Source: Bacteroidia bacterium (GTDB lineage Bacteria > Bacteroidota > Bacteroidia > B-17B0 > Aurantibacillaceae). From it: 64,000 bases of DNA. A model generated the notes under the pieces. That model saw nothing but the letters and a program-made list of their open reading frames with translations. It did no database searches and was not told where the DNA came from. Shown here piece after piece: positions 1 through 64,000 of the stretch. Location: positions 44,746 to 108,745 of the forward strand of contig JALOMJ010000001.1 of NCBI GenBank assembly GCA_025455485.1, given 5' to 3'. Position 1 is the stretch's first letter. Every line of letters begins with the position of its first letter. A program made the translations under genes and the position numbers.

Positions 1-582
1 ACTTACCTTCAAAAATCCCTGGACGTATCCTCATTAAATTTTGGGGATATGATTGACCCTCGCAGAGGGTTTGTTTGGAACACAAGTGAAGCCATACCTC
101 AAAACACAAAGGTGGCAGCCGATTTTTCGGCAGGTATGCTTGGCTACAGTAAAAATTATTTTGTAGGGTTTGCGGCACACCACATCAATCAACCTGACGA
201 GGGTATGCTTGGCACATCACGTTTACCCGTTAAAATTACGGCACATGGTGGAGCCATAATTCCTCTGGAAAAAGGAAATGAAAGTTACCTATCCCCTAAC
301 ATACTTTTTCAGCAACAACAAAATTTTACTCAGTTAAACATCGGCTTATATTATAAAAAAGGCGCCTTTGTGGCCGGTTTATGGTACCGTAACTCTGACG
401 CCGTAATGGCCTTAATTGGTCTACAAACTGACAACTTTAAGTTTGGCTATAGTTACGATGTTACTGTATCTCAGGGATTAGCAGGCAATACTGCGGGATC
501 ACATGAAATTTCTGCTCAAATCCAATTTGAGTGCAAATCCAAGAAAAAGAGGTACAGAACTATTTCATGTCCATCTTTTTAA
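1..582 (+). CDS. PorP/SprF family type IX secretion system membrane protein (5'-truncated by window edge)
   Basis: Frame is open from base 1 (TYLQKSLDVSSLNFGDMIDP...). Motifs HINQP, GLWYR, FGYSYD, GSHEIS and C-terminal CPSF are typical of PorP/SprF barrels. Lies upstream of gldJ. Confidence 0.88.
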   Translation, partial: TYLQKSLDVSSLNFGDMIDPRRGFVWNTSEAIPQNTKVAADFSAGMLGYSKNYFVGFAAHHINQPDEGMLGTSRLPVKITAHGGAIIPLEKGNESYLSPNILFQQQQNFTQLNIGLYYKKGAFVAGLWYRNSDAVMALIGLQTDNFKFGYSYDVTVSQGLAGNTAGSHEISAQIQFECKSKKKRYRTISCPSF

Positions 583-632
583 CTATTTTTGTAACCTTTT
601 ACAATATATACCGTTACAGCCTTAATCATCTC

Positions 633-2309
633 ATGAAAATGAAAATAAAAGCCATAAAAAGCACCAAAACCCTTGCATTTGTACTGGCTGTTGTACTTGT
701 TTCCTGTTCACAGGAAAGATCACCGGTAACTGGTTGGGCCTATAACGACCCATCCAATGGAGGATTTGAAAAACCCCCTTATGAAGAACAGGAAACTGGT
801 CCCGGACTGGTTCTCATTGAAGGCGGAACCTTCACCATGGGTCGTGCTGAACACGATGTGACCTATGAATGGAATAACGTTCCTCGCAGGGTAACCGTAT
901 CGTCCTATTATATTGATGAAACTGAAGTAAGCAATTTCGCTTATCTTGAATATTTATATTGGACTCAAAGGGTGTTTGGACCAACATTTCCTGAAATTTA
1001 CTACAAAGCCTTGCCCGACACCTTGGTTTGGAGAGAAAAACTGGCTTACAACGAGCCATATGTGGAATATTATCTTCGTCACCCGGCCTACCGTGATTAT
1101 CCTGTAGTTGGTGTTAACTGGCTGCAAGCCAATGATTTTTGTGCCTGGCGCACCGACAGGGTAAACGAGTTTATCCTTATCCGTGAAGGTTTGTTAGATC
1201 ACACACCATCACCTACGGATCAAGATTATTTCAGCACAGAGGCCTATTTAGCCGGCAAATGGCAAGGGCAATTAAAAAATAAACTGCCTTCGTTTGATGG
1301 CCAAAACCCAGAACGTGAAGTGAGAATGGAGGATGGTATTTTCCTTCCAAAATACCGCTTACCAACAGAAGCTGAGTGGGAATACGCGGCTTATGGTTTA
1401 ATTGGTAATACCATTGGAGAGCGCATTACCGACCGCAGAATTTATCCATGGAATGGTCACGGTGTTCGTAATTCATCCGATTCTTATTTAGGACAAATCA
1501 ATGCCAACTTCGTAAGGGGTGCCGGTGATTACATGGGTACAGCAGGGTTTTTAAATGATAATGCCGACGTTACAGCGCCCGTTTACAGTTACTGGCCAAA
1601 CGATTATGGTCTTTATAATATGTCAGGCAACGTGTGCGAATGGGTAATGGATGTTTATCGTCCAAACACGGTAACCGATGCCGATGAGTTTCGCCCTTTC
1701 CGTGGTAACGTGTTCACCACACAAGTGCGTGACTCAACAACCTTAGTAGGCGGCTACGGCGGAGAAATTGTTACCAATACAGACGGCCCTATCTGGCAAA
1801 AATTTAAGCACAAGGTAAACGTTCCCGGCACACATGGAACAACTGCAGATGATCCTGTTGAAGTTACTGACAGTGTATTTGCTATCTTATCTTCAGACCC
1901 GCAAGAGAATAATAATGCTACACCTGAAGGTAAATCCGATATCCCAGGCCGAGTGCAATGGAGACAAGTTTCAAGCGCCTTTTCAACAGATAATCTCGAT
2001 GAGCGCAGAAATTATAAAACAGCAGATTACATCAATTACCTTGATGGGGATGTGATGTCAAGTATATATTACGATCAGGGTGAAGCAGCTTATGAAGACA
2101 AATCAGGAAAAATGATGTACGAGTACGCTAAAACCTCTTTAATCAATGATAAATCCAGAGTGTTTAAAGGTGGTAGCTGGAGAGACCGTGCCTACTATCT
2201 TAATCCCGGTGTAAGAAGGTATTTGGACCAAAGACAAAGCAATGCATGGTTAGGCTTCCGATGTGCCATGACCCGCGTGGGCAGTCCTGTTGGGTTGGGA
2301 GGAAGATAA
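633..2309 (+). CDS. gldJ: Gliding motility lipoprotein GldJ (FGE-sulfatase/SUMF1 domain)
   Basis: Lipobox VLVSC; motifs TGWAYND..GGF, IEGGTFTMG, ALPDTLVWR, YLRHPAY, RLPTEAEWEYAA, KGGSWRDRAYY, GFRCAM. Adjacent to murF as in other Bacteroidota. Start moved from 531 to ATG 633 (639 also possible). Confidence 0.88.
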   Translation: MKMKIKAIKSTKTLAFVLAVVLVSCSQERSPVTGWAYNDPSNGGFEKPPYEEQETGPGLVLIEGGTFTMGRAEHDVTYEWNNVPRRVTVSSYYIDETEVSNFAYLEYLYWTQRVFGPTFPEIYYKALPDTLVWREKLAYNEPYVEYYLRHPAYRDYPVVGVNWLQANDFCAWRTDRVNEFILIREGLLDHTPSPTDQDYFSTEAYLAGKWQGQLKNKLPSFDGQNPEREVRMEDGIFLPKYRLPTEAEWEYAAYGLIGNTIGERITDRRIYPWNGHGVRNSSDSYLGQINANFVRGAGDYMGTAGFLNDNADVTAPVYSYWPNDYGLYNMSGNVCEWVMDVYRPNTVTDADEFRPFRGNVFTTQVRDSTTLVGGYGGEIVTNTDGPIWQKFKHKVNVPGTHGTTADDPVEVTDSVFAILSSDPQENNNATPEGKSDIPGRVQWRQVSSAFSTDNLDERRNYKTADYINYLDGDVMSSIYYDQGEAAYEDKSGKMMYEYAKTSLINDKSRVFKGGSWRDRAYYLNPGVRRYLDQRQSNAWLGFRCAMTRVGSPVGLGGR

Positions 2310-2329
2310 TATTCTGTTAATAACTTCAG

Positions 2330-2368
2330 AAGAGCCCCGATGATAATACACCGGGGCTCTTTTATTTT
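2330..2368 (+). terminator. Intrinsic terminator after gldJ
   Basis: AAGAGCCCCG ... CGGGGCTCTT stem followed by TTATTTT. Confidence 0.75.
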
Positions 2369-2373
2369 GCGGT

Positions 2374-3684
2374 ATGCCACAATACACAAGTATTCAAAAA
2401 TTGTATGATTATTTCCAGGAGTCAGATTTTAAAATCTGCACCGATACACGGAAGTTAGAGCCCGGAGCGTTATTTGTTTGTTTAAAAGGAGAGAATTTTA
2501 ACGCGAATCAGTTTGCAGCCACAGCAATTGAATCAGGATGCCGTTATGCCATAGTGGATGAAGAGCAATACATCAGCCACCCTAACATTAAATTCGTTGA
2601 CAATACCCTTTCAGCCCTGCAAAATCTAGCCAATTACCACCGCAATCAATTTAAATTACCTGTATTAGCCATTACTGGAAGTAATGGTAAAACCACTAAT
2701 AAAGAGTTGATTCATGCCGTGCTTGAAAAAAAATACAAAACGCTTGCAACAATTGGCAATCTGAACAATCACATTGGCGTTCCACTCACCCTTTTACGAT
2801 TAAGAAAGGAACATGAGTTTTTAATTGTTGAAATGGGCGCCAATCACCAGGGAGAAATTGCCGCATTGTGCAGTATAGCTGAACCTGATTACGGATTGAT
2901 TACCAACATTGGTAAGGCCCATCTGGAAGGTTTTGGTGGCTTAGAAGGGGTAATTAAAGGTAAAAGCGAAATGTACCATTACATTCGCAAAAAAAAAGGC
3001 AAAGTGTTTGTGAATGGAGATGATACCTTGTTACTTAGCCTCACCCATGACCTGGAACGCATTACCTATGGAACTGAGCCGCACAATACCCTTGTTGGCA
3101 GAGAAATTCAAAATTCAGAAACTCTTGCTTTTGCCTATAAAATTGGTCAAGAAGGGAAAGAAACCAAAAACCTGCATACGCATTTGATTGGCAGTTATAA
3201 CCTCCCCAATTTTTTAGCAGCTGCTTGCATCGGGCATTATTTTTCCGTGAAGGAAAAAGACATTTGTGAGGCCTTGAAAAACTACACTCCAAACATGAAC
3301 CGCTCTCAATTGGTGCAAACCAAAAAAAATAAAATTGTTTTAGATGCATATAATGCCAACCCAAACAGTATGCAGTTGGCCATAGAAAATTTCGCTAAAT
3401 TGCCGGCAGAACGTAAACTTGTGTTATTGGGAGATATGTTTGAACTTGGCGCTCAGAGCAGGGAAGAGCATCTTAAGCTAATTGAATTGTTGCAAAAAAA
3501 TAAGATAGAAAATGCTGTACTGGTTGGTGCGTCTTTTTTTGCCCTTGAAACTAAACCCTATCTGAAATTTCAAACCACCAGTGAATGCAAAACCTATTTG
3601 CAAAAGGCCAGTATAGAAAATTATACTATCCTCATTAAAGGATCAAGAGGAATGAAAATGGAAGTACTACTAGAGGTGTTGTAA
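2374..3684 (+). CDS. murF: UDP-N-acetylmuramoyl-tripeptide--D-alanyl-D-alanine ligase
   Basis: Motifs DTRK, ITGSNGKTTNKE, GNLNNHIGVPLT, EMGANH, DAYNANPNSM, LGDMFELG, KGSRGM. Confidence 0.96.
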   Translation: MPQYTSIQKLYDYFQESDFKICTDTRKLEPGALFVCLKGENFNANQFAATAIESGCRYAIVDEEQYISHPNIKFVDNTLSALQNLANYHRNQFKLPVLAITGSNGKTTNKELIHAVLEKKYKTLATIGNLNNHIGVPLTLLRLRKEHEFLIVEMGANHQGEIAALCSIAEPDYGLITNIGKAHLEGFGGLEGVIKGKSEMYHYIRKKKGKVFVNGDDTLLLSLTHDLERITYGTEPHNTLVGREIQNSETLAFAYKIGQEGKETKNLHTHLIGSYNLPNFLAAACIGHYFSVKEKDICEALKNYTPNMNRSQLVQTKKNKIVLDAYNANPNSMQLAIENFAKLPAERKLVLLGDMFELGAQSREEHLKLIELLQKNKIENAVLVGASFFALETKPYLKFQTTSECKTYLQKASIENYTILIKGSRGMKMEVLLEVL

Positions 3685-3686
3685 AG

Positions 3687-5024
3687 ATGAAGCCAAAGAA
3701 AAAAAACAGACTGATCACTTTCATTCTTCTTTCCATGATGCTGGGCATTCTGGTTGGATTTTTTGTCAACCTTTCCATCACTAACAACAGTTTTAAGTTG
3801 GCTCCCACCCAGCTTGATGGCATTACCAACCCTATAGTAAAAAAAGCGGTCACTGAGCAATTGCAGGCCTATGAAGCAGCTTGTTTTAAACAAGCCAAAA
3901 AAGAGGTGGCCTCTGATTTTTCAATCCTGAGCGATATCTTTCTTCACCTTATTAAAATGATTATTGCCCCCTTGGTGTTGGCGGTATTGGTGCTTGGCGT
4001 AGCAAAAGTGGGCGATATTAAAAGTGTGGGCAGGATAGGTTTAAAAACTCTCCTCTACTTTACCATGGCCACACTTATAGCGCTTGCCATTGGTCTTGCT
4101 TTGGTGAACCTGTTTGAACCGGGCAAGGTGATGCACCTTGAACCACCTGATGCAGGTATCAATACGGGAATACAAACAACAAAACAAACCTCTCAAAATT
4201 TTATTGACCATGTAATTCCTGAAAGTTTATTCCGATCTATGGCAGCAAACGACATTCTGCCAATTGTTGTATTCGCCATCTTTTTTGGCCTGGCAGCTGC
4301 CAGTATCGGCAATAGCGGCAAACCCATTATCGCCGCATTCGACAGTTTAAGTCAAGTGATGTTTAAGGTAACGCATTATGTGATGAACTTTGCACCCCTA
4401 GGGGTATTTGGAGCCCTTGCTTCAGTAATTATTCAGCAAGGACTAGATGTATTGAGCGGTTACCTCTATTTGATTTTTTGCTTTTTTCTGGGTTTGGTAT
4501 TTTTTATCAGCGTGGTTTTGGGTTTAATTTGTTTTTTATCCGGCATACATTTTATTCGTTTGTTAAAAGACATCCGCGAACCTATTCTTCTGGCCTTCAG
4601 TACCTCCAGCAGTGAAAGCGCCATGCCAAAAACCATTGAAGCACTTGAGCAGCATGGTATAAGCAACCGTATTGTAAGTTTTGTTTTGCCAATGGGATAC
4701 TCGTTTAATCTCGATGGAAGCATCATGTACATGACCTTTGCAACCTTATTTATCGCCCAATGTTATGGTATTGAGATTGGGCCTGGCGACCAGATTAAAA
4801 TGATGTTGGTTTTGCTCATTACCAGTAAAGGCATGGCCGGAGTACCAAGAGCATCGCTTGTGGTTATAGCCGGCATGTTAAGTATGTTTAAAATACCCGG
4901 AGAAGGTCTGTTGTTGTTGCTTGCAGTAGACCAGATTTTAGATATGGGTCGGAGCGCTACCAACGTTATTGGCAACGCTGTAGCCAGCGCCGTTGTTGCC
5001 CGTTGGGAGGGAGAAAAGTTCTGA
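3687..5024 (+). CDS. Dicarboxylate/amino acid:cation symporter (DAACS, GltP/DctA-like)
   Basis: Motifs FLHLIKMIIAPLV, AFSTSSSESAMP, GYSFNLDGS, SKGMAGVPRASLVV, DMGRSATNVIGN. Confidence 0.93.
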   Translation: MKPKKKNRLITFILLSMMLGILVGFFVNLSITNNSFKLAPTQLDGITNPIVKKAVTEQLQAYEAACFKQAKKEVASDFSILSDIFLHLIKMIIAPLVLAVLVLGVAKVGDIKSVGRIGLKTLLYFTMATLIALAIGLALVNLFEPGKVMHLEPPDAGINTGIQTTKQTSQNFIDHVIPESLFRSMAANDILPIVVFAIFFGLAAASIGNSGKPIIAAFDSLSQVMFKVTHYVMNFAPLGVFGALASVIIQQGLDVLSGYLYLIFCFFLGLVFFISVVLGLICFLSGIHFIRLLKDIREPILLAFSTSSSESAMPKTIEALEQHGISNRIVSFVLPMGYSFNLDGSIMYMTFATLFIAQCYGIEIGPGDQIKMMLVLLITSKGMAGVPRASLVVIAGMLSMFKIPGEGLLLLLAVDQILDMGRSATNVIGNAVASAVVARWEGEKF

Positions 5025-5076
5025 AAACAGATTGTGTAAATTCTTCTGACAAGAGCAATATCCCCCAAATAAATAC

Positions 5077-5084
5077 TAAATTTG
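5077..5084 (+). promoter_or_regulatory. Bacteroidota sigma-A -7 element for yidC
   Basis: TAAATTTG matches TAnnTTTG, 19 nt before the GTG start. Confidence 0.65.
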
Positions 5085-5103
5085 CGGCTCAAATTTTTAT
5101 ACC

Positions 5104-6993
5104 GTGGATAAAAAATCATTGATTGGTTTGGGACTTATTGCTGCTATACTTGGCATCTGGTTATACGCCAGCGGACCCACCCCTGAGCAAATAGCAAGAA
5201 ACAAACAAATCAGAGACTCCGTTCTGCTCGTTCAAAAAAAAGCGCAATTAGACGAAGCTGCCAAAATTGCTCTTGAACAACCCAAAGCCGATACCCTGCG
5301 TGCGGCGATTGTTCCATCCGATTCGCTTTTACAAGTTGAACTTAATAACCAATACAAAGACTTTGCACCGGCCTTAAAAGGAAAAAAAGAATACTATACC
5401 CTTGAAAACAGGCAAATAAAAGCTACCGTTTCCAATAAAGGCGGTCAAATTATCAAAGTAGAGCTCAAGGATTACAAGCGTTACGGCGGCACCCAACCTT
5501 TGGTTTTATTTGAAGAAGACTCAACACGTTTTGCCTTAAGTTTAAATGCCTACGATCGCTCAAGAATTTTCCATACCGATAGTTTTTATTTCACACCCGT
5601 TAAACAAAATGACAAGGAATTGGTGATGAGGCTTCAAACGTCAAAACCCGGTGCTCACATCGATTTTGTTTATCAATTGAAAGAAGATGGTTATATGCTT
5701 GAATCGGAAATTCGTTTCAGTGGCATGCAAAATATTATTTCTCAAACAGAGGATCAATTGCAATTAACCTGGAGCATGGTATTTCCCGGTCAGGAAAAAC
5801 ACATTGAAAAAGAAAAAGCAGCAGCTACCATCTATTTTAAGCAAGAAATCAATAGTCCTGATTACCTAAATCCCCGCAATGAAGAAGCTGAAGAAAAAGA
5901 ACTCAATGAAGCCGACATCAAATGGGTAGCATTTAAACAACAATTTTTTAACTCAAGCATCATTGCTAAGCAAGTGTTTGCTAAAGCAGGGAGTTTGGTG
6001 AAACTATCACCGCGGGCCGAATCCGGTGAACATGTAAAAGCGGTTAAGGCCGAACTGGGTGTTCCTTTCCTGCACCAGCCCAACGAAACATTTGCCATGC
6101 AATTTTATTTTGGACCAAATCACTACCCTACCCTCAAAAACTATGGTTTAGAGCTTGAAAACATAATCCCAACGGGTTGGAGCGTGTTCAGCTACATCAA
6201 TAAATGGCTGGTGATTCCTTTGTTTAATGCCAATATCCTTAACCCACTGGGCATGGGCATCATCATCCTTATTCTTACCTTAATCGTAAAGGTTATTTTA
6301 TTGCCAATTGCTTATAAAACCTACATGAGCGGGGCAAAAATGCGGGTTTTAAAGCCGGAAACTGACGCATTGAATGAGAAGTTTGGTAAAAATGCCGACC
6401 CAATGAAAAAACAGCAGGAAACCATGGCGCTTTACCGTAAAGCCGGAGTAAATCCGCTGTCTGGTTGTATACCGCTATTGTTGCAATTCCCCATACTCAT
6501 AGCCTTGTTTGCCTTTATTCCGGATTCCTTTGAATTACGTCAACAGGCATTTCTTTGGGCCGATGACTTAAGTACTTACGACAGCGTTTGGACCTTTGGC
6601 CAAATTCCTTTCATCAGCTGGGCCTATGGTGATCACGTAAGTTTGTTTGCCGGACTTATGTTTGTTAGTACCATTGTTTATACCTACATGAATAGCAGTT
6701 TAATGCCACAGCAAGGCAGTGCACAAATGCCCGGCATGAAATTTATGATGTATTTTATGCCGGTTATCTTTTTGGCCGTGATGAACAGTTATGCTGCCGG
6801 ATTAAGCTGGTACTATTTCCTGGCCAACATGTTCACTTTCTTGCAAAATTTTATCATCAAAAAGATTGTAAGTGATGATAAAATCAGAGCACAACTGGTT
6901 GCCAACATGAAAAAACCAATTAAAGTGTCAGGCTTTCAGAAACGCCTGGCCGAAATGGCCAAACAACGGGAACAAAGTCTGAAAAAGCGCTAA
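5104..6993 (+). CDS. yidC: Membrane protein insertase YidC
   Basis: N-terminus MDKKSLIGLGLI; motifs WVAFKQQFF, YFGPN, GVNPLSGCIP, LWADDLSTYD, YAAGLSWYY. GTG start. Confidence 0.95.
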   Translation: MDKKSLIGLGLIAAILGIWLYASGPTPEQIARNKQIRDSVLLVQKKAQLDEAAKIALEQPKADTLRAAIVPSDSLLQVELNNQYKDFAPALKGKKEYYTLENRQIKATVSNKGGQIIKVELKDYKRYGGTQPLVLFEEDSTRFALSLNAYDRSRIFHTDSFYFTPVKQNDKELVMRLQTSKPGAHIDFVYQLKEDGYMLESEIRFSGMQNIISQTEDQLQLTWSMVFPGQEKHIEKEKAAATIYFKQEINSPDYLNPRNEEAEEKELNEADIKWVAFKQQFFNSSIIAKQVFAKAGSLVKLSPRAESGEHVKAVKAELGVPFLHQPNETFAMQFYFGPNHYPTLKNYGLELENIIPTGWSVFSYINKWLVIPLFNANILNPLGMGIIILILTLIVKVILLPIAYKTYMSGAKMRVLKPETDALNEKFGKNADPMKKQQETMALYRKAGVNPLSGCIPLLLQFPILIALFAFIPDSFELRQQAFLWADDLSTYDSVWTFGQIPFISWAYGDHVSLFAGLMFVSTIVYTYMNSSLMPQQGSAQMPGMKFMMYFMPVIFLAVMNSYAAGLSWYYFLANMFTFLQNFIIKKIVSDDKIRAQLVANMKKPIKVSGFQKRLAEMAKQREQSLKKR

Positions 6994-7077
6994 AAAGCAA
7001 TTTTTAGTATTTTTTCACAAGCATTGAAATGTTAAATTCTTTGGGTTCTGTTGTGTTTGAATTACCTTAGTGGCGTT

Positions 7078-7416
7078 TTGAGGAAAAACAAATCCATAAA
7101 ATTACTGAGCAGTACGCTCCTTATTCTGCTTACGGCATGGATTGCATTACCTAAAGTGTATGTGCATGAGTTGTTTCATCACAACCATGAATTGGTAAAA
7201 AGTACCGATAAGACCAGCATTCAATCGGAACAATCAACCGAAGATTGTGAATTTGAAAAGTACAACAAGCCGGTTTATTTCCATATTTTTACCTTTATCA
7301 GCAAACTGGTTCCCGTTAAACCCGTTAATTCTCTCGAAATTTCCGAAAAAAATCTACGCCTGCCCGGCGTTTCCTTGCTCATCTCCCTTCTACGGGCACC
7401 TCCTGTAACTGAGTAA
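7078..7416 (+). CDS. Small membrane-anchored His-rich leader protein ending in RAPP (DUF2946/CruR-like putative arrest peptide)
   Basis: Basic N-terminus, hydrophobic segment, HELFHHNH, DCEF and C-terminal LLRAPPVTE. Ends 53 nt upstream of a TonB-dependent receptor. Start uncertain (TTG 7051 or TTG 7078). Confidence 0.7.
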   Translation: MRKNKSIKLLSSTLLILLTAWIALPKVYVHELFHHNHELVKSTDKTSIQSEQSTEDCEFEKYNKPVYFHIFTFISKLVPVKPVNSLEISEKNLRLPGVSLLISLLRAPPVTE

Positions 7417-7427
7417 ACACTCGGTTA
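7406..7427 (+). promoter_or_regulatory. Hairpin overlapping the leader-ORF stop codon (putative attenuator element)
   Basis: TAACTGAGT-AAAC-ACTCGGTTA forms a 9-bp stem with one G-U pair, just 3' of the RAPP codons (7393-7404). Confidence 0.45.
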
Positions 7428-7469
7428 GTCAATTTAATTCCCTTCATTTTATCTCATTGAACATTTGCC

Positions 7470-9797
7470 ATGTTTAAAAAACTAGCACTTGTATATATTC
7501 TAATTCATGCGTTTTATCTTTTCAACGCACAGAATTGTAATCTCCGCTTAGAGGGGATTGTTCGTGATGAAGATAATTCAGAAAGTTTGGCGTTTTCAAT
7601 CGTTAAACTGCTTTCGCCCGAGAAAATTCTTCAATGCAACCAGCACGGTCACTTTACAATAGAAAATTTATGTGCGGGTAATTACAAATTGCTTGTTCAA
7701 CACCTTGGCTGCAGAGATACGGTGTTTGAATTTGTCCTAAAAAAATCTCGACAAATGGTATTTAAACTTCCCCACAGTCAAAATGAACTTCAATCTATTG
7801 ACATCATCACCAAACACGAGGAACTGAAGTTCACGCAAAGCGCACAAGAACTTGATACCAAAATGATGGATAAAAGCAGGGGTTTAAGTTTGGGCGATCA
7901 GCTAAAACAGCTCAATGGCGTTAGTACTTTTAACACAGGACCTTCTATTTCAAAGCCAATGATTAATGGTATGCAAGGCTACCGCATCCTCATTCTGAAT
8001 AATGGCATTCGTCTTGAAGGGCAGCAATGGGGAAGCGACCATGCCCCGGAAATCGACCCCTTTATCGCAAACAAAATCAGTCTCATCAGAGGCGCTTCCT
8101 CTGTGCGTTATGGCAGTGATGCCATTGGTGGCATTGTTTTAATAGATTCCGGGGAATTGCCGGATACCGCCTCTGTTACAGGAGAATTTAATTTAAGCGG
8201 ATTCAGCAATGGAAAAGGCGGAGCGGGTTCCCTGCAATTACAAGGCTACTTTGACAACGTAAAAAACCTGAGCTGGAGAGTTCAGGGCAGCATGAAAAAA
8301 ACGGGTAATTTAAAAACACCCGAGTATTATTTAAAAAATACCGGCCTTGAGGAATTTAATTTTTCTTACGCCCTCGAATACCATATCCGACAAGTGGGGT
8401 TTAAAGTGTTTTACTCTCAGTTCAACTCTCGTATTGGTATTTTCAGCAATGCACACGTTGGTAATCTTACCGATTTGCAAGCTGCATTTAACCGAAACAA
8501 ACCATTGGACAGCCTTGCCGGATTTTCTTATTCCATCGACAGGCCTTATCAGAATATAGAGCACGAAATGTTGAAGATAAGCAGCGACATTCATACCGGG
8601 CAGCGTTCAAGGGTATTTCTGAATTATGCCTTGCAATACAACATTCGTGAAGAATATGATAAACATCGTCCTAAAAACGACTCCATTGCTGCCCTTAATT
8701 TACCTGAGGCAGAATACAGGTTAAACACCAATGCAGCAGAGTTAATTTGGGAACACGATTACATCAGAGGACTTAGAGGAAAATTTGGCGTTCAGGCGCA
8801 GGTTCAGGAAAATCGGTATTTTCAACGCTTTTTTATTCCCAATTATAACGCATACACCTGGGGCATTTTTGGTATTGAACGCTGGATGTTATCTCATTTC
8901 GAATTTGAAGCCGGGGCCCGTTACGATTATAAACACCTGCAATCCTTTTTTTACGAAGGCAATCAACTCCTTGAACCCATCCGCACTTTTGATTATGGCA
9001 GTTTTAACTTAGGCGGTATTTACAAACCTCATTCCGGCATACGTATCAATCTGAACATTTCAAGCGGATGGAGGGCTCCTTCTGTAAATGAATTATACAG
9101 CAATGGCTTGCACCACGGTGTTGGGGCCATTGAACGTGGTAATAAAAATCTACTCACCGAAAAAAGTCTCAGCGCCATCAGCACAATTCAATATTCACGC
9201 AAAAAAATTGATGTGGAACTGAGTGCCTACACCTACACCTTTAAAAACTTCATATACTATCAACCAACAGGAAAGCCGGAACTCACCATTCGTGGTGCAT
9301 TTCCGGTTTTTAATTATTTACAAAACAACGCCAACATTAGTGGAGGGGACGCCACCATGCTCTATAACGTAACCCATTGGCTTCAATTAAAGTTAACGGG
9401 CATGGTGGTTCGCGGCAGAAATACTGATTTGAAACAAGACCTGCTTTATATGCCTGCCGACCGATTACAGTTTTTTGTTCAATTCAAACCAAAGGACAGA
9501 AAAACGGTGAAAGACATTTATCTGGAGCCCAATCTGCTTTATGTGGCGAAACAAACCAGGGTGCAACCAAACGTAGATTATGCCGAGCCACCTGAAGCCT
9601 ACTTACTTTTCGGATTAAATGCTGGAAGCACCTTTGTTTGGCACAAACAGGTTTTGATTGTGAATTTTGCTATTGTTAATGCCGCCAACACCATTTACAG
9701 AGATTACCTCGACCGTTTCAGGTATTACAACGATGCTCTTGGGGTGAATTACACGCTTCGCATACGAATACCATTCACACTATATGATAAAAAATAA
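7470..9797 (+). CDS. TonB-dependent receptor, probably for metal uptake (ZnuD-like), with N-terminal carboxypeptidase-regulatory-like domain
   Basis: Plug motifs SKPMING..GYRILILNNG, QQWGSDHAPEIDP and RGASSVRYGSDAIGG; RAPSVNELYSNGLHHG; YRDYLDRFRY near the C-terminus. Confidence 0.88.
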   Translation: MFKKLALVYILIHAFYLFNAQNCNLRLEGIVRDEDNSESLAFSIVKLLSPEKILQCNQHGHFTIENLCAGNYKLLVQHLGCRDTVFEFVLKKSRQMVFKLPHSQNELQSIDIITKHEELKFTQSAQELDTKMMDKSRGLSLGDQLKQLNGVSTFNTGPSISKPMINGMQGYRILILNNGIRLEGQQWGSDHAPEIDPFIANKISLIRGASSVRYGSDAIGGIVLIDSGELPDTASVTGEFNLSGFSNGKGGAGSLQLQGYFDNVKNLSWRVQGSMKKTGNLKTPEYYLKNTGLEEFNFSYALEYHIRQVGFKVFYSQFNSRIGIFSNAHVGNLTDLQAAFNRNKPLDSLAGFSYSIDRPYQNIEHEMLKISSDIHTGQRSRVFLNYALQYNIREEYDKHRPKNDSIAALNLPEAEYRLNTNAAELIWEHDYIRGLRGKFGVQAQVQENRYFQRFFIPNYNAYTWGIFGIERWMLSHFEFEAGARYDYKHLQSFFYEGNQLLEPIRTFDYGSFNLGGIYKPHSGIRINLNISSGWRAPSVNELYSNGLHHGVGAIERGNKNLLTEKSLSAISTIQYSRKKIDVELSAYTYTFKNFIYYQPTGKPELTIRGAFPVFNYLQNNANISGGDATMLYNVTHWLQLKLTGMVVRGRNTDLKQDLLYMPADRLQFFVQFKPKDRKTVKDIYLEPNLLYVAKQTRVQPNVDYAEPPEAYLLFGLNAGSTFVWHKQVLIVNFAIVNAANTIYRDYLDRFRYYNDALGVNYTLRIRIPFTLYDKK

Positions 9798-9815
9798 ACC
9801 TAAAAACAAAAAACC

Positions 9816-10463
9816 ATGAAAAAAACAATTAAACAACTCGCCTTTGTGGCTCTAACCTCAGGTTTACTTGCGGTGTCTTGCAAAAAAGATGAAAAAACCA
9901 ACCCGCCTTCACCGGCACCACCTCCACCGGCCAATGAGGAAGAATTAATTACCACATTTAAATTGTACCTAAGCGACGGTAATGACACAACTGTTTATAT
10001 GTTCAAAGACCCGGATGGGGAAGGCGGTATTCCGGCATTCTACGGACCGGGTACAACAACGGCCTCCACGCAAAGTGATTCGGTAATTGTGTTAAAACCC
10101 AACACGTCGTATACTGCAACACTGTTGTTTTTAGACGAAAGCAAAACTGTTACTGACACCATTTCGCATGAAATTGAAGAAGAAGCCGATGAACACATGG
10201 TGTTTTTTAATCAAAGTAATCCTTCGGCTCTCCCAAATGCATCTGTAACCATTTCAGGAACGAACCTTGGTATAACGTATTTAGACAATGACGGGTCTAC
10301 TCCTCCACTGCCACTTGGTTTGATTTCACAATGGCAAACAGGAAATGTAACAGGAAAAGCGCCGCTTACCATTGCTTTAAAACATCAGCCCGGATCAAAA
10401 AACGGAACCTATGCTCCGGGAGACACCGACATTTCAGTACTATTTAAGGTATTGATTAACTAA
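9816..10463 (+). CDS. Lipoprotein of the EEELITT family associated with metal TonB receptors
   Basis: Lipobox LAVSC followed by KKDE, Pro-rich linker, and motifs NEEELITT, DPDGEGG, EIEEEADEH, LKHQP, GDTD. Confidence 0.75.
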   Translation: MKKTIKQLAFVALTSGLLAVSCKKDEKTNPPSPAPPPPANEEELITTFKLYLSDGNDTTVYMFKDPDGEGGIPAFYGPGTTTASTQSDSVIVLKPNTSYTATLLFLDESKTVTDTISHEIEEEADEHMVFFNQSNPSALPNASVTISGTNLGITYLDNDGSTPPLPLGLISQWQTGNVTGKAPLTIALKHQPGSKNGTYAPGDTDISVLFKVLIN

Positions 10464-10504
10464 ACACTCACAAATGAAAAACAGATAAGGTGAATGGTTT
10501 TACC

Positions 10505-11464
10505 TTATCTGTTTTTTATAATCATCCAGTTTTCAAGATCAGATTGACTAAGTTCATAATAATCCACTTTTTTTATCACAATAGAATTATCGAGATAATA
10601 GATGCGTGGCAATTGCGCAGAAGCCAGATGTACAAAGGTTTTGCCGAGACAAAAACTGTAGGGAATGTTCTCGGCTTTTGTGTCTTTAAGAAATTCCGAA
10701 AGTTTCTCTTTGCCTCCGTTAAGCACAAAATAAATGGAAAGCTCTGGATTACTGCGTTTAATTAGCCGGAATTTTTTTGCAGCAATGCGGCAATGCGGAC
10801 AAGACAGACTTAAAAACGCCAGCACGTGCTTTCCCTCTCTTAATTCAATTTTTGGAACTTCTACTTTTGAAGTGTCTTCAGGATGATAAAGCAGATTTAA
10901 TTCAAGAGGGTAATTAATTTTCTCTTGTAGATTATTAGAAGAATAGGTGTAATCGATAGGATTCACCACAAACGGCAATGCCACACAAGATAATCCTGAA
11001 AGTGACAAGAGCAATGCATTGTATTTAATTTGCCATCCAGCATAAAACTTATATACATAGGCTATGAGAACAAGCATCACCAGATTTTTTATGATAGCCT
11101 GCAAGGGTGACATTTTTATGTGTTCGCCAAAACAACCGCAATTCCCCTCGTTCCCACTTACAGCAATTTGAACAGAAAGATAAATTATAAAAAATAACAG
11201 AACCCCTGCAGCAAGGGGCAAACTAAAGGCTTTCAATTTATAATTGCTGATGAGAAGGCCCCCAATAAAAAATTCAAGTCCTATCATTAGCCGGGCCTCA
11301 ATGGGTGCCGTGTACCAATTACCAATACCAATTTCTACAAAACTAAACTCAAATGTTTCAATTACCGGATACAATTTGGTATAGGCGGAATATAAAAACA
11401 CCAAACCAAGTAGGATGGAAAAAAGTATAGCTGTTAATTTTAGAAAGGTTTTCAAAGAACTCAA
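10505..11464 (-). CDS. MauE/DoxX-family membrane protein (BT_3928-like) fused to a thioredoxin-like domain
   Basis: N-terminal TM helices with NCGCFG; C-terminal soluble domain with SLSCPHC. Confidence 0.78.
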   Translation of the reverse strand: MSSLKTFLKLTAILFSILLGLVFLYSAYTKLYPVIETFEFSFVEIGIGNWYTAPIEARLMIGLEFFIGGLLISNYKLKAFSLPLAAGVLLFFIIYLSVQIAVSGNEGNCGCFGEHIKMSPLQAIIKNLVMLVLIAYVYKFYAGWQIKYNALLLSLSGLSCVALPFVVNPIDYTYSSNNLQEKINYPLELNLLYHPEDTSKVEVPKIELREGKHVLAFLSLSCPHCRIAAKKFRLIKRSNPELSIYFVLNGGKEKLSEFLKDTKAENIPYSFCLGKTFVHLASAQLPRIYYLDNSIVIKKVDYYELSQSDLENWMIIKNR

Positions 11465-11502
11465 AACTATTAAAATCTTTTATACGAGGGGCCGTCAGAA
11501 AC

Positions 11503-11534
11503 AAAAAATCCCCTCATTCTGGGAGGGGATTTTT
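11503..11534 (-). terminator. Intrinsic terminator after dnaK
   Basis: AAAAAATCCCCTC-ATTCTGG-GAGGGGATTTTT inverted repeat with A/T tails. Confidence 0.8.
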
Positions 11535-11551
11535 AATATTAAGAATTTTAT

Positions 11552-13462
11552 TTATTTCACTTCTTCAAAATCAACATCAGTTACATTCTCGGTGTTTGCC
11601 TGACCGTTGTTTTGCTGAGCATTAGAGCCTGTATTGCCCGCTCCAGCATCAGGTTGACCCTGTGTGGCCTTGTACATATCTTCGCTGGCAGCAGACCATG
11701 CTGCGTTAATGGCGGTAAGGGCTGTAGCCACCTTTTCGAAGTTCTTAGCGGCATGCGCTGCTTTAAGTTCAGTTAAGGCACTTTCAATAGCCGTTTTCTT
11801 TTCTGCAGGAATTTTATCGCCGTATTCTTTCAATTGTTTCTCTGATTGAAAAACCATGGCATCTGCTTCATTCAGTTTCTCAACTTCCTCTTTGGCTTTT
11901 TTATCAGCTTCTGCGTTCATTTCAGCTTCGCGCTTCATGCGGTCAATTTCTTCCTGACTCAATCCGCTTTTCGCTTCAATGCGTATGTTGTGTGATTTGT
12001 TTGTGGCTTTATCTTTCGCACTTACGTTCAATATACCATTGGCATCTATGTCAAACGTTACTTCAATTTGAGGTACGCCTCTTTGTGCCGGTGGGATACC
12101 ATCCAGGTTGAACTCGCCAAGCTTGCGGTTGTCGCGGGCCATCGGACGCTCTCCTTGATAAACAACTATCTGAACAGAAGGTTGGTTATCTGCGGCTGTA
12201 CTAAAATCCTGAGATTTTTTGGTTGGAATGGTGGTATTTGATTCAATCAGCTTTGTAAATACACCGCCCATTGTTTCGATACCCAAAGAAAGTGGTGTTA
12301 CGTCGAGCAACAACACATCTTTTACTTCACCGGTTAACACACCACCTTGAATTGCTGCTCCTAAGGCAACCACTTCGTCGGGATTTACACTTTTGTTTGG
12401 GGCCTTTCCGAAGAATTTTTCAACCGCAGCCTGAATAGCAGGAATACGGGTAGACCCTCCAACAAGAATAATTTCGTTGATATCGCTTGGGTTCAAACCT
12501 GCATTTTTAAGTGCTGAACGGCAAGGTTCAATGGTGCGTTGAATTAAGCTATCGGCCAAGGCTTCAAATTTTGCGCGGGTAAGGCTTTTCACCAGGTGTT
12601 TCGGCATACCATTCACCGGCATAATGTAAGGCAGGTTAATTTCCGTGGTGGTGGAATTCGATAACTCAATTTTCGCCTTTTCCGCAGCTTCTTTCAAACG
12701 CTGAAGGGCCATTGGATCCTGGCGCAAATCAAGACCTTCGTCTTTTTTAAACTCATCAGCCAACCAGTCAATAATCACCTGATCAAAATCGTCGCCTCCC
12801 AAGTGCGTATCACCATCGGTACTTTTCACCTCAAATACGCCATCCCCAAGTTCAAGAACTGAAACGTCGTGCGTACCGCCACCGCAGTCGAACACCACAA
12901 TTTTCATTTCCTTGTTCTTTTTATCCATACCGTAAGCCAAAGCAGCAGCAGTAGGTTCGTTGATGATTCGTTTCACTTTTAATCCGGCCACTTCTCCGGC
13001 CTCTTTTGTGGCCTGACGCTGTGCGTCGTTAAAATATGCCGGAACGGTAATTACCGCTTCCGTAACTTCTGTACCAAGATAATCTTCGGCAGTTTTCTTC
13101 ATTTTTTGAAGAATGATGGCTGAAATTTCCTGAGGAGTGTATTTCCTGTCGTCGATTTGAACTCTAGGTGTATTGTTATCTCCTTTTACCACTTGATAGG
13201 GCACACGAGAAATTTCTGATGTTACCTCATCGTAAGTATGACCCATAAATCGCTTTATGGAGTACACGGTCTTTTTTGGGTTGGTAATGGCCTGGCGCTT
13301 GGCCGGGTCGCCAACTTTTCTTTCGCCGCCTTCTACAAACGCTACAACGGATGGGGTAGTTCTTTTGCCTTCATTATTGGCAATCACAACCGGTTCGTTG
13401 CCTTCCATTACAGAAACACAGCTGTTTGTGGTTCCTAAATCTATTCCTATTATTTTTCCCAT
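11552..13462 (-). CDS. dnaK: Molecular chaperone DnaK (Hsp70)
   Basis: Motifs [45 protein letters not shown]; C-terminal DVDFEEVK. Start set at ATG 13462. Confidence 0.99.
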
Positions 13463-13523
13463 TTTAATATGTTTTACTCTCAATTCTCAATTTATATGCC
13501 AAATGGACTTTATCAAGCAATCC

Positions 13524-13536
13524 TGACATCCTGTCA
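13524..13536. promoter_or_regulatory. TGACA-N3-TGTCA palindrome upstream of dnaK (candidate operator)
   Basis: TGACATCCTGTCA lies about 60 nt upstream of the dnaK ATG. Confidence 0.45.
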
Positions 13537-13607
13537 CTGCCTAAAGTAGTATATTGGATAAACTGTCGGAATTTGGGCCCTGAAACCCATGTGTTTGTCA
13601 GGTCATT

Positions 13608-14690
13608 TTATTGGCAACCGGGCAAAGCCAAAGCGGCATTGTAAAAATTATACTGGCAGGTGCTTGGATTGGTGGCAAAGCCTGAAATAAAAGGATTGGC
13701 AATGTTTTTTTGTACGTTAACGGAGTACCTGAACGTAAAAATGCCAATGGCTTTATTTTCTTTGAAATTACTATAAATGGGTTTGGTTTGATTGATGCTG
13801 AAGGAAGGTTTGGAGTATTCCAGGTAATCGAGATACTCCTGGGTGGAGGCGTAAACAAAATACTGAATTTTATACATTTTTCTGGCCAGAAAGAAGTTGG
13901 GGTCTTGTCTGCGACCAAGTTCAGAACCAACGGCATTAAAAACGTCTTGCCCTGTAAAGGTATAATTGATGAATTTAATACCTCCTACAGTGGAAACATC
14001 TGCATTGGTAAGGTTGTTGAAAGGGTAGTCAACATAATTGTAATTGTTAACGCCATTGCCAAGTGAGTCGTAATAATGCAACCGCATGGTCATGCTATAA
14101 ATTTTTGGCCCCTGATCACTTAAGTTTGGTGTAAATTTAACGCTATACTTGATGTTCAAACCACTATAATCGATGTAATTGTCGGTGCCGGGATTGCTGC
14201 CGGGGGGTACAGGGTAATACAAAGGGACGAATGGATTATAACCGTAAACATTTGGCGGGCTCAAAGCATTTGTAACAGAGCTGAAGGTATTGCCGGTTTT
14301 TAAATTTTCTATGGTGAGGGTATAGGCTCCATTGGTAAGAAGTGTTTCGTGATTTACGTAAACCCTCTGTGTGGTGCTAAAAGCTCCGGGCTCTGTCTGA
14401 AGTATTGAATCTTTAAAGAGATACACCTTGCTAGATGAATGGATTAAGGTCACTTTCAACTCCCCTTCGGGATAATTCACAGAATCGGCCACCTGAGCCA
14501 TAAGATTAGCATCGCCCTCTCCCAAAAAAATCTTGTTGATACGAATGATGTGGTTGTTACTTGAAACATCCAACACGGCATATACGCTTGGGATCTCACG
14601 GTAAGGTGCATTAAGTTCAAGTTTTTCTTTACATGACACTAAACACAGTAAACTTATGACTAATACAACTATACTTTTGAAGATTTTCAT
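13608..14690 (-). CDS. Lipoprotein of unknown function (DUF4249-like)
   Basis: Lipobox CLVSC-KE; N-terminal VYAVLD...IRINKIFLGEG; C-terminal KPIYSN...IGIF. Confidence 0.65.
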   Translation of the reverse strand: MKIFKSIVVLVISLLCLVSCKEKLELNAPYREIPSVYAVLDVSSNNHIIRINKIFLGEGDANLMAQVADSVNYPEGELKVTLIHSSSKVYLFKDSILQTEPGAFSTTQRVYVNHETLLTNGAYTLTIENLKTGNTFSSVTNALSPPNVYGYNPFVPLYYPVPPGSNPGTDNYIDYSGLNIKYSVKFTPNLSDQGPKIYSMTMRLHYYDSLGNGVNNYNYVDYPFNNLTNADVSTVGGIKFINYTFTGQDVFNAVGSELGRRQDPNFFLARKMYKIQYFVYASTQEYLDYLEYSKPSFSINQTKPIYSNFKENKAIGIFTFRYSVNVQKNIANPFISGFATNPSTCQYNFYNAALALPGCQ

Positions 14691-14700
14691 TACGATTCGT

Positions 14701-14708
14701 CAAAGATA
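14701..14708 (-). promoter_or_regulatory. -7 promoter element for the lipoprotein gene
   Basis: TATCTTTG on the minus strand, 10 nt before the ATG at 14690. Confidence 0.6.
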
Positions 14709-14716
14709 GGCTAATT

Positions 14717-16102
14717 TCATGGTATGAATAAGGCTTTTATTTGAAGGTGCATTTCCTTGTATAAATTACCAAATCCGGGGTACAAATGGTTATAAAAGCT
14801 ACGCTCATGAAACACCGAAATGAAATTACCCCCTGATTTCTTAATTTCCTTTGCCATTTCCGCAACTTCGGTCAAAACATCTTGTTTATTTTTTTTGTTG
14901 TGTATGGCATAGGCTCCATCCATTATACAAAATGGCATAAACACCAAGACTTCTTGTTTTTCATTGAAAAAATTAAAATAATGAAATGGATACGCTGTTC
15001 CGGCTCTAAATCCCGGCTCGTCAGAAAATCCCATACTAAAATCAACGTGAATGCCCGCCCGTATTAAGCGCATTGGTGTAGTTCGAATATCAAATATCAG
15101 ATAGTGTTGCCGTGAAATATTTACTTTTTGTCCCAGATCATTTTCAAGAAAATTCAATTCTTTTTCAAGTTGATTCTTCCTATTGCTATAATAGGATGGG
15201 TGGAGTCCGATTGAAAGTGAAAACTTTTTTAATCTGCTAAAAACCGACAAAAATTCAGAGCTGCCGGGTCGTATGCCTCTATCGTAGCGTGTGCCATTTC
15301 GGTACAAAAAAAATAATATTAAAGGAATGCCTTCGTTTTCGCAGAATGCCGGAACCTCGTCGTACACATCAAATGGGTCTTTTTGTAAACCGCTCAATAC
15401 ATTTAGCCGTGTTTGCAGATTTTTAAAATCTCCTCTTAAAATGTCCTTTGTGCCGGCGGCAAGTGTTTTCCAGAGCGGCCTACCCTTAAAAGCAAATAAA
15501 TTATCAATATCCAAAGTACTAATGATTCGGGCATTATGTTTTGGCCATAGTACATCGGGAAACACACGTCTCAGCCTTTCTTTCAGTTCAAGAATGCTCA
15601 AATCCACAATTGGGCTTTTATTTACGTTGTGTTTATAAAATATACTATGTTTCAAACCAAATCTGCCGTGCTCATCTTTTTCATAGGTTTGCCACTCTTC
15701 GTATCGCGAAATAAAATAAAACACCATTGAAAAAACATCGTATTCAAGGGTGGCAGGCGTTGGTAAATCAGACGTTATAAAAGCATGATACCCCTCATCA
15801 GTTTTTTTAAGTTCTGGTTTGCTTTCATTAATTCCAATCTCAAATAAAAGACCGTGTGGTAGTATCTGTAAACTGTTGTTTAGTGTGAGTTCGTGTTCGG
15901 AGTAATTGACTTTAGGGCCTGAGTATAGCTGAAATTCGTTGACAGAATCTGAAATCCGGAAACGGGACGATAACACTGTATTGAATATAAATCTGCAGGT
16001 ATAATCCAATCGGGGGGATTGACGTGTCGAAAAGATTAAACATTCCGGTGATTGCGCATCGGGCCCGGAAAGGAAGGTATCAAAGTGTGGATTAGTAAAC
16101 AC
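14717..16102 (-). CDS. Polysaccharide deacetylase-like protein (DUF7033 family)
   Basis: Motifs FYFISRYEE, D.HGRF, STLDID, GLHPSY, SRQHYL, DFSMGF..PGFRAGT, MDG, FH. Confidence 0.8.
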   Translation of the reverse strand: MFTNPHFDTFLSGPDAQSPECLIFSTRQSPRLDYTCRFIFNTVLSSRFRISDSVNEFQLYSGPKVNYSEHELTLNNSLQILPHGLLFEIGINESKPELKKTDEGYHAFITSDLPTPATLEYDVFSMVFYFISRYEEWQTYEKDEHGRFGLKHSIFYKHNVNKSPIVDLSILELKERLRRVFPDVLWPKHNARIISTLDIDNLFAFKGRPLWKTLAAGTKDILRGDFKNLQTRLNVLSGLQKDPFDVYDEVPAFCENEGIPLILFFLYRNGTRYDRGIRPGSSEFLSVFSRLKKFSLSIGLHPSYYSNRKNQLEKELNFLENDLGQKVNISRQHYLIFDIRTTPMRLIRAGIHVDFSMGFSDEPGFRAGTAYPFHYFNFFNEKQEVLVFMPFCIMDGAYAIHNKKNKQDVLTEVAEMAKEIKKSGGNFISVFHERSFYNHLYPGFGNLYKEMHLQIKALFIP

Positions 16103-16153
16103 GTTAGCAGGATATTAGGCCTGAGCTATTAATTACCATTTTTTAAGCGTGTA

Positions 16154-17500
16154 TTAAAGTTCGCTCATCTTAACATAATACAGGTTGCATTTGGGCTTTA
16201 GATCCAATTTATTTAAGCCGTGAAAAACAACCCTGTTTTGGTATTGGTCTCTGAACACTACTTTACTGATGTCGGGATCAGCCACGACAAGATTAAATCC
16301 ATAATTTTTTCGATCGCCGTTCATCACCAACTGAACAAAGCGGGCGATATCAAACACATAGCGTTTTTTTTCTGAATCGTATTTTCCGTTGTAACGGCTC
16401 AGGTTAGATACGTTGTAGCTGTGGCTTCCTAAACTTTCCTTTCCGTTCTGGTCTAAGGGTATGAGTGTTAAGATGGGCGGGGCTTCATATTTTCCGGTGG
16501 CAGGCAAAAATGATTCATCAATATTAAATATAACTTCAGCCCGGTTCACTGAAACAAAAAAGGAATCAGGGCTTGCCTTTAATCCGGGTATCTGAACTTT
16601 GACAATCGTTGCGCCTAAGCCTTTGAGAAACGTGTTTTGTTTCCCCAATGCAGTGTCACCTTTAATTTGTTGGGTTAGTAAATAATTACCGCCTTCATTT
16701 GCTTTGTAATCTACAGTATTAAATCTCACCGAAGCGTCGCCTGTAAATGTAAATCGGAAACTTTCTTCGGTTGCACCCGGTGTGGCTTTGTATCTTAGGT
16801 ACAAACCGCTCAGAGCTGTGCTGAGGTCGAATAAGGTTACGATGCCCTGGGCACTTACCGGATTGAGTTGCGTGCTCTGACAGCTTATATAAAATCCTTT
16901 GTATTTGGCTTGAAACTTAGTATTATCGACTAAAGCCGCGGTATCTCTCATTAGTTTGCCGGCAAAAACTGTGTCTACAGGGATGCGCAAAACCACTTTT
17001 CCTTCAATGGTGCTGTAAGAGCCGGTGTAGGCTGCTACAACCGAATTTGTATTATGCAAACCAGTATTATTGCTCAAATAAACACGGTTAACAGAAAGGG
17101 ATGAATCCAAAGCATATACCGAATAATTGATGATGGTGGATGCATCGCCTGTATATTCAAGACCACTGGCCTCTAATATAATTTCAGCAGAAGTGATTTG
17201 TGCCTGCGTGCCAAATTTAAGATTACTTACCGGCAAATTGGCGTTTAAATAAAGCCCCACATCGGTTCGGCCGAATGCGGGATCCTGATTACTGCCCAGA
17301 TATTTTAAACTTGAGTTGAAAGAGAAAATCGAATCGTTGTACACTGTGTACATGCTAACCGGTTGCACTTCTGTAACATTGGCCTGCAGCTGATCGTATT
17401 CCGGCTGAACCTCCAGACCCAAAGGATTGCTTGTTTTTTTGCATGCCGTAACAAGAAAGAGAAGACAAACGGAAATAAGTATATGGTGTTTTGATTTCAT
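16154..17500 (-). CDS. DUF4270 family lipoprotein
   Basis: Lipobox LVTAC-KK; motifs YLGSNQDPAFGRT, KYKGFYI, VNRAEV. Conserved position downstream of the glycogen-synthase-like gene. Confidence 0.78.
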   Translation of the reverse strand: MKSKHHILISVCLLFLVTACKKTSNPLGLEVQPEYDQLQANVTEVQPVSMYTVYNDSIFSFNSSLKYLGSNQDPAFGRTDVGLYLNANLPVSNLKFGTQAQITSAEIILEASGLEYTGDASTIINYSVYALDSSLSVNRVYLSNNTGLHNTNSVVAAYTGSYSTIEGKVVLRIPVDTVFAGKLMRDTAALVDNTKFQAKYKGFYISCQSTQLNPVSAQGIVTLFDLSTALSGLYLRYKATPGATEESFRFTFTGDASVRFNTVDYKANEGGNYLLTQQIKGDTALGKQNTFLKGLGATIVKVQIPGLKASPDSFFVSVNRAEVIFNIDESFLPATGKYEAPPILTLIPLDQNGKESLGSHSYNVSNLSRYNGKYDSEKKRYVFDIARFVQLVMNGDRKNYGFNLVVADPDISKVVFRDQYQNRVVFHGLNKLDLKPKCNLYYVKMSEL

Positions 17501-17568
17501 TTTAACCCGGCACGTAAAAGTAGCAATTCAAATTAAAGACGCATTTATAAAACAAGCATTAACTTCAT

Positions 17569-17592
17569 AAAAAACCCCGGCTAACCGGGGTT
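17569..17592 (-). terminator. Intrinsic terminator after the glycogen-synthase-like gene
   Basis: AACCCCGG-CTAA-CCGGGGTT stem with an A-run on the plus strand (U-tract on the minus strand). Confidence 0.75.
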
Positions 17593-17618
17593 CCTCATAT
17601 TAACTAACGCGTGGTAGT

Positions 17619-18449
17619 TTAGCTTAGTATGTTTGCTTCTTCTAAAATTTCATCGTAAAACTCATTGAAGGCATCAATGTATTCCAGTTCATTTTTGTAT
17701 CCTAAAAAGGCTTTACCGGATTTTTTAATGCATTTTTCAATTTCAGGATTTAATTTTTCAGTGGCTTGAATGATCCCATCGGCGTATTCGATGGATTGTT
17801 TGAGCATGTTTAAACAACTCGATTCCTCGGAAAGAAGTTTAATGTCTTTTTTGTTAAAGCCGTCAAAACAAAGTTTATCGATAAATTTTTTACTCAGTGC
17901 TTTCGGATACTCATCTTCATAAAGTGAAATAACCACTTTGGTATCGGCAAACAAAGGATCTTCCTGATAATACTTTTTAATGTACAAAGGCATTAAGGAA
18001 GAAAACCAGCCATGACAATGGATAATATCGGGCTGCCAGCCAAGTTTTTTAACAGTTTCAGCAACGCCCCTTACAAAAAACATAGCGCGTTCATCGTTAT
18101 CTTCGAAAAATTTGCCGCTGTTTTTGTCAGACAGGGTGGCTTTTCTCGAAAAATACTCCTCGTTATCAATAAAATACACCTGCATACGGGCTGTTGGTAT
18201 GCTGGCTACCTTAATAATGAGTGGATGGTCTACATCATTGATTACTAAATTCATGCCGGAAAGTCGAATCACCTCATGCAACTGGTGCCTTCTTTCGTTT
18301 ATGCAGCCGTACTTGGGCATAAATGTGCGGATTTCTTTGCCGCGTTCCTGAATTCCCTGAGGTAGTTTTCTTGCTACTTTACCAATTTGTGTTTCGTCTA
18401 AATACGGGGTGATGTCTTGAGAAACAAAAAGGACCCTTGCTTTCTTCAT
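17619..18449 (-). CDS. Glycogen/starch synthase catalytic-domain protein (GT5, short Bacteroidota form)
   Basis: Motifs RTFMPKYGCINERRHQLHEVIRLSGMN, YFIDNEEYF, PDIIHCHGW. Confidence 0.88.
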   Translation of the reverse strand: MKKARVLFVSQDITPYLDETQIGKVARKLPQGIQERGKEIRTFMPKYGCINERRHQLHEVIRLSGMNLVINDVDHPLIIKVASIPTARMQVYFIDNEEYFSRKATLSDKNSGKFFEDNDERAMFFVRGVAETVKKLGWQPDIIHCHGWFSSLMPLYIKKYYQEDPLFADTKVVISLYEDEYPKALSKKFIDKLCFDGFNKKDIKLLSEESSCLNMLKQSIEYADGIIQATEKLNPEIEKCIKKSGKAFLGYKNELEYIDAFNEFYDEILEEANILS

Positions 18450-18479
18450 AGAGATAATACTCCTTTTTTAATGAGTACA

Positions 18480-18487
18480 CAAAAGTA
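18480..18487 (-). promoter_or_regulatory. -7 promoter element for the glycogen-synthase-like gene
   Basis: TACTTTTG on the minus strand. Confidence 0.55.
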
Positions 18488-18539
18488 AGGAAATTTTCTG
18501 CGAATTTCAAAGTAAATAGTAGCTTTATAACCATTTCTG

Positions 18540-19391
18540 ATGCAAATTTTCACAACACGCAAGGCCTTAAGGGATTATCTGAATTCACTCGAAAACAAAC
18601 ACTTAAGTCTTGGTTTTGTACCCACCATGGGCGCCTTGCATGCGGGTCACATATCCTTACTCGAACAGGCCAGAAAGCAGTGCGATTTAACTGTTTGCAG
18701 CATTTTTGTTAACCCGAGGCAATTTAACGACCCTGAAGACCTGAAACGCTACCCAAGAACACCCGAGAAAGACATTGCCATGCTCAGTCAATCGGGCTGC
18801 GATGTTCTGTTTTTACCTGATGTGGACGAAATTTACCCTGAATTGGCCACAGAATCTTACAGTTTTGGACTTTTGGACAAAATCCTGGAAGCCGCCCATC
18901 GTCCGGGTCATTTTAATGGTGTGGCTCAGGTGCTGAGCCGGTTTTTTACCATTTTGCAAGCAAACAAGGCTTTTTTTGGTGAAAAAGATTACCAGCAATT
19001 GCTCGTGGTGAAGGCGCTAATAAGGCAAATGGGCATTAAAACACAAGTTGTGCCCTGCCCGATTGTAAGAGAAACTGATGGATTGGCCATGAGTTCAAGA
19101 AATGCCTTATTGAGCTCTGAAGAAAGGGCTTTGGCCGCCCACATCCCCATGTGGATGAAAAGCGCAAGCGAACTGGCCTCTTCAGAAACGATAGAGGACA
19201 TAAAAATCTGGGTAAAACAAAAAACAGAACAACACCCGAAAATAAAACTTGACTATTTCGAAATTTGTGACCCAAACACTTTGGAACCCTTTTCAGGTCG
19301 CTTGAATGAACGTAAGGCTATTGCCCTGATTGCACTTTACACCGGCAAAATTCGGCTTATTGATAATATTCCAGTCCTTTCTAAAGCTTAA
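18540..19391 (+). CDS. panC: Pantoate--beta-alanine ligase
   Basis: Motifs GFVPTMGALHAGH, SIFVNP, RPGHFNGV, FGEKDYQQ, GLAMSSRN, RLIDN. Confidence 0.97.
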   Translation: MQIFTTRKALRDYLNSLENKHLSLGFVPTMGALHAGHISLLEQARKQCDLTVCSIFVNPRQFNDPEDLKRYPRTPEKDIAMLSQSGCDVLFLPDVDEIYPELATESYSFGLLDKILEAAHRPGHFNGVAQVLSRFFTILQANKAFFGEKDYQQLLVVKALIRQMGIKTQVVPCPIVRETDGLAMSSRNALLSSEERALAAHIPMWMKSASELASSETIEDIKIWVKQKTEQHPKIKLDYFEICDPNTLEPFSGRLNERKAIALIALYTGKIRLIDNIPVLSKA

Positions 19392-19396
19392 AAGTT

Positions 19397-19404
19397 TAAT
19401 TTTG
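19397..19404 (+). promoter_or_regulatory. -7 promoter element for glyQS
   Basis: TAATTTTG matches TAnnTTTG. Confidence 0.6.
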
Positions 19405-19435
19405 CTCTCCAAAAAAATCAGAAGACATCCTGCTC

Positions 19436-20980
19436 ATGAATCCTATTAAACCTGAAGACGCCTTTAAGAACATCATCTCCCACAGTAAGGAGTATGGTTT
19501 TATTTTTCAGAGCAGTGAAATATATGACGGGTTAAGTGCTGTTTATGATTATGGTCAGCTGGGCGCTGAACTGAAGAAAAACATTCGCGAGTATTGGTGG
19601 CAAGCCATGGTTCAAATGCACAACAACATTGTGGGCATTGATGCCGCCATATTTATGCACCCCACAACCTGGAAGGCCAGCGGTCATGTGGACGCATTCA
19701 ACGACCCTTTAATTGATAATAAGGATAGTAAAAAACGCTACCGGGCCGATGTTTTAATTGAAGAGCACATCGGTAAGCTTGAAGATAAGATTGAGAAAGA
19801 AGTTGAAAAGGCAGCCAAACGTTTCGAGAATTTTGATGCAAACCTTTTTCGCAGCACGAATCAGCGCGTGCTCGATTACCAGAAAAAAATTGATGAGATT
19901 GAAGCCCGTTTTAAAAACGCCCTCAACGCAAATAATCTTGAAGAAGTAAAACAAATTATACTTGACCTTGAGATTGTTTGCCCTATCAGCGGCAGCCGAA
20001 ACTGGACAGACGTAAGGCAATTTAACCTAATGTTTAGCACCTCCATGGGTTCCGTTTCTGAAGATTCAAACACCATTTACCTTAGGCCGGAAACCGCACA
20101 GGGCATTTTTGTGAATTACCTCAACGTTCAAAAAACCGGGAGAATGAAAATCCCCTTTGGTATTGCACAAACCGGAAAGGCATTTCGGAATGAAATTGTG
20201 GCCCGTCAATTCATTTTTCGTATGCGGGAGTTTGAACAAATGGAGATGCAGTTTTTTGTGAAACCCGGCACTGAAATGGAATGGTATGCGTATTGGAAAA
20301 ACACGCGTTTAAACTGGCATCTTTCCCTTGGATTAGGGGCTGAAAAATACCGCTATCACGATCATGCAAAACTGGCGCATTATGCCAACGCGGCCTGCGA
20401 TATAGAACACCGTTTTCCGTTTGGATTCAAAGAACTGGAGGGTATACATTCCAGAACCGATTTTGACCTGAAACAGCACGAAACTTTCTCGGGAAAAAAA
20501 TTACAATACTTCGATCCGGAATTGAATCAAAGCTATGTGCCCTACGTTGTGGAAACTTCCGTTGGCCTCGACCGTTTGTTTTTAGCCATCCTGTCTTCGG
20601 CACTCAAAGAAGAAGCACTTGAAGGTGGCGATACCCGATCGGTTTTAAGTTTGCCCCCGGCGCTGGCACCTTATAAAGCGGCTATTTTTCCTTTAGTGAA
20701 AAAAGATGGCTTACCTGAATTGGCAGAATCCATTTACACTTCTCTGAAATTTGACTTTAATGTAGCCATCGACGAAAAGGATACGGTTGGAAAACGTTAC
20801 CGGCGACAGGATGCTATCGGAACACCCTATTGTATTACGGTTGACCATCAAAGCTTGGAGGATAAAACCGTTACGGTTCGTCATAGAGACACTATGCAGC
20901 AGGAACGAATTGCTATTAATGCCCTTTCGGACTTTCTACAGCAACGCGTTCACCTTAAAAGTTTGCTTAAAACCCTGTAA
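19436..20980 (+). CDS. glyQS: Glycine--tRNA ligase (alpha2 homodimeric type)
   Basis: Motifs YDYGQLG, WKASGHVDAF, LRPETAQGIF, GKAFRNEI, FRMREFEQME, GKRYRRQDAIGTP. Confidence 0.97.
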   Translation: MNPIKPEDAFKNIISHSKEYGFIFQSSEIYDGLSAVYDYGQLGAELKKNIREYWWQAMVQMHNNIVGIDAAIFMHPTTWKASGHVDAFNDPLIDNKDSKKRYRADVLIEEHIGKLEDKIEKEVEKAAKRFENFDANLFRSTNQRVLDYQKKIDEIEARFKNALNANNLEEVKQIILDLEIVCPISGSRNWTDVRQFNLMFSTSMGSVSEDSNTIYLRPETAQGIFVNYLNVQKTGRMKIPFGIAQTGKAFRNEIVARQFIFRMREFEQMEMQFFVKPGTEMEWYAYWKNTRLNWHLSLGLGAEKYRYHDHAKLAHYANAACDIEHRFPFGFKELEGIHSRTDFDLKQHETFSGKKLQYFDPELNQSYVPYVVETSVGLDRLFLAILSSALKEEALEGGDTRSVLSLPPALAPYKAAIFPLVKKDGLPELAESIYTSLKFDFNVAIDEKDTVGKRYRRQDAIGTPYCITVDHQSLEDKTVTVRHRDTMQQERIAINALSDFLQQRVHLKSLLKTL

Positions 20981-20991
20981 AGAACTCCGTT

Positions 20992-21387
20992 TTATATAAA
21001 CTGAGCAGAAATTTCGCTTGCGGTTAACTCAAATTCTTCTTTGCTAAATTTGAGTTTCTCGTTTTTAAAATCGCAATCGTTCATGGTATTCATCGGGATA
21101 AGGTGCACATGGGCATGAGGCACTTCGAGACCAATTACCTGCATTGACAAGCGCTTGCAGGGCACGGCCAATTTCACAGCTTTTGCTACTCTTTGAGTAA
21201 AGGCCATTAAAAGGAGGTATTCCTCCGTACTGAGATCAAATACATAATCGGTTTCTTTTTTTGGAATCACCAAGGTGTGTCCTTTTTTAAGTGGAAATAC
21301 ATCCAGAAAAGCCAGATGATCTTCGTCTTCGGCTATTTTATAACAGGGTATTTCACCTTGAACAATTCTGGAAAAAATACTTGCCAT
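20992..21387 (-). CDS. HIT family nucleotide hydrolase
   Basis: Motifs SIFSRIV.GEIP, GHTLVIPK and histidine triad HAHVH. Confidence 0.93.
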   Translation of the reverse strand: MASIFSRIVQGEIPCYKIAEDEDHLAFLDVFPLKKGHTLVIPKKETDYVFDLSTEEYLLLMAFTQRVAKAVKLAVPCKRLSMQVIGLEVPHAHVHLIPMNTMNDCDFKNEKLKFSKEEFELTASEISAQFI

Positions 21388-21390
21388 GCC

Positions 21391-21867
21391 TTAAATAGCA
21401 ATTAAGGTAATTTCGAATGTAACAGTTCCTGCAGGCACCTGCACATCGACCTTATCCCCTACTTTTTTTCCTAACAAGGCTTTTCCAATTGGACTGTCAA
21501 CGGATATTTTTCCACTCTTCAGGTCAGCTTCATTTTGTGCAACCAGTGTATATTTCATAATGGCCCCATTGCTGAGGTTTTTAATGCTTACGGTGGTAAG
21601 AATACTGGTTTTGCTTAGGTCAAGTTTTGTACTGTCAACAATTCGGGCATTGGCTATCACCTCTTCTAACTTGGCGATTTTCATTTCCAGCAAACCCTGT
21701 GCTTCTCGGGCTGCATCGTATTCGGCATTTTCGCTCAGATCACCCTTATCGCGGGCTTCTGCAATAGCCTGTGTGGCTGCTTTACGTTCTACAGTGCGCA
21801 ACTGATAAAGTTCGTCTTTTAATTTTTGTAAACCCTCTTCGGTGTAATACCCTATTTGCTGAGCCAT
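21391..21867 (-). CDS. greA: Transcription elongation factor GreA
   Basis: Motifs ARDKGDLSENAEYDAA and ISVDSPIGKALLG. Confidence 0.97.
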   Translation of the reverse strand: MAQQIGYYTEEGLQKLKDELYQLRTVERKAATQAIAEARDKGDLSENAEYDAAREAQGLLEMKIAKLEEVIANARIVDSTKLDLSKTSILTTVSIKNLSNGAIMKYTLVAQNEADLKSGKISVDSPIGKALLGKKVGDKVDVQVPAGTVTFEITLIAI

Positions 21868-21881
21868 TTTAGTGCTTTTTT

Positions 21882-21919
21882 AAAAACAAAGAATCCCGAA
21901 ACAATCGGGACCCTTTTTT
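21882..21919 (-). terminator. Probable terminator after the PorV-family gene
   Basis: TCCCGA-AACAA-TCGGGA stem flanked by A and T tracts. Confidence 0.5.
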
Positions 21920-21928
21920 AATACTAAT

Positions 21929-21936
21929 CAAAGATA
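21929..21936 (-). promoter_or_regulatory. -7 promoter element for greA
   Basis: TATCTTTG on the minus strand. Confidence 0.6.
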
Positions 21937-21943
21937 CTCTTTT

Positions 21944-23014
21944 TTAGAGATTGATTCTAAATCCGAAATTATGAATTCCGCTGAATGGGTTGGTAAAGCG
22001 GTAGGAATAATCAAAGCCGATCGTCGATTTTTTCTCATTGAAAGGTATTTCGAAGGTTACCCCCATTGCAGGTCCAGTGAACACGGTTCTGCGATTCTCT
22101 GCATTTAGACTGTTTTCTTCAAAATAATAGCCTCCACGGAACATTAACATTTCCTTCCAGGCGTATTCAACACCCAGCAAGTAATTGTCGTAAGTGAAGG
22201 AATTGGAGGTGAAATTACCATTTACTGAAAGGCGGTGTTCTTTGGACAAGCCGGTACTGTCTTTCGTCAGGTAAAAATCATACGCTAAGCCAATGTTTAC
22301 CAAAGCAGGAAGTTCGAATCCGTTCGAGCGGTTTTCAACTGTCATTTCATACGTACCGCTTCCTGATTCCACCTGGGTTTGAAGACTTAAACCATCGCCT
22401 TTGTAGCTCATTTTCGGACCCCAGTTTTTTAAGGCAATACCGATGTGAATATTGTCGTATTTACCGGTATGGTATTGTAAACCTGCATCAATGGCAATTC
22501 CTCTGGCATTAGCGTTTGGTATTTGCTCCGAAATGAGTTTCAGGTTGATCCCACCATAAATGTTATCCGAAAACATTTTAGCATAAGACATGCTGATGTT
22601 GTAAAATGTTGGTGTGTAAGATCCAAGTCCGCCTTCAGGCATTTCTTCGGTAGTAATTTCAATGTCGCCTGCATTAATGGCCACTACACCAAAACCGAAA
22701 GTGCCTGTTTCACCAATACCTTGCGTTAAGCCAAAGCTATTGATGTAAATATCGGTACCCTGTAACCAACTGGCGCGGTTAAACATGAGTTCTGTTTTAC
22801 GCGTAAATGCCGTTCCTGCTATGTTCAGAAACTGGGCTTCGAGTCCTCTGACACGGGCTGTGTTTGCACCTACCATTCCGGAATTTCGTGCGTAAGGATT
22901 AATGAGGAGCTGAGAGGCCCCTGCTTGTCCCATACGCTCGGGGTTACCGGCTTGTGATACCACTGTGGAAAGAAGTATAGCGGATAAGGTGATGTATTTT
23001 AAATTTCTATTCAT
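21944..23014 (-). CDS. PorV/PorQ family outer-membrane beta-barrel (T9SS shuttle paralog)
   Basis: Signal peptide; GQAGASQLLINPYAR..G and NIAG (variants of the FadL/PorV FLxI...AR..G...NPAG pattern); DAGLQY; ends HNFGFRINL. Start set at ATG 23014. Confidence 0.82.
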   Translation of the reverse strand: MNRNLKYITLSAILLSTVVSQAGNPERMGQAGASQLLINPYARNSGMVGANTARVRGLEAQFLNIAGTAFTRKTELMFNRASWLQGTDIYINSFGLTQGIGETGTFGFGVVAINAGDIEITTEEMPEGGLGSYTPTFYNISMSYAKMFSDNIYGGINLKLISEQIPNANARGIAIDAGLQYHTGKYDNIHIGIALKNWGPKMSYKGDGLSLQTQVESGSGTYEMTVENRSNGFELPALVNIGLAYDFYLTKDSTGLSKEHRLSVNGNFTSNSFTYDNYLLGVEYAWKEMLMFRGGYYFEENSLNAENRRTVFTGPAMGVTFEIPFNEKKSTIGFDYSYRFTNPFSGIHNFGFRINL

Positions 23015-23034
23015 AATATCTTCTCTAAAACAGT

Positions 23035-26000
23035 TTAATAATTTTGAACGTCGAGCGGTCGCATGATGCCGAACCATTTAATGATTTTCTCACCGATGTT
23101 TGGTGCATCAACGTGGAAAATATACAACCCGCTGGCTACAGCGATGTTGTTTTGGTTTTTTAAATCCCACTCTTCATAAGGCACACGTTTAGATTTTTTT
23201 GTATCCGAGCCAGTAACGTACAGATCTTCCTGACCGGTGACATCGCGCTTGATTGTTCGCACCAAAGTACCATTCATGGTGAAAATCTTCACAGTGCATT
23301 TATTTGGCAGATTGGTTATTCGCACTCTGTTGTCGGTTCTGTTCACCTCATACGTAGAACTTCCGTAGTATGGGTTTGGTACAATTTTTATGAGGTCGAG
23401 TGCATTTTCAAGTGTGGTTGACTGGTTGTAGAGGGTATAAATATCACTAGTGTTAAAGCTATAAAGCGGGAAATTATTATTTGTTGGACTAGCTTTAACT
23501 GCAGTAGTAAGAATGGATGGATTATTTACACTCACCAATTTATTTAGGGAAGCATAAGGCTGGTTGGTTTGAATATTCGCCACACCATTAAATCCGTAGC
23601 GGTAAGGTTTAGCTACGTTGATCTGCACCCTGACATCCGATGGTAAATTCTCCGGGTTTTTGAAGAGGAAGTTGTTATTCACAGTTGGCATGCTCACCCA
23701 CATAATGTCCCGCTCAAGAGCATTGAAAGGTGCTAAACCGTTTCCATTCATTCCTGAAGGTTTTGATTTAACTTCCGTGGTGAAATAATTCAATAAGGTA
23801 AACATGGCTCTTGCGCCTGCATCGTAGGTACCAACACCAGCTAACTGGCCGTTAAATTCATTTTCCCAGTCAAAAATAGGTGTGGGGTTTTGGTAGAACT
23901 TGGTGTTAACACAATTACCGCCAAACACATAGATAAAATGTTTACCGCCAAACGCATAAGGATAAGGGTAATTTATGCTTGAGGTTGGGTTCCACATCAT
24001 ATCGTCTCCATTATTTTCTTTTTGGTAGGAATCCTCGCCAAAGGCCATATTTAAACGCTCTCCGGTTTCGATGTTAATGGCATAACCCGGAAACCAACCC
24101 ATACCAACCGTTGAAGTCAGATTTGCCTCAGCGGTTACGCAACCCGGCGAACCGAGCGCAACACCTTGTTTATCAACAGAGGCCTGGTTTCTGTAGGAGA
24201 AGAAAATTGCATTGCCAACGCTGAGTTGCGATTTTTCTTGCATTTCAAGCACGGGGCAACGGGTCCATTTGTTTTTATCTTTGGTAAGCACCACCAAAAC
24301 AGAGTTTAACTTTCTGAGGTCGGTATTTCCTCCGCTTGGAGAACTGCTTGTGTTTTGGGAGGCAAAATCGCTTGACAGTTTAGTGTCTTGTGCCCAAGCC
24401 TTTCCGTTAAAACCAGGTCCGCAGAAAATACGGGCAGGATTACCACCCGAACTCGGGAATACCGAGTAATACGATGCACAAAGTGGATAAGGCGCCCAGG
24501 TGCCGCCTAAAATGTCTCCGTATTGTTTAGCTGGGTCGTAGAATGCCTGAACCTCCGTACCTTCTTTATCATAGAAGGCGTCTTCAAAATTTTCAGTTTT
24601 TGAACTACCGGATAAAATCCAGTTGAAAGGAGTTTCACCGTCAATATCCGGGATAGAATTTAACCAATTCCCTGCTCCGTTTTCATAGGTAATGCTTGCT
24701 CCAATAAATGAACCTTCAGCAGGACCCTGGTATTCGGAAGTTAAACTTAAAAACTCGGTGAATTTATTTACCTCTTCACCCGGATCTGCAACCTGAGTTA
24801 CTTTTATAGAAAAGCCCAGATCCTGGAAGAAATATTCATTACCAATTCGAATGCTTTGGTACAAACTATCAGAGTAAAACGCTGAATTTGGATCATTGCT
24901 TGGTGTTGGCTGATTTGGGTGATACTTAACACCGGATCGTTTATCTGTTAATTCCCAACTGCAATTATCAGCATTTAGAGTACCAATGGTGCCGGTATAC
25001 GTTTGTGGTCCACCAACTACAGAATTACTTGGGCTAGGGAACATGGCATTTTCGCCTTGAGTTGGCGTTTTGCCATCGCTCAATTTTGCTCTGTCTACCA
25101 CATTGTGAATGAACTTAAATTCAAAATCAGAATTTTTAACATTCAAAGGATCTACCACTTTAATACTTACAGGTCCCTGAGCATTTTCATAGGTAATTTG
25201 TTCAACAAAGGTTCCGGTGACAATAGCATTCTCTGATTCCCTGGTTAAGGTGAGCAAATTTCCACCATTGCCCTGACCTTCCAGGCGGGTAACTTTTGGG
25301 CCAAATCCATAAACGGACTGCATAACGGTTCCTCCTTTTTCGTTATCAACGATATGAGGAATACCAGCCCCCTTCTTTAGTTTACGGCCTTCCAAATAAG
25401 GCTTTTTCTGACCAAGATAATTTTCAGCAGGATTGCTTGCCGGAGAAACGTCTTGTGCATAAGGCAAATACTGGTTCCAGGCATACGCTACAGCAACAAA
25501 ATAATAGGTTTTATTGTTGATTAGGGCGCGATTTTCAGTAGTGGAAAACGCATCTTCGGTAACCCTGAATGTGCTGGTAATACCTTGATTGGCGCCGTCT
25601 ACCTTAACCACAGGAACTAAAGCTCCAATTAAATTATCGGTTTCATAATTCACAATGCGGCTCACGTTGTTTTTAACATCACATTGAAAAATAGGTATGG
25701 CTTTTGTTCTATCGGATAAATCAGTAGACGATACGTTTTCAGATTTCACCTGATAAACAATATACCCCTCGAAATAATAATTTTTATCTGGGTTTCTCAA
25801 TTCAGGAATTGAAGACGTAGGGTCTTCTAAAATTGAAATGTCTTCTTCTTTGTAATCATTATTAAATTGTTTGTAGTTGTTAGACTTTCCTTTTTGGTTA
25901 GAGAGGTAAATGATTAACTCATTGTCCAATTCCTGAATGGTTAAATCAGGGGCTTCCGGTCCATCGAGCAATTTAAAACAATTGTCGAACAAGGCCTGTG

Positions 26001-27501
26001 CTTTATCATCTGCACTCCACAACAATTCTATGGATTCTATATTGCCGCCTTTCGTAGGGCTTTGTGCCCATGGCATTCCAAAGGTAATTTCGTTTACAGC
26101 ACCCGGCTTTAATGTGAAGGGGCCGGCTGATTGAAGAAAACGGCGGTCGCCTGGAAGGTTACCTGAAGCTTTTTCTGTCCAACCTGTGCCTGCAACGGGG
26201 TCACCATCGTAAACAAAGGTGGCGGGTTGTGTGCCACCATAAGCATTACCACCAAAAGTAAAGGGAGAGCCGTCTTTCCAAAACCCGGTCATGTAATTGT
26301 AATAATGTATGGCAATATCCGGATTTGTGGTTTGAGATGGGAAAGCCCCGATATTATTATTGTAATAAGTAAAACGGGACATTTGAATGGTTTCACCCGG
26401 TTCGTCGATAGTTCCGTCAAAGTCATTATCAATTTTATCATTAGCATCTGCCAAAGGACCTTTAAAAAAATCGCAACCTAAGGCAGGAGGAAAATCCTGA
26501 TAACCATTCACACCACCAAAGGTCTCATCAAAAGGATCTGCATTATAGATATAACCTAAACCTCTGGTAACATCACAACCCACATAATCATCCAAATAAT
26601 AACCAAGATCCGGGTCATTCCATACTGTAAAATAGGTTTGTTTCACTTCAAATGAAGAACGGTTGATGACCTCATAAGAATAGAAGGTCATGTTATTGAT
26701 TTCATCATTGGTTTTGAAACCAAATGCCTGAGCTCTCACCTCTACGCCAATTGGCACACCCTGGGTTTCTGTGTGAATGCCGCCATTATCGTTAAACACC
26801 CAAAACAAGGTTTGGTCGCCATAAAGTTTAGTTTTACAAAATCCGAGATTATCTTTTTCTGCTCTGTTCTCCACATCGTATGCAGGGTAATCGCCTCCAG
26901 TTTCAGGATCGTAAAAACCATCGCCGTTAATGTCTACGTAAGGTGCCAAACGACGACCCTGACGCTTCGTTACATCACCATTGCCCGGCCAGTTTAAAAT
27001 GCCTGAAGTTTTCGCTCCTGTAGTCACATAATTATCCACCTCAAGGCGGGTAATCGAAAAAATTTGATCGTACTTCAAACATTCAGCAGGGTCGGCTGCT
27101 GAATTGGTTGTATCCAGTGGGCCGGGCCAGAAATCAATACCGTTCTGACGGTAGGTCATGGCGGCCACTTTTAATTGTCCGCCGGCATCCAACCCTCCTA
27201 ACCAGATTGAGCCACCAAAACAAGAGGATACACCAACGTTACGGTTGCTTACAGCCGGCACGTAATAATATGCGTTTCCATTTCCGTTAAGGTCCCACCA
27301 CATGTCGCCACCACTGTAAATGATGGTACGTACGTTGTTAACCCATAGCTCACGGCTGGCTTTTGGAGCCGCACAGTTGGCCATAATTTTGCCACCCAGG
27401 TTGGAAGAGCCGGATGATTTTTGCTCTCCTGCTGCTTTTTCACGTGCCGAAACCGGAAGTGCAAAAAGAGCTGCGATGATGATGATACTGATTCGTTTCA
27501 T
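23035..27501 (-). CDS. Large secreted protein with a T9SS-type (FlgD-Ig-like) C-terminal domain
   Basis: Signal peptide; Ca-binding-like motifs VDINGDGFYDP and DKIDNDFDGTIDE; FN3-like segments PEAPDL..FEGYIVYQ and TYYFVAVAY; C-terminal domain IKIVPNPYY...WDLKNQNNIAVASGLYIFHV. Confidence 0.82.
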   Translation of the reverse strand: MKRISIIIIAALFALPVSAREKAAGEQKSSGSSNLGGKIMANCAAPKASRELWVNNVRTIIYSGGDMWWDLNGNGNAYYYVPAVSNRNVGVSSCFGGSIWLGGLDAGGQLKVAAMTYRQNGIDFWPGPLDTTNSAADPAECLKYDQIFSITRLEVDNYVTTGAKTSGILNWPGNGDVTKRQGRRLAPYVDINGDGFYDPETGGDYPAYDVENRAEKDNLGFCKTKLYGDQTLFWVFNDNGGIHTETQGVPIGVEVRAQAFGFKTNDEINNMTFYSYEVINRSSFEVKQTYFTVWNDPDLGYYLDDYVGCDVTRGLGYIYNADPFDETFGGVNGYQDFPPALGCDFFKGPLADANDKIDNDFDGTIDEPGETIQMSRFTYYNNNIGAFPSQTTNPDIAIHYYNYMTGFWKDGSPFTFGGNAYGGTQPATFVYDGDPVAGTGWTEKASGNLPGDRRFLQSAGPFTLKPGAVNEITFGMPWAQSPTKGGNIESIELLWSADDKAQALFDNCFKLLDGPEAPDLTIQELDNELIIYLSNQKGKSNNYKQFNNDYKEEDISILEDPTSSIPELRNPDKNYYFEGYIVYQVKSENVSSTDLSDRTKAIPIFQCDVKNNVSRIVNYETDNLIGALVPVVKVDGANQGITSTFRVTEDAFSTTENRALINNKTYYFVAVAYAWNQYLPYAQDVSPASNPAENYLGQKKPYLEGRKLKKGAGIPHIVDNEKGGTVMQSVYGFGPKVTRLEGQGNGGNLLTLTRESENAIVTGTFVEQITYENAQGPVSIKVVDPLNVKNSDFEFKFIHNVVDRAKLSDGKTPTQGENAMFPSPSNSVVGGPQTYTGTIGTLNADNCSWELTDKRSGVKYHPNQPTPSNDPNSAFYSDSLYQSIRIGNEYFFQDLGFSIKVTQVADPGEEVNKFTEFLSLTSEYQGPAEGSFIGASITYENGAGNWLNSIPDIDGETPFNWILSGSSKTENFEDAFYDKEGTEVQAFYDPAKQYGDILGGTWAPYPLCASYYSVFPSSGGNPARIFCGPGFNGKAWAQDTKLSSDFASQNTSSSPSGGNTDLRKLNSVLVVLTKDKNKWTRCPVLEMQEKSQLSVGNAIFFSYRNQASVDKQGVALGSPGCVTAEANLTSTVGMGWFPGYAINIETGERLNMAFGEDSYQKENNGDDMMWNPTSSINYPYPYAFGGKHFIYVFGGNCVNTKFYQNPTPIFDWENEFNGQLAGVGTYDAGARAMFTLLNYFTTEVKSKPSGMNGNGLAPFNALERDIMWVSMPTVNNNFLFKNPENLPSDVRVQINVAKPYRYGFNGVANIQTNQPYASLNKLVSVNNPSILTTAVKASPTNNNFPLYSFNTSDIYTLYNQSTTLENALDLIKIVPNPYYGSSTYEVNRTDNRVRITNLPNKCTVKIFTMNGTLVRTIKRDVTGQEDLYVTGSDTKKSKRVPYEEWDLKNQNNIAVASGLYIFHVDAPNIGEKIIKWFGIMRPLDVQNY

Positions 27502-27524
27502 GGTATGTAGTTCTTTATCAGTGA

Positions 27525-30500
27525 TTAGAATTCAAATAATAATCCAATACGGATTTGACGGGGTGTATTATAGTTATTCGGGTTGTTCATACGAATAGAG
27601 TATAAATCAATAAAGGAGGCTGCATTGTTGGCTTGTGCAATAGCCGCCTGGGCTTGTGTAGAGGATAAATAGCCGTCGTCATCAGGTTCACCAGTGTAGT
27701 TGTAAACGTTTAACACGTTGCGGGTGTTGAATAAGTTAAGCACCTGCAAATACACGTTTAAGTTAGCGTGTTTTCTGCTGTCCGATTCTTCTCTGCCCCA
27801 AGTTAAGTCAATGTTTTTGTCAATACGCAGGTTGGTTCTGAAGTTCCAGGGTTTAGATGAGCCGTTGATTTGTCCTTCGATGTTAGAACGCGCATTGCCG
27901 CCTTGTGTAGGCACTGCTGTACTCCAACGGGTGTATGGCGTACCAGAGCCGAGTAAAAATGACAGGTTAAAGCCAACATCTTCGAATACGTTGATTTTTT
28001 TATCGTTTTTACGTGTGATGGTCCAGCCCTTGTAATCTTTTTTACGACCAAAACGGTAATCGTAATTTAATACAAAACTGTGGCGTTGATCAAAATCAAG
28101 TGGTTGCAACACCCTCAAGTTCGGCTGACCGCTACTGGCCAGGTTAGCACCTGAGTTAACGTTTGAGCCGGAACCTTCCGCAAATTGAAGGGTGTAGTTA
28201 AAGTTGATGCGGGAACCGCCGGTTCTTCTGAAATCAAAAACTGCTGATAGACCTTTTACCGTTGAAAAGTCGATGTTATCAAACATGATGTAATTTTTAG
28301 GATACGCACCTACCACAGTTCTTTGGTTGATTTGATTACGGAATTCTTTATAGAATGCACTGATAGAAAGCGAGGCGTTTTTTCTTTCGTTTAAAACTTG
28401 TGAGAAACCAAACTCATAATCAATTGTACGCTGCATTCTTTGATTTGGGTTAGTGATAACCGGTGAGGTGGATGTAGCATTCAGGTAGTAATATTCCAGA
28501 GGTTGAATTACGGAGTTGGTTGGGCGTTGCACCAAAACATCATAATGCGCAAAAAAGTTAGCCACGTCAGAGATTGGGAAAGAGAAACCCAAACGGGGTT
28601 GTGGAATGATTTCTGCTTTGTAAGCCGTGAAGCCGCCTACTGACATGTTTTTTTCATAGTTCGCAAAATCCTTGTACAATGGAATAGGTCGACCGTCGGA
28701 AGAATAAATCAAACTTGGGTCGGATATTTCAGCACCCTCTGCATTGTACCATCTGTCGCCCTCGCGGTAGCCGAGAATTTCGCCGGGAGAACGTCCCCCT
28801 GCAGGGTTTTGAGACACATACACGGCTGCATCTTCAGAAATATTGCCCGGAATGTTGTCGGTGAAACCGGAAGGAAGATTTTCCAACGAATTTAAATCGC
28901 TAACGCTGGCCAGTTCGTGCAAAGCATACTTATCTTTTAATACCGGCTGGTTGGCATCGTAACGGTCGATACGCAGACCCACCAAAAATTTAATGTCTTT
29001 AAAGTCAAATTTATCCATGATGTAGGCTGCGGCATACACCGGTTTAAATGTGCCGATGGTAAAGAGGTTACGGCCATTTTCGTCTTTGTCGTTCAAAAAC
29101 TTATCGATGGATGTAGTTTGTTTGGAATCTTCTGATTTTTCGCCGTCGTGACGAAAACCACTGTAAGCCACCAGGTTGGCATCTCCTGTCGTACCCAGCA
29201 AATCCTCTGCGCTAAACATGTCCATACTAAATGTGGATGGATCCATGGCATCGGTATTTACAAATCCGGTGTAGTCTTTTGGAAGCCCCATTTTTTCGAG
29301 TAATTTCTCAGAGAACTGGGTTTGTTTGTCTTCCTGATAGAGGTAATTGAAGTAATAATAAGGAATCAGTCCTGAAAATTCATCATTTCGAATAGGTGTC
29401 GATAAATCCAATTCTCTGGTATGGTCGTTTGCAATCAAACGCATGCGGGTCCAAAGTGCAGTAGCTGCTAAGCCATAGGAGCTAACAAACCGCTGATCCA
29501 ATTCGAAACCTACGGATAAGGCGTGCTTTTTTACGTCGGTATTAAAACTGGTGGCAATACGAAACGTATTGGATTGCGACTTGTTGTAACCGGCCGGGTA
29601 GGTTCCAAAGTTAAAATACAAATCGTTGTAAATGGTACCTGGTCTTCCGCCATTTAATACACCATTGTTACCCTGAATGTAATTCATGGATACCTGATTT
29701 GGGTTAGACTGACTGATTAAGTTGGTTGTAAACAAGGCCGCATCCGGATTTAAATCGCTGGCGGTAAACTTCACCGGCAACTCTTGACGACCGGTGTAAG
29801 TGTAAGCATTCACGGCTTGCCCATTCACATTATAATCGGGAGTAAATTCATAATTGTAGGCAAAATTCTCGTCAAGGAAGGTTCTGTCAAAATTCCCAAC
29901 GTAGCCGTATTTAAATACTTCATCCCTGTGAAAAGGACTTTCTGTTCTTGCATTAATGCCTTCGTAGCTCATCAAAAACTTGAAGTAAGAGTTGGAAAGC
30001 AGAGATTGGGTTTTTTCTTTGTTGGCATTAGGGTTACCAAATTTTTGAGTCAAGGAAATTTGTCCGCGATAAGTTGTGGAGGTTGATTTGGAGTGGTTAG
30101 GTGAGTTAAACACCTGACTTAAAGAAGAGTAATTGAACCCATCGCTGTAATCGTAAAAGCCACCCAAAGAGATGATGGTGTTGTTAGTTGGTTGATAATC
30201 CAATTTACCATTAATAGCCAATGAACGCACGGCAGAATTCGGACGGTACTTTTGGGTATACATGTCTTCTTTGGTTACAAACTCAGATGAGCGTATAAAA
30301 CCAGAACCCGATGGTGATGGCACCAAAGGTTGATTTTTTAATTCATTCAATTTTTCGTCTTCCAGAATATAAATGTCTACAAACGGAGGACGTGGTTCTT
30401 TAATGTAATTACCCTGACCAGAAATGAAAAACCCTAATACGGTGCGTTCGGAAATGGAATCGCGTTTTTTAAGGATGGGCCCGCCAAAACTAAAACCAAG

Positions 30501-31253
30501 TGAGTTGTAATCGTAAGCATCAGTGATAAGGGACGAAATTAATTCCACACCACCAAAATATTTGGATTGAGGTCCGCGGGTAGAAATGGAAATGGCGCCT
30601 GCTGTAAGGTCGCCAAAGTTGGCAGGTACCCCGCCTGTAATTACGTTTAATTGCTCAATGGATTGTTGAGGAAGATTAGGAGAACCAAACACTTTTACAC
30701 CATCCACAAAATACGTGGTGTTGGTAGAACGCCCACCACGCACATTCAGCGCACCACCTTCGTCGGCCTGATACACACCGGCGGTAGTTGCCGCCACGGA
30801 GTTAATATCTTTTGTGGCGAGGTTCTGATAATCTTCACGGGTAACCGTTTGACCGGATTTGGTATCTGGATCGATTAACGGCACCAAATAAGTTACCACA
30901 TCCACTTCCTGAAGGTTGGTGCCTTCTCCACCGGCTAGCGGAATTGTAACATAGGCCGTTTTACCTTCGCCCACTACCACATCTTTTACTTCGGTGGCCT
31001 GATAACCAACAAATACACCTTTTACGGTGTATTTTCCGGGAGCAAGTGGTTTAATAAACGCCTCACCATCCATATTGGTTGTGGCCACGCCCACCTGAAC
31101 ACCATCTCTGTAAGCTACAACGTTGGCAAAGGGTATAGGCTCCTTTGTTGCTTTATCCTGCAACAGAACTTTAATTGCTCCGTTATCACCCTGCGCTAAT
31201 GCCGACAAACTAAAGCCAACAACCATTACTAATGCGAGATAGATTTTCTTCAT
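27525..31253 (-). CDS. Large TonB-dependent receptor with carboxypeptidase-regulatory-like N-domain
   Basis: N-domain EPIPFANV; plug LNVRGGRSTNTTYFVDGV and ITGGVPANFGD; barrel motifs GLRIDRYD, PRLGFSFPIS, YEFGFSQ, LDFDQRH, NLFNTRN; ends PRQIRIGLLFEF. Confidence 0.9.
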   Translation of the reverse strand: MKKIYLALVMVVGFSLSALAQGDNGAIKVLLQDKATKEPIPFANVVAYRDGVQVGVATTNMDGEAFIKPLAPGKYTVKGVFVGYQATEVKDVVVGEGKTAYVTIPLAGGEGTNLQEVDVVTYLVPLIDPDTKSGQTVTREDYQNLATKDINSVAATTAGVYQADEGGALNVRGGRSTNTTYFVDGVKVFGSPNLPQQSIEQLNVITGGVPANFGDLTAGAISISTRGPQSKYFGGVELISSLITDAYDYNSLGFSFGGPILKKRDSISERTVLGFFISGQGNYIKEPRPPFVDIYILEDEKLNELKNQPLVPSPSGSGFIRSSEFVTKEDMYTQKYRPNSAVRSLAINGKLDYQPTNNTIISLGGFYDYSDGFNYSSLSQVFNSPNHSKSTSTTYRGQISLTQKFGNPNANKEKTQSLLSNSYFKFLMSYEGINARTESPFHRDEVFKYGYVGNFDRTFLDENFAYNYEFTPDYNVNGQAVNAYTYTGRQELPVKFTASDLNPDAALFTTNLISQSNPNQVSMNYIQGNNGVLNGGRPGTIYNDLYFNFGTYPAGYNKSQSNTFRIATSFNTDVKKHALSVGFELDQRFVSSYGLAATALWTRMRLIANDHTRELDLSTPIRNDEFSGLIPYYYFNYLYQEDKQTQFSEKLLEKMGLPKDYTGFVNTDAMDPSTFSMDMFSAEDLLGTTGDANLVAYSGFRHDGEKSEDSKQTTSIDKFLNDKDENGRNLFTIGTFKPVYAAAYIMDKFDFKDIKFLVGLRIDRYDANQPVLKDKYALHELASVSDLNSLENLPSGFTDNIPGNISEDAAVYVSQNPAGGRSPGEILGYREGDRWYNAEGAEISDPSLIYSSDGRPIPLYKDFANYEKNMSVGGFTAYKAEIIPQPRLGFSFPISDVANFFAHYDVLVQRPTNSVIQPLEYYYLNATSTSPVITNPNQRMQRTIDYEFGFSQVLNERKNASLSISAFYKEFRNQINQRTVVGAYPKNYIMFDNIDFSTVKGLSAVFDFRRTGGSRINFNYTLQFAEGSGSNVNSGANLASSGQPNLRVLQPLDFDQRHSFVLNYDYRFGRKKDYKGWTITRKNDKKINVFEDVGFNLSFLLGSGTPYTRWSTAVPTQGGNARSNIEGQINGSSKPWNFRTNLRIDKNIDLTWGREESDSRKHANLNVYLQVLNLFNTRNVLNVYNYTGEPDDDGYLSSTQAQAAIAQANNAASFIDLYSIRMNNPNNYNTPRQIRIGLLFEF

Positions 31254-31410
31254 ATAGTGTTAAATTACGCTAAAACAATTCTTTCAGTAAAGCCTTAAAT
31301 TTATAAACACTGCGGCTTTCAAACAAAAAAAAATGTGTTTTATTTATTAATATACTAGTTTTCAACCGTTTAAACTTGGTTTTTTGCCTTTTACAAAAAT
31401 TGGCTTAGAA

Positions 31411-31418
31411 CAAATTTA
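31411..31418 (-). promoter_or_regulatory. -7 promoter element candidate for the TBDR cassette
   Basis: TAAATTTG on the minus strand in an AT-rich intergenic region, overlapped by GCTTAGAA-type direct repeats. Confidence 0.45.
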
Positions 31419-31522
31419 CTCACACTGGCTTTAGAATAAATTAACAGCTTAGAAATTGGCCATTGTTATTTGATAAGTGGACCCTTCAAACGAGTAAATG
31501 GTTGTTAGGCGATGCATAGAAT

Positions 31523-31843
31523 TTACAATTTTCTCAGCCATCGGGTTAAAAAAAACTCCCGTTCGTTGTTGTTTATGCGTTTGGATTTTTTTCGGCTGGC
31601 TTTCATGCGTTTGCGCACTTTTTGGGTTTGGATGCGTTTGTGGTGCTTTTTAATTGCTTTTTGTTCGGCTTTTTCCAATTTGCGTTTTTCCCGTTTTTCC
31701 TGACGAAGGCGTTTGTTGGATTTGATTTCCTGCTTTATGGATTTCGCCGGAGGGCCGCCCCCCCGTTCCTGAGCAAAAAAACTTCCCGTTTGAGTGAAAC
31801 TGATTAATAGGCTCAGCAGCGCTAAACGGGCAAAGCATTTCAT
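31523..31843 (-). CDS. Hypothetical exported Lys/Arg-rich small protein
   Basis: Signal-peptide-like N-terminus and very basic helical body. Start overlaps the dCMP deaminase stop (ATGA). Confidence 0.6.
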   Translation of the reverse strand: MKCFARLALLSLLISFTQTGSFFAQERGGGPPAKSIKQEIKSNKRLRQEKREKRKLEKAEQKAIKKHHKRIQTQKVRKRMKASRKKSKRINNNEREFFLTRWLRKL

Positions 31844-32295
31844 TTTTGATATTGCACAACTTCAACGCCGAAACGTTTCAGAAAATCAACCCCTTCTTCA
31901 GCTTTAATGGCTTTAAAAGCAGCATAGCTGTGCAGGTAATACACTTTTTTTATACCTACGGTATAGATCACGCGCGCACAGGCAATGCAAGGGGATAAGG
32001 TAATATAGAGTGTGCAGCCATTTAAACTAATGTTGTTTTTAGCGGCATAAAGAATGGCATTTTGTTCGGCGTGTAGCGCAAGAGAACAGCTTCCTTTGCT
32101 ATCACGCGGGCAGCCTTCTCCGGGCCATTCGATGTCGCAATTGTGAGTGCCTGACGGAGGACCGTTGTAGCCAAGGGAAACAATGCGTGTATCTTTGGTG
32201 AGTACTGCGCCCACCTGTGCTTTTACACAATGCGAGCGTTTGGCCAGGGTGCCGGCCAAATCCATATAAATATCATCAAAGGAAGGTTTGCTCAT
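31840..32295 (-). CDS. dCMP deaminase family protein
   Basis: Motifs RSHC, VGAV, GYNG, HAEQNAI and SPCIAC (zinc site). Confidence 0.93.
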   Translation of the reverse strand: MSKPSFDDIYMDLAGTLAKRSHCVKAQVGAVLTKDTRIVSLGYNGPPSGTHNCDIEWPGEGCPRDSKGSCSLALHAEQNAILYAAKNNISLNGCTLYITLSPCIACARVIYTVGIKKVYYLHSYAAFKAIKAEEGVDFLKRFGVEVVQYQK

Positions 32296-32325
32296 GCATT
32301 AAAAATAAGAAATTACACCAACAAA

Positions 32326-32949
32326 TTAAACAGCCTCGCTAACAACTTCCTTCACATGGTCGGGTAAAAGGCGTTTTAATAAGGCCTCAATGCCGGCTTT
32401 CAGCGTCATAGTGCTGCTGGGGCACCCACTGCAACTGCCGCGCATTTGAACTACCACCTTACCATCAATTAATTCTTTGAAGGTAATAAGGCCACCATCC
32501 TGTTCCACCGCCGGCCGGATGTATTGTTCCAGTACCTCAATAATTTTATTTTCAATATCATTTTTAGGCGACTGGTGGTGAGTATTTACCTTTACTGTTT
32601 CTGAAAAGCTGGAATCTTTTGCAACTTCATTTACCGGCAATTTTAAAATTACAGGCTCTTTGCTGTTGAGGTAATTGGTAATAAACAGCCTTAATTCATC
32701 GCGAATTTCTTCCCATTCCACCGCATCATGTTTTGTAACAGTAATGTAGTTAGAAGCAAAAAATACACGCTTTACAAAAGGAAACAAAAACAATTTGGCA
32801 GCAAGGGGAGCGTCTTTGCCGGCAGATTTAGGCTCGTAGTCGGCGGTGGCGCCGCTCACCAAAATTAGTTTATTGGCAACAAACTTGAGGCTGGCCGGGT
32901 TTGGTGTTTCCTCGGCATAAACAATATATGGGATGTCTTTTAGTTCCAT
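32326..32949 (-). CDS. NifU/Nfu family Fe-S cluster carrier (Nfu_N + NifU_C)
   Basis: Motifs ETPNPASLKF, IRPAVEQDGG, GSCSGCPSSTMTLKAGIE. Confidence 0.93.
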   Translation of the reverse strand: MELKDIPYIVYAEETPNPASLKFVANKLILVSGATADYEPKSAGKDAPLAAKLFLFPFVKRVFFASNYITVTKHDAVEWEEIRDELRLFITNYLNSKEPVILKLPVNEVAKDSSFSETVKVNTHHQSPKNDIENKIIEVLEQYIRPAVEQDGGLITFKELIDGKVVVQMRGSCSGCPSSTMTLKAGIEALLKRLLPDHVKEVVSEAV

Positions 32950-32965
32950 GATTTAATTTCAGGCA

Positions 32966-32973
32966 CAAAGTTA
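32966..32973 (-). promoter_or_regulatory. -7 promoter element for the nfu gene
   Basis: TAACTTTG on the minus strand. Confidence 0.6.
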
Positions 32974-33011
32974 CGGTTTAGAATTTGATTACTTTTACAG
33001 GAAGCGCATTT

Positions 33012-34583
33012 ATGTTTATTCAAACAGATTATTTGGTAATTGGTTCCGGGATAGCCGGACTAAGTTTTGCACTCAAAGCCGCCGAAACGGGCACAGTAAT
33101 GCTGATAACCAAAAGCAATGATGACGAAAGCAATACCAAATATGCACAAGGTGGCATTGCGGCCGTTTGGCACAGCGAAGACAGTTTTGAAAAACACATT
33201 GCCGATACCATGAACGCCGGAGCAGGTCTTTGCGATGAAAAAATTGTTCGTCAGGTTGTAAGCGAGGGCACAAAACGCGTGGAAGAGCTGATTGACCTTG
33301 GAACCCAATTTGACAGAAACGAAAAAGGCCAATACGATTTAGCCAAAGAAGGCGGACACAGCGAACACAGGATTTTGCACCACAAAGACGTTACCGGATT
33401 TGAAATTGAAAGGGCGTTGCTTAAAAAAATTCACAGCCACAGCAACATTACTGTGCTTGACCATTACTTCGCCATCGATATCCTCACCCAGCATCACCTC
33501 GGAAAAATTGTAAAATCAAGCACTTTGGATATTACTTGTTATGGAGCGTATATATTAAATACCAAAAACGGCCATGTTGATACCGTGCTTTCCAAAATAA
33601 CCGTAATGGCGACGGGCGGCATTGGGCAGGTGTATGCAACCACCACCAATCCTACGATTGCCACTGGCGATGGTATTGCCATGGTGTACAGGGCGAAAGG
33701 AAAAGTTAAGGACATGGAGTTTGTTCAGTTTCATCCTACTTCTCTTTACAACCCGGGTGAACATCCAAGTTTTTTAATCACTGAGGCCATGAGGGGCTTT
33801 GGGGCCGTATTAAAAACGGCGGATAAACGGGAGTTTATGCATCATTACGACCACCGAGGCTCGTTGGCGCCCAGAGACATTGTTTCGAGGGCGATTGATA
33901 ACGAGATGAAAATGCGGGGTGATGATTTTGTGTATTTGGATTGCAGGCATCTCGACCGGAAAGGATTTATCGATCATTTTCCAAACATCTACAACAAATG
34001 TATGGGCTTAGGCATCGACCCTTTTATAGATCTGATTCCGATTGTGCCTGCACAACACTATTTGTGTGGAGGCATTGCCGTGGATGAGTTTGCACAAAGC
34101 AGCATAAAACATCTGTATGCCATTGGAGAGTGCGCTTGCACAGGCTTGCACGGCGCCAACCGTTTGGCCAGTAATTCTTTATTAGAAGCCGTTGTGTATG
34201 CTCACCGGGCCTTTGAAAATGCCAGTCAAAAAGTGAGTGGTATTAAATTTCAGCCCGGTATTCCTGATTGGAATGCAGAAGGCACCGAGCACGCTGAGGA
34301 GATGGTGTTAATAACACAATCACGCAAAGAAGTGCAGCAAATCATGTCGAACTACGTCGGCATTGTGCGAAGTCCGTTACGCTTGCAAAGAGCCTTCGAT
34401 CGTTTGGAAATTTTGTATAAAGAAAACGAAGCCTTGTACGATAAAACTACCATAACTCAGGCCTTGTCTGAACTTCGCAACCTGATTTGCATAGGATATC
34501 TCATAATCAAACATGCCATGGAGAGAAAAAAAAGTGTGGGATTACACTATATTCACGACTACAAAAACAAGGCGGTAGTGTAG
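33012..34583 (+). CDS. nadB: L-aspartate oxidase
   Basis: Motifs IGSGIAGL, YAQGGIA, EGGHS..RILH, QFHPT, LITEAMRG, LAPRDIV, GLHGANRLASNSLLE. Start set at ATG 33012. Confidence 0.96.
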   Translation: MFIQTDYLVIGSGIAGLSFALKAAETGTVMLITKSNDDESNTKYAQGGIAAVWHSEDSFEKHIADTMNAGAGLCDEKIVRQVVSEGTKRVEELIDLGTQFDRNEKGQYDLAKEGGHSEHRILHHKDVTGFEIERALLKKIHSHSNITVLDHYFAIDILTQHHLGKIVKSSTLDITCYGAYILNTKNGHVDTVLSKITVMATGGIGQVYATTTNPTIATGDGIAMVYRAKGKVKDMEFVQFHPTSLYNPGEHPSFLITEAMRGFGAVLKTADKREFMHHYDHRGSLAPRDIVSRAIDNEMKMRGDDFVYLDCRHLDRKGFIDHFPNIYNKCMGLGIDPFIDLIPIVPAQHYLCGGIAVDEFAQSSIKHLYAIGECACTGLHGANRLASNSLLEAVVYAHRAFENASQKVSGIKFQPGIPDWNAEGTEHAEEMVLITQSRKEVQQIMSNYVGIVRSPLRLQRAFDRLEILYKENEALYDKTTITQALSELRNLICIGYLIIKHAMERKKSVGLHYIHDYKNKAVV

Positions 34584-34655
34584 TTTTGATTTTTTTGGTA
34601 TATTTTTTTACCTTTAATTGAGTCTAAATTAATATTCACCTCTAAAACCAAAGCC

Positions 34656-37247
34656 ATGAATAAAGTTTTTACCAAGGTTCTTTTTTCTGCCATTTGTGTT
34701 TTCTCCTCACTTTCAAATTTTTCCCAATGTGCCGGAACGTTTGCGGGTGGCTCATCATCCAACATGTATACGCAAATACGAAATTCCACAAATCCGGTGG
34801 CTGCCGACAAAAATTTAAATACCGTTGTATTCATTCACAGAAACAATGCCGGGGCATTTGGTGGAAATTCCGGTCATCTGCGTTACGATGTGTCGGTAAA
34901 TGGAGGCCTCAGCTGGACAAACGATCAGGGGTTATTGAACCCGGTTAATTCAAGTCTGGCTCGCTATCCAAATGTTACCATTCACAACCCCAGCGCAAAC
35001 ATTAATCCTGCCAACGCTTATATTGGTTATATGGCAGCCACCATTAATTCACTAAACTCAACCTGGAATGGCGTGGTATCAGGTGTAAGACAGTTGAGCG
35101 GAGCAGGCAACACTGAAAACTATAATCAGCCGGTGCTTAATCCTCAGCTTATCCCTCACTCCATTGTAAAAGGTGCACCCGGGGTGTATTGGTCAATTGA
35201 TGCCTTGTTCAACGGATCTACCATTACAGGGTTTGCGGTTTACAAAGGGGTTTGGAATACTTTGAGCAACGATATTGTGTGGTCGACCAATTACACCTTA
35301 ACACCGAATTTCACAACGCCCGGCCTGGTTGGCGATTACAACATAGCTTTTGATCCCAGCGGCAACATTGGTTGGTTCAGTTACCTGAGTCACCTCAGCG
35401 GTGGGCCAACCGCCAACAGTATTTATTATCCGGTGTTTTACAAAACCACAAATGGCGGCGCCACCTGGACCGGTCCTATCCAGGTAAACCTTAATAACTT
35501 TACCTGCATCACCAACAACATGGTATCGCCAAATGTTGCCACCACAAATTTTGAACATGATCTGGTGGTGGATGTGTTAGGAAATCCTCATCTGTTAACC
35601 ACCATTTGTACTGGAAACAATGGGTACTCTGTTTTATACGGATCGTGGCACCACATGTTCGACATCACACAAATAAACGGTGTGTGGGGGGCTTATGATA
35701 TTGCCAATGTGAATGCCGGGAGAGGCAGCTGGGGGGTATCGCCTAACATCGCTACCATGGACATGGCCCCGCAAGCCGCCAGAAGTGCCGATGGCAGCAA
35801 ACTCTTTTTTACCTGGAGCGACAATGCCAATTATTTACTTGGTGCAAACAATCAAACGCCTAATCTTTTTGGAAGGGCCTTTGATGTTTTGCAAAATAAA
35901 TGGACCCCGATCAAGGATTTCACGTCCTGTAATCCCGCTACAAATGGTTTAATCTTATTCCCTCACCTCGCACCGGAAGTATTGGAACCGGCGCCCAATG
36001 TGTATAAGTTAGCTTCCGTGTATGGAGAGTTCACAGTGCCCAATGACCCCTTGTTACCATCTAATTTTAAATTTCTCGACAACCTTATTTTTTCCGTGAG
36101 TGAATTTTCAGTAAACAATTCAAGTGCTGTTGTCAATATCAATCAAAGCAGTCCGTTGCTGATATGTCCAGGAAGCAGCGTGCCCATAAGCATAAGCGGC
36201 AATTACGGACAGGTGCTTTGGAGCAACGGCTCAGTTAACAACGTTACATCGGTAGGCACAAGCACCAATACGTTTTATTACGTTACGGCGCAGCAAAACT
36301 GCTACCTTGGCATCGATACTATTTTTGTGAGTAACATGAGTTTCAGTGCAGCGCTTGGCGCACAGGGCATATGCTTTGGCGACTCCACCCAATTGGCCGC
36401 AAGCGGAAATGCCTTAAGTTACAGCTGGCAACCCGGCGCACTCAGCGGCACGTTGGTTTCGGTGAGTCCGGCCAGTTCAACCATTTATACGCTTTCAGCC
36501 TCCGGCAGTAGTTGTGTAAGTACAGAAACTATTCAACTGGGTGTTTTTCAGTTGCCAACATTAACCATACTTGGGCAGGACAGTTTGTGTGAAGGCAGCT
36601 CCATCACCCATACGGTTACCGGGGCGAGTACGTATACCTGGAGTCATGGGGCTTTTGGTAATATTGCCACTACTACACCGAGCGCTAACACCAATTATAC
36701 AGTCATTGGCGTTGATACTAATTTTTGTGCCAATACCCAAACTATTTCGATTAGTTTGGTGGCTGTACCTAACTTAAGCATCAGCAGCACGCGCTCTGTT
36801 ATTTGCAGAGGAGAAAGTGCCACCATTACTGTAAGTGGCGCCAATAGTTACAGTTGGAGCGGCAGCGGACTAAACACATCGAGTATAACCGTTTCGCCTA
36901 GCCTAACGGTCACCTATTCGGTTTCCGGAACCAACACATTTGGCTGCATGGCTTACACTCAATTTACTCAAAGTGTTTCTCTTTGTACAGGCATTGGGTT
37001 GGAGGAATTTGTAACGAACGATGTTTTGGTATTCCCTAACCCAAACTCGGGTAATTTCGTGTTTTACGCGAATTCGGCCCTTGAACTACTTTTATACAAC
37101 GAGCTAGGACAGTTACTGAGAAAAGAGCAACTTCATGAAAACAATAATTTTAAAACTGAATTTACTAATATTTCTGCAGGGGTGTATTTCTTAAGCTGGA
37201 CCTCACCATCCGGTATTCAAACCAGAAAGGTGATTGTTAGTCCTTAA
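34656..37247 (+). CDS. T9SS type A cargo: BNR/Asp-box beta-propeller-like domain, Ig-like repeats and CTD
   Basis: Signal peptide; Asp-box motifs SVNGGLSW and TTNGGATW; repeated IC.G.S...SGA.SYSW units; CTD VFPNPNSG...YNELGQ...GVYF...KVIV. Confidence 0.85.
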   Translation: MNKVFTKVLFSAICVFSSLSNFSQCAGTFAGGSSSNMYTQIRNSTNPVAADKNLNTVVFIHRNNAGAFGGNSGHLRYDVSVNGGLSWTNDQGLLNPVNSSLARYPNVTIHNPSANINPANAYIGYMAATINSLNSTWNGVVSGVRQLSGAGNTENYNQPVLNPQLIPHSIVKGAPGVYWSIDALFNGSTITGFAVYKGVWNTLSNDIVWSTNYTLTPNFTTPGLVGDYNIAFDPSGNIGWFSYLSHLSGGPTANSIYYPVFYKTTNGGATWTGPIQVNLNNFTCITNNMVSPNVATTNFEHDLVVDVLGNPHLLTTICTGNNGYSVLYGSWHHMFDITQINGVWGAYDIANVNAGRGSWGVSPNIATMDMAPQAARSADGSKLFFTWSDNANYLLGANNQTPNLFGRAFDVLQNKWTPIKDFTSCNPATNGLILFPHLAPEVLEPAPNVYKLASVYGEFTVPNDPLLPSNFKFLDNLIFSVSEFSVNNSSAVVNINQSSPLLICPGSSVPISISGNYGQVLWSNGSVNNVTSVGTSTNTFYYVTAQQNCYLGIDTIFVSNMSFSAALGAQGICFGDSTQLAASGNALSYSWQPGALSGTLVSVSPASSTIYTLSASGSSCVSTETIQLGVFQLPTLTILGQDSLCEGSSITHTVTGASTYTWSHGAFGNIATTTPSANTNYTVIGVDTNFCANTQTISISLVAVPNLSISSTRSVICRGESATITVSGANSYSWSGSGLNTSSITVSPSLTVTYSVSGTNTFGCMAYTQFTQSVSLCTGIGLEEFVTNDVLVFPNPNSGNFVFYANSALELLLYNELGQLLRKEQLHENNNFKTEFTNISAGVYFLSWTSPSGIQTRKVIVSP

Positions 37248-37315
37248 TTTTATTTCTGGACTAATGAAAAGTGTTTATGAAACAAAAAACAAACTTTTCA
37301 TGACATGAAAAGAAT

Positions 37316-37323
37316 TATCTTTG
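37316..37323 (+). promoter_or_regulatory. -7 promoter element for yebC-recJ
   Basis: TATCTTTG, 21 nt before the ATG. Confidence 0.62.
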
Positions 37324-37344
37324 CGTGCTTAATTTTTTAACGAG

Positions 37345-38058
37345 ATGGGACGAATTTTTGAAACCAGAAAAGCGACTATGTTTAAGCGTTACGCCAAGAT
37401 GGCGAAAGCGTTTACAAAAATTGGAAGGGATATTGTAATTGCAGTAAAACTTGGCGGTCCGCATCCTGAATCCAATCCGAGATTAAGGATGATTATACAA
37501 AACGCTAAGGCGGTGAATATGCCAAAAGCAAACGTAGAATCGGCTATTAAGCGCGCCAGTGAAAAAGATTCGAGCAACTACGAGGAAATTGTGTATGAAG
37601 GGTATGCGCCGTATGGTGTGCCTGTACTTGTTGAGTGCACCACAAACAATCCTACACGAACTGTAGCCAGCGTGCGTATGTATTTCAGTCGTGCAAATGG
37701 ATCATTGGGCACAAACGGTTCAGTTAGTTTTATGTTTGAACACGTGGTGTTATTTAAAATTGACGCCACCAATCTGAATAAAGATGATCTTGAACTTGAA
37801 TTAATTGATTTTGGTTTGGAAGACATCAATCACGATGAAGAAAACAACCAGTTTATTATTCAGGTACAATTCGTTGATTTTGGTAAAATGCAATCTGCAC
37901 TGGAAGAAAGAAAAATCAATGTTATTGAAACCAGTAAAATATATATTCCCACAACAACCAAAGAACTGCCACCTGAGCAGGAAGCAGAAGTAATGGCTAT
38001 GATAGAAAAGATGGAGGAAGACGACGATATTCAGGCCGTTTACCATAACTTATCCTGA
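37345..38058 (+). CDS. yebC: YebC/PmpR family protein
   Basis: Motifs MGRIFETRK, NPRLR, NMPK, YEGYAPYG, NNPTRT, DDDIQAVYHN. Confidence 0.93.
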   Translation: MGRIFETRKATMFKRYAKMAKAFTKIGRDIVIAVKLGGPHPESNPRLRMIIQNAKAVNMPKANVESAIKRASEKDSSNYEEIVYEGYAPYGVPVLVECTTNNPTRTVASVRMYFSRANGSLGTNGSVSFMFEHVVLFKIDATNLNKDDLELELIDFGLEDINHDEENNQFIIQVQFVDFGKMQSALEERKINVIETSKIYIPTTTKELPPEQEAEVMAMIEKMEEDDDIQAVYHNLS

Positions 38059-38061
38059 CCG

Positions 38062-39777
38062 TTGGAAAAAAAATGGAACATACTACCTCCCGGTAATGTT
38101 GATGTGCTTCAAACCATTCAAGATCAACTTCATGTTAGCCGGCACATTGCCCTTCTATTAAAGCACCGTAATATTCTGAGTTATGAAGAGGCCAAAGCAT
38201 TTTTTCGGCCGGATTTAAACACCTTGCATGATCCTTTTTTAATGAAAGGCATGCGGGAAGCCATTGACCGCATAGACAGGGCCATAGAAAAGAAAGAAAA
38301 AATTCTGATTTATGGCGATTATGATGTGGATGGTACAACTGCAGTTAGCATTGTGTACAGCTTTTTTAAAAAACACTATACCCATCTTGAGTATTACATA
38401 CCCGACCGTTATAAAGAAGGCTATGGCATTTCCTTTGTCGGAATAGATTACGCCGCAGCGAATGGTTTTTCTCTTATTATTTCGCTTGACTGTGGCATCA
38501 AAGCGAATGATAAGGTAAGTTATGCAAATGAAAAAAATATCGATTTTATTATTTGCGACCACCATTTGCCGGGCCAGGATGTGCCAAATGCTCTGGCTAT
38601 TCTTGATCCCAAACAAAATGATTGTACATACCCATACAAAGAACTGAGCGGTGCAGGAATAGGCTTTAAACTTATTCAGGCCTGGAGCATACAGCACAAA
38701 TTGGCACCGGAAGCATGTTACAGCTATCTTGATCTTGTTGCTACAAGTATCGCAGCTGACATCGTGCCAATAACCGGAGAAAACCGTATACTCACAACAT
38801 TCGGTTTGGAGCGCATTAACCAAACTCCCCGTCCCGGAGTAAAAGCGCTCTTGGCGTTAAATCAATCAAAAAATGCAGTAAGCGTTCATACCCTTGTGTT
38901 TGTGCTGGGTCCACGCATCAATGCTGCAGGCCGTATTGAACACGGAAGCAAGGCCGTGGAACTTTTGATAAGCGAAAATGATTCAGAAGCAGAACTATTT
39001 GCAAAAGCCATTAATGAAACCAATAATCAACGCCGCGATTTAGATTCGGGTAACACCACTGAAGCCATAGAATTACTTGAACATGAAATTAACCTTAACA
39101 AACGTTACACAACCGTGCTTTATAACCGCAACTGGCACAAAGGTGTTATCGGCATTGTGGCTTCGCGGTTAATAGAAAAATATTACCGCCCTACCATTAT
39201 CCTCACCGAAAGTGATGGTAAAATCAGTGGCAGTGCCCGGAGTGTAAAAGAGTTTGATATATATTCAGCCATTGAGCAGTGCAGCGAGTTGTTGGATCAG
39301 TTTGGCGGACACAAGTTTGCAGCCGGCCTCACATTAAAGGAAGAAAACATTGAAGCTTTCCGGGAAAAATTTGAAAATGTTGTTTCTAAAAGTATCACTC
39401 CCGAACAATTAATACCACGAATTGATATTGACACAGAAATTGAATTTCACGAAATCAACGATAAATTTTTACGCATCTTGCGGCAATTTGCACCACATGG
39501 ACCCGAAAACATGAGTCCGGTGTTTTGTGCCAGGGAAGTTTTCGATACAGGCTGGGGACAGGTTTTCGGAAACAACCACTTAAAACTGGAACTATTTCAA
39601 AAATCCAATCCTGCTCTTCGCTTCCAGGCGATTGCTTATGAAAAAGGCGATTACATTACCTTTTTTCAGAAAAAAACTCCAATGGACATTGTGTTTAAAT
39701 TACAGGAAAACGGTTACCGTGGCCATGGCGGGATGCAGCTCATTGTGGAAGACCTTCGTATCAGTCAACACGCTTAG
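38062..39777 (+). CDS. recJ: Single-stranded-DNA-specific exonuclease RecJ
   Basis: Motifs YGDYDVDG, DCG, DHH, GPRINAAGR, GSARS, FGGHKFAAG. TTG start. Confidence 0.96.
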   Translation: MEKKWNILPPGNVDVLQTIQDQLHVSRHIALLLKHRNILSYEEAKAFFRPDLNTLHDPFLMKGMREAIDRIDRAIEKKEKILIYGDYDVDGTTAVSIVYSFFKKHYTHLEYYIPDRYKEGYGISFVGIDYAAANGFSLIISLDCGIKANDKVSYANEKNIDFIICDHHLPGQDVPNALAILDPKQNDCTYPYKELSGAGIGFKLIQAWSIQHKLAPEACYSYLDLVATSIAADIVPITGENRILTTFGLERINQTPRPGVKALLALNQSKNAVSVHTLVFVLGPRINAAGRIEHGSKAVELLISENDSEAELFAKAINETNNQRRDLDSGNTTEAIELLEHEINLNKRYTTVLYNRNWHKGVIGIVASRLIEKYYRPTIILTESDGKISGSARSVKEFDIYSAIEQCSELLDQFGGHKFAAGLTLKEENIEAFREKFENVVSKSITPEQLIPRIDIDTEIEFHEINDKFLRILRQFAPHGPENMSPVFCAREVFDTGWGQVFGNNHLKLELFQKSNPALRFQAIAYEKGDYITFFQKKTPMDIVFKLQENGYRGHGGMQLIVEDLRISQHA

Positions 39778-41110
39778 TGTTTCGTTTAATCACGATTTGT
39801 AAACGCCAGGATAAGGCCACTGCAACAAAGGCTAACGCCGCCAAAAGCGCCAACCAAATGCCGGTAGTTTTTAAGCCCAAAGGAAAAGCAAAAAAATATG
39901 CCAAAGGAATGGCCACAACCCAATAAGCCACCAACGTTACGTATGTGGGTATTTTCACATCATCAAGTCCTCTTAAAATGCCTATCATGGTAACTTGCAA
40001 ACCATCAAACAATTGAAACATGGCGGCAATTACCAACAGTTGAGAAGTAAGCTTAACAATATCAGGTTCTGCACTAAAGGCATGTGGCAAAACACTAGCC
40101 CCTGCCAAAAATAGCAGCGCAAACAGTCCCATGGCTGTTAACACCAGTCTTACTGCGGCCAGGGCAGACTTTTTTACTTCTAACCAATTGTTTTGGGCTC
40201 TGAATTTTCCTGCCCGTATTGTTGCGGCACCACTGATGCCGCTGGCAAACATGTAAGTGAAAGCGGCCAGATTTAACGCAATACCATGTGCATCTATGTG
40301 TTCTTTACCAAATCGTCCGGCCATTAAACCTGCTATTGAAAAGGCGGCTACTTCAAAAGTAAATTGTAATCCCGCATTAAATCCTATTCTGGCTAAATCT
40401 TTAAGTTCTGTTAGATTGAGTTTTACTTTGAAGAAAAAATGGCGGATTTCTTTGGTTAGCGGCGAGCGAAACAAATAAAATAAAAACCCTATGCCCATGC
40501 ATGAGCGGGCAATGAAAGATGCCCATGCCGAACCCATGTAACCCATTTGCGGCATACCCAATTTGCCGTAAATAAGCGTATAATTTAAAATTATATTAAT
40601 GAGATTCCCGCTGATGCTAATTACGAGGGCAATGCGTGTATTTCCCAGCCCTTCACAATATTGTTTGCCACTGAAAAAAAATGAAATGGGCAACATGGAT
40701 AAAATCAGCACATCAAAAAATGGTATGGCCAAGTTGGTCACCTCAATCGGTTGTTTGAGATGAACGAACAATCCTGAAGAAAAAAAGAGAATAAAAAAGC
40801 TCAGTAAGGCAATACCAAAATTGAGGTAGAGTGAATTTTTAAAAAGTGATGTTTGCTTTGTAAGGTCTTGACTTTCTTTCGCAGCCGTTACCAATGGTGT
40901 TGACGCATAACTTACACCAATTGTGAATACTAAAATTAATGTATAAAGATTGTTGGAAAAAATACCGGCCGCTTGCTCAGCTGAACCAAGTTGGCCGAGA
41001 AACATATTGTCGACGATACCCACAAGAATATGGCCAACCTGGGTAATCACCAAAGGCCAAGCCAATTGAATGGTGTCTAATACATGCGTATCCTTAAATC
41101 TTTTTCTCAC
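39761..41110 (-). CDS. MATE family efflux transporter (NorM-like)
   Basis: About 12 TM helices; motifs LAWP, VDNMFLG, NIILNY.LIYG, FEV, FQLFDGLQ..GILRG. Confidence 0.93.
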   Translation of the reverse strand: MRKRFKDTHVLDTIQLAWPLVITQVGHILVGIVDNMFLGQLGSAEQAAGIFSNNLYTLILVFTIGVSYASTPLVTAAKESQDLTKQTSLFKNSLYLNFGIALLSFFILFFSSGLFVHLKQPIEVTNLAIPFFDVLILSMLPISFFFSGKQYCEGLGNTRIALVISISGNLINIILNYTLIYGKLGMPQMGYMGSAWASFIARSCMGIGFLFYLFRSPLTKEIRHFFFKVKLNLTELKDLARIGFNAGLQFTFEVAAFSIAGLMAGRFGKEHIDAHGIALNLAAFTYMFASGISGAATIRAGKFRAQNNWLEVKKSALAAVRLVLTAMGLFALLFLAGASVLPHAFSAEPDIVKLTSQLLVIAAMFQLFDGLQVTMIGILRGLDDVKIPTYVTLVAYWVVAIPLAYFFAFPLGLKTTGIWLALLAALAFVAVALSWRLQIVIKRNTKRVD

Positions 41111-41219
41111 CGGGCGGCAAAGATACTGTAATTGTTTTATTAGATTGTGTTTTGCTCCGGGAAGACAGAATTCTTATTCTGCCAATGCCACGTGCTTTTT
41201 GATTGCTTACTTTTGTTTT

Positions 41220-42020
41220 ATGAAAAGTAAAGAAGAACTTAATACGCTCGTTGCTGAAGTTGCCGCATTGGCCAAATCTGTTGGGGGGTATATCCGGGGT
41301 GAGCGCGAAAACTTTTCTTACACACAAGCCGAAATAAAAGGGTTAAATGATCTGGTAAGTTACGTTGACAAAGAAGTGGAACACAGAATTGTTGAAGGTC
41401 TCAGGCCTCTTTTGGAAGGTTGTGGTTTTCTTGTTGAAGAAAATACGGCCTCAGAAAAAGGAGAATACAACTGGATTGTCGATCCTCTGGATGGCACAAC
41501 CAACTTCGTGCATGGCATTCCCTGTTACGCGGTGAGCATAGGGCTGGAACATGAAGGAAAAATAATTTTAGGTGTGGTGTATGAAGTAAATCGCGATGAA
41601 TGTTTTTACGCCATTGCATCAGGAGGTGCTTTTTTAAATGGTAAGCCCATACATGTATCGGAACGAAATTCACTATCGCAAAGTTTGATTGCCACCGGGT
41701 TTCCGATTTATAATTTTACCCAACTCGATAACTATCTAAGCGCACTTAAGGAGTTCATGCAAAAAACTCAGGGCATCAGAAGAATTGGTTCTGCTGCCAG
41801 CGATTTGTGTTATCTGGCGTGTGGGCGGGTAGATGCTTTTTTTGAGTATAATTTGAATCCATGGGATGTAGCGGCCGGAGGTTTAATTGTTCAGGAAGCA
41901 GGAGGCATTGTTCAGGATTTTAAAAATGGAAACAATTGGTTGTTTGGTAAACAAATTTGTGCCGCTAATCCCTCGTTGTATGAAGAATTTTCAGGTGTGG
42001 TATGCAGGCTCCTGGGCTAA
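41220..42020 (+). CDS. suhB: Inositol monophosphatase family protein (SuhB-like)
   Basis: Motifs WIVDPLDGTTNFVHG, RRIGSAA, WDVAAG. Start set at ATG 41220, directly after TACTTTTG (41208-41215). Confidence 0.9.
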   Translation: MKSKEELNTLVAEVAALAKSVGGYIRGERENFSYTQAEIKGLNDLVSYVDKEVEHRIVEGLRPLLEGCGFLVEENTASEKGEYNWIVDPLDGTTNFVHGIPCYAVSIGLEHEGKIILGVVYEVNRDECFYAIASGGAFLNGKPIHVSERNSLSQSLIATGFPIYNFTQLDNYLSALKEFMQKTQGIRRIGSAASDLCYLACGRVDAFFEYNLNPWDVAAGGLIVQEAGGIVQDFKNGNNWLFGKQICAANPSLYEEFSGVVCRLLG

Positions 42021-42024
42021 TCGC

Positions 42025-42852
42025 TTACTTTTTAAGAAATAACATCATGGCCCAACCCTCTGCCTGATCATCTGAGAGAAATTCGAGTCCTGAACGGGTG
42101 CAAACTTCGTTGAGCTCATCCTGATCGGTAACAAAAAATCCACTTAAGTAAAGCAGTGCTCCGGCATTCATTTTTTCAACATAAAGCGGAATGTCTCGTT
42201 TAAGAATGTTTTTATTGATATTTGCCAACACATGATCGAAAGGCTTTTCATGTAGCAAGGCAGACGCATCTCCCTGAATAATTTTAATTTCCTGACAATT
42301 GTTTGCGATGCAATTTTCAAGGCTGTTTTCCGCACTCCAGGCATCCACGTCGATACCTGTTATTTCTTTTGCGCCGAGCTTATGAGCCAGAATGGCTAAA
42401 ATTCCGGTGCCGCAGCCCATATCCAAAACGCGTTTAGATTTAAACTCTTGCTCGAACATGGCTTTGCACATCAGTCTTGTGGTTTGGTGATGACCTGTGC
42501 CAAAACTCATTTTTGGCATGATAACAATTTCATGCAATACATCCGGTTCTGATTTATGAAATGGAGCACGGATGCACAACAAACGGTCAACGAATACAGG
42601 TTCAAAATTCTTTTCCCACTCCTGATTCCAATTACTTTGAGGGATATCCTGTATTGTGAATTCATAATTAAAATCCTCGAAGCGGTAATCTTCAGGCTTA
42701 AAATTCACTTTTAGGAGGCTATTCACAAAAGCAACGAACCCATCTTCCTTGTATTCGAAAGAATCAAAGCCTAATTCTGAAAGGTGGGCAATAAGAATCT
42801 CTGAACCCGGTTGAGGTGGCGACACCTTAAAATGGTAGGCTTTATAATTCAT
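42025..42852 (-). CDS. prmA: Ribosomal protein L11 methyltransferase
   Basis: Motifs NWNQEWEKNF, PKMSFGTGHHQTT, VLDMGCGTGILAI, ANINKN. Confidence 0.95.
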   Translation of the reverse strand: MNYKAYHFKVSPPQPGSEILIAHLSELGFDSFEYKEDGFVAFVNSLLKVNFKPEDYRFEDFNYEFTIQDIPQSNWNQEWEKNFEPVFVDRLLCIRAPFHKSEPDVLHEIVIMPKMSFGTGHHQTTRLMCKAMFEQEFKSKRVLDMGCGTGILAILAHKLGAKEITGIDVDAWSAENSLENCIANNCQEIKIIQGDASALLHEKPFDHVLANINKNILKRDIPLYVEKMNAGALLYLSGFFVTDQDELNEVCTRSGLEFLSDDQAEGWAMMLFLKK

Positions 42853-43610
42853 TAAAATGACTTTACAATTTCAGAGAACTCATCAGCATTTAAACTGGCG
42901 CCGCCAATAAGTCCGCCATCCACATCAGGGCAGTTAAAAAGTTCTCTTGCATTGCGGGCATTGCAGGAGCCTCCATACAGAATTGGTATTTGCTCAGCGA
43001 CCTCTTTGTTGAACAATTCGACGAGGCAATTACGAACAAAGGCATGCATATCTTGAGCCTGAGGCGGCGTAGCCGTTTCGCCCGTACCAATTGCCCAAAC
43101 AGGTTCATAAGCCAGTACGAGGTCGGAAATTTTATCCTGTGGCATCACAGATAGTATCTCCTGCAATTGTGTTTTAACAATACGTTGATGAACACCTGAT
43201 TTTCGTTCGGCCAAAGCTTCTCCAAAACAGTAGACTACGTTTAAACCTGCCTGAAATGCCTGTTCAATTTTTAATGACAAAGTCTTTGCATCTTCCTTAA
43301 AATACGCTCTGCGTTCGCTATGCCCAATTAACACATAATTTGCACCGATGGATTTTAGCATTGGCGCAGATACTTCTCCTGTAAAGGCACCCTTCTCAAA
43401 ACTGCTGCAATTTTGTGCACCCGTGTAAAAACCAGGTTGACTTTGTAAAAGTATGGCCACATCATTAATAAACGGAAAGGGCGGGAAAATAATTTTCTCA
43501 ATGTCTTTAAATGCTGAAGTCTTTGCTAAAATATTTCCTGCCAGGGCTATGGCATCGCTATAAAGCGTGTTCATTTTCCAATTGCCTGCAACTATTTTTT
43601 TTCTGTTCAT
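42852..43610 (-). CDS. tpiA: Triose-phosphate isomerase
   Basis: Motifs AGNWKMN, GHSERR, AYEPVWAIGTG, YGGS, DGGLIGGASL. Confidence 0.98.
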   Translation of the reverse strand: MNRKKIVAGNWKMNTLYSDAIALAGNILAKTSAFKDIEKIIFPPFPFINDVAILLQSQPGFYTGAQNCSSFEKGAFTGEVSAPMLKSIGANYVLIGHSERRAYFKEDAKTLSLKIEQAFQAGLNVVYCFGEALAERKSGVHQRIVKTQLQEILSVMPQDKISDLVLAYEPVWAIGTGETATPPQAQDMHAFVRNCLVELFNKEVAEQIPILYGGSCNARNARELFNCPDVDGGLIGGASLNADEFSEIVKSF

Positions 43611-43614
43611 ATGC

Positions 43615-44694
43615 TTAATTTACCCTTACTCTTGGATCCAAAATACCGTAAATAATGTCAACAAAAATATTCATTACAATAAAAATCACTGCAAACACCA
43701 GTGTGGCTCCCATTACTACAGGCAAATCGTTGTTATTTAGGGCTTCCACCACAGCATAACCTATTCCTTTCCAGTTAAATATCTTTTCCACAAAAACAGC
43801 TCCGGCCATTAAACCGGCCAGCCAACCTGAAACAGCCGTTACCACCGGATTCATTGCATTTTTTAAAGCGTGTTTAAATATTACCTTTTTTTCGGAAAGG
43901 CCTTTCGCTCTTGCCGTGCGAATGTAATCCTGAGACAAAACATCCAGAATTGAACTGCGCGTGAGTTGAATAATGATGCTAAGAGGACGTAAACCAAGCG
44001 TTATGGCAGGCAGCAGCAAATTGCTGATTTGCATTTTACGTCCTTCCCAAACATCAAATTCAAACAAACTTCCGGAAGGTGAAAGGCCGGTGTAATCTTT
44101 TAAAACGTATCCAAACAACCAGGCGAGCAGCAGGCCGGCAAAAAAGGAAGGCGCGCTCATACCAACAAAAGTTGACAGAACAAAAACACTCTTATCCAAA
44201 ATAGAATTTTTTCTTAATGCCGATAGTATGCCTAACAGTACGCCAACTATGGATGAAAAAAACATAGCAGTAAAGGCAAGAACGGCAGTTTCGGGCAAAG
44301 TATCGCTTAATATATCTGAGACGTTGCGTTTGGAAATGTAACTTTTTCTTAAATACGGCACCTTCAGAACACAGGCAGTGTTTGATCCTAAACTCACTAA
44401 CGGAAGCCAGTTGTACTTTTTAGGGTTGAGGTACCAAAGGCTTTGGGCATCAGCAATACGGTGTATGGATAGCGGAGAAAGATCGTTAAGATAATGAAGA
44501 TATTGCTCGGCCATAGGACGATTTGTTCCTAAATCTTTCCGAACTGCATCCATGGCCTCTTTATTCGCCCTTTGGCCCAGAATAATGGAAGCCGGATCCC
44601 CGGGCACCACATTAAAAAGAAAAAAAATGGTTGAGATGACCCCAAACAGGACCAGCAAAGAGTAGCCGGTTTTTTTTAAAATGTAGCTGAACAC
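43615..44694 (-). CDS. Peptide ABC transporter permease (DppB/OppB-like)
   Basis: Motifs PGDPA, LPET..LA, QDYIRTARAKGL, HALKNA, VEKIFNWKGIG, DPRV. Confidence 0.92.
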   Translation of the reverse strand: MFSYILKKTGYSLLVLFGVISTIFFLFNVVPGDPASIILGQRANKEAMDAVRKDLGTNRPMAEQYLHYLNDLSPLSIHRIADAQSLWYLNPKKYNWLPLVSLGSNTACVLKVPYLRKSYISKRNVSDILSDTLPETAVLAFTAMFFSSIVGVLLGILSALRKNSILDKSVFVLSTFVGMSAPSFFAGLLLAWLFGYVLKDYTGLSPSGSLFEFDVWEGRKMQISNLLLPAITLGLRPLSIIIQLTRSSILDVLSQDYIRTARAKGLSEKKVIFKHALKNAMNPVVTAVSGWLAGLMAGAVFVEKIFNWKGIGYAVVEALNNNDLPVVMGATLVFAVIFIVMNIFVDIIYGILDPRVRVN

Positions 44695-44795
44695 TTCTGT
44701 TTAATTGACGGTAAAACGCTAAATTAATTAATTATATTTATGAAATGAATCAGACAAGAACAGTTTACACCATTGGTTCTGCTTAAAACTTAGGA

Positions 44796-47090
44796 TTGAA
44801 CTTTCTTAACAAAATACTGTGTTTGCTTGTGCTTTTCTCTCTCTCATTTGTGGGCAGGGCGCAACTTACCGGAATTGTATTAAGCGGAGGCGGTGCCAGC
44901 GGTTTAAGTCATATTGGTGTACTTAAGGCCTTAGAAGATAACAACATTCCAATTGATTACATCTGTGGCACCTCGTTTGGAGGCCTAATTGCCGGATTTT
45001 ATGCAGCAGGATACAGCCCGGCAGAAATTGAAGTTATGGTATTACATCCTGATTTTTTGCTCATAACCCGTGGTGATTATCCATTAAAAAACAAATTCAC
45101 CTTCTGGAAAAAAAACGACGACGCCTCATGGTTCACCTTAAAGTACAATTTCAGTAACAACTATCTTCAAAACATTCCCACCAATGTTATCAACTCGATG
45201 CCCATTGATTATTTACTTATGGAAAATCTTTCCGGAGTATCCAACAGAGTGAGAAGTAATTTTGACAGTTTATTTGTTCCCTTTCGGTGTTTGGCTTCCG
45301 ACATACAAAACAAAAAAACTGTTGTTTTCAAAAAAGGTGATTTGGCAAGTGCCGTCAGGGCCGGCATGAGTTACCCGTTTTATTTGCGACCATTAATCAT
45401 AGACAAAAAGCTTTTGTTTGACGGGGGTTTGTATAATAATTTCCCGAGCGATGTGCTGCTTAAAGATTTTAATCCCGATTACATCATTGGAAGCAATGTA
45501 GCCGAGCGAAACCCGCCTCCGGACGATGACAATATTTATCTTCAGTTACGAAATCTGTTAATGAGTACAACCAATTTTACGCCCGAATGCAGCAACGGGG
45601 TTATTATTGAGCCTTGGCAAGATGTAGGCACATTTAACTTCGAACAAGCAGCCCGGATCATTGACAGTGGTTACGCAGCCACATTGCGGCAAATTCCGGA
45701 AATAAGAAAAAGCCTGAACCGAGAGGCGGACAGTGCCGCTTTACATCAAAAAAGAAAAACCTTTCTTGCTTATAGGGATCCGGAAAAAATTCTCTTTAAC
45801 AAAATAGAAGTGAAAGGCTTTAATACCAAACAGGCCGAATACATTGAAAAAAGTATAGTGTATGTGGGTGAACCTTTCAGCATGCAACAACTCAGAAAAC
45901 GGTATTTCAGAATAAGCAGCAACGATAAAATTAAAAATCTTTATCCCTTGGCGATTGCTGATACGTTAGACAAATTTACGCTTCAGCTTGATGGTAAAAA
46001 AGAAAAACCATTTTACATTGATGTGGGCGCCATCATTTCAAACCGTCCAATCAGTGAGGGGTTTCTGAGCATGCAATACAATTATTTGGGAAGGATTGGG
46101 TTCAGCGCATACATCAATGGCTACGTTGGTAAATTGTATTCAGGCTCCTTAAGCAAACTGCGATTTGATTTTCCCGGCAAGGTTCCTTTTTATATTGAGC
46201 CTTCTTTCACCTGGTCGCGTTGGGATTATTTTAACAGCAGTGTGGTATTTTATGATCTGGAAACACCTCCTTACTTAATACAGGAAGACCGATTTGCGGA
46301 ATTGAAAGCCGGCCTCCCCTTGGGCAATTTAGCTGAAACCAATGTTGCGGCAGGATTTACTGAATGGAAAAATGAATACTACGGCAGCGATCAGTTTACC
46401 AAATTGGATACAGCCGACATCACTTTTTTTGATTACTGGTATTTGCAAGGCAACTACCGCCTCAGCACACTGAATCGAAAAATGTACCCTACCGAAGGTA
46501 ATCTCATCAATTTACGCGCCCGATATTTACAGGGACGTGAAAGTTACTATCCCGGAAATACCAGTTTAGATACCGTAAGTTTTATGAACCAGATTCGAAA
46601 CCCCTGGTTTCAATTAAAACTAACCTTAGATAATTACGTGAAAACAATAAAGCGTTTAAAATTTGGTTTGTTTGGGGAAGCCGTTTATTCCACACAGGGA
46701 TTTTTCAGTAATTACCAATCCACTATTTTGTCTGCTCCTGCATTTAATCCCACTCCTGAAAGTCAAACCTTTTTTATGGACCGATACCGCGCTCATAATT
46801 ATCTGGCAGCGGGAGCAAAAATTATTACAACGCCTTTAAAAAATTTAGATTTTAGGCTGGAAGCCTACGTTTTTCAGCCCATACGGAGTATCTTAAAAAC
46901 ATCAGATGGTAAAGCAGAATATAGTGAGCCCTTTTTTTATCGGTATTTTTCAGGTTTGGCAGCCTTGGTTTACAGCAGCCCGATTGGGCCCATAAGTTTC
47001 AGCATGAACTATTACGAACAACCTGAAAATCCGTTCACCTTCTTCTTTCACATTGGTTATATCATATTCAATCGTAAATCAATTGATTAA
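44796..47090 (+). CDS. Patatin-like phospholipase with C-terminal outer-membrane barrel (PlpD/type Vd-like)
   Basis: Motifs LSGGGASGLSHIGVLKALE, GTSFG, FDGG; beta-rich C-terminal region with SPIGP..FFFHIGY. Confidence 0.85.
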   Translation: MNFLNKILCLLVLFSLSFVGRAQLTGIVLSGGGASGLSHIGVLKALEDNNIPIDYICGTSFGGLIAGFYAAGYSPAEIEVMVLHPDFLLITRGDYPLKNKFTFWKKNDDASWFTLKYNFSNNYLQNIPTNVINSMPIDYLLMENLSGVSNRVRSNFDSLFVPFRCLASDIQNKKTVVFKKGDLASAVRAGMSYPFYLRPLIIDKKLLFDGGLYNNFPSDVLLKDFNPDYIIGSNVAERNPPPDDDNIYLQLRNLLMSTTNFTPECSNGVIIEPWQDVGTFNFEQAARIIDSGYAATLRQIPEIRKSLNREADSAALHQKRKTFLAYRDPEKILFNKIEVKGFNTKQAEYIEKSIVYVGEPFSMQQLRKRYFRISSNDKIKNLYPLAIADTLDKFTLQLDGKKEKPFYIDVGAIISNRPISEGFLSMQYNYLGRIGFSAYINGYVGKLYSGSLSKLRFDFPGKVPFYIEPSFTWSRWDYFNSSVVFYDLETPPYLIQEDRFAELKAGLPLGNLAETNVAAGFTEWKNEYYGSDQFTKLDTADITFFDYWYLQGNYRLSTLNRKMYPTEGNLINLRARYLQGRESYYPGNTSLDTVSFMNQIRNPWFQLKLTLDNYVKTIKRLKFGLFGEAVYSTQGFFSNYQSTILSAPAFNPTPESQTFFMDRYRAHNYLAAGAKIITTPLKNLDFRLEAYVFQPIRSILKTSDGKAEYSEPFFYRYFSGLAALVYSSPIGPISFSMNYYEQPENPFTFFFHIGYIIFNRKSID

Positions 47091-47112
47091 ATGTAAAACC
47101 TGATTTTCATGG

Positions 47113-47853
47113 TTAAGCGCATTGATAATACAAATACTTTATCAACTGAACCATAGAGGTAGTAATTACCACGCCTATCACCAACCAAATAAATTGCTTT
47201 TGTGGAATATAGTTTAATAGCTTTTTACCTGACCAGGTTCCAGTAATGCTTATAATAATTAAGCCAGGAAGCAATGTCAAAACTTCTTTTCCAATATAAC
47301 CGTTCAAATAATACACCACCGCTCTGCTGCTATCAACCCCCATGTCAATTATGGCTGAGGTGGTGATAAACAAATTTTTCTCTAGATTAAAAGCTGCCAA
47401 CACTATGCCTCTGATGGCCCCTCCCGTACCAACAAATCCAGCTATAAATCCAGATGTGGCACCTCCAAGAACCAGATTGCGGTTATTCTGCTGAAGCCGT
47501 TTGGTTGAATAAACAAGTAGGTAAACCGACAAACCAATAAGCACGATACCCAACGCCAATTCAATTTGACCCTGAGGAAAATATTTATTCATCCAGGCGC
47601 CAAGGATGACAAAAAGTACTGCGGGAATACCAAGTTTAAGGGCAATGTTTTTATCTATGCCCTGTCTGAACAACACTATTTTCGAAAGGTTACTAAACAC
47701 GTGAAATACGGCAGTGATACCAAGAATTAAATGAAAATCAAAAAACAAAGAAGCAACAGGAACAAAAAGTATGGAGGAGCCAAAACCACTGATGGTTCCC
47801 AGCACTTCAGCTATAAAGGCAAGTATGTAAAAGATATAATATTTTTCAATCAC
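47113..47853 (-). CDS. Sulfite exporter TauE/SafE family protein
   Basis: GTISGFGSS and GFVGTGG internal repeats; about 8 TM helices. Confidence 0.88.
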   Translation of the reverse strand: MIEKYYIFYILAFIAEVLGTISGFGSSILFVPVASLFFDFHLILGITAVFHVFSNLSKIVLFRQGIDKNIALKLGIPAVLFVILGAWMNKYFPQGQIELALGIVLIGLSVYLLVYSTKRLQQNNRNLVLGGATSGFIAGFVGTGGAIRGIVLAAFNLEKNLFITTSAIIDMGVDSSRAVVYYLNGYIGKEVLTLLPGLIIISITGTWSGKKLLNYIPQKQFIWLVIGVVITTSMVQLIKYLYYQCA

Positions 47854-48335
47854 ACTTTTTCTTTACGCTTTACAAAAATGGCCACGATGGCGGTGGTAAT
47901 TACTCCCATAATTGGGGCAAACATGGTGCTTTGAAGTATGTAGTTGGAGAGATTAAAATAGGCCTCTGCCTCCGTTTGCGTCATTTCATTATGCTCAACC
48001 ACATAGTGAATAACATTTTCAAAATAATGCGGGGTAATGTAAAGGGAGGTAATGACTTGCATTAACGGACTGAGAAGCATAACAATAAGACTAATGATTA
48101 GACCGCTTATAAAACCTTGTTTGTAAGTCATAACACCCCGAAAATAGTTTTGTCTTTTATCAATTAGTGCAACCACATAAAAGGCTATTGCGGGGATGGC
48201 TACAAAATTGGTGTAGATATAATGCTTTTCGATTTGTTCATCGTGCCAACCTAATCCCTTTTCAAGCATCATCCACAATAACATCATGAGTGTAAACAAA
48301 ACACCCCATTTAATTTCTATAGCATATTTTTTCAT
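47850..48335 (-). CDS. DUF4199 domain membrane protein
   Basis: Motifs IEIKWG, GWHD, MTYKQGFISG, ITPHYF..I, YFNL.NY. Start set at ATG 48335 because the longer ORF runs through a terminator. Confidence 0.8.
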   Translation of the reverse strand: MKKYAIEIKWGVLFTLMMLLWMMLEKGLGWHDEQIEKHYIYTNFVAIPAIAFYVVALIDKRQNYFRGVMTYKQGFISGLIISLIVMLLSPLMQVITSLYITPHYFENVIHYVVEHNEMTQTEAEAYFNLSNYILQSTMFAPIMGVITTAIVAIFVKRKEKV

Positions 48336-48402
48336 TTCAGATTGGTTTGGGTACGGTTTTAGAAAAAGAACTGCTATAAAAGCACCGATACTTAACAAAT
48401 AT

Positions 48403-48428
48403 AAAAAAAGCCGGAGAAATTCCGGCTT
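48403..48428 (-). terminator. Intrinsic terminator
   Basis: AAGCCGGA-GAAAT-TCCGGCTT stem with an A7 tract on the plus strand. Confidence 0.75.
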
Positions 48429-48446
48429 CAATTTGGGTTTAAGTTG

Positions 48447-49352
48447 TTATTCCCAGTTCACTTTAATTCCAAATCCTTGTTGAACACAGGTGTTACCGAA
48501 CATTCCCAAATCACCTATGTTTGAAAAAGAAACACCCGGTCTGACTTCATAAAACAAATGGGTTCGCTTCCAAAACTCACGCTTTTTTCCCATTCTAAAA
48601 TCAATACCCAGTGGTGCATTTAAACTCATTCCAAAGTCGGCAGCGTTTCTGTAATACTCATTTTGATAGGTGAAATTATCCTCGTAGTAGAGGAAGTAAA
48701 AGGGATAGTCCTGCATCTGGTTGTTATCGTTTACAGAACCACTTACACCGTATTCAATGGTGGTGTTTGAATTCAAAGAAATGCCTGCCGTTAAGCCCAA
48801 GCCCCCATAAAATTGCCACCTGGCTTTAGGATTTGTTCTAAACACAAGCGACACGTCCAACCGAATTTGATCAGAGTTATGACGCATGTTGTAGTTACGT
48901 GTAACGTTAGAATCTAGATAATAAGTAGAGCCATTCGTAACAGATACCAAGGTGTCGCTTCTAAACGCATCCGTTTTGGTTAGATTATTGGATAAGTCGG
49001 TAACACTGAAGTAGCTGAAACCTAAGCGAAGAATAGGATTTTTACGGTAGGCTGTTTTGCTTTTGTTGGAAAAACGAAAACCAACATTCGCCGCAAACTG
49101 ACCATTAATGGTTGACCAGACGTCGGCCGATTGATTAAAACCGGTAAAATCGGCTTGAAGTAGTTTAGAACCTGGCGCCAATTTCTGGAACTCAGCTATT
49201 GTACCATATTGTTGTGCCTGAGCATACCAACCAAACATGAGGTTAACTTCACAAGCGTTAAATGCTGTTATGGGTTTAACCGTATCCGTTTGTGAAGAAA
49301 GTGGATAGGCCATTGCAATTAAAGCTGTCCAAATAATCAGTTTTGTTTTCAT
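48447..49352 (-). CDS. Hypothetical outer-membrane beta-barrel protein
   Basis: Signal peptide, alternating beta-strands (FYGGLG, PLGIDF, FYEVRPG) and terminal GIKVNWE. Confidence 0.7.
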   Translation of the reverse strand: MKTKLIIWTALIAMAYPLSSQTDTVKPITAFNACEVNLMFGWYAQAQQYGTIAEFQKLAPGSKLLQADFTGFNQSADVWSTINGQFAANVGFRFSNKSKTAYRKNPILRLGFSYFSVTDLSNNLTKTDAFRSDTLVSVTNGSTYYLDSNVTRNYNMRHNSDQIRLDVSLVFRTNPKARWQFYGGLGLTAGISLNSNTTIEYGVSGSVNDNNQMQDYPFYFLYYEDNFTYQNEYYRNAADFGMSLNAPLGIDFRMGKKREFWKRTHLFYEVRPGVSFSNIGDLGMFGNTCVQQGFGIKVNWE

Positions 49353-49538
49353 GGAAAAGAATTTTGAGGTTCAACGGATGGTTCTCAAGTTTATTGTGTA
49401 AAGGTACTACGCTAAAAATCAAAAATCAGAAAAATGAGGAATATCATGTCTGTTGAAAGTGTGTTGGTGTAAGGGGTAAAAGAATTTTTACAAAGTTGTA
49501 TTTCTTCGTAAATTCCAAGTTCAATTGCTAACCCCCTA

Positions 49539-51842
49539 ATGAATCACGAACTCTCTACAGCCGCCTATACCGCTGCCCGGTTTATTAACCAAACCAAAAG
49601 GCATGTGTTTTTAACAGGCAAGGCGGGCACCGGTAAAACCACGTTTTTAAAGTACATAGTAGAAAACACCCATAAAAAAACTGTGATTGTGGCCCCCACA
49701 GGAATTGCTGCCATTAATGCCGGGGGCTCTACCATTCATTCTACTTTTCAATTGCCTTTTGGGACATTTGTACCGGTAAATGTATACCATGCTAAAACTT
49801 CGGGTTTACAACTGAATGATAAAAATTCGCTTTTCCGGAACCACCGCTTAAGCTCAACAAAACGCGAATTGATTCGCGAAACTGAATTGCTCATCATTGA
49901 TGAAGTGAGTATGCTGAGGGCCGACTTGCTGGATGCCATTGATGCTGTGATGCGGCACGTGAGAGGAAAAAGCCATTTGAGTTTTGGAGGAGCGCAAGTT
50001 TTATTTATTGGCGATTTGTTTCAATTGCCACCGGTAGTAAAAGAAGAAGAAAAGCAGGTAATGTCGGAATTTTATAAAAGTCCCTACTTTTTTGATGCTC
50101 AGGTGTTGAAGAACGACCCTCCGGTATACATTGAACTCGATAAAATTTACCGACAAAACAATCCGCGGTTTATTGATTTGCTGAACAATTTAAGAAACAA
50201 TACACTGAATGAGGACGATGCCAATTTGTTGAACGATTATTATCAACCCGGCTTCAAACAAAATATTAACGACAATTACATTTACCTCACCACGCACAAT
50301 TACAAAGCCCAAACGATTAATAGCAATTTCCTTGGTCTTTTGAAAACCAAAAGTCACCGATACGAAGCCGAAATCAGCGGGGAATTTCCTGAGAATATGT
50401 ATCCGCTTGATAAAAGCCTGGAGTTAAAAGAAGGTGCACAGGTGATGTTTGTGAAAAACGACCTAAGTGGTAAACAAGCGTATTTCAATGGTAAGATTGC
50501 AAGAGTAAAATCGCTATCAGAACGGGCCATAACGGTTGAATTTGAAGATGGAAGAGAACAAAGTGTTGGAAAATACAACTGGGAAAACAAACGTTTTGTG
50601 GTAAATCCCCAAACCAATGAAATTGAAGAAGAGCTTTTAGGAGAGTTCAAACACTATCCGCTTAAACTGGCATGGGCCATTACGGTGCACAAAAGTCAGG
50701 GTTTAACATTTACAAAAGCCATTGTGGATGTGGCTGATGCTTTTGCGCCCGGACAGGTTTACGTGGCGCTTTCGCGTTTAAGAGATATGAACGGCTTGGT
50801 GTTGAGCTCACCGATTAATTTCAGAAGTTTAAGAGGAGACAGCAGTATTTCGGAATTTGCTCAAAGTTCAGAAAAACAAAGCGAACTCTCGGAACAACTC
50901 AATCAGGAAACCCTCAATTACCTTAGCTATTATCTGGGTTGGTGTTATGATTTCTCTTATCTCAAACAAGTACTTCACGAATTTTGCATAGAACTTCAGG
51001 ACCACAAATCAAAAGCCCTGAAATCCAAATTCAGGGAGTGGCTCAAGGCCAAAGACCAGAACATGGGTGAATTAGATGCGCTGTCGAAAAAGTTTGCCGC
51101 GCAGTTGAACAACATTCTAGCACAACAACAAAACAATTGGAAAGAACATCTGGATAAACGGGTAAATGACGCACAACACTATTTTAGCCCCATGTTAAAA
51201 GATTTGAGTTCAGGCTTGCTGGCCCAGATGGAAGGTTTAAAAGAAGAAAAAAGAAATAAAGTTTTAAGTGAAAAGTTTGCGAAGCTGGAAGTGCAGGTGT
51301 TTGAGCAGATAAAAAAAATACGCAAATCGGCAGCTTTGTCTCATTCTGTGTTGAGTGGTTCTAATTTTGGAAAAGCAGAGCAAACAAAATTGGTGAACTC
51401 TGAAGAAAGGCATAAGAATTCAGGGGAGTTAAAGGCTAAGATTGAAGGTGAGGTGAAGACTAAGATTGATGGTGAAGAGCTCAAAAGTTCAAGGGTTCAA
51501 GGGTTCAAGAGTTATAAGGAGGAGAAAAAGGAAAAAGGGAAGAAAAAAGTAAAGGGCGATTCTCAAAAATTCAGTTATGAATTATTTCGTCAGGGCATGG
51601 GCATTGAGGAAATTGCAAAAACCAGGAATTTGGTTGTTAGTACCGTGGAAAGTCATTTGGCGCGCCATGTTAGTTCAGGTGATTTAAAACTTGAGGAGTT
51701 GGTACCTGAAAATAAAATTCAAACCATACGGGATGTTATTGGGGAGCTAAATGGTTCATTGAAAGCCATAAAAGAAAAATTAGGAGAAGGGTATTCGTAC
51801 GGTGAAATTCGTCTGGTGCTGGCCACTAATTCGGCTAAATAA
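49539..51842 (+). CDS. Pif1/RecD-like SF1B helicase with C-terminal HTH (RecQ-type HTH_40)
   Basis: Motifs TGKAGTGKT, APTGIAA, IIDEVSM, GDLFQLPPV, AWAITVHKSQG, YVALSR; C-terminal SYELF..G..IEEIA..R.L..STVESHL. Confidence 0.92.
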   Translation: MNHELSTAAYTAARFINQTKRHVFLTGKAGTGKTTFLKYIVENTHKKTVIVAPTGIAAINAGGSTIHSTFQLPFGTFVPVNVYHAKTSGLQLNDKNSLFRNHRLSSTKRELIRETELLIIDEVSMLRADLLDAIDAVMRHVRGKSHLSFGGAQVLFIGDLFQLPPVVKEEEKQVMSEFYKSPYFFDAQVLKNDPPVYIELDKIYRQNNPRFIDLLNNLRNNTLNEDDANLLNDYYQPGFKQNINDNYIYLTTHNYKAQTINSNFLGLLKTKSHRYEAEISGEFPENMYPLDKSLELKEGAQVMFVKNDLSGKQAYFNGKIARVKSLSERAITVEFEDGREQSVGKYNWENKRFVVNPQTNEIEEELLGEFKHYPLKLAWAITVHKSQGLTFTKAIVDVADAFAPGQVYVALSRLRDMNGLVLSSPINFRSLRGDSSISEFAQSSEKQSELSEQLNQETLNYLSYYLGWCYDFSYLKQVLHEFCIELQDHKSKALKSKFREWLKAKDQNMGELDALSKKFAAQLNNILAQQQNNWKEHLDKRVNDAQHYFSPMLKDLSSGLLAQMEGLKEEKRNKVLSEKFAKLEVQVFEQIKKIRKSAALSHSVLSGSNFGKAEQTKLVNSEERHKNSGELKAKIEGEVKTKIDGEELKSSRVQGFKSYKEEKKEKGKKKVKGDSQKFSYELFRQGMGIEEIAKTRNLVVSTVESHLARHVSSGDLKLEELVPENKIQTIRDVIGELNGSLKAIKEKLGEGYSYGEIRLVLATNSAK
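51432..51512 (+). repeat. Tandem repeats inside the helicase linker (2 x 24 bp and 4 x 8 bp)
   Basis: AAGGCTAAGATTGAAGGTGAGGTG / AAGACTAAGATTGATGGTGAAGAG, then TCAAAAGT TCAAGGGT TCAAGGGT TCAAGAGT. Confidence 0.75.
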
Positions 51843-51906
51843 TTTCACAAAAGGATGAGACCCGGAACTATAAAAAACACGATTGAAAATTAGATTAAAG
51901 TAAGCG

Positions 51907-52529
51907 ATGATTGATAAGTTAGAAACATTGGTTCCTGAATCGACTTACCACATTTACAACCGGGCAAATGGCTTCGATAAGCTTTTTCTCACTGATAGAA
52001 ATTACATGTATTTTCTCGAAAAATACCAACAGTTCATTTCTCCAATGGTAGATACTTTTTGCTATTGCCTAATGCCAAACCATTTTCACCTTTTATTAAG
52101 AATTAAACCTGAAAAAGAGCTCAGGAACTTTTTTGATACTAAGGAAACCCTTAGCGCAACCCTTCGAGGGTACAGAACCTTCGAAGGGTCTGCGCAACAG
52201 AAAGCTCTTAGTTTATTGATTAGCCAGCAGTTTTCTCACTTAATGAATGGCTATACCCAGGGCCTAAACAAAATACTTAACCGAAAGGGTAGTTTATTTA
52301 TGCATCCCTAAAAAGAAAAAAGGTGAGTGACACTTCTTATTTGACAAATTTAGTGAAGTACATTCATCTTAACCCGGTAGAAGTTGGAATGGTTCTAAAT
52401 CCTGAAGATTGGGCACACTCCTCCTACTCAGCATTAATCAAACAAGAAAATAATCTTATCAATGTCAATGAGGTAATTTCGTGGTTTGACAGCCTTGAAA
52501 ACTTTAAATCTTTTCATGCCATACCATAA
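51907..52529 (+). pseudogene. REP-associated tyrosine transposase (RAYT, IS200/Y1 family), frameshifted
   Basis: ORF1 has YHIYNRANG, YCLMPNHFHLL (HUH) and GSLF. Catalytic YIHLNP and WAHSSY are in the -1 frame. The break is at CCC TA AAA AGA AAA AAG GTG (52306-52325). Confidence 0.88.
52154..52195. repeat. REP-like imperfect palindrome inside the RAYT CDS
   Basis: GCGCA-ACCCTTCGAGGGT-ACAGA-ACCTTCGAAGGGT-CTGCGC; each arm is itself near-palindromic. Confidence 0.72.
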
Positions 52530-52558
52530 AAAATATAGTTTAGGACTTGGATCGAACT

Positions 52559-52770
52559 TCACGAACCCTCCACCAAATTTTTGATGGCTTCCAGTATTTG
52601 TTGCCAGGCCAAGGTAGAATGCCCGGCTGCCTGCTCGTTTGGGAAACCCTCCTGAGTTAAGAGCAAGAGTGTACCTTACCCCATTCTTTTGCAATACAAA
52701 CCTTAGCGAAGACTACTTTTATTCCTTGTCCTCAAGACCTGAAAAACCGGTCCAGTAGGTGAATTGTAAA
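52559..52770 (-). pseudogene. Degenerate 3' remnant of an SRPBCC/AHSA1 (START-like) gene
   Basis: Minus-strand frames read LQFTYWTGFSGLEDKE*K*SSLRFVLQKNG, then after a frameshift GTLLLLTQEGFPNEQAAGHSTLAWQQILEAIKNLVEGS*. Confidence 0.68.
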
Positions 52771-52775
52771 TTCTA

Positions 52776-53855
52776 TTAAAACAAGGCCAGTTGGGCCTCG
52801 GAGGCATGGGGGTTAAAATCGCTGCAGTTAAATTCAAACGCTTTTTCCTTGATATAGGTTTTCCTGGAAAGTTTGAATAATTGAGAAATGGATTCTGCTA
52901 TCCTGCCCTCCCCGCGCATTCTCACGCCGCTGCGGTGGTCGCTTACCTTGCCGCCGTGGCATTCAATGATCTGGCTCCACACTTTATCGGCCTTATCCGG
53001 AAAATGGGTGGTGAGCCATTGCCTGAACAGCACTTCTACTTTGCCGTTTAAACGTACGATGGTCATGCCTGCTCTGCCCGCCCCGGCGTTTCCGGCGGCT
53101 TTCAATACATTGGGAATTTCGTGGTTATTTAATCCCGGAATAATGGGCGCCATCATCACACCGCAGGGAATGTTGTTTTTGTTCAGGAGTTCCATGACTT
53201 CTAAACGGGATTTATACGAGGCGGTGCGGGGCTCGAGCAATTGCCTGAGTTTTTCGTCGGTACCGGTAATGGACATCATGACGTGCACCAGATTGTGCGC
53301 CGCCAATTCTTTCAATATATCAAGGTCTCTTTTAATCAACGTGTTTTTGGTGATGATGGCCACCGGGTGTTTGTATTTTAAAAGGGTTTGAAGGATGCGG
53401 CGGGTGATGCCCATTTCGCGTTCAATGGGTTGGTAACAATCGGTATTGCCGGAAAGCATGATGGGTTTTGCCTCCCATTTTTTATTGGACAATTGTTTTT
53501 CGAGCAATTCAATCACGTTTTTTTTCACCACAATCTTGCGTTCAAAATCCAAACCGGCGCTGTAGCCCCAGTATTCGTGAGTGTTTCGCGCGTAACAATA
53601 GGTACAACCGTGTTCACAACCCTGGTAAGGATTGAGGGAATATTCCAAACCAATGTCGGAACTCTCCACCTTGTTGATGATACTTTTGGGGAAGGTGTAG
53701 ATGATTTCGGTTTGTGGATTGGCCACCTGGGTTTCATCCACACTTTCCGAAATTTCGGAAACGTAGCTGTGTTTCAAAAAGCGATTGGATGGGTTAAAGC
53801 CTGTGCCCCGGCCTTTAAAAAATGGATTTGGAGCAGATGTTACAGATGTTTGCAT
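52776..53855 (-). CDS. PA0069/Rv2578c-family radical SAM protein (SplB-like, DNA-repair associated)
   Basis: Motifs KGRG...NP.NRF, SLNPYQGCEHGCTYCYAR (CxxxCxxC), SGNTDCYQP, APIIPGLN; C-terminal QLALF (beta-clamp-binding-like). Start set at ATG 53855. Confidence 0.92.
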   Translation of the reverse strand: MQTSVTSAPNPFFKGRGTGFNPSNRFLKHSYVSEISESVDETQVANPQTEIIYTFPKSIINKVESSDIGLEYSLNPYQGCEHGCTYCYARNTHEYWGYSAGLDFERKIVVKKNVIELLEKQLSNKKWEAKPIMLSGNTDCYQPIEREMGITRRILQTLLKYKHPVAIITKNTLIKRDLDILKELAAHNLVHVMMSITGTDEKLRQLLEPRTASYKSRLEVMELLNKNNIPCGVMMAPIIPGLNNHEIPNVLKAAGNAGAGRAGMTIVRLNGKVEVLFRQWLTTHFPDKADKVWSQIIECHGGKVSDHRSGVRMRGEGRIAESISQLFKLSRKTYIKEKAFEFNCSDFNPHASEAQLALF

Positions 53856-53889
53856 ACACGAATTTACAGCGCTGAATAGCATTGTATTG

Positions 53890-53902
53890 CTACAATTTGT
53901 AG
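53890..53902. promoter_or_regulatory. CTACA-N3-TGTAG palindrome (candidate repressor operator)
   Basis: CTACAATTTGTAG lies 35-47 nt upstream of the radical SAM start, between two divergent DNA-repair genes. Confidence 0.42.
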
Positions 53903-53990
53903 TATTATGGTAATTCATTTCTTATTAAACTTGTGTAATCTTATAAAGGTTGAGAATTGTTTAAAATTTGAATTGATTAAACCATGCTGC

Positions 53991-54138
53991 GCGTGAGGGA
54001 TGTGTATGGTTTAGCTCTTTTTTGATGAGGGCTTTGGCCCGAAATCAAAAAAAGCCGAAGCGAAGCCTGAAGCAGCCCGACCCCCAAAGCGAGGCACCGG
54101 AGTTTTTGGTACGTGACTCTGCTTTGGGGGGCACGCCC
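53991..54138 (-). ncRNA. Structured RNA or repeat resembling the Flavo-1 motif
   Basis: Minus strand reads GGGCGTG-CCCCCCAAAGC...GCTTTGGGGG-TCGGGCT...GCTTTTTTTGAT..GGGC CAAA GCCC..ATCAAAAAAGAGC...ATCCCTCACGC, with nested stems. The termini match my recollection of Flavo-1. Confidence 0.6.
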
Positions 54139-54156
54139 AAAAAAGTAAAGAAAAAA

Positions 54157-55536
54157 ATGTTCGCCATTATTGACATAGAAACCTGCGGAACGAACTTTGA
54201 ATTCAGAAAAGGGCGCATTACTGAAATCTGCATTTTGAAACACGATGGACTGAGTGTGATTGATCGATTCACTACCCTGATTAACCCTGAGTGTTACATT
54301 TCGCCTTACTTTACTAAACTCACCAACATTACCAACGAAATGGTGGCCGATGCCCCACGCTTTCATGAAGTGGCCGAAAAAATACTTGAGATGACAGAAG
54401 GCTGTGTTTTTGTAGCACACAATGTGGGCTTTGATTATGGTTTTATTAAAGAAGAATTTAAGTCGCTTGGTTATACATATAAACGGGATACACTTTGCAC
54501 TGTTCGCCTAAGCCGCAAATTAATGCCGGGTCGCATTTCATACAGTCTTGGTCACTTGTGCGCTTCTTTGGGCATTGAAATTTTTGGAAGACACCGGGCA
54601 GAGGGCGACGCGGTGGCAACGGCGCAATTGTTTGATCTGCTGATACAACTGAAAACCCAGCACCCTCAATATAAAAATATGGGGGTTACTGAAATTATGA
54701 CCCGCAAGGTGGACAAGATTAAACAGTACGTGCTGAATAAACTGCCCGAAGAATGCGGGGTGTATTATTTCAGAAACAAAGAAGGGGAAGTGATTTACAT
54801 AGGCAAAAGCAACAACATGTACCAAAGGGCACAGGCCCATTTTAATAACGATGCCAAGAAGAGCAAAAAAATGCTGAACGACTTGCACAGCGTAGATTTT
54901 GAATTAACCGGCAGTGAACTGATTGCGTTATTGTACGAATCGGAAGAAATAAAGAAACACAAACCTAAGTACAATCGCATGCGTAAGGCGGAGGAGTTTA
55001 CGCACAGCTTGGGCTATTTTAAAGACGATAAGGGTATTTTAAATTTACGGATAAGCGAAAGTGATATGGTTGAAGAGCCTCTGGTGTCTTACGCCTCCTA
55101 TAGTTCTGCCCGCAGTCGCCTCGAAGCCTGGCTGGAAGAAAAAGAGTTGTGCCTGCGGTTTTGCGGTTTGACGGGAGAGAAGGCGGTGTGTTTTAACCAC
55201 CAGATTAAAAAATGCAGGGGCATTTGCGCCGATGAAGAGGTTGTAGAAGAGTACAACAAACGCGTGGAGACAATAATTAAGGAATTTGAATTCCCCTACC
55301 CTGATTTTGTGGTGTTGGACAAGGGCCGTAAAACGGGTGAATACAGCGTGGTGCTGGTAGAAAAAAACCGTTACAAAGGGTTTGGTTATTTTGATGAAAG
55401 TGCAGGATTTCAATCGCCTGAAGAATTGAGGGGACAGGTGGGTTTCCGACCTTATTACCCTGATACAGGAGAGCTGTTAAGGCATTTTGTAAAAAAAGGA
55501 AAGGGGAAGTTGATTAAACTTGCGGCGGAAGTGTGA
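54157..55536 (+). CDS. DEDDh 3'-5' exonuclease (DnaQ/Pol III epsilon-like) fused to a GIY-YIG (UvrC/Cho-like) nuclease
   Basis: Exonuclease motifs AIIDIETCG, VAHNVGFD, HRAEGDA; GIY-YIG motifs GVYYF...IYIGKS, E...IK..KPKYN; Cys cluster. Start set at ATG 54157. Confidence 0.92.
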   Translation: MFAIIDIETCGTNFEFRKGRITEICILKHDGLSVIDRFTTLINPECYISPYFTKLTNITNEMVADAPRFHEVAEKILEMTEGCVFVAHNVGFDYGFIKEEFKSLGYTYKRDTLCTVRLSRKLMPGRISYSLGHLCASLGIEIFGRHRAEGDAVATAQLFDLLIQLKTQHPQYKNMGVTEIMTRKVDKIKQYVLNKLPEECGVYYFRNKEGEVIYIGKSNNMYQRAQAHFNNDAKKSKKMLNDLHSVDFELTGSELIALLYESEEIKKHKPKYNRMRKAEEFTHSLGYFKDDKGILNLRISESDMVEEPLVSYASYSSARSRLEAWLEEKELCLRFCGLTGEKAVCFNHQIKKCRGICADEEVVEEYNKRVETIIKEFEFPYPDFVVLDKGRKTGEYSVVLVEKNRYKGFGYFDESAGFQSPEELRGQVGFRPYYPDTGELLRHFVKKGKGKLIKLAAEV

Positions 55537-55614
55537 TGACAAACTTCTCCTAACTGAGTTACCAGTAAATTACCTGTCGGAGGATGAAATACACATTCTT
55601 TGTACATTTGTTAC

Positions 55615-56430
55615 ATGAACAAAGATCTCAATTACCTCTCCATCAACCGCGAATCATGGAACCGCCGAACACCGGTGCATGTGGCCTCTGAGTTTTATGG
55701 TGTGGAGGAATTTATAAAAGGAAAATCCTCATTAAAACACATTGAACTGAACCTGCTGGGAGATGTAAAAGACAAACGTATTTTGCACCTGCAGTGCCAT
55801 TTCGGTCAGGATACTTTATCACTGGCAAGAATGGGGGCTAAGGTCACCGGGGTCGATTTCTCCGACAAGTCTATAGAAGAGGCCAACACTCTGTCCAAAA
55901 AATTCACTGCCGAAGCCCGCTTTATTTGTTGCGATATTTACTCCCTGCCTGAACAGTTAAATGAAGAATTTGATATAGTGTTCACTTCATACGGTACTAT
56001 TGGCTGGCTACCGGATTTAAACAAGTGGGCCGGAATTATTCATCGTTTTCTGAAGCCCGGTGGTAGATTTGTGTTTGTGGAATTTCATCCTGTGGTATGG
56101 ATGTTCGACGATGCGTTTAAGGAGATTAAGTACAATTATTTTAACACCGGCCCCATTTACGAAACCGAAAGCGGTGCCTACGCTCAGCAGGACTCAGAAA
56201 TCAAAAGTGACTGCGTTGGCTGGAACCATTCTACGGGAGAAGTATTGAGCAGTTTACTGAACAATGGCATTCAACTGATTTCTTTCGAGGAATACAATTA
56301 TTCCCCCTACGCTTGTTTTCAAAACACGGTAAAAATAGATGAGGATAAATTTCAAATCCCGCATTTGGGGGGTAAAATTCCTATGGTGTTTTCTGTTGTT
56401 GGACAAAAAATTAAGCTCCATACCATGTGA
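55615..56430 (+). CDS. Class I SAM-dependent methyltransferase
   Basis: Motifs LHLQCHFGQDTLS, GVDFS, FDIVFTSYG..WLPDL, EFHP. ATG lies 4 nt after TACATTTG (55603-55610). Confidence 0.9.
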   Translation: MNKDLNYLSINRESWNRRTPVHVASEFYGVEEFIKGKSSLKHIELNLLGDVKDKRILHLQCHFGQDTLSLARMGAKVTGVDFSDKSIEEANTLSKKFTAEARFICCDIYSLPEQLNEEFDIVFTSYGTIGWLPDLNKWAGIIHRFLKPGGRFVFVEFHPVVWMFDDAFKEIKYNYFNTGPIYETESGAYAQQDSEIKSDCVGWNHSTGEVLSSLLNNGIQLISFEEYNYSPYACFQNTVKIDEDKFQIPHLGGKIPMVFSVVGQKIKLHTM

Positions 56431-56464
56431 CCAAAAAACTATCGGGTTAACCTTGTTACTTATT

Positions 56465-58291
56465 TTATCTACAGAACTTATTGTAGGCTTGTACTGCCGG
56501 TTCAATATTGTTGCGTGCGGCAATTCGAAGGTCGGTGCAAGGGTTCTGCTTCAAATTCACTTTGGCAACTCCTCTCCAGTAAAAAGCTTCAAAATTCAAT
56601 GGGTTCAATACTATGCTTTGATTCAGATCTTCCAAACACCTTACAAAATCTTGTTTTTTACCATAAGCAATGGCTCTTCTAAAATAAAAGTCGCCATCAT
56701 CGGTGCTGATAGCAATGCATTTATGATAAAAGGAGATGGCAGTATCCAATTGATTTAAACTGTTGTAACAATTGCCTAAAACGAAAAGAGCTTTGGCATG
56801 GTTTGGTTCATTTTTCAAAACATAATTGGCATCCTCCATGGCCTTTGGAATATCCTTAAGCATAAAATAAGCGGAAGCCCTGCCAATGTATGCCTTATGA
56901 TAATCAAACAAAGTAATGGCTTTATTAAAACTTTTAATGGCCTCTTTTGGTTTGTTGGTTTTTAACAAAAGTAAGCCCTTGTTATAATGACCCTTGTAGT
57001 TCTCCGGGGACACTTTAACCGACTTTTCCAGATAGGCCAGGGCTTTTTTATCCTCATTCTGCATCATCAGTTCAGAACCTAAACTATTCAATGCAACAAA
57101 AGAATCCGGTGTTTTTTTCAGAATATCGGTATAAAGTATAACACTGCTTTTCCAAACTTCCAATCTGAGAAAGGTAACTACGGCCAGAGCGCCAATAATA
57201 ATGTAACTCAGATACTTTATTTTAGCAACAGGTTCACGACAAACAAATAATATAAGCATTGAAAAATACACCAAAGGCACGTACATGTACCGATCGGCAA
57301 ATAACACTTCTCCGAAGGGCACAAATTGCAACACCAAAATTAATCCTGAGACACACAAAAAAAACAAAGCCGGTATTGCGTACTTTCTCTTTTTAAGGTT
57401 GTAAAATGTAATGAAAGAAAGGATGGCTAAAAATACAAAACCTAACACCAGGGCAAATGCCTTGTTGGAAGGATATGGATATAACACACTCAGGTTTGCG
57501 GGAAAAACAAACAAAATCAGGTATTTTATAAGTGCATACCCTGCATACCCAAGTCTTTCATGGTAGGGAAAGGCATGGGAATAATTTATAAACTGATCGG
57601 CCATTTGCGTTTTGATGTTGATGATACCAAAAACAAGGGATACCAGCAGAAAAGGGATTTTATTGAAAAGGTAGCTGAACCTAAAATTTTGCTTCAGCAA
57701 AACATCTATGCCCATTAAACTGAGCGGTAAAATAACCACGGATGATTTGCTTAAACACCCTGCAAGAAACCAAACAAAAGCCAACAGATACAGTTTGATT
57801 TTGGCATTTTCCAGATACAAAAGATAATACCGAATAGAAGCAAAATAAAAAAAAGCCGACAAAACATTTTTTAACTCGCTGATCCAGGCTACAGATTCTA
57901 TCTGCAATGGGTGAAGTAAAAACACCACAGCAGTTAAATCCGAGAGGGCTTTGTTTTTAAATAAGTGGTTTGTTATTTGAAAAACCAATATGCCATTCAG
58001 CAAATGCAACAAAAGATTAATTACATGATGGCCTCCATTATAATTTCCAAAAATCCACCAGGCTTTAGCATGCAGAAGCATGGTAAAGGGCAAATAATTA
58101 CCTACAAAACTCTGGCTGAAAAAGGCTACTACATTGAATTCTTTTACAGCTTTGTTCTTAAAAACCATTTCAGGATCGTCCCAGCTGATGTGACCGTAAA
58201 AAAGCAGCTTTGAATAAATCAGAAAGGTGAGGCCCAGGGCAAACACCAGAACTAAGTGCTCTTGTACTACTTTTTTTAGAATGGAAAACAC
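56465..58291 (-). CDS. TMTC-like GT-C membrane glycosyltransferase with C-terminal TPR repeats
   Basis: Motifs WDD, HVINLLLHLLN, HPLQIESVAWISE.K, LSKSS, ADRYMYVP, followed by multiple TPRs. Probable GTG start at 58291. Confidence 0.83.
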   Translation of the reverse strand: MFSILKKVVQEHLVLVFALGLTFLIYSKLLFYGHISWDDPEMVFKNKAVKEFNVVAFFSQSFVGNYLPFTMLLHAKAWWIFGNYNGGHHVINLLLHLLNGILVFQITNHLFKNKALSDLTAVVFLLHPLQIESVAWISELKNVLSAFFYFASIRYYLLYLENAKIKLYLLAFVWFLAGCLSKSSVVILPLSLMGIDVLLKQNFRFSYLFNKIPFLLVSLVFGIINIKTQMADQFINYSHAFPYHERLGYAGYALIKYLILFVFPANLSVLYPYPSNKAFALVLGFVFLAILSFITFYNLKKRKYAIPALFFLCVSGLILVLQFVPFGEVLFADRYMYVPLVYFSMLILFVCREPVAKIKYLSYIIIGALAVVTFLRLEVWKSSVILYTDILKKTPDSFVALNSLGSELMMQNEDKKALAYLEKSVKVSPENYKGHYNKGLLLLKTNKPKEAIKSFNKAITLFDYHKAYIGRASAYFMLKDIPKAMEDANYVLKNEPNHAKALFVLGNCYNSLNQLDTAISFYHKCIAISTDDGDFYFRRAIAYGKKQDFVRCLEDLNQSIVLNPLNFEAFYWRGVAKVNLKQNPCTDLRIAARNNIEPAVQAYNKFCR

Positions 58292-58450
58292 ATTACAATG
58301 ATAAGAATTAATGGCTGAATTTCGGCGAGAAGAACCCTCTTGAAAACTGAATCCATCTTGTTTTGGCTTCCCAATTGCCTTACCCTTACACTGAATCAAT
58401 CGAAGACGTAGCACTAAAAACAGTACCTCATCAAAATAAATAACGTTTTA

Positions 58451-59617
58451 CTAAGAAATACGGCCTTCTTTAATGCTTCTTAAAATCATTTTATCCTGCT
58501 CCCCAAACACCAGGCCCCGCCTCTCAAACACCTTTTCTGCGGTTTCAAATAATTTTTCGAGTTTATAGTCCTGCAAGCCTTCGCTGCCTCCCCAGCTGAA
58601 ACCGGGAATGTGTGTAGGCGGAAAACCTCCACCAAAAATATTACACCCTACGCCAACCACTGTCCCTGTATTAAACATGGTGTTGATACCGGTTTTGGAA
58701 TGATCGCCCATCATGAGTCCGCAAAATTGCAGACCGGTATTCTCAAGCTTATTTAGGCTGTAGCTGTATAAATTAACGTTAGCGTAATTGTTTTTTAAAT
58801 TGCTGTTATTGGTATCGGCTCCTAAATTGCACCACTCGCCCACCACCGAGTTTCCCAGAAACCCATCGTGCGCTTTGTTACTATAACCCAAAATCACCGA
58901 ATTGTTGACTTCTCCTCCCACCTTGCAATGCGGACCAATGCTGGTTGGTCCGTAAATTTTGGTACAAAGTTTTAAGGCACTGTGTTCGCCCAAAGCAAAG
59001 GGTCCGCGAACCACCGAACCTTCCATAATTTCAGCGTCTTTACCAATGTAAATGGGACCCGCTGTTGTATTAAAAATGCAAGCCTCGGCTTTGGCTCCTT
59101 CTTCAAGATAAACCAGATGTTTATCGCCTATAACCGTAACGGTATTGCTAAGGGGCTGTGATTTTCTTTTCTTGGTTATTAAACCTAAATCGTCCACTAT
59201 ACCTAATCCACATTTTTGAAAAAGATGCCAAACCCTTTCAATGCTGTTGTAGGCATGGGTGTAATTTATTCTTTTTAACTCCTTAAGCTCATCCGGATTA
59301 CGTTTTTTTCCGCGATAGGCTAATACCGTGGTATCAGCATACAAGGCGCAATTCAGATTCAGTTCCATAATGGCTTCTACCAAATTGGCATCAGGCAAAA
59401 GTTTTGAATTGATAAAAAAGTTATCCTCAGAAAGTTCAGCCGGGAACTTGTCCTTGAGGTAATCTTTGCTTAATGGGGTGCAGGGGTATTCCAGATTAGC
59501 TTCCCACTTTTGGCGTAAGGTAAATATACCCAAGCGTAATTCGCAAATGGGTTTAGTGAATGTAAAAGGAAGAAATTGTTTCCAAACTTCTTCCTCATCA
59601 AAGAGTACGACATTCAT
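58451..59617 (-). CDS. GlmU-family putative sugar nucleotidyl/acyltransferase (Bacteroidota type)
   Basis: N-domain FLPFTFTKPICELRLGIFTL; hexapeptide repeats, GGEVNNS, NKAHDGFLG, NLGADTNNSNLKN. Confidence 0.88.
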   Translation of the reverse strand: MNVVLFDEEEVWKQFLPFTFTKPICELRLGIFTLRQKWEANLEYPCTPLSKDYLKDKFPAELSEDNFFINSKLLPDANLVEAIMELNLNCALYADTTVLAYRGKKRNPDELKELKRINYTHAYNSIERVWHLFQKCGLGIVDDLGLITKKRKSQPLSNTVTVIGDKHLVYLEEGAKAEACIFNTTAGPIYIGKDAEIMEGSVVRGPFALGEHSALKLCTKIYGPTSIGPHCKVGGEVNNSVILGYSNKAHDGFLGNSVVGEWCNLGADTNNSNLKNNYANVNLYSYSLNKLENTGLQFCGLMMGDHSKTGINTMFNTGTVVGVGCNIFGGGFPPTHIPGFSWGGSEGLQDYKLEKLFETAEKVFERRGLVFGEQDKMILRSIKEGRIS

Positions 59618-59619
59618 AG

Positions 59620-62388
59620 TTAATGCTTAACCGGTTTAGTAATCTTAAACTCAGTGCGGCGGTTAATTTGGTGTTCTTCGTCAGAACAACCAACACCATC
59701 TTTGCATTTGTTTAGCAGCTTGGTTTCTCCGTATCCGCTGGCTTTTAAACGACTTTTGCTTATGCCTTTACTCACAAGATAATCTACTGCTGTTTGCGCA
59801 CGCTTTTTAGACAACCACATGTTAAAACCGGCGCTGGATTGTGAATCGGTATGCGATTTAATTTCCATAATAAACTTAGGGTTCTCCAACAACACATCCA
59901 CAGCTTTATTCATGATGCTTTGTGCTGCCTGATCGAGATTATAATCGCCATAGGCATAGTAAATATTTTGAATAATGGTTACCGATAACTCAGCCTCATC
60001 TTCATCATCAGGATGTGTTTCTTTGGCCGCAATCACCACAGGAGCCTTTTTCTTTTTGGTTTCAGGCACTTTTGTAGTGTATTGTTTCGGGTTTTTTAAT
60101 TCTGCTACTCTTAACCATGGATCTTCCACCACAAATTCTCCCATCATGGTTTTATCAGCCTCAATCATTTTAAAGGAGAACTTGCCGTTAAATATTTCAA
60201 GCGTTCTATAAATTACACCTTTGTTATCAGCAATGTAAATGCGCGTAATGCCTTCCAGTGCAGGGTCGTGTTCTTCGGTCTCAAACAAATAGGTTTTATC
60301 CACCGGCAAATTTTTGAAATTGAACCTTCCGTAATCGGTGGTCACTAATTTCTGAATCAACTCCCCATTTTCGTCTCTGACATACAAACGCAAATTAGGA
60401 ATTGGTTGTTTATCCTGATTAAACACAGTGCCATACACGTCCATCACCAGATTTACATCGTCTGCATCCATCTCCTGAAGCGTGGTGCGGTCGGAGGCCA
60501 GAATTTTAAAATTAAATTTATCGCTTCCGGTAAAGTAGGTTTGAATTACCTTTCCGGTTTTATTGGTGAGTGTAATTTTTGTACCTTCAGGTAGGTCGAT
60601 ATCTGTTTCTTCTACAAACACCTGATAATTTTGATCGGAAGGAATGTTTCTAAAAGCAAAAGCGCCAAACTCATTGGTGGTGGTTTCTTCCAACACGTCA
60701 CCAAATTCACCAATCAGTTTCAAACGAGTATTTTTTAATGCCGTTGACGGCTTATCACCATACAATAAATTTCCGGCAAAAACCAATTCATCCTCAGTGT
60801 ATAATTCAGGCAAAGCATTGGGGTCCATTGGCAGGTTTTTAAAAGCAAACTTGCTATCGCCGTATTTGTTGGTTACTTTTTGAACTGTGGAATCGTTAAC
60901 GGTCATATAAAACCGGGCCTTGGCAGCCAGTACCGGATCATCTTCCTCTACAATAACCATGTATTTTTTATCGCCTTCTAAACTTTTGAATGCAAATTTT
61001 CCGTTTTCGTCAGTAAAGGTGCTGTCAATTACATTTCCATTGGCATCTAACAATTTCACTTTCTTTTGTTTTGCAAAATCCCTAATGTCCTCGGTCATTA
61101 AAATCGTACCGGCCACAATTAAGGACCTATTCGAATACCTGTAATGATAAATATCGTCCTTGCCTTTTCCGCCAACACGGTCGGATGAAAAATACCCTGT
61201 TGAGTCATCTACCTGAGTTATACCAAAATCATCTGTGCTGCTGTTCAGGTTTAATCCTTCATTGCGAAGAAGTAGCCAGCGCGAATTTTCGGTTTTTGCA
61301 GTAAAAATATCCAAGCCACCATAGCCCGGTAAACCATTTGATGAGAAATATAATTTTCCTGATTTCGACAAATAAGGAAACATTTCATCGCCGTTGCTGT
61401 TCACCTCCGGACCAAGGTTATAAGCTTCACCAAACTCCCCGGAATCAAGCGGGCAGGCCCAAATATCTTTTCCACCGTAGCCTCCGGGCATATCACTGGT
61501 AAAAAACATGGTTTTTCCATCCTGACTCAGGTTTGCATGAGCAACAGAATACTCATTGCTGTTCAAAGGAAATTCGGTTGGCTTGGCCCATGATTTTCCA
61601 TCTCTTTTGAACACATAAATTTTTGCCGTGAAGGTGGCCGACTTGCCTTTCACCTTGGTAGTGCGCGTTAAATACAAGGTGTTGCCGTCCGAAGATAAAC
61701 AAGCCGGGCCATCATGATAAGGGGAGTTGAGCTCCGCTGCAAACTTTCTGGCCTTGGTGCCGTTTGCCCCATTCACATCACTTGTAAAAATATTTAAAAA
61801 GGGTTCAGAATTATTGGATGCATTGTCGCTCAAGTCAAACTCCTCACGTTCGGCGGCAAACAACAATTTACCATTAGCATATTGTGGCGAAAATTCGGAA
61901 CGCGGCGTGTTGATGGTGCTTAAATTCTGTACAACATATTCGGGACGAGATGGGGATGTGTTTTGTAAATCATTGCAAAACTTTAGGGCCTTTTTGACAC
62001 TTTCGTCACCTGGTTTTTGGCTCAGGTAGAGCTTGTATTGCTCGGCTGCTTCGGGGTATTTGTTTTTTGACTTTAAAATCTGGGCATAGTTAAGATGGAA
62101 TTCCGGTGGAAAATCTTTCAGACTATCGCCCGGTAAATTAAAAGCAGTTTCATATGCTTTCTCTGCCTTGTTGTATTCGTTCATGGCCTTGTAAGCATTG
62201 CCCAGCTTTATGTACGCTTCTTGTTTACGCGGATTTTTTCCTTTTGTATCCGCCTGATAATAGGTGGCGGCTTCGTTATAACGCCCTAATTGAAATGCTT
62301 TATCTCCCTTTTTAATCTGAGCAAAGGTGTTGCCGGCGATAAAAAGAAGGATAATGGATGTAAAGATTACACGTGTGTTTTTTTGCAT
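59620..62388 (-). CDS. PorE-like OmpA-family protein (TPR, PD40 propeller, 3 x CarboxypepD/Cna-B-like modules, OmpA_C)
   Basis: N-terminal TPRs; PD40 motifs FTSDMPGGYGGKDIW, GYGGLDIF, SSDRVGGKGKDDIY; OmpA motifs SHTDS..N..LSKKRA, GYGE, NRRTEF. Follows porP. Confidence 0.87.
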   Translation of the reverse strand: MQKNTRVIFTSIILLFIAGNTFAQIKKGDKAFQLGRYNEAATYYQADTKGKNPRKQEAYIKLGNAYKAMNEYNKAEKAYETAFNLPGDSLKDFPPEFHLNYAQILKSKNKYPEAAEQYKLYLSQKPGDESVKKALKFCNDLQNTSPSRPEYVVQNLSTINTPRSEFSPQYANGKLLFAAEREEFDLSDNASNNSEPFLNIFTSDVNGANGTKARKFAAELNSPYHDGPACLSSDGNTLYLTRTTKVKGKSATFTAKIYVFKRDGKSWAKPTEFPLNSNEYSVAHANLSQDGKTMFFTSDMPGGYGGKDIWACPLDSGEFGEAYNLGPEVNSNGDEMFPYLSKSGKLYFSSNGLPGYGGLDIFTAKTENSRWLLLRNEGLNLNSSTDDFGITQVDDSTGYFSSDRVGGKGKDDIYHYRYSNRSLIVAGTILMTEDIRDFAKQKKVKLLDANGNVIDSTFTDENGKFAFKSLEGDKKYMVIVEEDDPVLAAKARFYMTVNDSTVQKVTNKYGDSKFAFKNLPMDPNALPELYTEDELVFAGNLLYGDKPSTALKNTRLKLIGEFGDVLEETTTNEFGAFAFRNIPSDQNYQVFVEETDIDLPEGTKITLTNKTGKVIQTYFTGSDKFNFKILASDRTTLQEMDADDVNLVMDVYGTVFNQDKQPIPNLRLYVRDENGELIQKLVTTDYGRFNFKNLPVDKTYLFETEEHDPALEGITRIYIADNKGVIYRTLEIFNGKFSFKMIEADKTMMGEFVVEDPWLRVAELKNPKQYTTKVPETKKKKAPVVIAAKETHPDDEDEAELSVTIIQNIYYAYGDYNLDQAAQSIMNKAVDVLLENPKFIMEIKSHTDSQSSAGFNMWLSKKRAQTAVDYLVSKGISKSRLKASGYGETKLLNKCKDGVGCSDEEHQINRRTEFKITKPVKH

Positions 62389-62389
62389 A

Positions 62390-63316
62390 CTATAAAAATC
62401 TTGGATTAACTATTTTTACTTTTTTCGGACCCATATCGAAACCAATCATGATTTCATGACTACCGCCAAGGCGACGGGCATCCTGCAAACCTGTATCGTA
62501 GGAATACGCTGCGCGAATAGTGTTGGTAATATAGTACTGCATTAGAAACCCCGGACCAAAACCGCTTCTGTAAAAAGCGCCTAACCACAATTTTTTAAAC
62601 AATAAAAAATTCAGATTTAAATCGGTGGCTACTTGCCCATTTACAAACTTAATAAGCACAGAAGGTGCGAAAAGTAAAGACTCACTGAATTTAAATGATT
62701 TGCCTGCTGTAGCAAACACGTGGGTTTTGAGTTTGAAACTTAAAGAGCCGTTGGAGCTTTGGTACTCGGCAATTTTAGGAGAATTAAGGTGTGTGGCACT
62801 GAGTCCGAAGAAAAAATCATTGCTTTTTAAATACATACCGGTACCAAGGTCGAGGTTGTTGGTGGTTTGATCGGGCATAAATACATTGTTGTTTTCGGTA
62901 ATGAGCATTTTAATTTCATCCGTTTGAATCTGATAGCGGTTAAACCCGGCACTGAAGCCCATGGATAATTTCCATTCTTTACTCAACTTAAGAATATAGG
63001 CCGCGTTCCCATAAAAGCCAAACATGTTTTTAGGTCCAATTTTATCAGTTAATATGGTTACACCTACACCCAGGTTTTTATCATTGATGGGTGAGTGCAC
63101 ACTAAAACACGAGGTTAAGGGTGCGCCGTCAATCCCGGCCCATTGCTGGCGTACAGAGGCTGTGGTGGATAAGCCATTGCGTGCACCGGCATAGGCCGGA
63201 TTAATCACCATTTGATTAAACTGGTACAGGTTGTATTGCGCATCCTGCTGCGCCTTGAATAGCGAACCGGTAAATACTACAACCAAACTAAGTATAAATT
63301 TATTTTTCATAAGCAT
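62390..63316 (-). CDS. PorP/SprF family T9SS membrane protein
   Basis: Motifs QQDAQYNLY.FN..INPAYAG, RQQWAGIDGAP, YSYD, GSHEIMIG; ends PRFL. ATG overlaps the upstream stop (TAATG). Confidence 0.92.
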   Translation of the reverse strand: MLMKNKFILSLVVVFTGSLFKAQQDAQYNLYQFNQMVINPAYAGARNGLSTTASVRQQWAGIDGAPLTSCFSVHSPINDKNLGVGVTILTDKIGPKNMFGFYGNAAYILKLSKEWKLSMGFSAGFNRYQIQTDEIKMLITENNNVFMPDQTTNNLDLGTGMYLKSNDFFFGLSATHLNSPKIAEYQSSNGSLSFKLKTHVFATAGKSFKFSESLLFAPSVLIKFVNGQVATDLNLNFLLFKKLWLGAFYRSGFGPGFLMQYYITNTIRAAYSYDTGLQDARRLGGSHEIMIGFDMGPKKVKIVNPRFL

Positions 63317-64000
63317 TAATTCTTTAATAATTCTACCCAACCCTTAATGATTTTGTCACCATCGCCTAATTCGAGCACATAAAAATAGGTACCGGAAACC
63401 AAAGTTCGTAAATCGGCATCTTCGGGCCAGCGGACGGTGGTGTTATCGTAGCCGTTTCTGTCGAAGAGCTTATTGCCCCAGCGGTTATAAATGCTCAAAC
63501 GGTTATTGGGGTATTGTTCAATGTTTTTGATGTGAAAATAATCGTTGATGTTATCGTTGTTGGCGGTTACCCCGGTGTACACCGTAACATCACAGGGCGG
63601 ATTAACATCCAGCACAATAATGGGGCCACGAATGATGGAATCGGTAATTGAATTGCCACCGCCAAGCGGGCGTTTTACCAAAACGGTAAGGAATAAAGTA
63701 TCGGCACCTAAACTATCCAAACGGCTGCAGTTGTTGGCAGGGCAGAGGGTGGTATCAGACCAAAGGTAAGAAATGGTATAACTTGGGTTGGCATTGCTCA
63801 GGCTGGTGCTGATGTTACCGTCTTTTTTTCCGCGGCAGGTCACGTGGTTAATCAGCACATCCAAAGTTACCCCGGGCAAAATGCTGAAGTTTTGCAAGAA
63901 ACCCTGGGTGATGGTGTTGGTGCCGCCGTTTACCGTTTGCACAAACACCTCGCCCACGTTATCGGTGAGGGTGAGGGTGCCGCCGGGTGCAGCGCGATCT
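63316..64000 (-). CDS. T9SS type B cargo (SprB-like repeat plus gliding-motility-associated CTD), 5'-truncated by window edge
   Basis: SprB-like HVTC.G..DG.I...Y.WS; type B CTD TANNDNINDYF.I...IYNRWG...GTYFY...GWVEL. Frame is open to the window edge. Confidence 0.87.
   Translation of the reverse strand, partial: DRAAPGGTLTLTDNVGEVFVQTVNGGTNTITQGFLQNFSILPGVTLDVLINHVTCRGKKDGNISTSLSNANPSYTISYLWSDTTLCPANNCSRLDSLGADTLFLTVLVKRPLGGGNSITDSIIRGPIIVLDVNPPCDVTVYTGVTANNDNINDYFHIKNIEQYPNNRLSIYNRWGNKLFDRNGYDNTTVRWPEDADLRTLVSGTYFYVLELGDGDKIIKGWVELLKN

Follow-up and report, generated by a model that had tools for sequence, protein, structure and literature searches.

A candidate metal-sensing ribosome-arrest leader preceding a TonB-dependent receptor gene in Bacteroidia

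To our knowledge, tests of metal-gated ribosome arrest have so far covered just two proteins, both of them proteobacterial DUF2946 copper sensors. A small open reading frame (ORF) in the 64,000-nucleotide stretch of Bacteroidia DNA analysed here (the window) raises the question of whether nascent chains can sense metals besides copper in such a manner. The initial annotation described an ORF of about 112 codons that encodes an N-terminal hydrophobic segment, the string HELFHHNH, a lone Cys and the string LRAPP (7393–7404), and that ends 53 nucleotides before a TonB receptor gene followed by a lipoprotein gene. These features are all present as described, except that LRAPP, which had been called C-terminal, lies three residues before the stop codon, as it does in the Bordetella protein CruR.

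Anatomy of the leader ORF

The leader ORF occupies positions 7078–7416 of the forward strand, on which all features described below for the leader are also encoded. It runs from a TTG start to a TAA stop at 7414–7416 and specifies 112 amino acids without any Met. The start at 7078 is backed by ATG-started homologues that share an M-[KR]-K-x-K N-terminus. Following this Lys/Arg-rich beginning, codons 7102–7149 (L9–L24) specify a membrane anchor or signal segment, as judged from sequence. AlphaFold2 models residues 3–23 as a helix with pLDDT values of 84–95 and predicts no fold beyond the anchor. The anchor probably remains uncleaved, because a small residue at −3 is absent from the plausible cleavage site.

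Two groups of potential metal ligands come after the anchor. The first is a His block, H30-x4-H35-x-H37 plus H34 (HELFHHNH; 7165–7188), and the sole Cys of the leader resides in the putative ligand motif D-C-x-x-[ED], which is D56-C57-E58-F59-E60 here (7243–7257). The presumed arrest site, R106-A-P-P109, is encoded by CGG GCA CCT CCT at 7393–7404, and only the residues VTE precede the stop. By analogy with CruR toeprints (PMC12992588), Pro108 is presumed to occupy the P site and Pro109 the A site of the arrested ribosome.

The leader gene is present as a single copy in its genome. Among the 1.1 million residues of the ATG-started ORFs of this genome, RAPP occurs twice, neither time near a C-terminus, and RGPP does not occur. 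This rarity, together with the retention of the motif set in roughly 60 homologues, indicates that the motif in the leader is more than a chance occurrence.

Conservation of motifs and spacing

The leader is a member of an unnamed Bacteroidia family. All of its homologues apparently derive from Bacteroidia, and the family matches no Pfam or NCBIfam model, DUF2946 included, which agrees with the original view of the ORF as an analogue rather than a member of DUF2946. It had also been expected that orthologous leaders would retain R[AG]PP together with the His residues, and this is borne out down to 24% identity. Specifically, 48 homologues carry R[AG]PP, which is located 2–3 residues ahead of the stop in 45 of them, and a pattern search finds HxxxxHxH in 40 of the 41 full-length R[AG]PP members. 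At R[AG]PP, the 36 leader ORFs of the loci between them draw on every one of the six Arg and four Pro codons and on eight codons for Ala/Gly. This free use of synonymous codons indicates that the peptide, rather than the RNA, is under selection.

The Cys precedes the Arg of R[AG]PP by 49 residues in 42 of 47 members and by 48–50 in the rest. In contrast to its fixed length, the sequence between these residues is barely conserved, and leader residues 83–100 are hypervariable while also constant in length. The distance from the His block to the Cys ranges from 25 to 30 residues across the family. An Asp directly precedes the Cys (C−1) in 41 of 48 members, and position C+3 is E or D in the same fraction (41/48). 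These patterns revise the suggestion that a His cluster replaces the CxxC of CruR. The His block is real, but the replacement is not: the lone Cys takes the position of the first CruR Cys, 49 residues before the Arg, and E or D stands in for the second. The HxxxxHxH triad adds a further putative ligand block upstream of the Cys.

The leader accompanies a TonB receptor and a lipoprotein

The leader is preceded by yidC (5104–6993) and followed, 53 nucleotides after its stop, by the ATG (7470) of a gene for a 775-residue TonB-dependent receptor (7470–9797, forward strand). The receptor has a signal peptide ending in FNA|QN and the Pfam domains CarbopepD_reg_2, Plug and TonB_dep_Rec_b-barrel. The next gene on the same strand (9816–10463) encodes a 215-residue lipoprotein, with the lipobox AVSC, that is co-conserved with the receptor. 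An association between such small ORFs and homologous receptors was anticipated in the initial annotation, and every motif-bearing leader with downstream DNA (29/29) precedes a co-oriented TonB receptor gene, with spacers of 44–160 nucleotides in the leader–receptor pairs. Although yidC adjoins the leader in 13 of 17 loci (L001–L017), the leader–receptor–lipoprotein unit is found away from yidC in L008, L010 and L016, and the leader–receptor link also holds with other receptor subtypes.

Homologues that lack RAPP provide natural loss-of-function controls. These were placed in nine contexts (L015, L017, L039, L040/L041, L043, L044 and contigs of P0030 and P0063), none of which has an intact, co-oriented downstream receptor. 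HxxxxHxH and the Cys are gone as well in all of these contexts except L015, and the tree requires at least five to six independent losses of RAPP. RAPP, His and Cys decay jointly whenever the receptor is lost. Short RAPP-less homologues nevertheless keep the anchor and a Y-N-K-P-V-Y-F-x-I-F-K-F block under apparent selection, which suggests that the N-terminal 80 residues may also act as a protein.

The best NCBIfam matches of the receptor are TonB-hemin and ZnuD, both far under the cut-off. It scores 157.3 bits (E = 5.4e-46) against the heme/hemoglobin receptor model TIGR01785, below the curated 316.85-bit cut-off, and 120.7 bits against the ZnuD zinc-piracy model NF038289, below the curated 950-bit cut-off. 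By sequence, the receptor is related to the TIGR01785 heme group and is a non-member by the curated threshold. Among solved chains, ZnuD (4rdr, E = 7.8e-20) is the nearest to the receptor, followed by ShuA. The receptor motifs DHAPE and GLHHG, which had been singled out for their His residues, are present but conserved across the receptor group, and are not specifically informative on substrate. GLHHG is flanked by WRAP and NKNL boxes, which are similar to the FRAP/NPNL boxes that heme-type receptors carry. The lipoprotein has invariant E, D and two His residues (H127 and H190) and is predicted to form an Ig-like beta-sandwich (pLDDT 73) without a specific structural match. It has no Pfam match at E ≤ 1, HmuY included, and the structures retrieved by fold searches were all generic Ig-like sandwiches (best Z = 7.1). 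A search of neighbouring genes for a clue to the metal found none.

RNA elements around the leader

Alignment of nine yidC–leader spacers reveals a conserved, promoter-like block, TGTTAAATTCTTTG ... TTACCTTAGTG, at 7030–7072 of the forward strand, which is similar to the −33/−7 elements of Bacteroidota and may be a promoter. Further downstream, a C-rich, G-poor tract extends over the spacer and the half of the leader before it, which is the variable 3′ one (a C>G bubble; 7260–7440), in which 78-nucleotide windows contain 26–35% C versus 9–18% G. Within the leader, the 5′ half has a skew near zero and the 3′ half a positive one at all 14 loci examined; at the start of the receptor gene the skew is negative in 13 of 14 loci. 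It could merely reflect amino-acid composition.

A 9-bp hairpin at 7406–7427 spans the leader stop codon (5′ arm 7406–7414, loop 7415–7418, 3′ arm 7419–7427). Its 5′ arm begins 2 nucleotides past the Pro codons and consists of the last codons of the leader plus the first base of the stop. With a dG of −9.6 kcal/mol (z = −4.6), it is matched in stability by none of 200 shuffled sequences. The equivalent hairpin has z ≤ −1.7 in 10 of 14 relatives and is terminator-like, with a U-rich tail, in 12 of 17. The tail in the window is weaker (4 U in 8, no canonical U-tract), and a terminator scan did not flag this hairpin. Stop-codon-spanning hairpins are in any case common, being found in 14 of 40 control ORFs. 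The receptor AUG lies in a weak local hairpin (7457–7477) here and in the three closest relatives, but this hairpin is not significant (z = −0.8). No Rfam family, riboswitches included, is detected in 6900–7600.

Comparison with known arrest peptides

RAPP/RGPP is described as a proven arrest motif in the survey ‘Evolutionary adaptation of bacterial proteomes to translation-impeding sequences’ (EMBO J 2025, PMC12992588). The survey also reports that the motifs are under-represented in Bacteroidota proteomes, an avoidance attributed to ribosome stalling, and enriched upstream of TonB receptors. It defines a class of ‘TonB-related’ RAPP/RGPP small ORFs from their motif and context, with neither homology nor ligand set entering the definition. 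The leader fits this definition, being small, with a localization signal, R[AG]PP near its C-terminus and a TonB-dependent receptor gene next. Bacteroidota examples appear in the supplement as hypothetical proteins, and the signature strings of the leader family do not occur in the part of it that was searched. The class is already published through CruR, CutF and this survey, and no member of the leader family has been analysed so far.

The closest parallel is CruR (Bp2923) of Bordetella pertussis, a DUF2946 (PF11162) protein that leads the cruR-bfrG-bp2921 operon (Roy et al. 2022, PMC9426467) and whose arrest has been demonstrated in vitro (PMC12992588). In CruR, C90 and C93 lie 49 and 46 residues from R139, altered spacing impaired copper control, and the Rho-loading site bears a C>G signature (PMC9426467). 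Both CruR and the leader are small exported or anchored ORFs directly ahead of a TonB-dependent transporter gene, with RAPP three residues before the stop, a Cys (a metal ligand in CruR, putative here) 49 residues ahead of the Arg, and a C>G tract that covers the spacer and the 3′ part of the ORF. Both proteins are predicted to be largely unstructured.

These likenesses are not accompanied by detectable homology. Searches against PF11162 gave no match for the leader at E ≤ 1 (gathering score 23.7 bits) and none at E ≤ 10 among 37 family members, and a whole-genome PF11162 scan did not match the leader locus. When the leader family was aligned by hhalign with four Bacteroidota DUF2946-like proteins, the RAPP motif alone aligned, with a probability of 1%. 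The two systems also differ in their parts. Whereas CruR has CxxC, the leader has one Cys with E/D at +3 plus the HxxxxHxH block, and its metal is probably not Cu(I). The leader spacer is 53 nucleotides long with a stop-spanning hairpin, compared with 162 nucleotides and a Rho terminator for CruR; the third gene encodes a beta-sandwich lipoprotein instead of a PepSY_TM protein; and the host is an AT-rich member of the Bacteroidia, unlike that of CruR.

CutF of Rhodobacter capsulatus, another DUF2946 protein, stalls when copper is present, and the stall melts a stem-loop over the cutO ribosome-binding site and thereby unmasks it (10.1101/2025.02.05.636593, 10.1101/2022.11.11.516240). The leader resembles CutF in having a presumably exported nascent chain, in which a putative metal motif precedes a presumed proline stall site at the C-terminus, and in having an RNA hairpin beside that site, but CutF uses CxxxC and PPP and controls a detoxifying oxidase rather than an importer. 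ApdA, ApdP and SecM (RAPP/RAGP; PMC10951233, PMC7897499) share with the leader the tetrapeptide, which in them arrests translation at the peptidyl-transferase centre, and an N-terminal localization signal. However, they monitor secretion from upstream of sec genes, whereas the leader precedes an importer and has putative metal ligands.

Proposed mechanism and alternatives

We propose that the leader is probably a cis-acting, metal-sensing arrest leader of a leader–receptor–lipoprotein operon, in which a stall would prevent termination. Stalling is most likely the means by which it turns the importer on or off, a principle already demonstrated with the copper sensors CruR and CutF. In this model, the N-terminal hydrophobic segment would anchor the nascent chain in the inner membrane or export the chain through it. 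Peptide-bond formation would stall at R106-A-P-P109 with Pro108 in the P site, which would place the putative ligand block (H30/H35/H37 and C57/E60) beyond the exit tunnel, at a distance of 48–78 residues from the peptidyl-transferase centre. Whether a metal ion is bound to this block would set the duration of the stall. A stalled ribosome would mask the 5′ arm of the hairpin and queued ribosomes would mask the upstream C-rich tract, so that intrinsic termination, Rho-dependent termination or both would be blocked and the receptor and lipoprotein genes transcribed. Once the stall is relieved, the ribosome would depart and the terminator or Rho could act to turn the importer off. The likelier polarity, by analogy with CruR, is that bound metal relieves the stall and shuts off the importer. 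A ribosome terminating normally at the stop codon would also cover the hairpin, and the kinetic logic of attenuation is therefore not self-evident.

A metal-sensing arrest leader could instead operate with the other polarity, such that metal induces the stall, or affect how the receptor mRNA is initiated for translation or how stable it is. CutF offers a precedent on both counts, since it stalls with copper and opens a stem-loop over the ribosome-binding site of the next gene. Furthermore, the receptor AUG lies within a weak hairpin and the post-stop hairpin of the window has no strong U-tract. We consider such an arrangement unlikely, given that the start-codon hairpin is insignificant and more than 50 nucleotides from the stall site, out of reach of the stalled ribosome, that switching on in the presence of metal is physiologically odd for an importer, and that the hairpin is terminator-like in 12 of the 17 relatives, with the C>G tract present at every locus.

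Two other explanations dispense with metal-gated arrest. The ORF might encode a stable small membrane protein serving the receptor system, for example a metal-binding or chaperone subunit at the periplasmic face, with RAPP being structural or a mere pause and the hairpin an ordinary terminator or stabilizer. The mature protein could bind metal through its His/Cys/Glu set, stop-codon hairpins are common, and the short homologues that follow yidC with neither motifs nor receptor suggest, by keeping the anchor and the Y-N-K-P-V-Y-F block, that part of the protein is selected for itself. This explanation seems quite improbable. It fits poorly with hypervariable but length-fixed residues 83–100, a predicted fold limited to the anchor, and spacers of 44–160 nucleotides that leave little space for a separate receptor promoter. 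It also leaves unaccounted for a proteome-avoided RAPP that is invariant 2–3 residues from the stop and gone whenever the receptor is gone. A further candidate role is that of a Sec/YidC monitoring substrate of the SecM, MifM, ApdA/ApdP or CliM type, which would respond to membrane insertion or secretion instead of metal. The frequent yidC adjacency would reflect this role, Sec/YidC genes are well known to have RAPP leaders, and the leader does have an N-terminal anchor. However, the leader lies downstream of yidC and cannot control it in cis, the genes that follow encode an importer and not localization machinery, and the unit occurs apart from yidC in three loci. In addition, His and Cys are kept and lost together with RAPP, and would be needless for a pure secretion monitor, making this role very unlikely.

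For the metal-sensing arrest leader that we favour, zinc is a tentative first guess, based on the His/Cys/carboxylate set and the ZnuD-like receptor. By NCBIfam, heme receptors are just as close to the receptor. It is a possible, if rather doubtful, reading that the leader represents a non-copper (probably zinc) arrest sensor combining a His3/Cys/carboxylate set, a CruR-like ruler of 46–49 residues from ligand to RAPP without detectable homology, and a one-hairpin attenuator whose 5′ arm is formed by the last codons of the leader.

Implications

Bacteroidota differ from model organisms in translation initiation and gene regulation, and the leader raises the question of whether a simple terminator hairpin serves as a stall readout in these bacteria. 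Its family lacks a DUF2946 signature and has different putative ligand chemistry, but preserves the same Cys-to-RAPP distance. Is a spacing of about 49 residues a mechanical requirement for reporting ligand binding to the peptidyl-transferase centre? If this ruler is truly shared without homology, it would be a physical design principle that applies to metal-gated arrest peptides in general. A set of small genes that currently lack annotation also receives a functional label from the analysis. Other Bacteroidia leader subfamilies have a Cys 46–49 residues before the Arg. The lipoprotein gene follows the receptor gene in nine loci; in L017 it follows an inverted receptor gene, and there the orthologous receptor is preceded by a different, Cys-richer type of leader.

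A conserved family of leader ORFs precedes TonB receptors

The leader ORF (112 codons; window 7078–7416, + strand) has a TTG start codon and a TAA stop codon and contains no Met. Comparison with homologues places its start at 7078 and not at the upstream TTG at 7051, because ATG-started homologues share an M-[KR]-K-x-K N terminus. A Lys/Arg-rich N terminus is followed by a hydrophobic segment (L9–L24), four His residues (H30, H34, H35 and H37), a sole Cys inside the sequence D56-C57-E58-F59-E60 and the presumed arrest motif R106-A-P-P109 (7393–7404), after which only V-T-E and the stop codon remain. The ORF lies 3′ of yidC (5104–6993) and 53 nt 5′ of a gene for a 775-aa TonB-dependent receptor with CarboxypepD_reg, Plug and barrel domains (7470–9797, + strand); the next gene encodes a 215-aa lipoprotein (9816–10463, + strand). 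Among the 1.1 million residues of ATG-started ORFs in this 3.05-Mb genome, RAPP is present at two sites, neither of them near a C terminus, and RGPP at none. The initial annotation was therefore correct in describing a 112-aa ORF with an anchor, a His cluster, a lone Cys and RAPP ahead of a TonB receptor.

Homologues of the leader were recovered by a word-indexed search (19 close homologues, 48–94% identity), by an exhaustive HMMER search of 1.84 billion cluster representatives (47 clusters, 24–62% identity) and by genome scans (16 further loci in species-representative genomes). Further scans reveal a patchy distribution: of 301 Bacteroidia genomes sampled, 15 gave matches, and the genome of the window carries one copy. 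Neither the leader nor any of 37 family members matches a Pfam or NCBIfam model, even at E ≤ 10. The leader belongs to a real, conserved and unannotated family.

The family signature begins with the anchor, the sequence P-K-x-Y-x-H-x-L-x-x-H-x-H and approximately 17 variable residues. It continues with D-C-x-F-x-K-[YF]-x-x-P-V-Y-F, approximately 40 variable residues and L-R-[AG]-P-P, then ends 2–3 residues later at the stop codon. Orthologous leaders keep both elements on which the metal-sensing proposal had been built, namely the His residues of this signature and R[AG]PP, which is found in 48 members (33 RAPP and 15 RGPP) and lies 2 or 3 residues from the stop codon in 45 of them. Across the 36 leader ORFs in the loci collected here (labelled with L numbers), the motif is encoded with all six Arg, all eight Ala/Gly and all four Pro codons, and this free codon choice indicates that selection acts on the amino acids.

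A near-fixed distance separates Cys from R[AG]PP

In 42 of 47 sequences, the Cys residue precedes the R[AG]PP Arg by exactly 49 residues, and in the remainder by 48–50. No other part of the protein is as poorly conserved as the intervening stretch, the length of which is nearly fixed. The His-to-Cys distance is looser (25 to 30). The position three residues after Cys is acidic (E or D) in 41 of 48 members, and five have N or Q there. A Cys 46–49 residues before R[AG]PP is likewise present in other leader subfamilies of Bacteroidia that the family profile reached. As judged from the sequences, R[AG]PP is selected as a peptide and its place is set by a ruler.

A Cys-to-RAPP spacing is likewise common to more than 2000 DUF2946 proteins, and longer spacing impaired copper control (PMC9426467). 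This group includes CruR, the DUF2946 (PF11162) copper leader of Bordetella pertussis, whose C90 and C93 precede R139. In both CruR and the window leader, the distances to the R[AG]PP Arg are 49 and 46 residues, such that the window Cys stands where CruR has its first Cys and the window Glu where CruR has its second.

Relation to known stalling leaders

The leader principle is already published: CruR was described as a leader (PMC9426467), its arrest was demonstrated in vitro (PMC12992588), and CutF, the DUF2946 leader of Rhodobacter capsulatus, represents another case (10.1101/2025.02.05.636593). A 2025 survey reports thousands of RAPP/RGPP small ORFs before TonB receptors, ‘universally’ in Gram-negative bacteria, and its source data list Bacteroidota examples as hypothetical proteins (PMC12992588). 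The signature strings of the present family were not found in the searched part of the supplements of this EMBO J survey (PMC12992588).

The proposal that the leader is an analogue of CruR, and not a DUF2946 member, holds: it gives no match to the PF11162 profile and lacks CxxC. When the family was compared with four Bacteroidota DUF2946-like leaders by using hhalign, RAPP alone was aligned, a result obtained with a small reference alignment and still compatible with remote homology. Few Bacteroidota genomes encode DUF2946 at all (5 of 201 sampled, two of these above the cut-off). The family is a variant on the published principle with its own putative ligand set, and its value lies in a 49-residue ruler shared with CruR in the absence of detectable homology, in a different ligand chemistry and in a natural series of losses.

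RAPP, the putative metal ligands and the receptor are lost together

A co-oriented TonB receptor gene is located 3′ of every motif-bearing leader with downstream sequence available, 29 in total (window, L001–L013, L016 and L025–L038). The gap measures 44–160 nt; L013 is the exception, as a second RAPP leader, a paralogue, intervenes there. This link persists in loci without an adjacent yidC (L008, L010 and L016) and in those with a receptor of another subtype at 23–26% identity (L004, L009, L013, L027–L030 and L035–L038).

In homologues that lack R[AG]PP, the next gene is convergent or the receptor operon that follows is inverted, both among short forms of approximately 80 aa (L017, L039, L040/L041 and protein P0030) and among the full-length forms P0034 (L043), P0057 (L044) and P0063. 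Only a receptor remnant lies downstream in L015, whose motif reads RTLP. Furthermore, HxxxxHxH and Cys are also gone from all RAPP-less homologues except the evidently recent cases L015, L014 and P0009. In a maximum-likelihood phylogeny built from the N-terminal 85 residues, absence of RAPP requires six changes, five of them forced by well-supported branches; the alignment retained the ligand columns, the effect of which, if any, is to lower this count. That these elements disappear together is the strongest indication obtained that RAPP, the putative ligands and the receptor behind them constitute one functional unit, and the His/Cys/carboxylate block is, on comparative grounds, evolutionarily tied to the arrest motif.

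Several loci display other arrangements. In L004, L009 and L013, the leader still adjoins yidC, and the receptor ORFs (4428–6842, 4479–6935 and 4727–7180, respectively; 804–818 aa) encode the different subtype and lack a lipoprotein gene; apparently, receptors were swapped behind a resident leader. The tandem RAPP/RGPP leaders of L013 (3923–4264 and 4336–4668, + strand) precede a single receptor of 817 aa. The first is a member of the window leader's family, and the second, of a paralogous type, is richer in His and has two Cys residues (H-T-H-C-E-V-F ... A-R-A-P-P). L017, from a Chitinophagaceae-labelled MAG, carries an inverted receptor–lipoprotein pair orthologous to that of the window (56–57% identity) and headed by a Cys-richer leader of the H-T-H-C type. 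This leader and a further leader-like ORF with CxxC...RGPP, which follows the lipoprotein gene and has no receptor behind it, are the two ORFs at 7787–8119 and 4355–4687 (both − strand).

The short homologues (66–91 aa) include L017:4001–4237, L040:1365–1619 and L039:118–366 (all + strand), as well as P0030, P0036, P0042, P0045, P0051, P0052, P0054, P0055 and P0060. They stop just past an I-P-x-K-P block, lacking His, Cys and RAPP, and they lie directly after yidC in the three loci with upstream DNA (L017, L040 and L041), with no co-oriented receptor where downstream DNA exists. The anchor and a well-conserved K-Y-N-K-P-V-Y-F-N-I-F-K-F-I segment are retained, which suggests that the N-terminal two-thirds of the leader has a function of its own.

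Proposed mechanism and candidate ligand

Stalling at R[AG]PP is most likely the means by which the leader controls its receptor operon, and a switch like that of CruR is the most economical reading. Specifically, the membrane-targeted nascent chain would stall at RAP-P, and stalled and queued ribosomes would block terminator formation, Rho loading or both, leaving the receptor and lipoprotein genes on. At the stall, the His3/Cys/Glu set would lie 48–78 residues from the peptidyl-transferase centre, and thus outside the tunnel. Metal binding by this set could alter the force on the chain or its conformation, relieve the stall and turn the importer off. This polarity is inferred from importer logic and from CruR; the opposite polarity exists in CutF (10.1101/2025.02.05.636593). 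Conservation of the anchor would fit a sensor that works on the periplasmic side, like CutF; for CruR, the published proposal is that copper is sensed in the cytoplasm (PMC9426467). An AlphaFold2 model of the leader is confident for the anchor helix only and reveals no ligand cluster.

Zinc is our first guess for the metal, because the ligands are His, Cys and a carboxylate with no CxxC, and because the closest solved relative of the receptor is ZnuD (E = 7.8e-20, ahead of ShuA at approximately 1e-9). The receptor scores higher on a heme-receptor subfamily model than on the ZnuD model, and falls below the cut-off for both. The lipoprotein is predicted to be a generic Ig-like beta-sandwich that offers no functional clue (AlphaFold2, Foldseek and VIA-align). 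Pfam scans of the neighbours of leader–receptor units away from yidC identified no metal-related genes, and no arrest peptide that senses zinc emerged from a literature search.

Sequence and RNA features in and around the leader

A conserved T-rich block in the yidC–leader interval (7030–7072, + strand) resembles the −33/−7 promoter elements of Bacteroidota, and as a promoter it would give the leader mRNA a very short 5′ untranslated region. A sigma-70 promoter and terminator scan of 6900–7600, which is not built for Bacteroidota promoters, gave nothing useful on the + strand, and an Rfam scan of the same region returned no match. At the other end of the operon, a gene for a MauE/DoxX membrane domain fused to a thioredoxin-like domain with CPHC (10505–11464, − strand; weak BT_3928-family match) converges on the lipoprotein gene and is kept as a neighbour in L001–L004, L015 and L040. 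Also on the opposite strand, past the lipoprotein gene, is dnaK.

The last codons of the leader and the first base of its stop codon form the 5′ arm of a 9-bp hairpin (7406–7427, + strand; ΔG −9.6 kcal/mol, z −4.6), and none of 200 shuffled sequences folds as well. By standard toeprint distances, a ribosome with Pro108 in the P site (7399–7401), an assignment adopted from the CruR toeprint (PMC12992588), should cover the RNA to approximately 7411–7415 and hence the 5′ arm. Comparable hairpins in relatives extend across the stop codon from a start at −4 to +5 nt relative to the Pro codons, with z ≤ −1.7 in 10 of 14. Their arms vary in sequence among loci with pairing retained, and at least five U residues occur within the 8 nt behind 12 of 17, making them terminator-like; the U-tail of the window hairpin is weak. 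When the post-RAPP region was aligned without gaps, RNAalifold found no consensus structure, because the 3′ arms are shifted relative to one another. By a crude control, stop-spanning hairpins are enriched in leaders (13 of 17, versus 14 of 40 long control ORFs in the window) and not exclusive to them.

A weak AU-rich hairpin at 7457–7477 (+ strand), in which the receptor AUG pairs with upstream UUGAACAU, was rejected as a candidate element: it is not significant relative to shuffled sequences (z −0.8), and a 9-bp version occurs in the closest relatives only (L001–L003). The spacer between leader and receptor is 44–57 nt in 8 of 17 core loci, including the window, so that a separate promoter for the receptor would hardly fit. 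Finally, C exceeds G in the 3′ half of the leader in 14 of 14 loci (skew +0.10 to +0.46); the 5′ half lacks this skew, and the start of the receptor gene has the opposite skew in 13 of 14. The same C>G signature served the authors of the CruR study to locate a Rho-loading site (PMC9426467).
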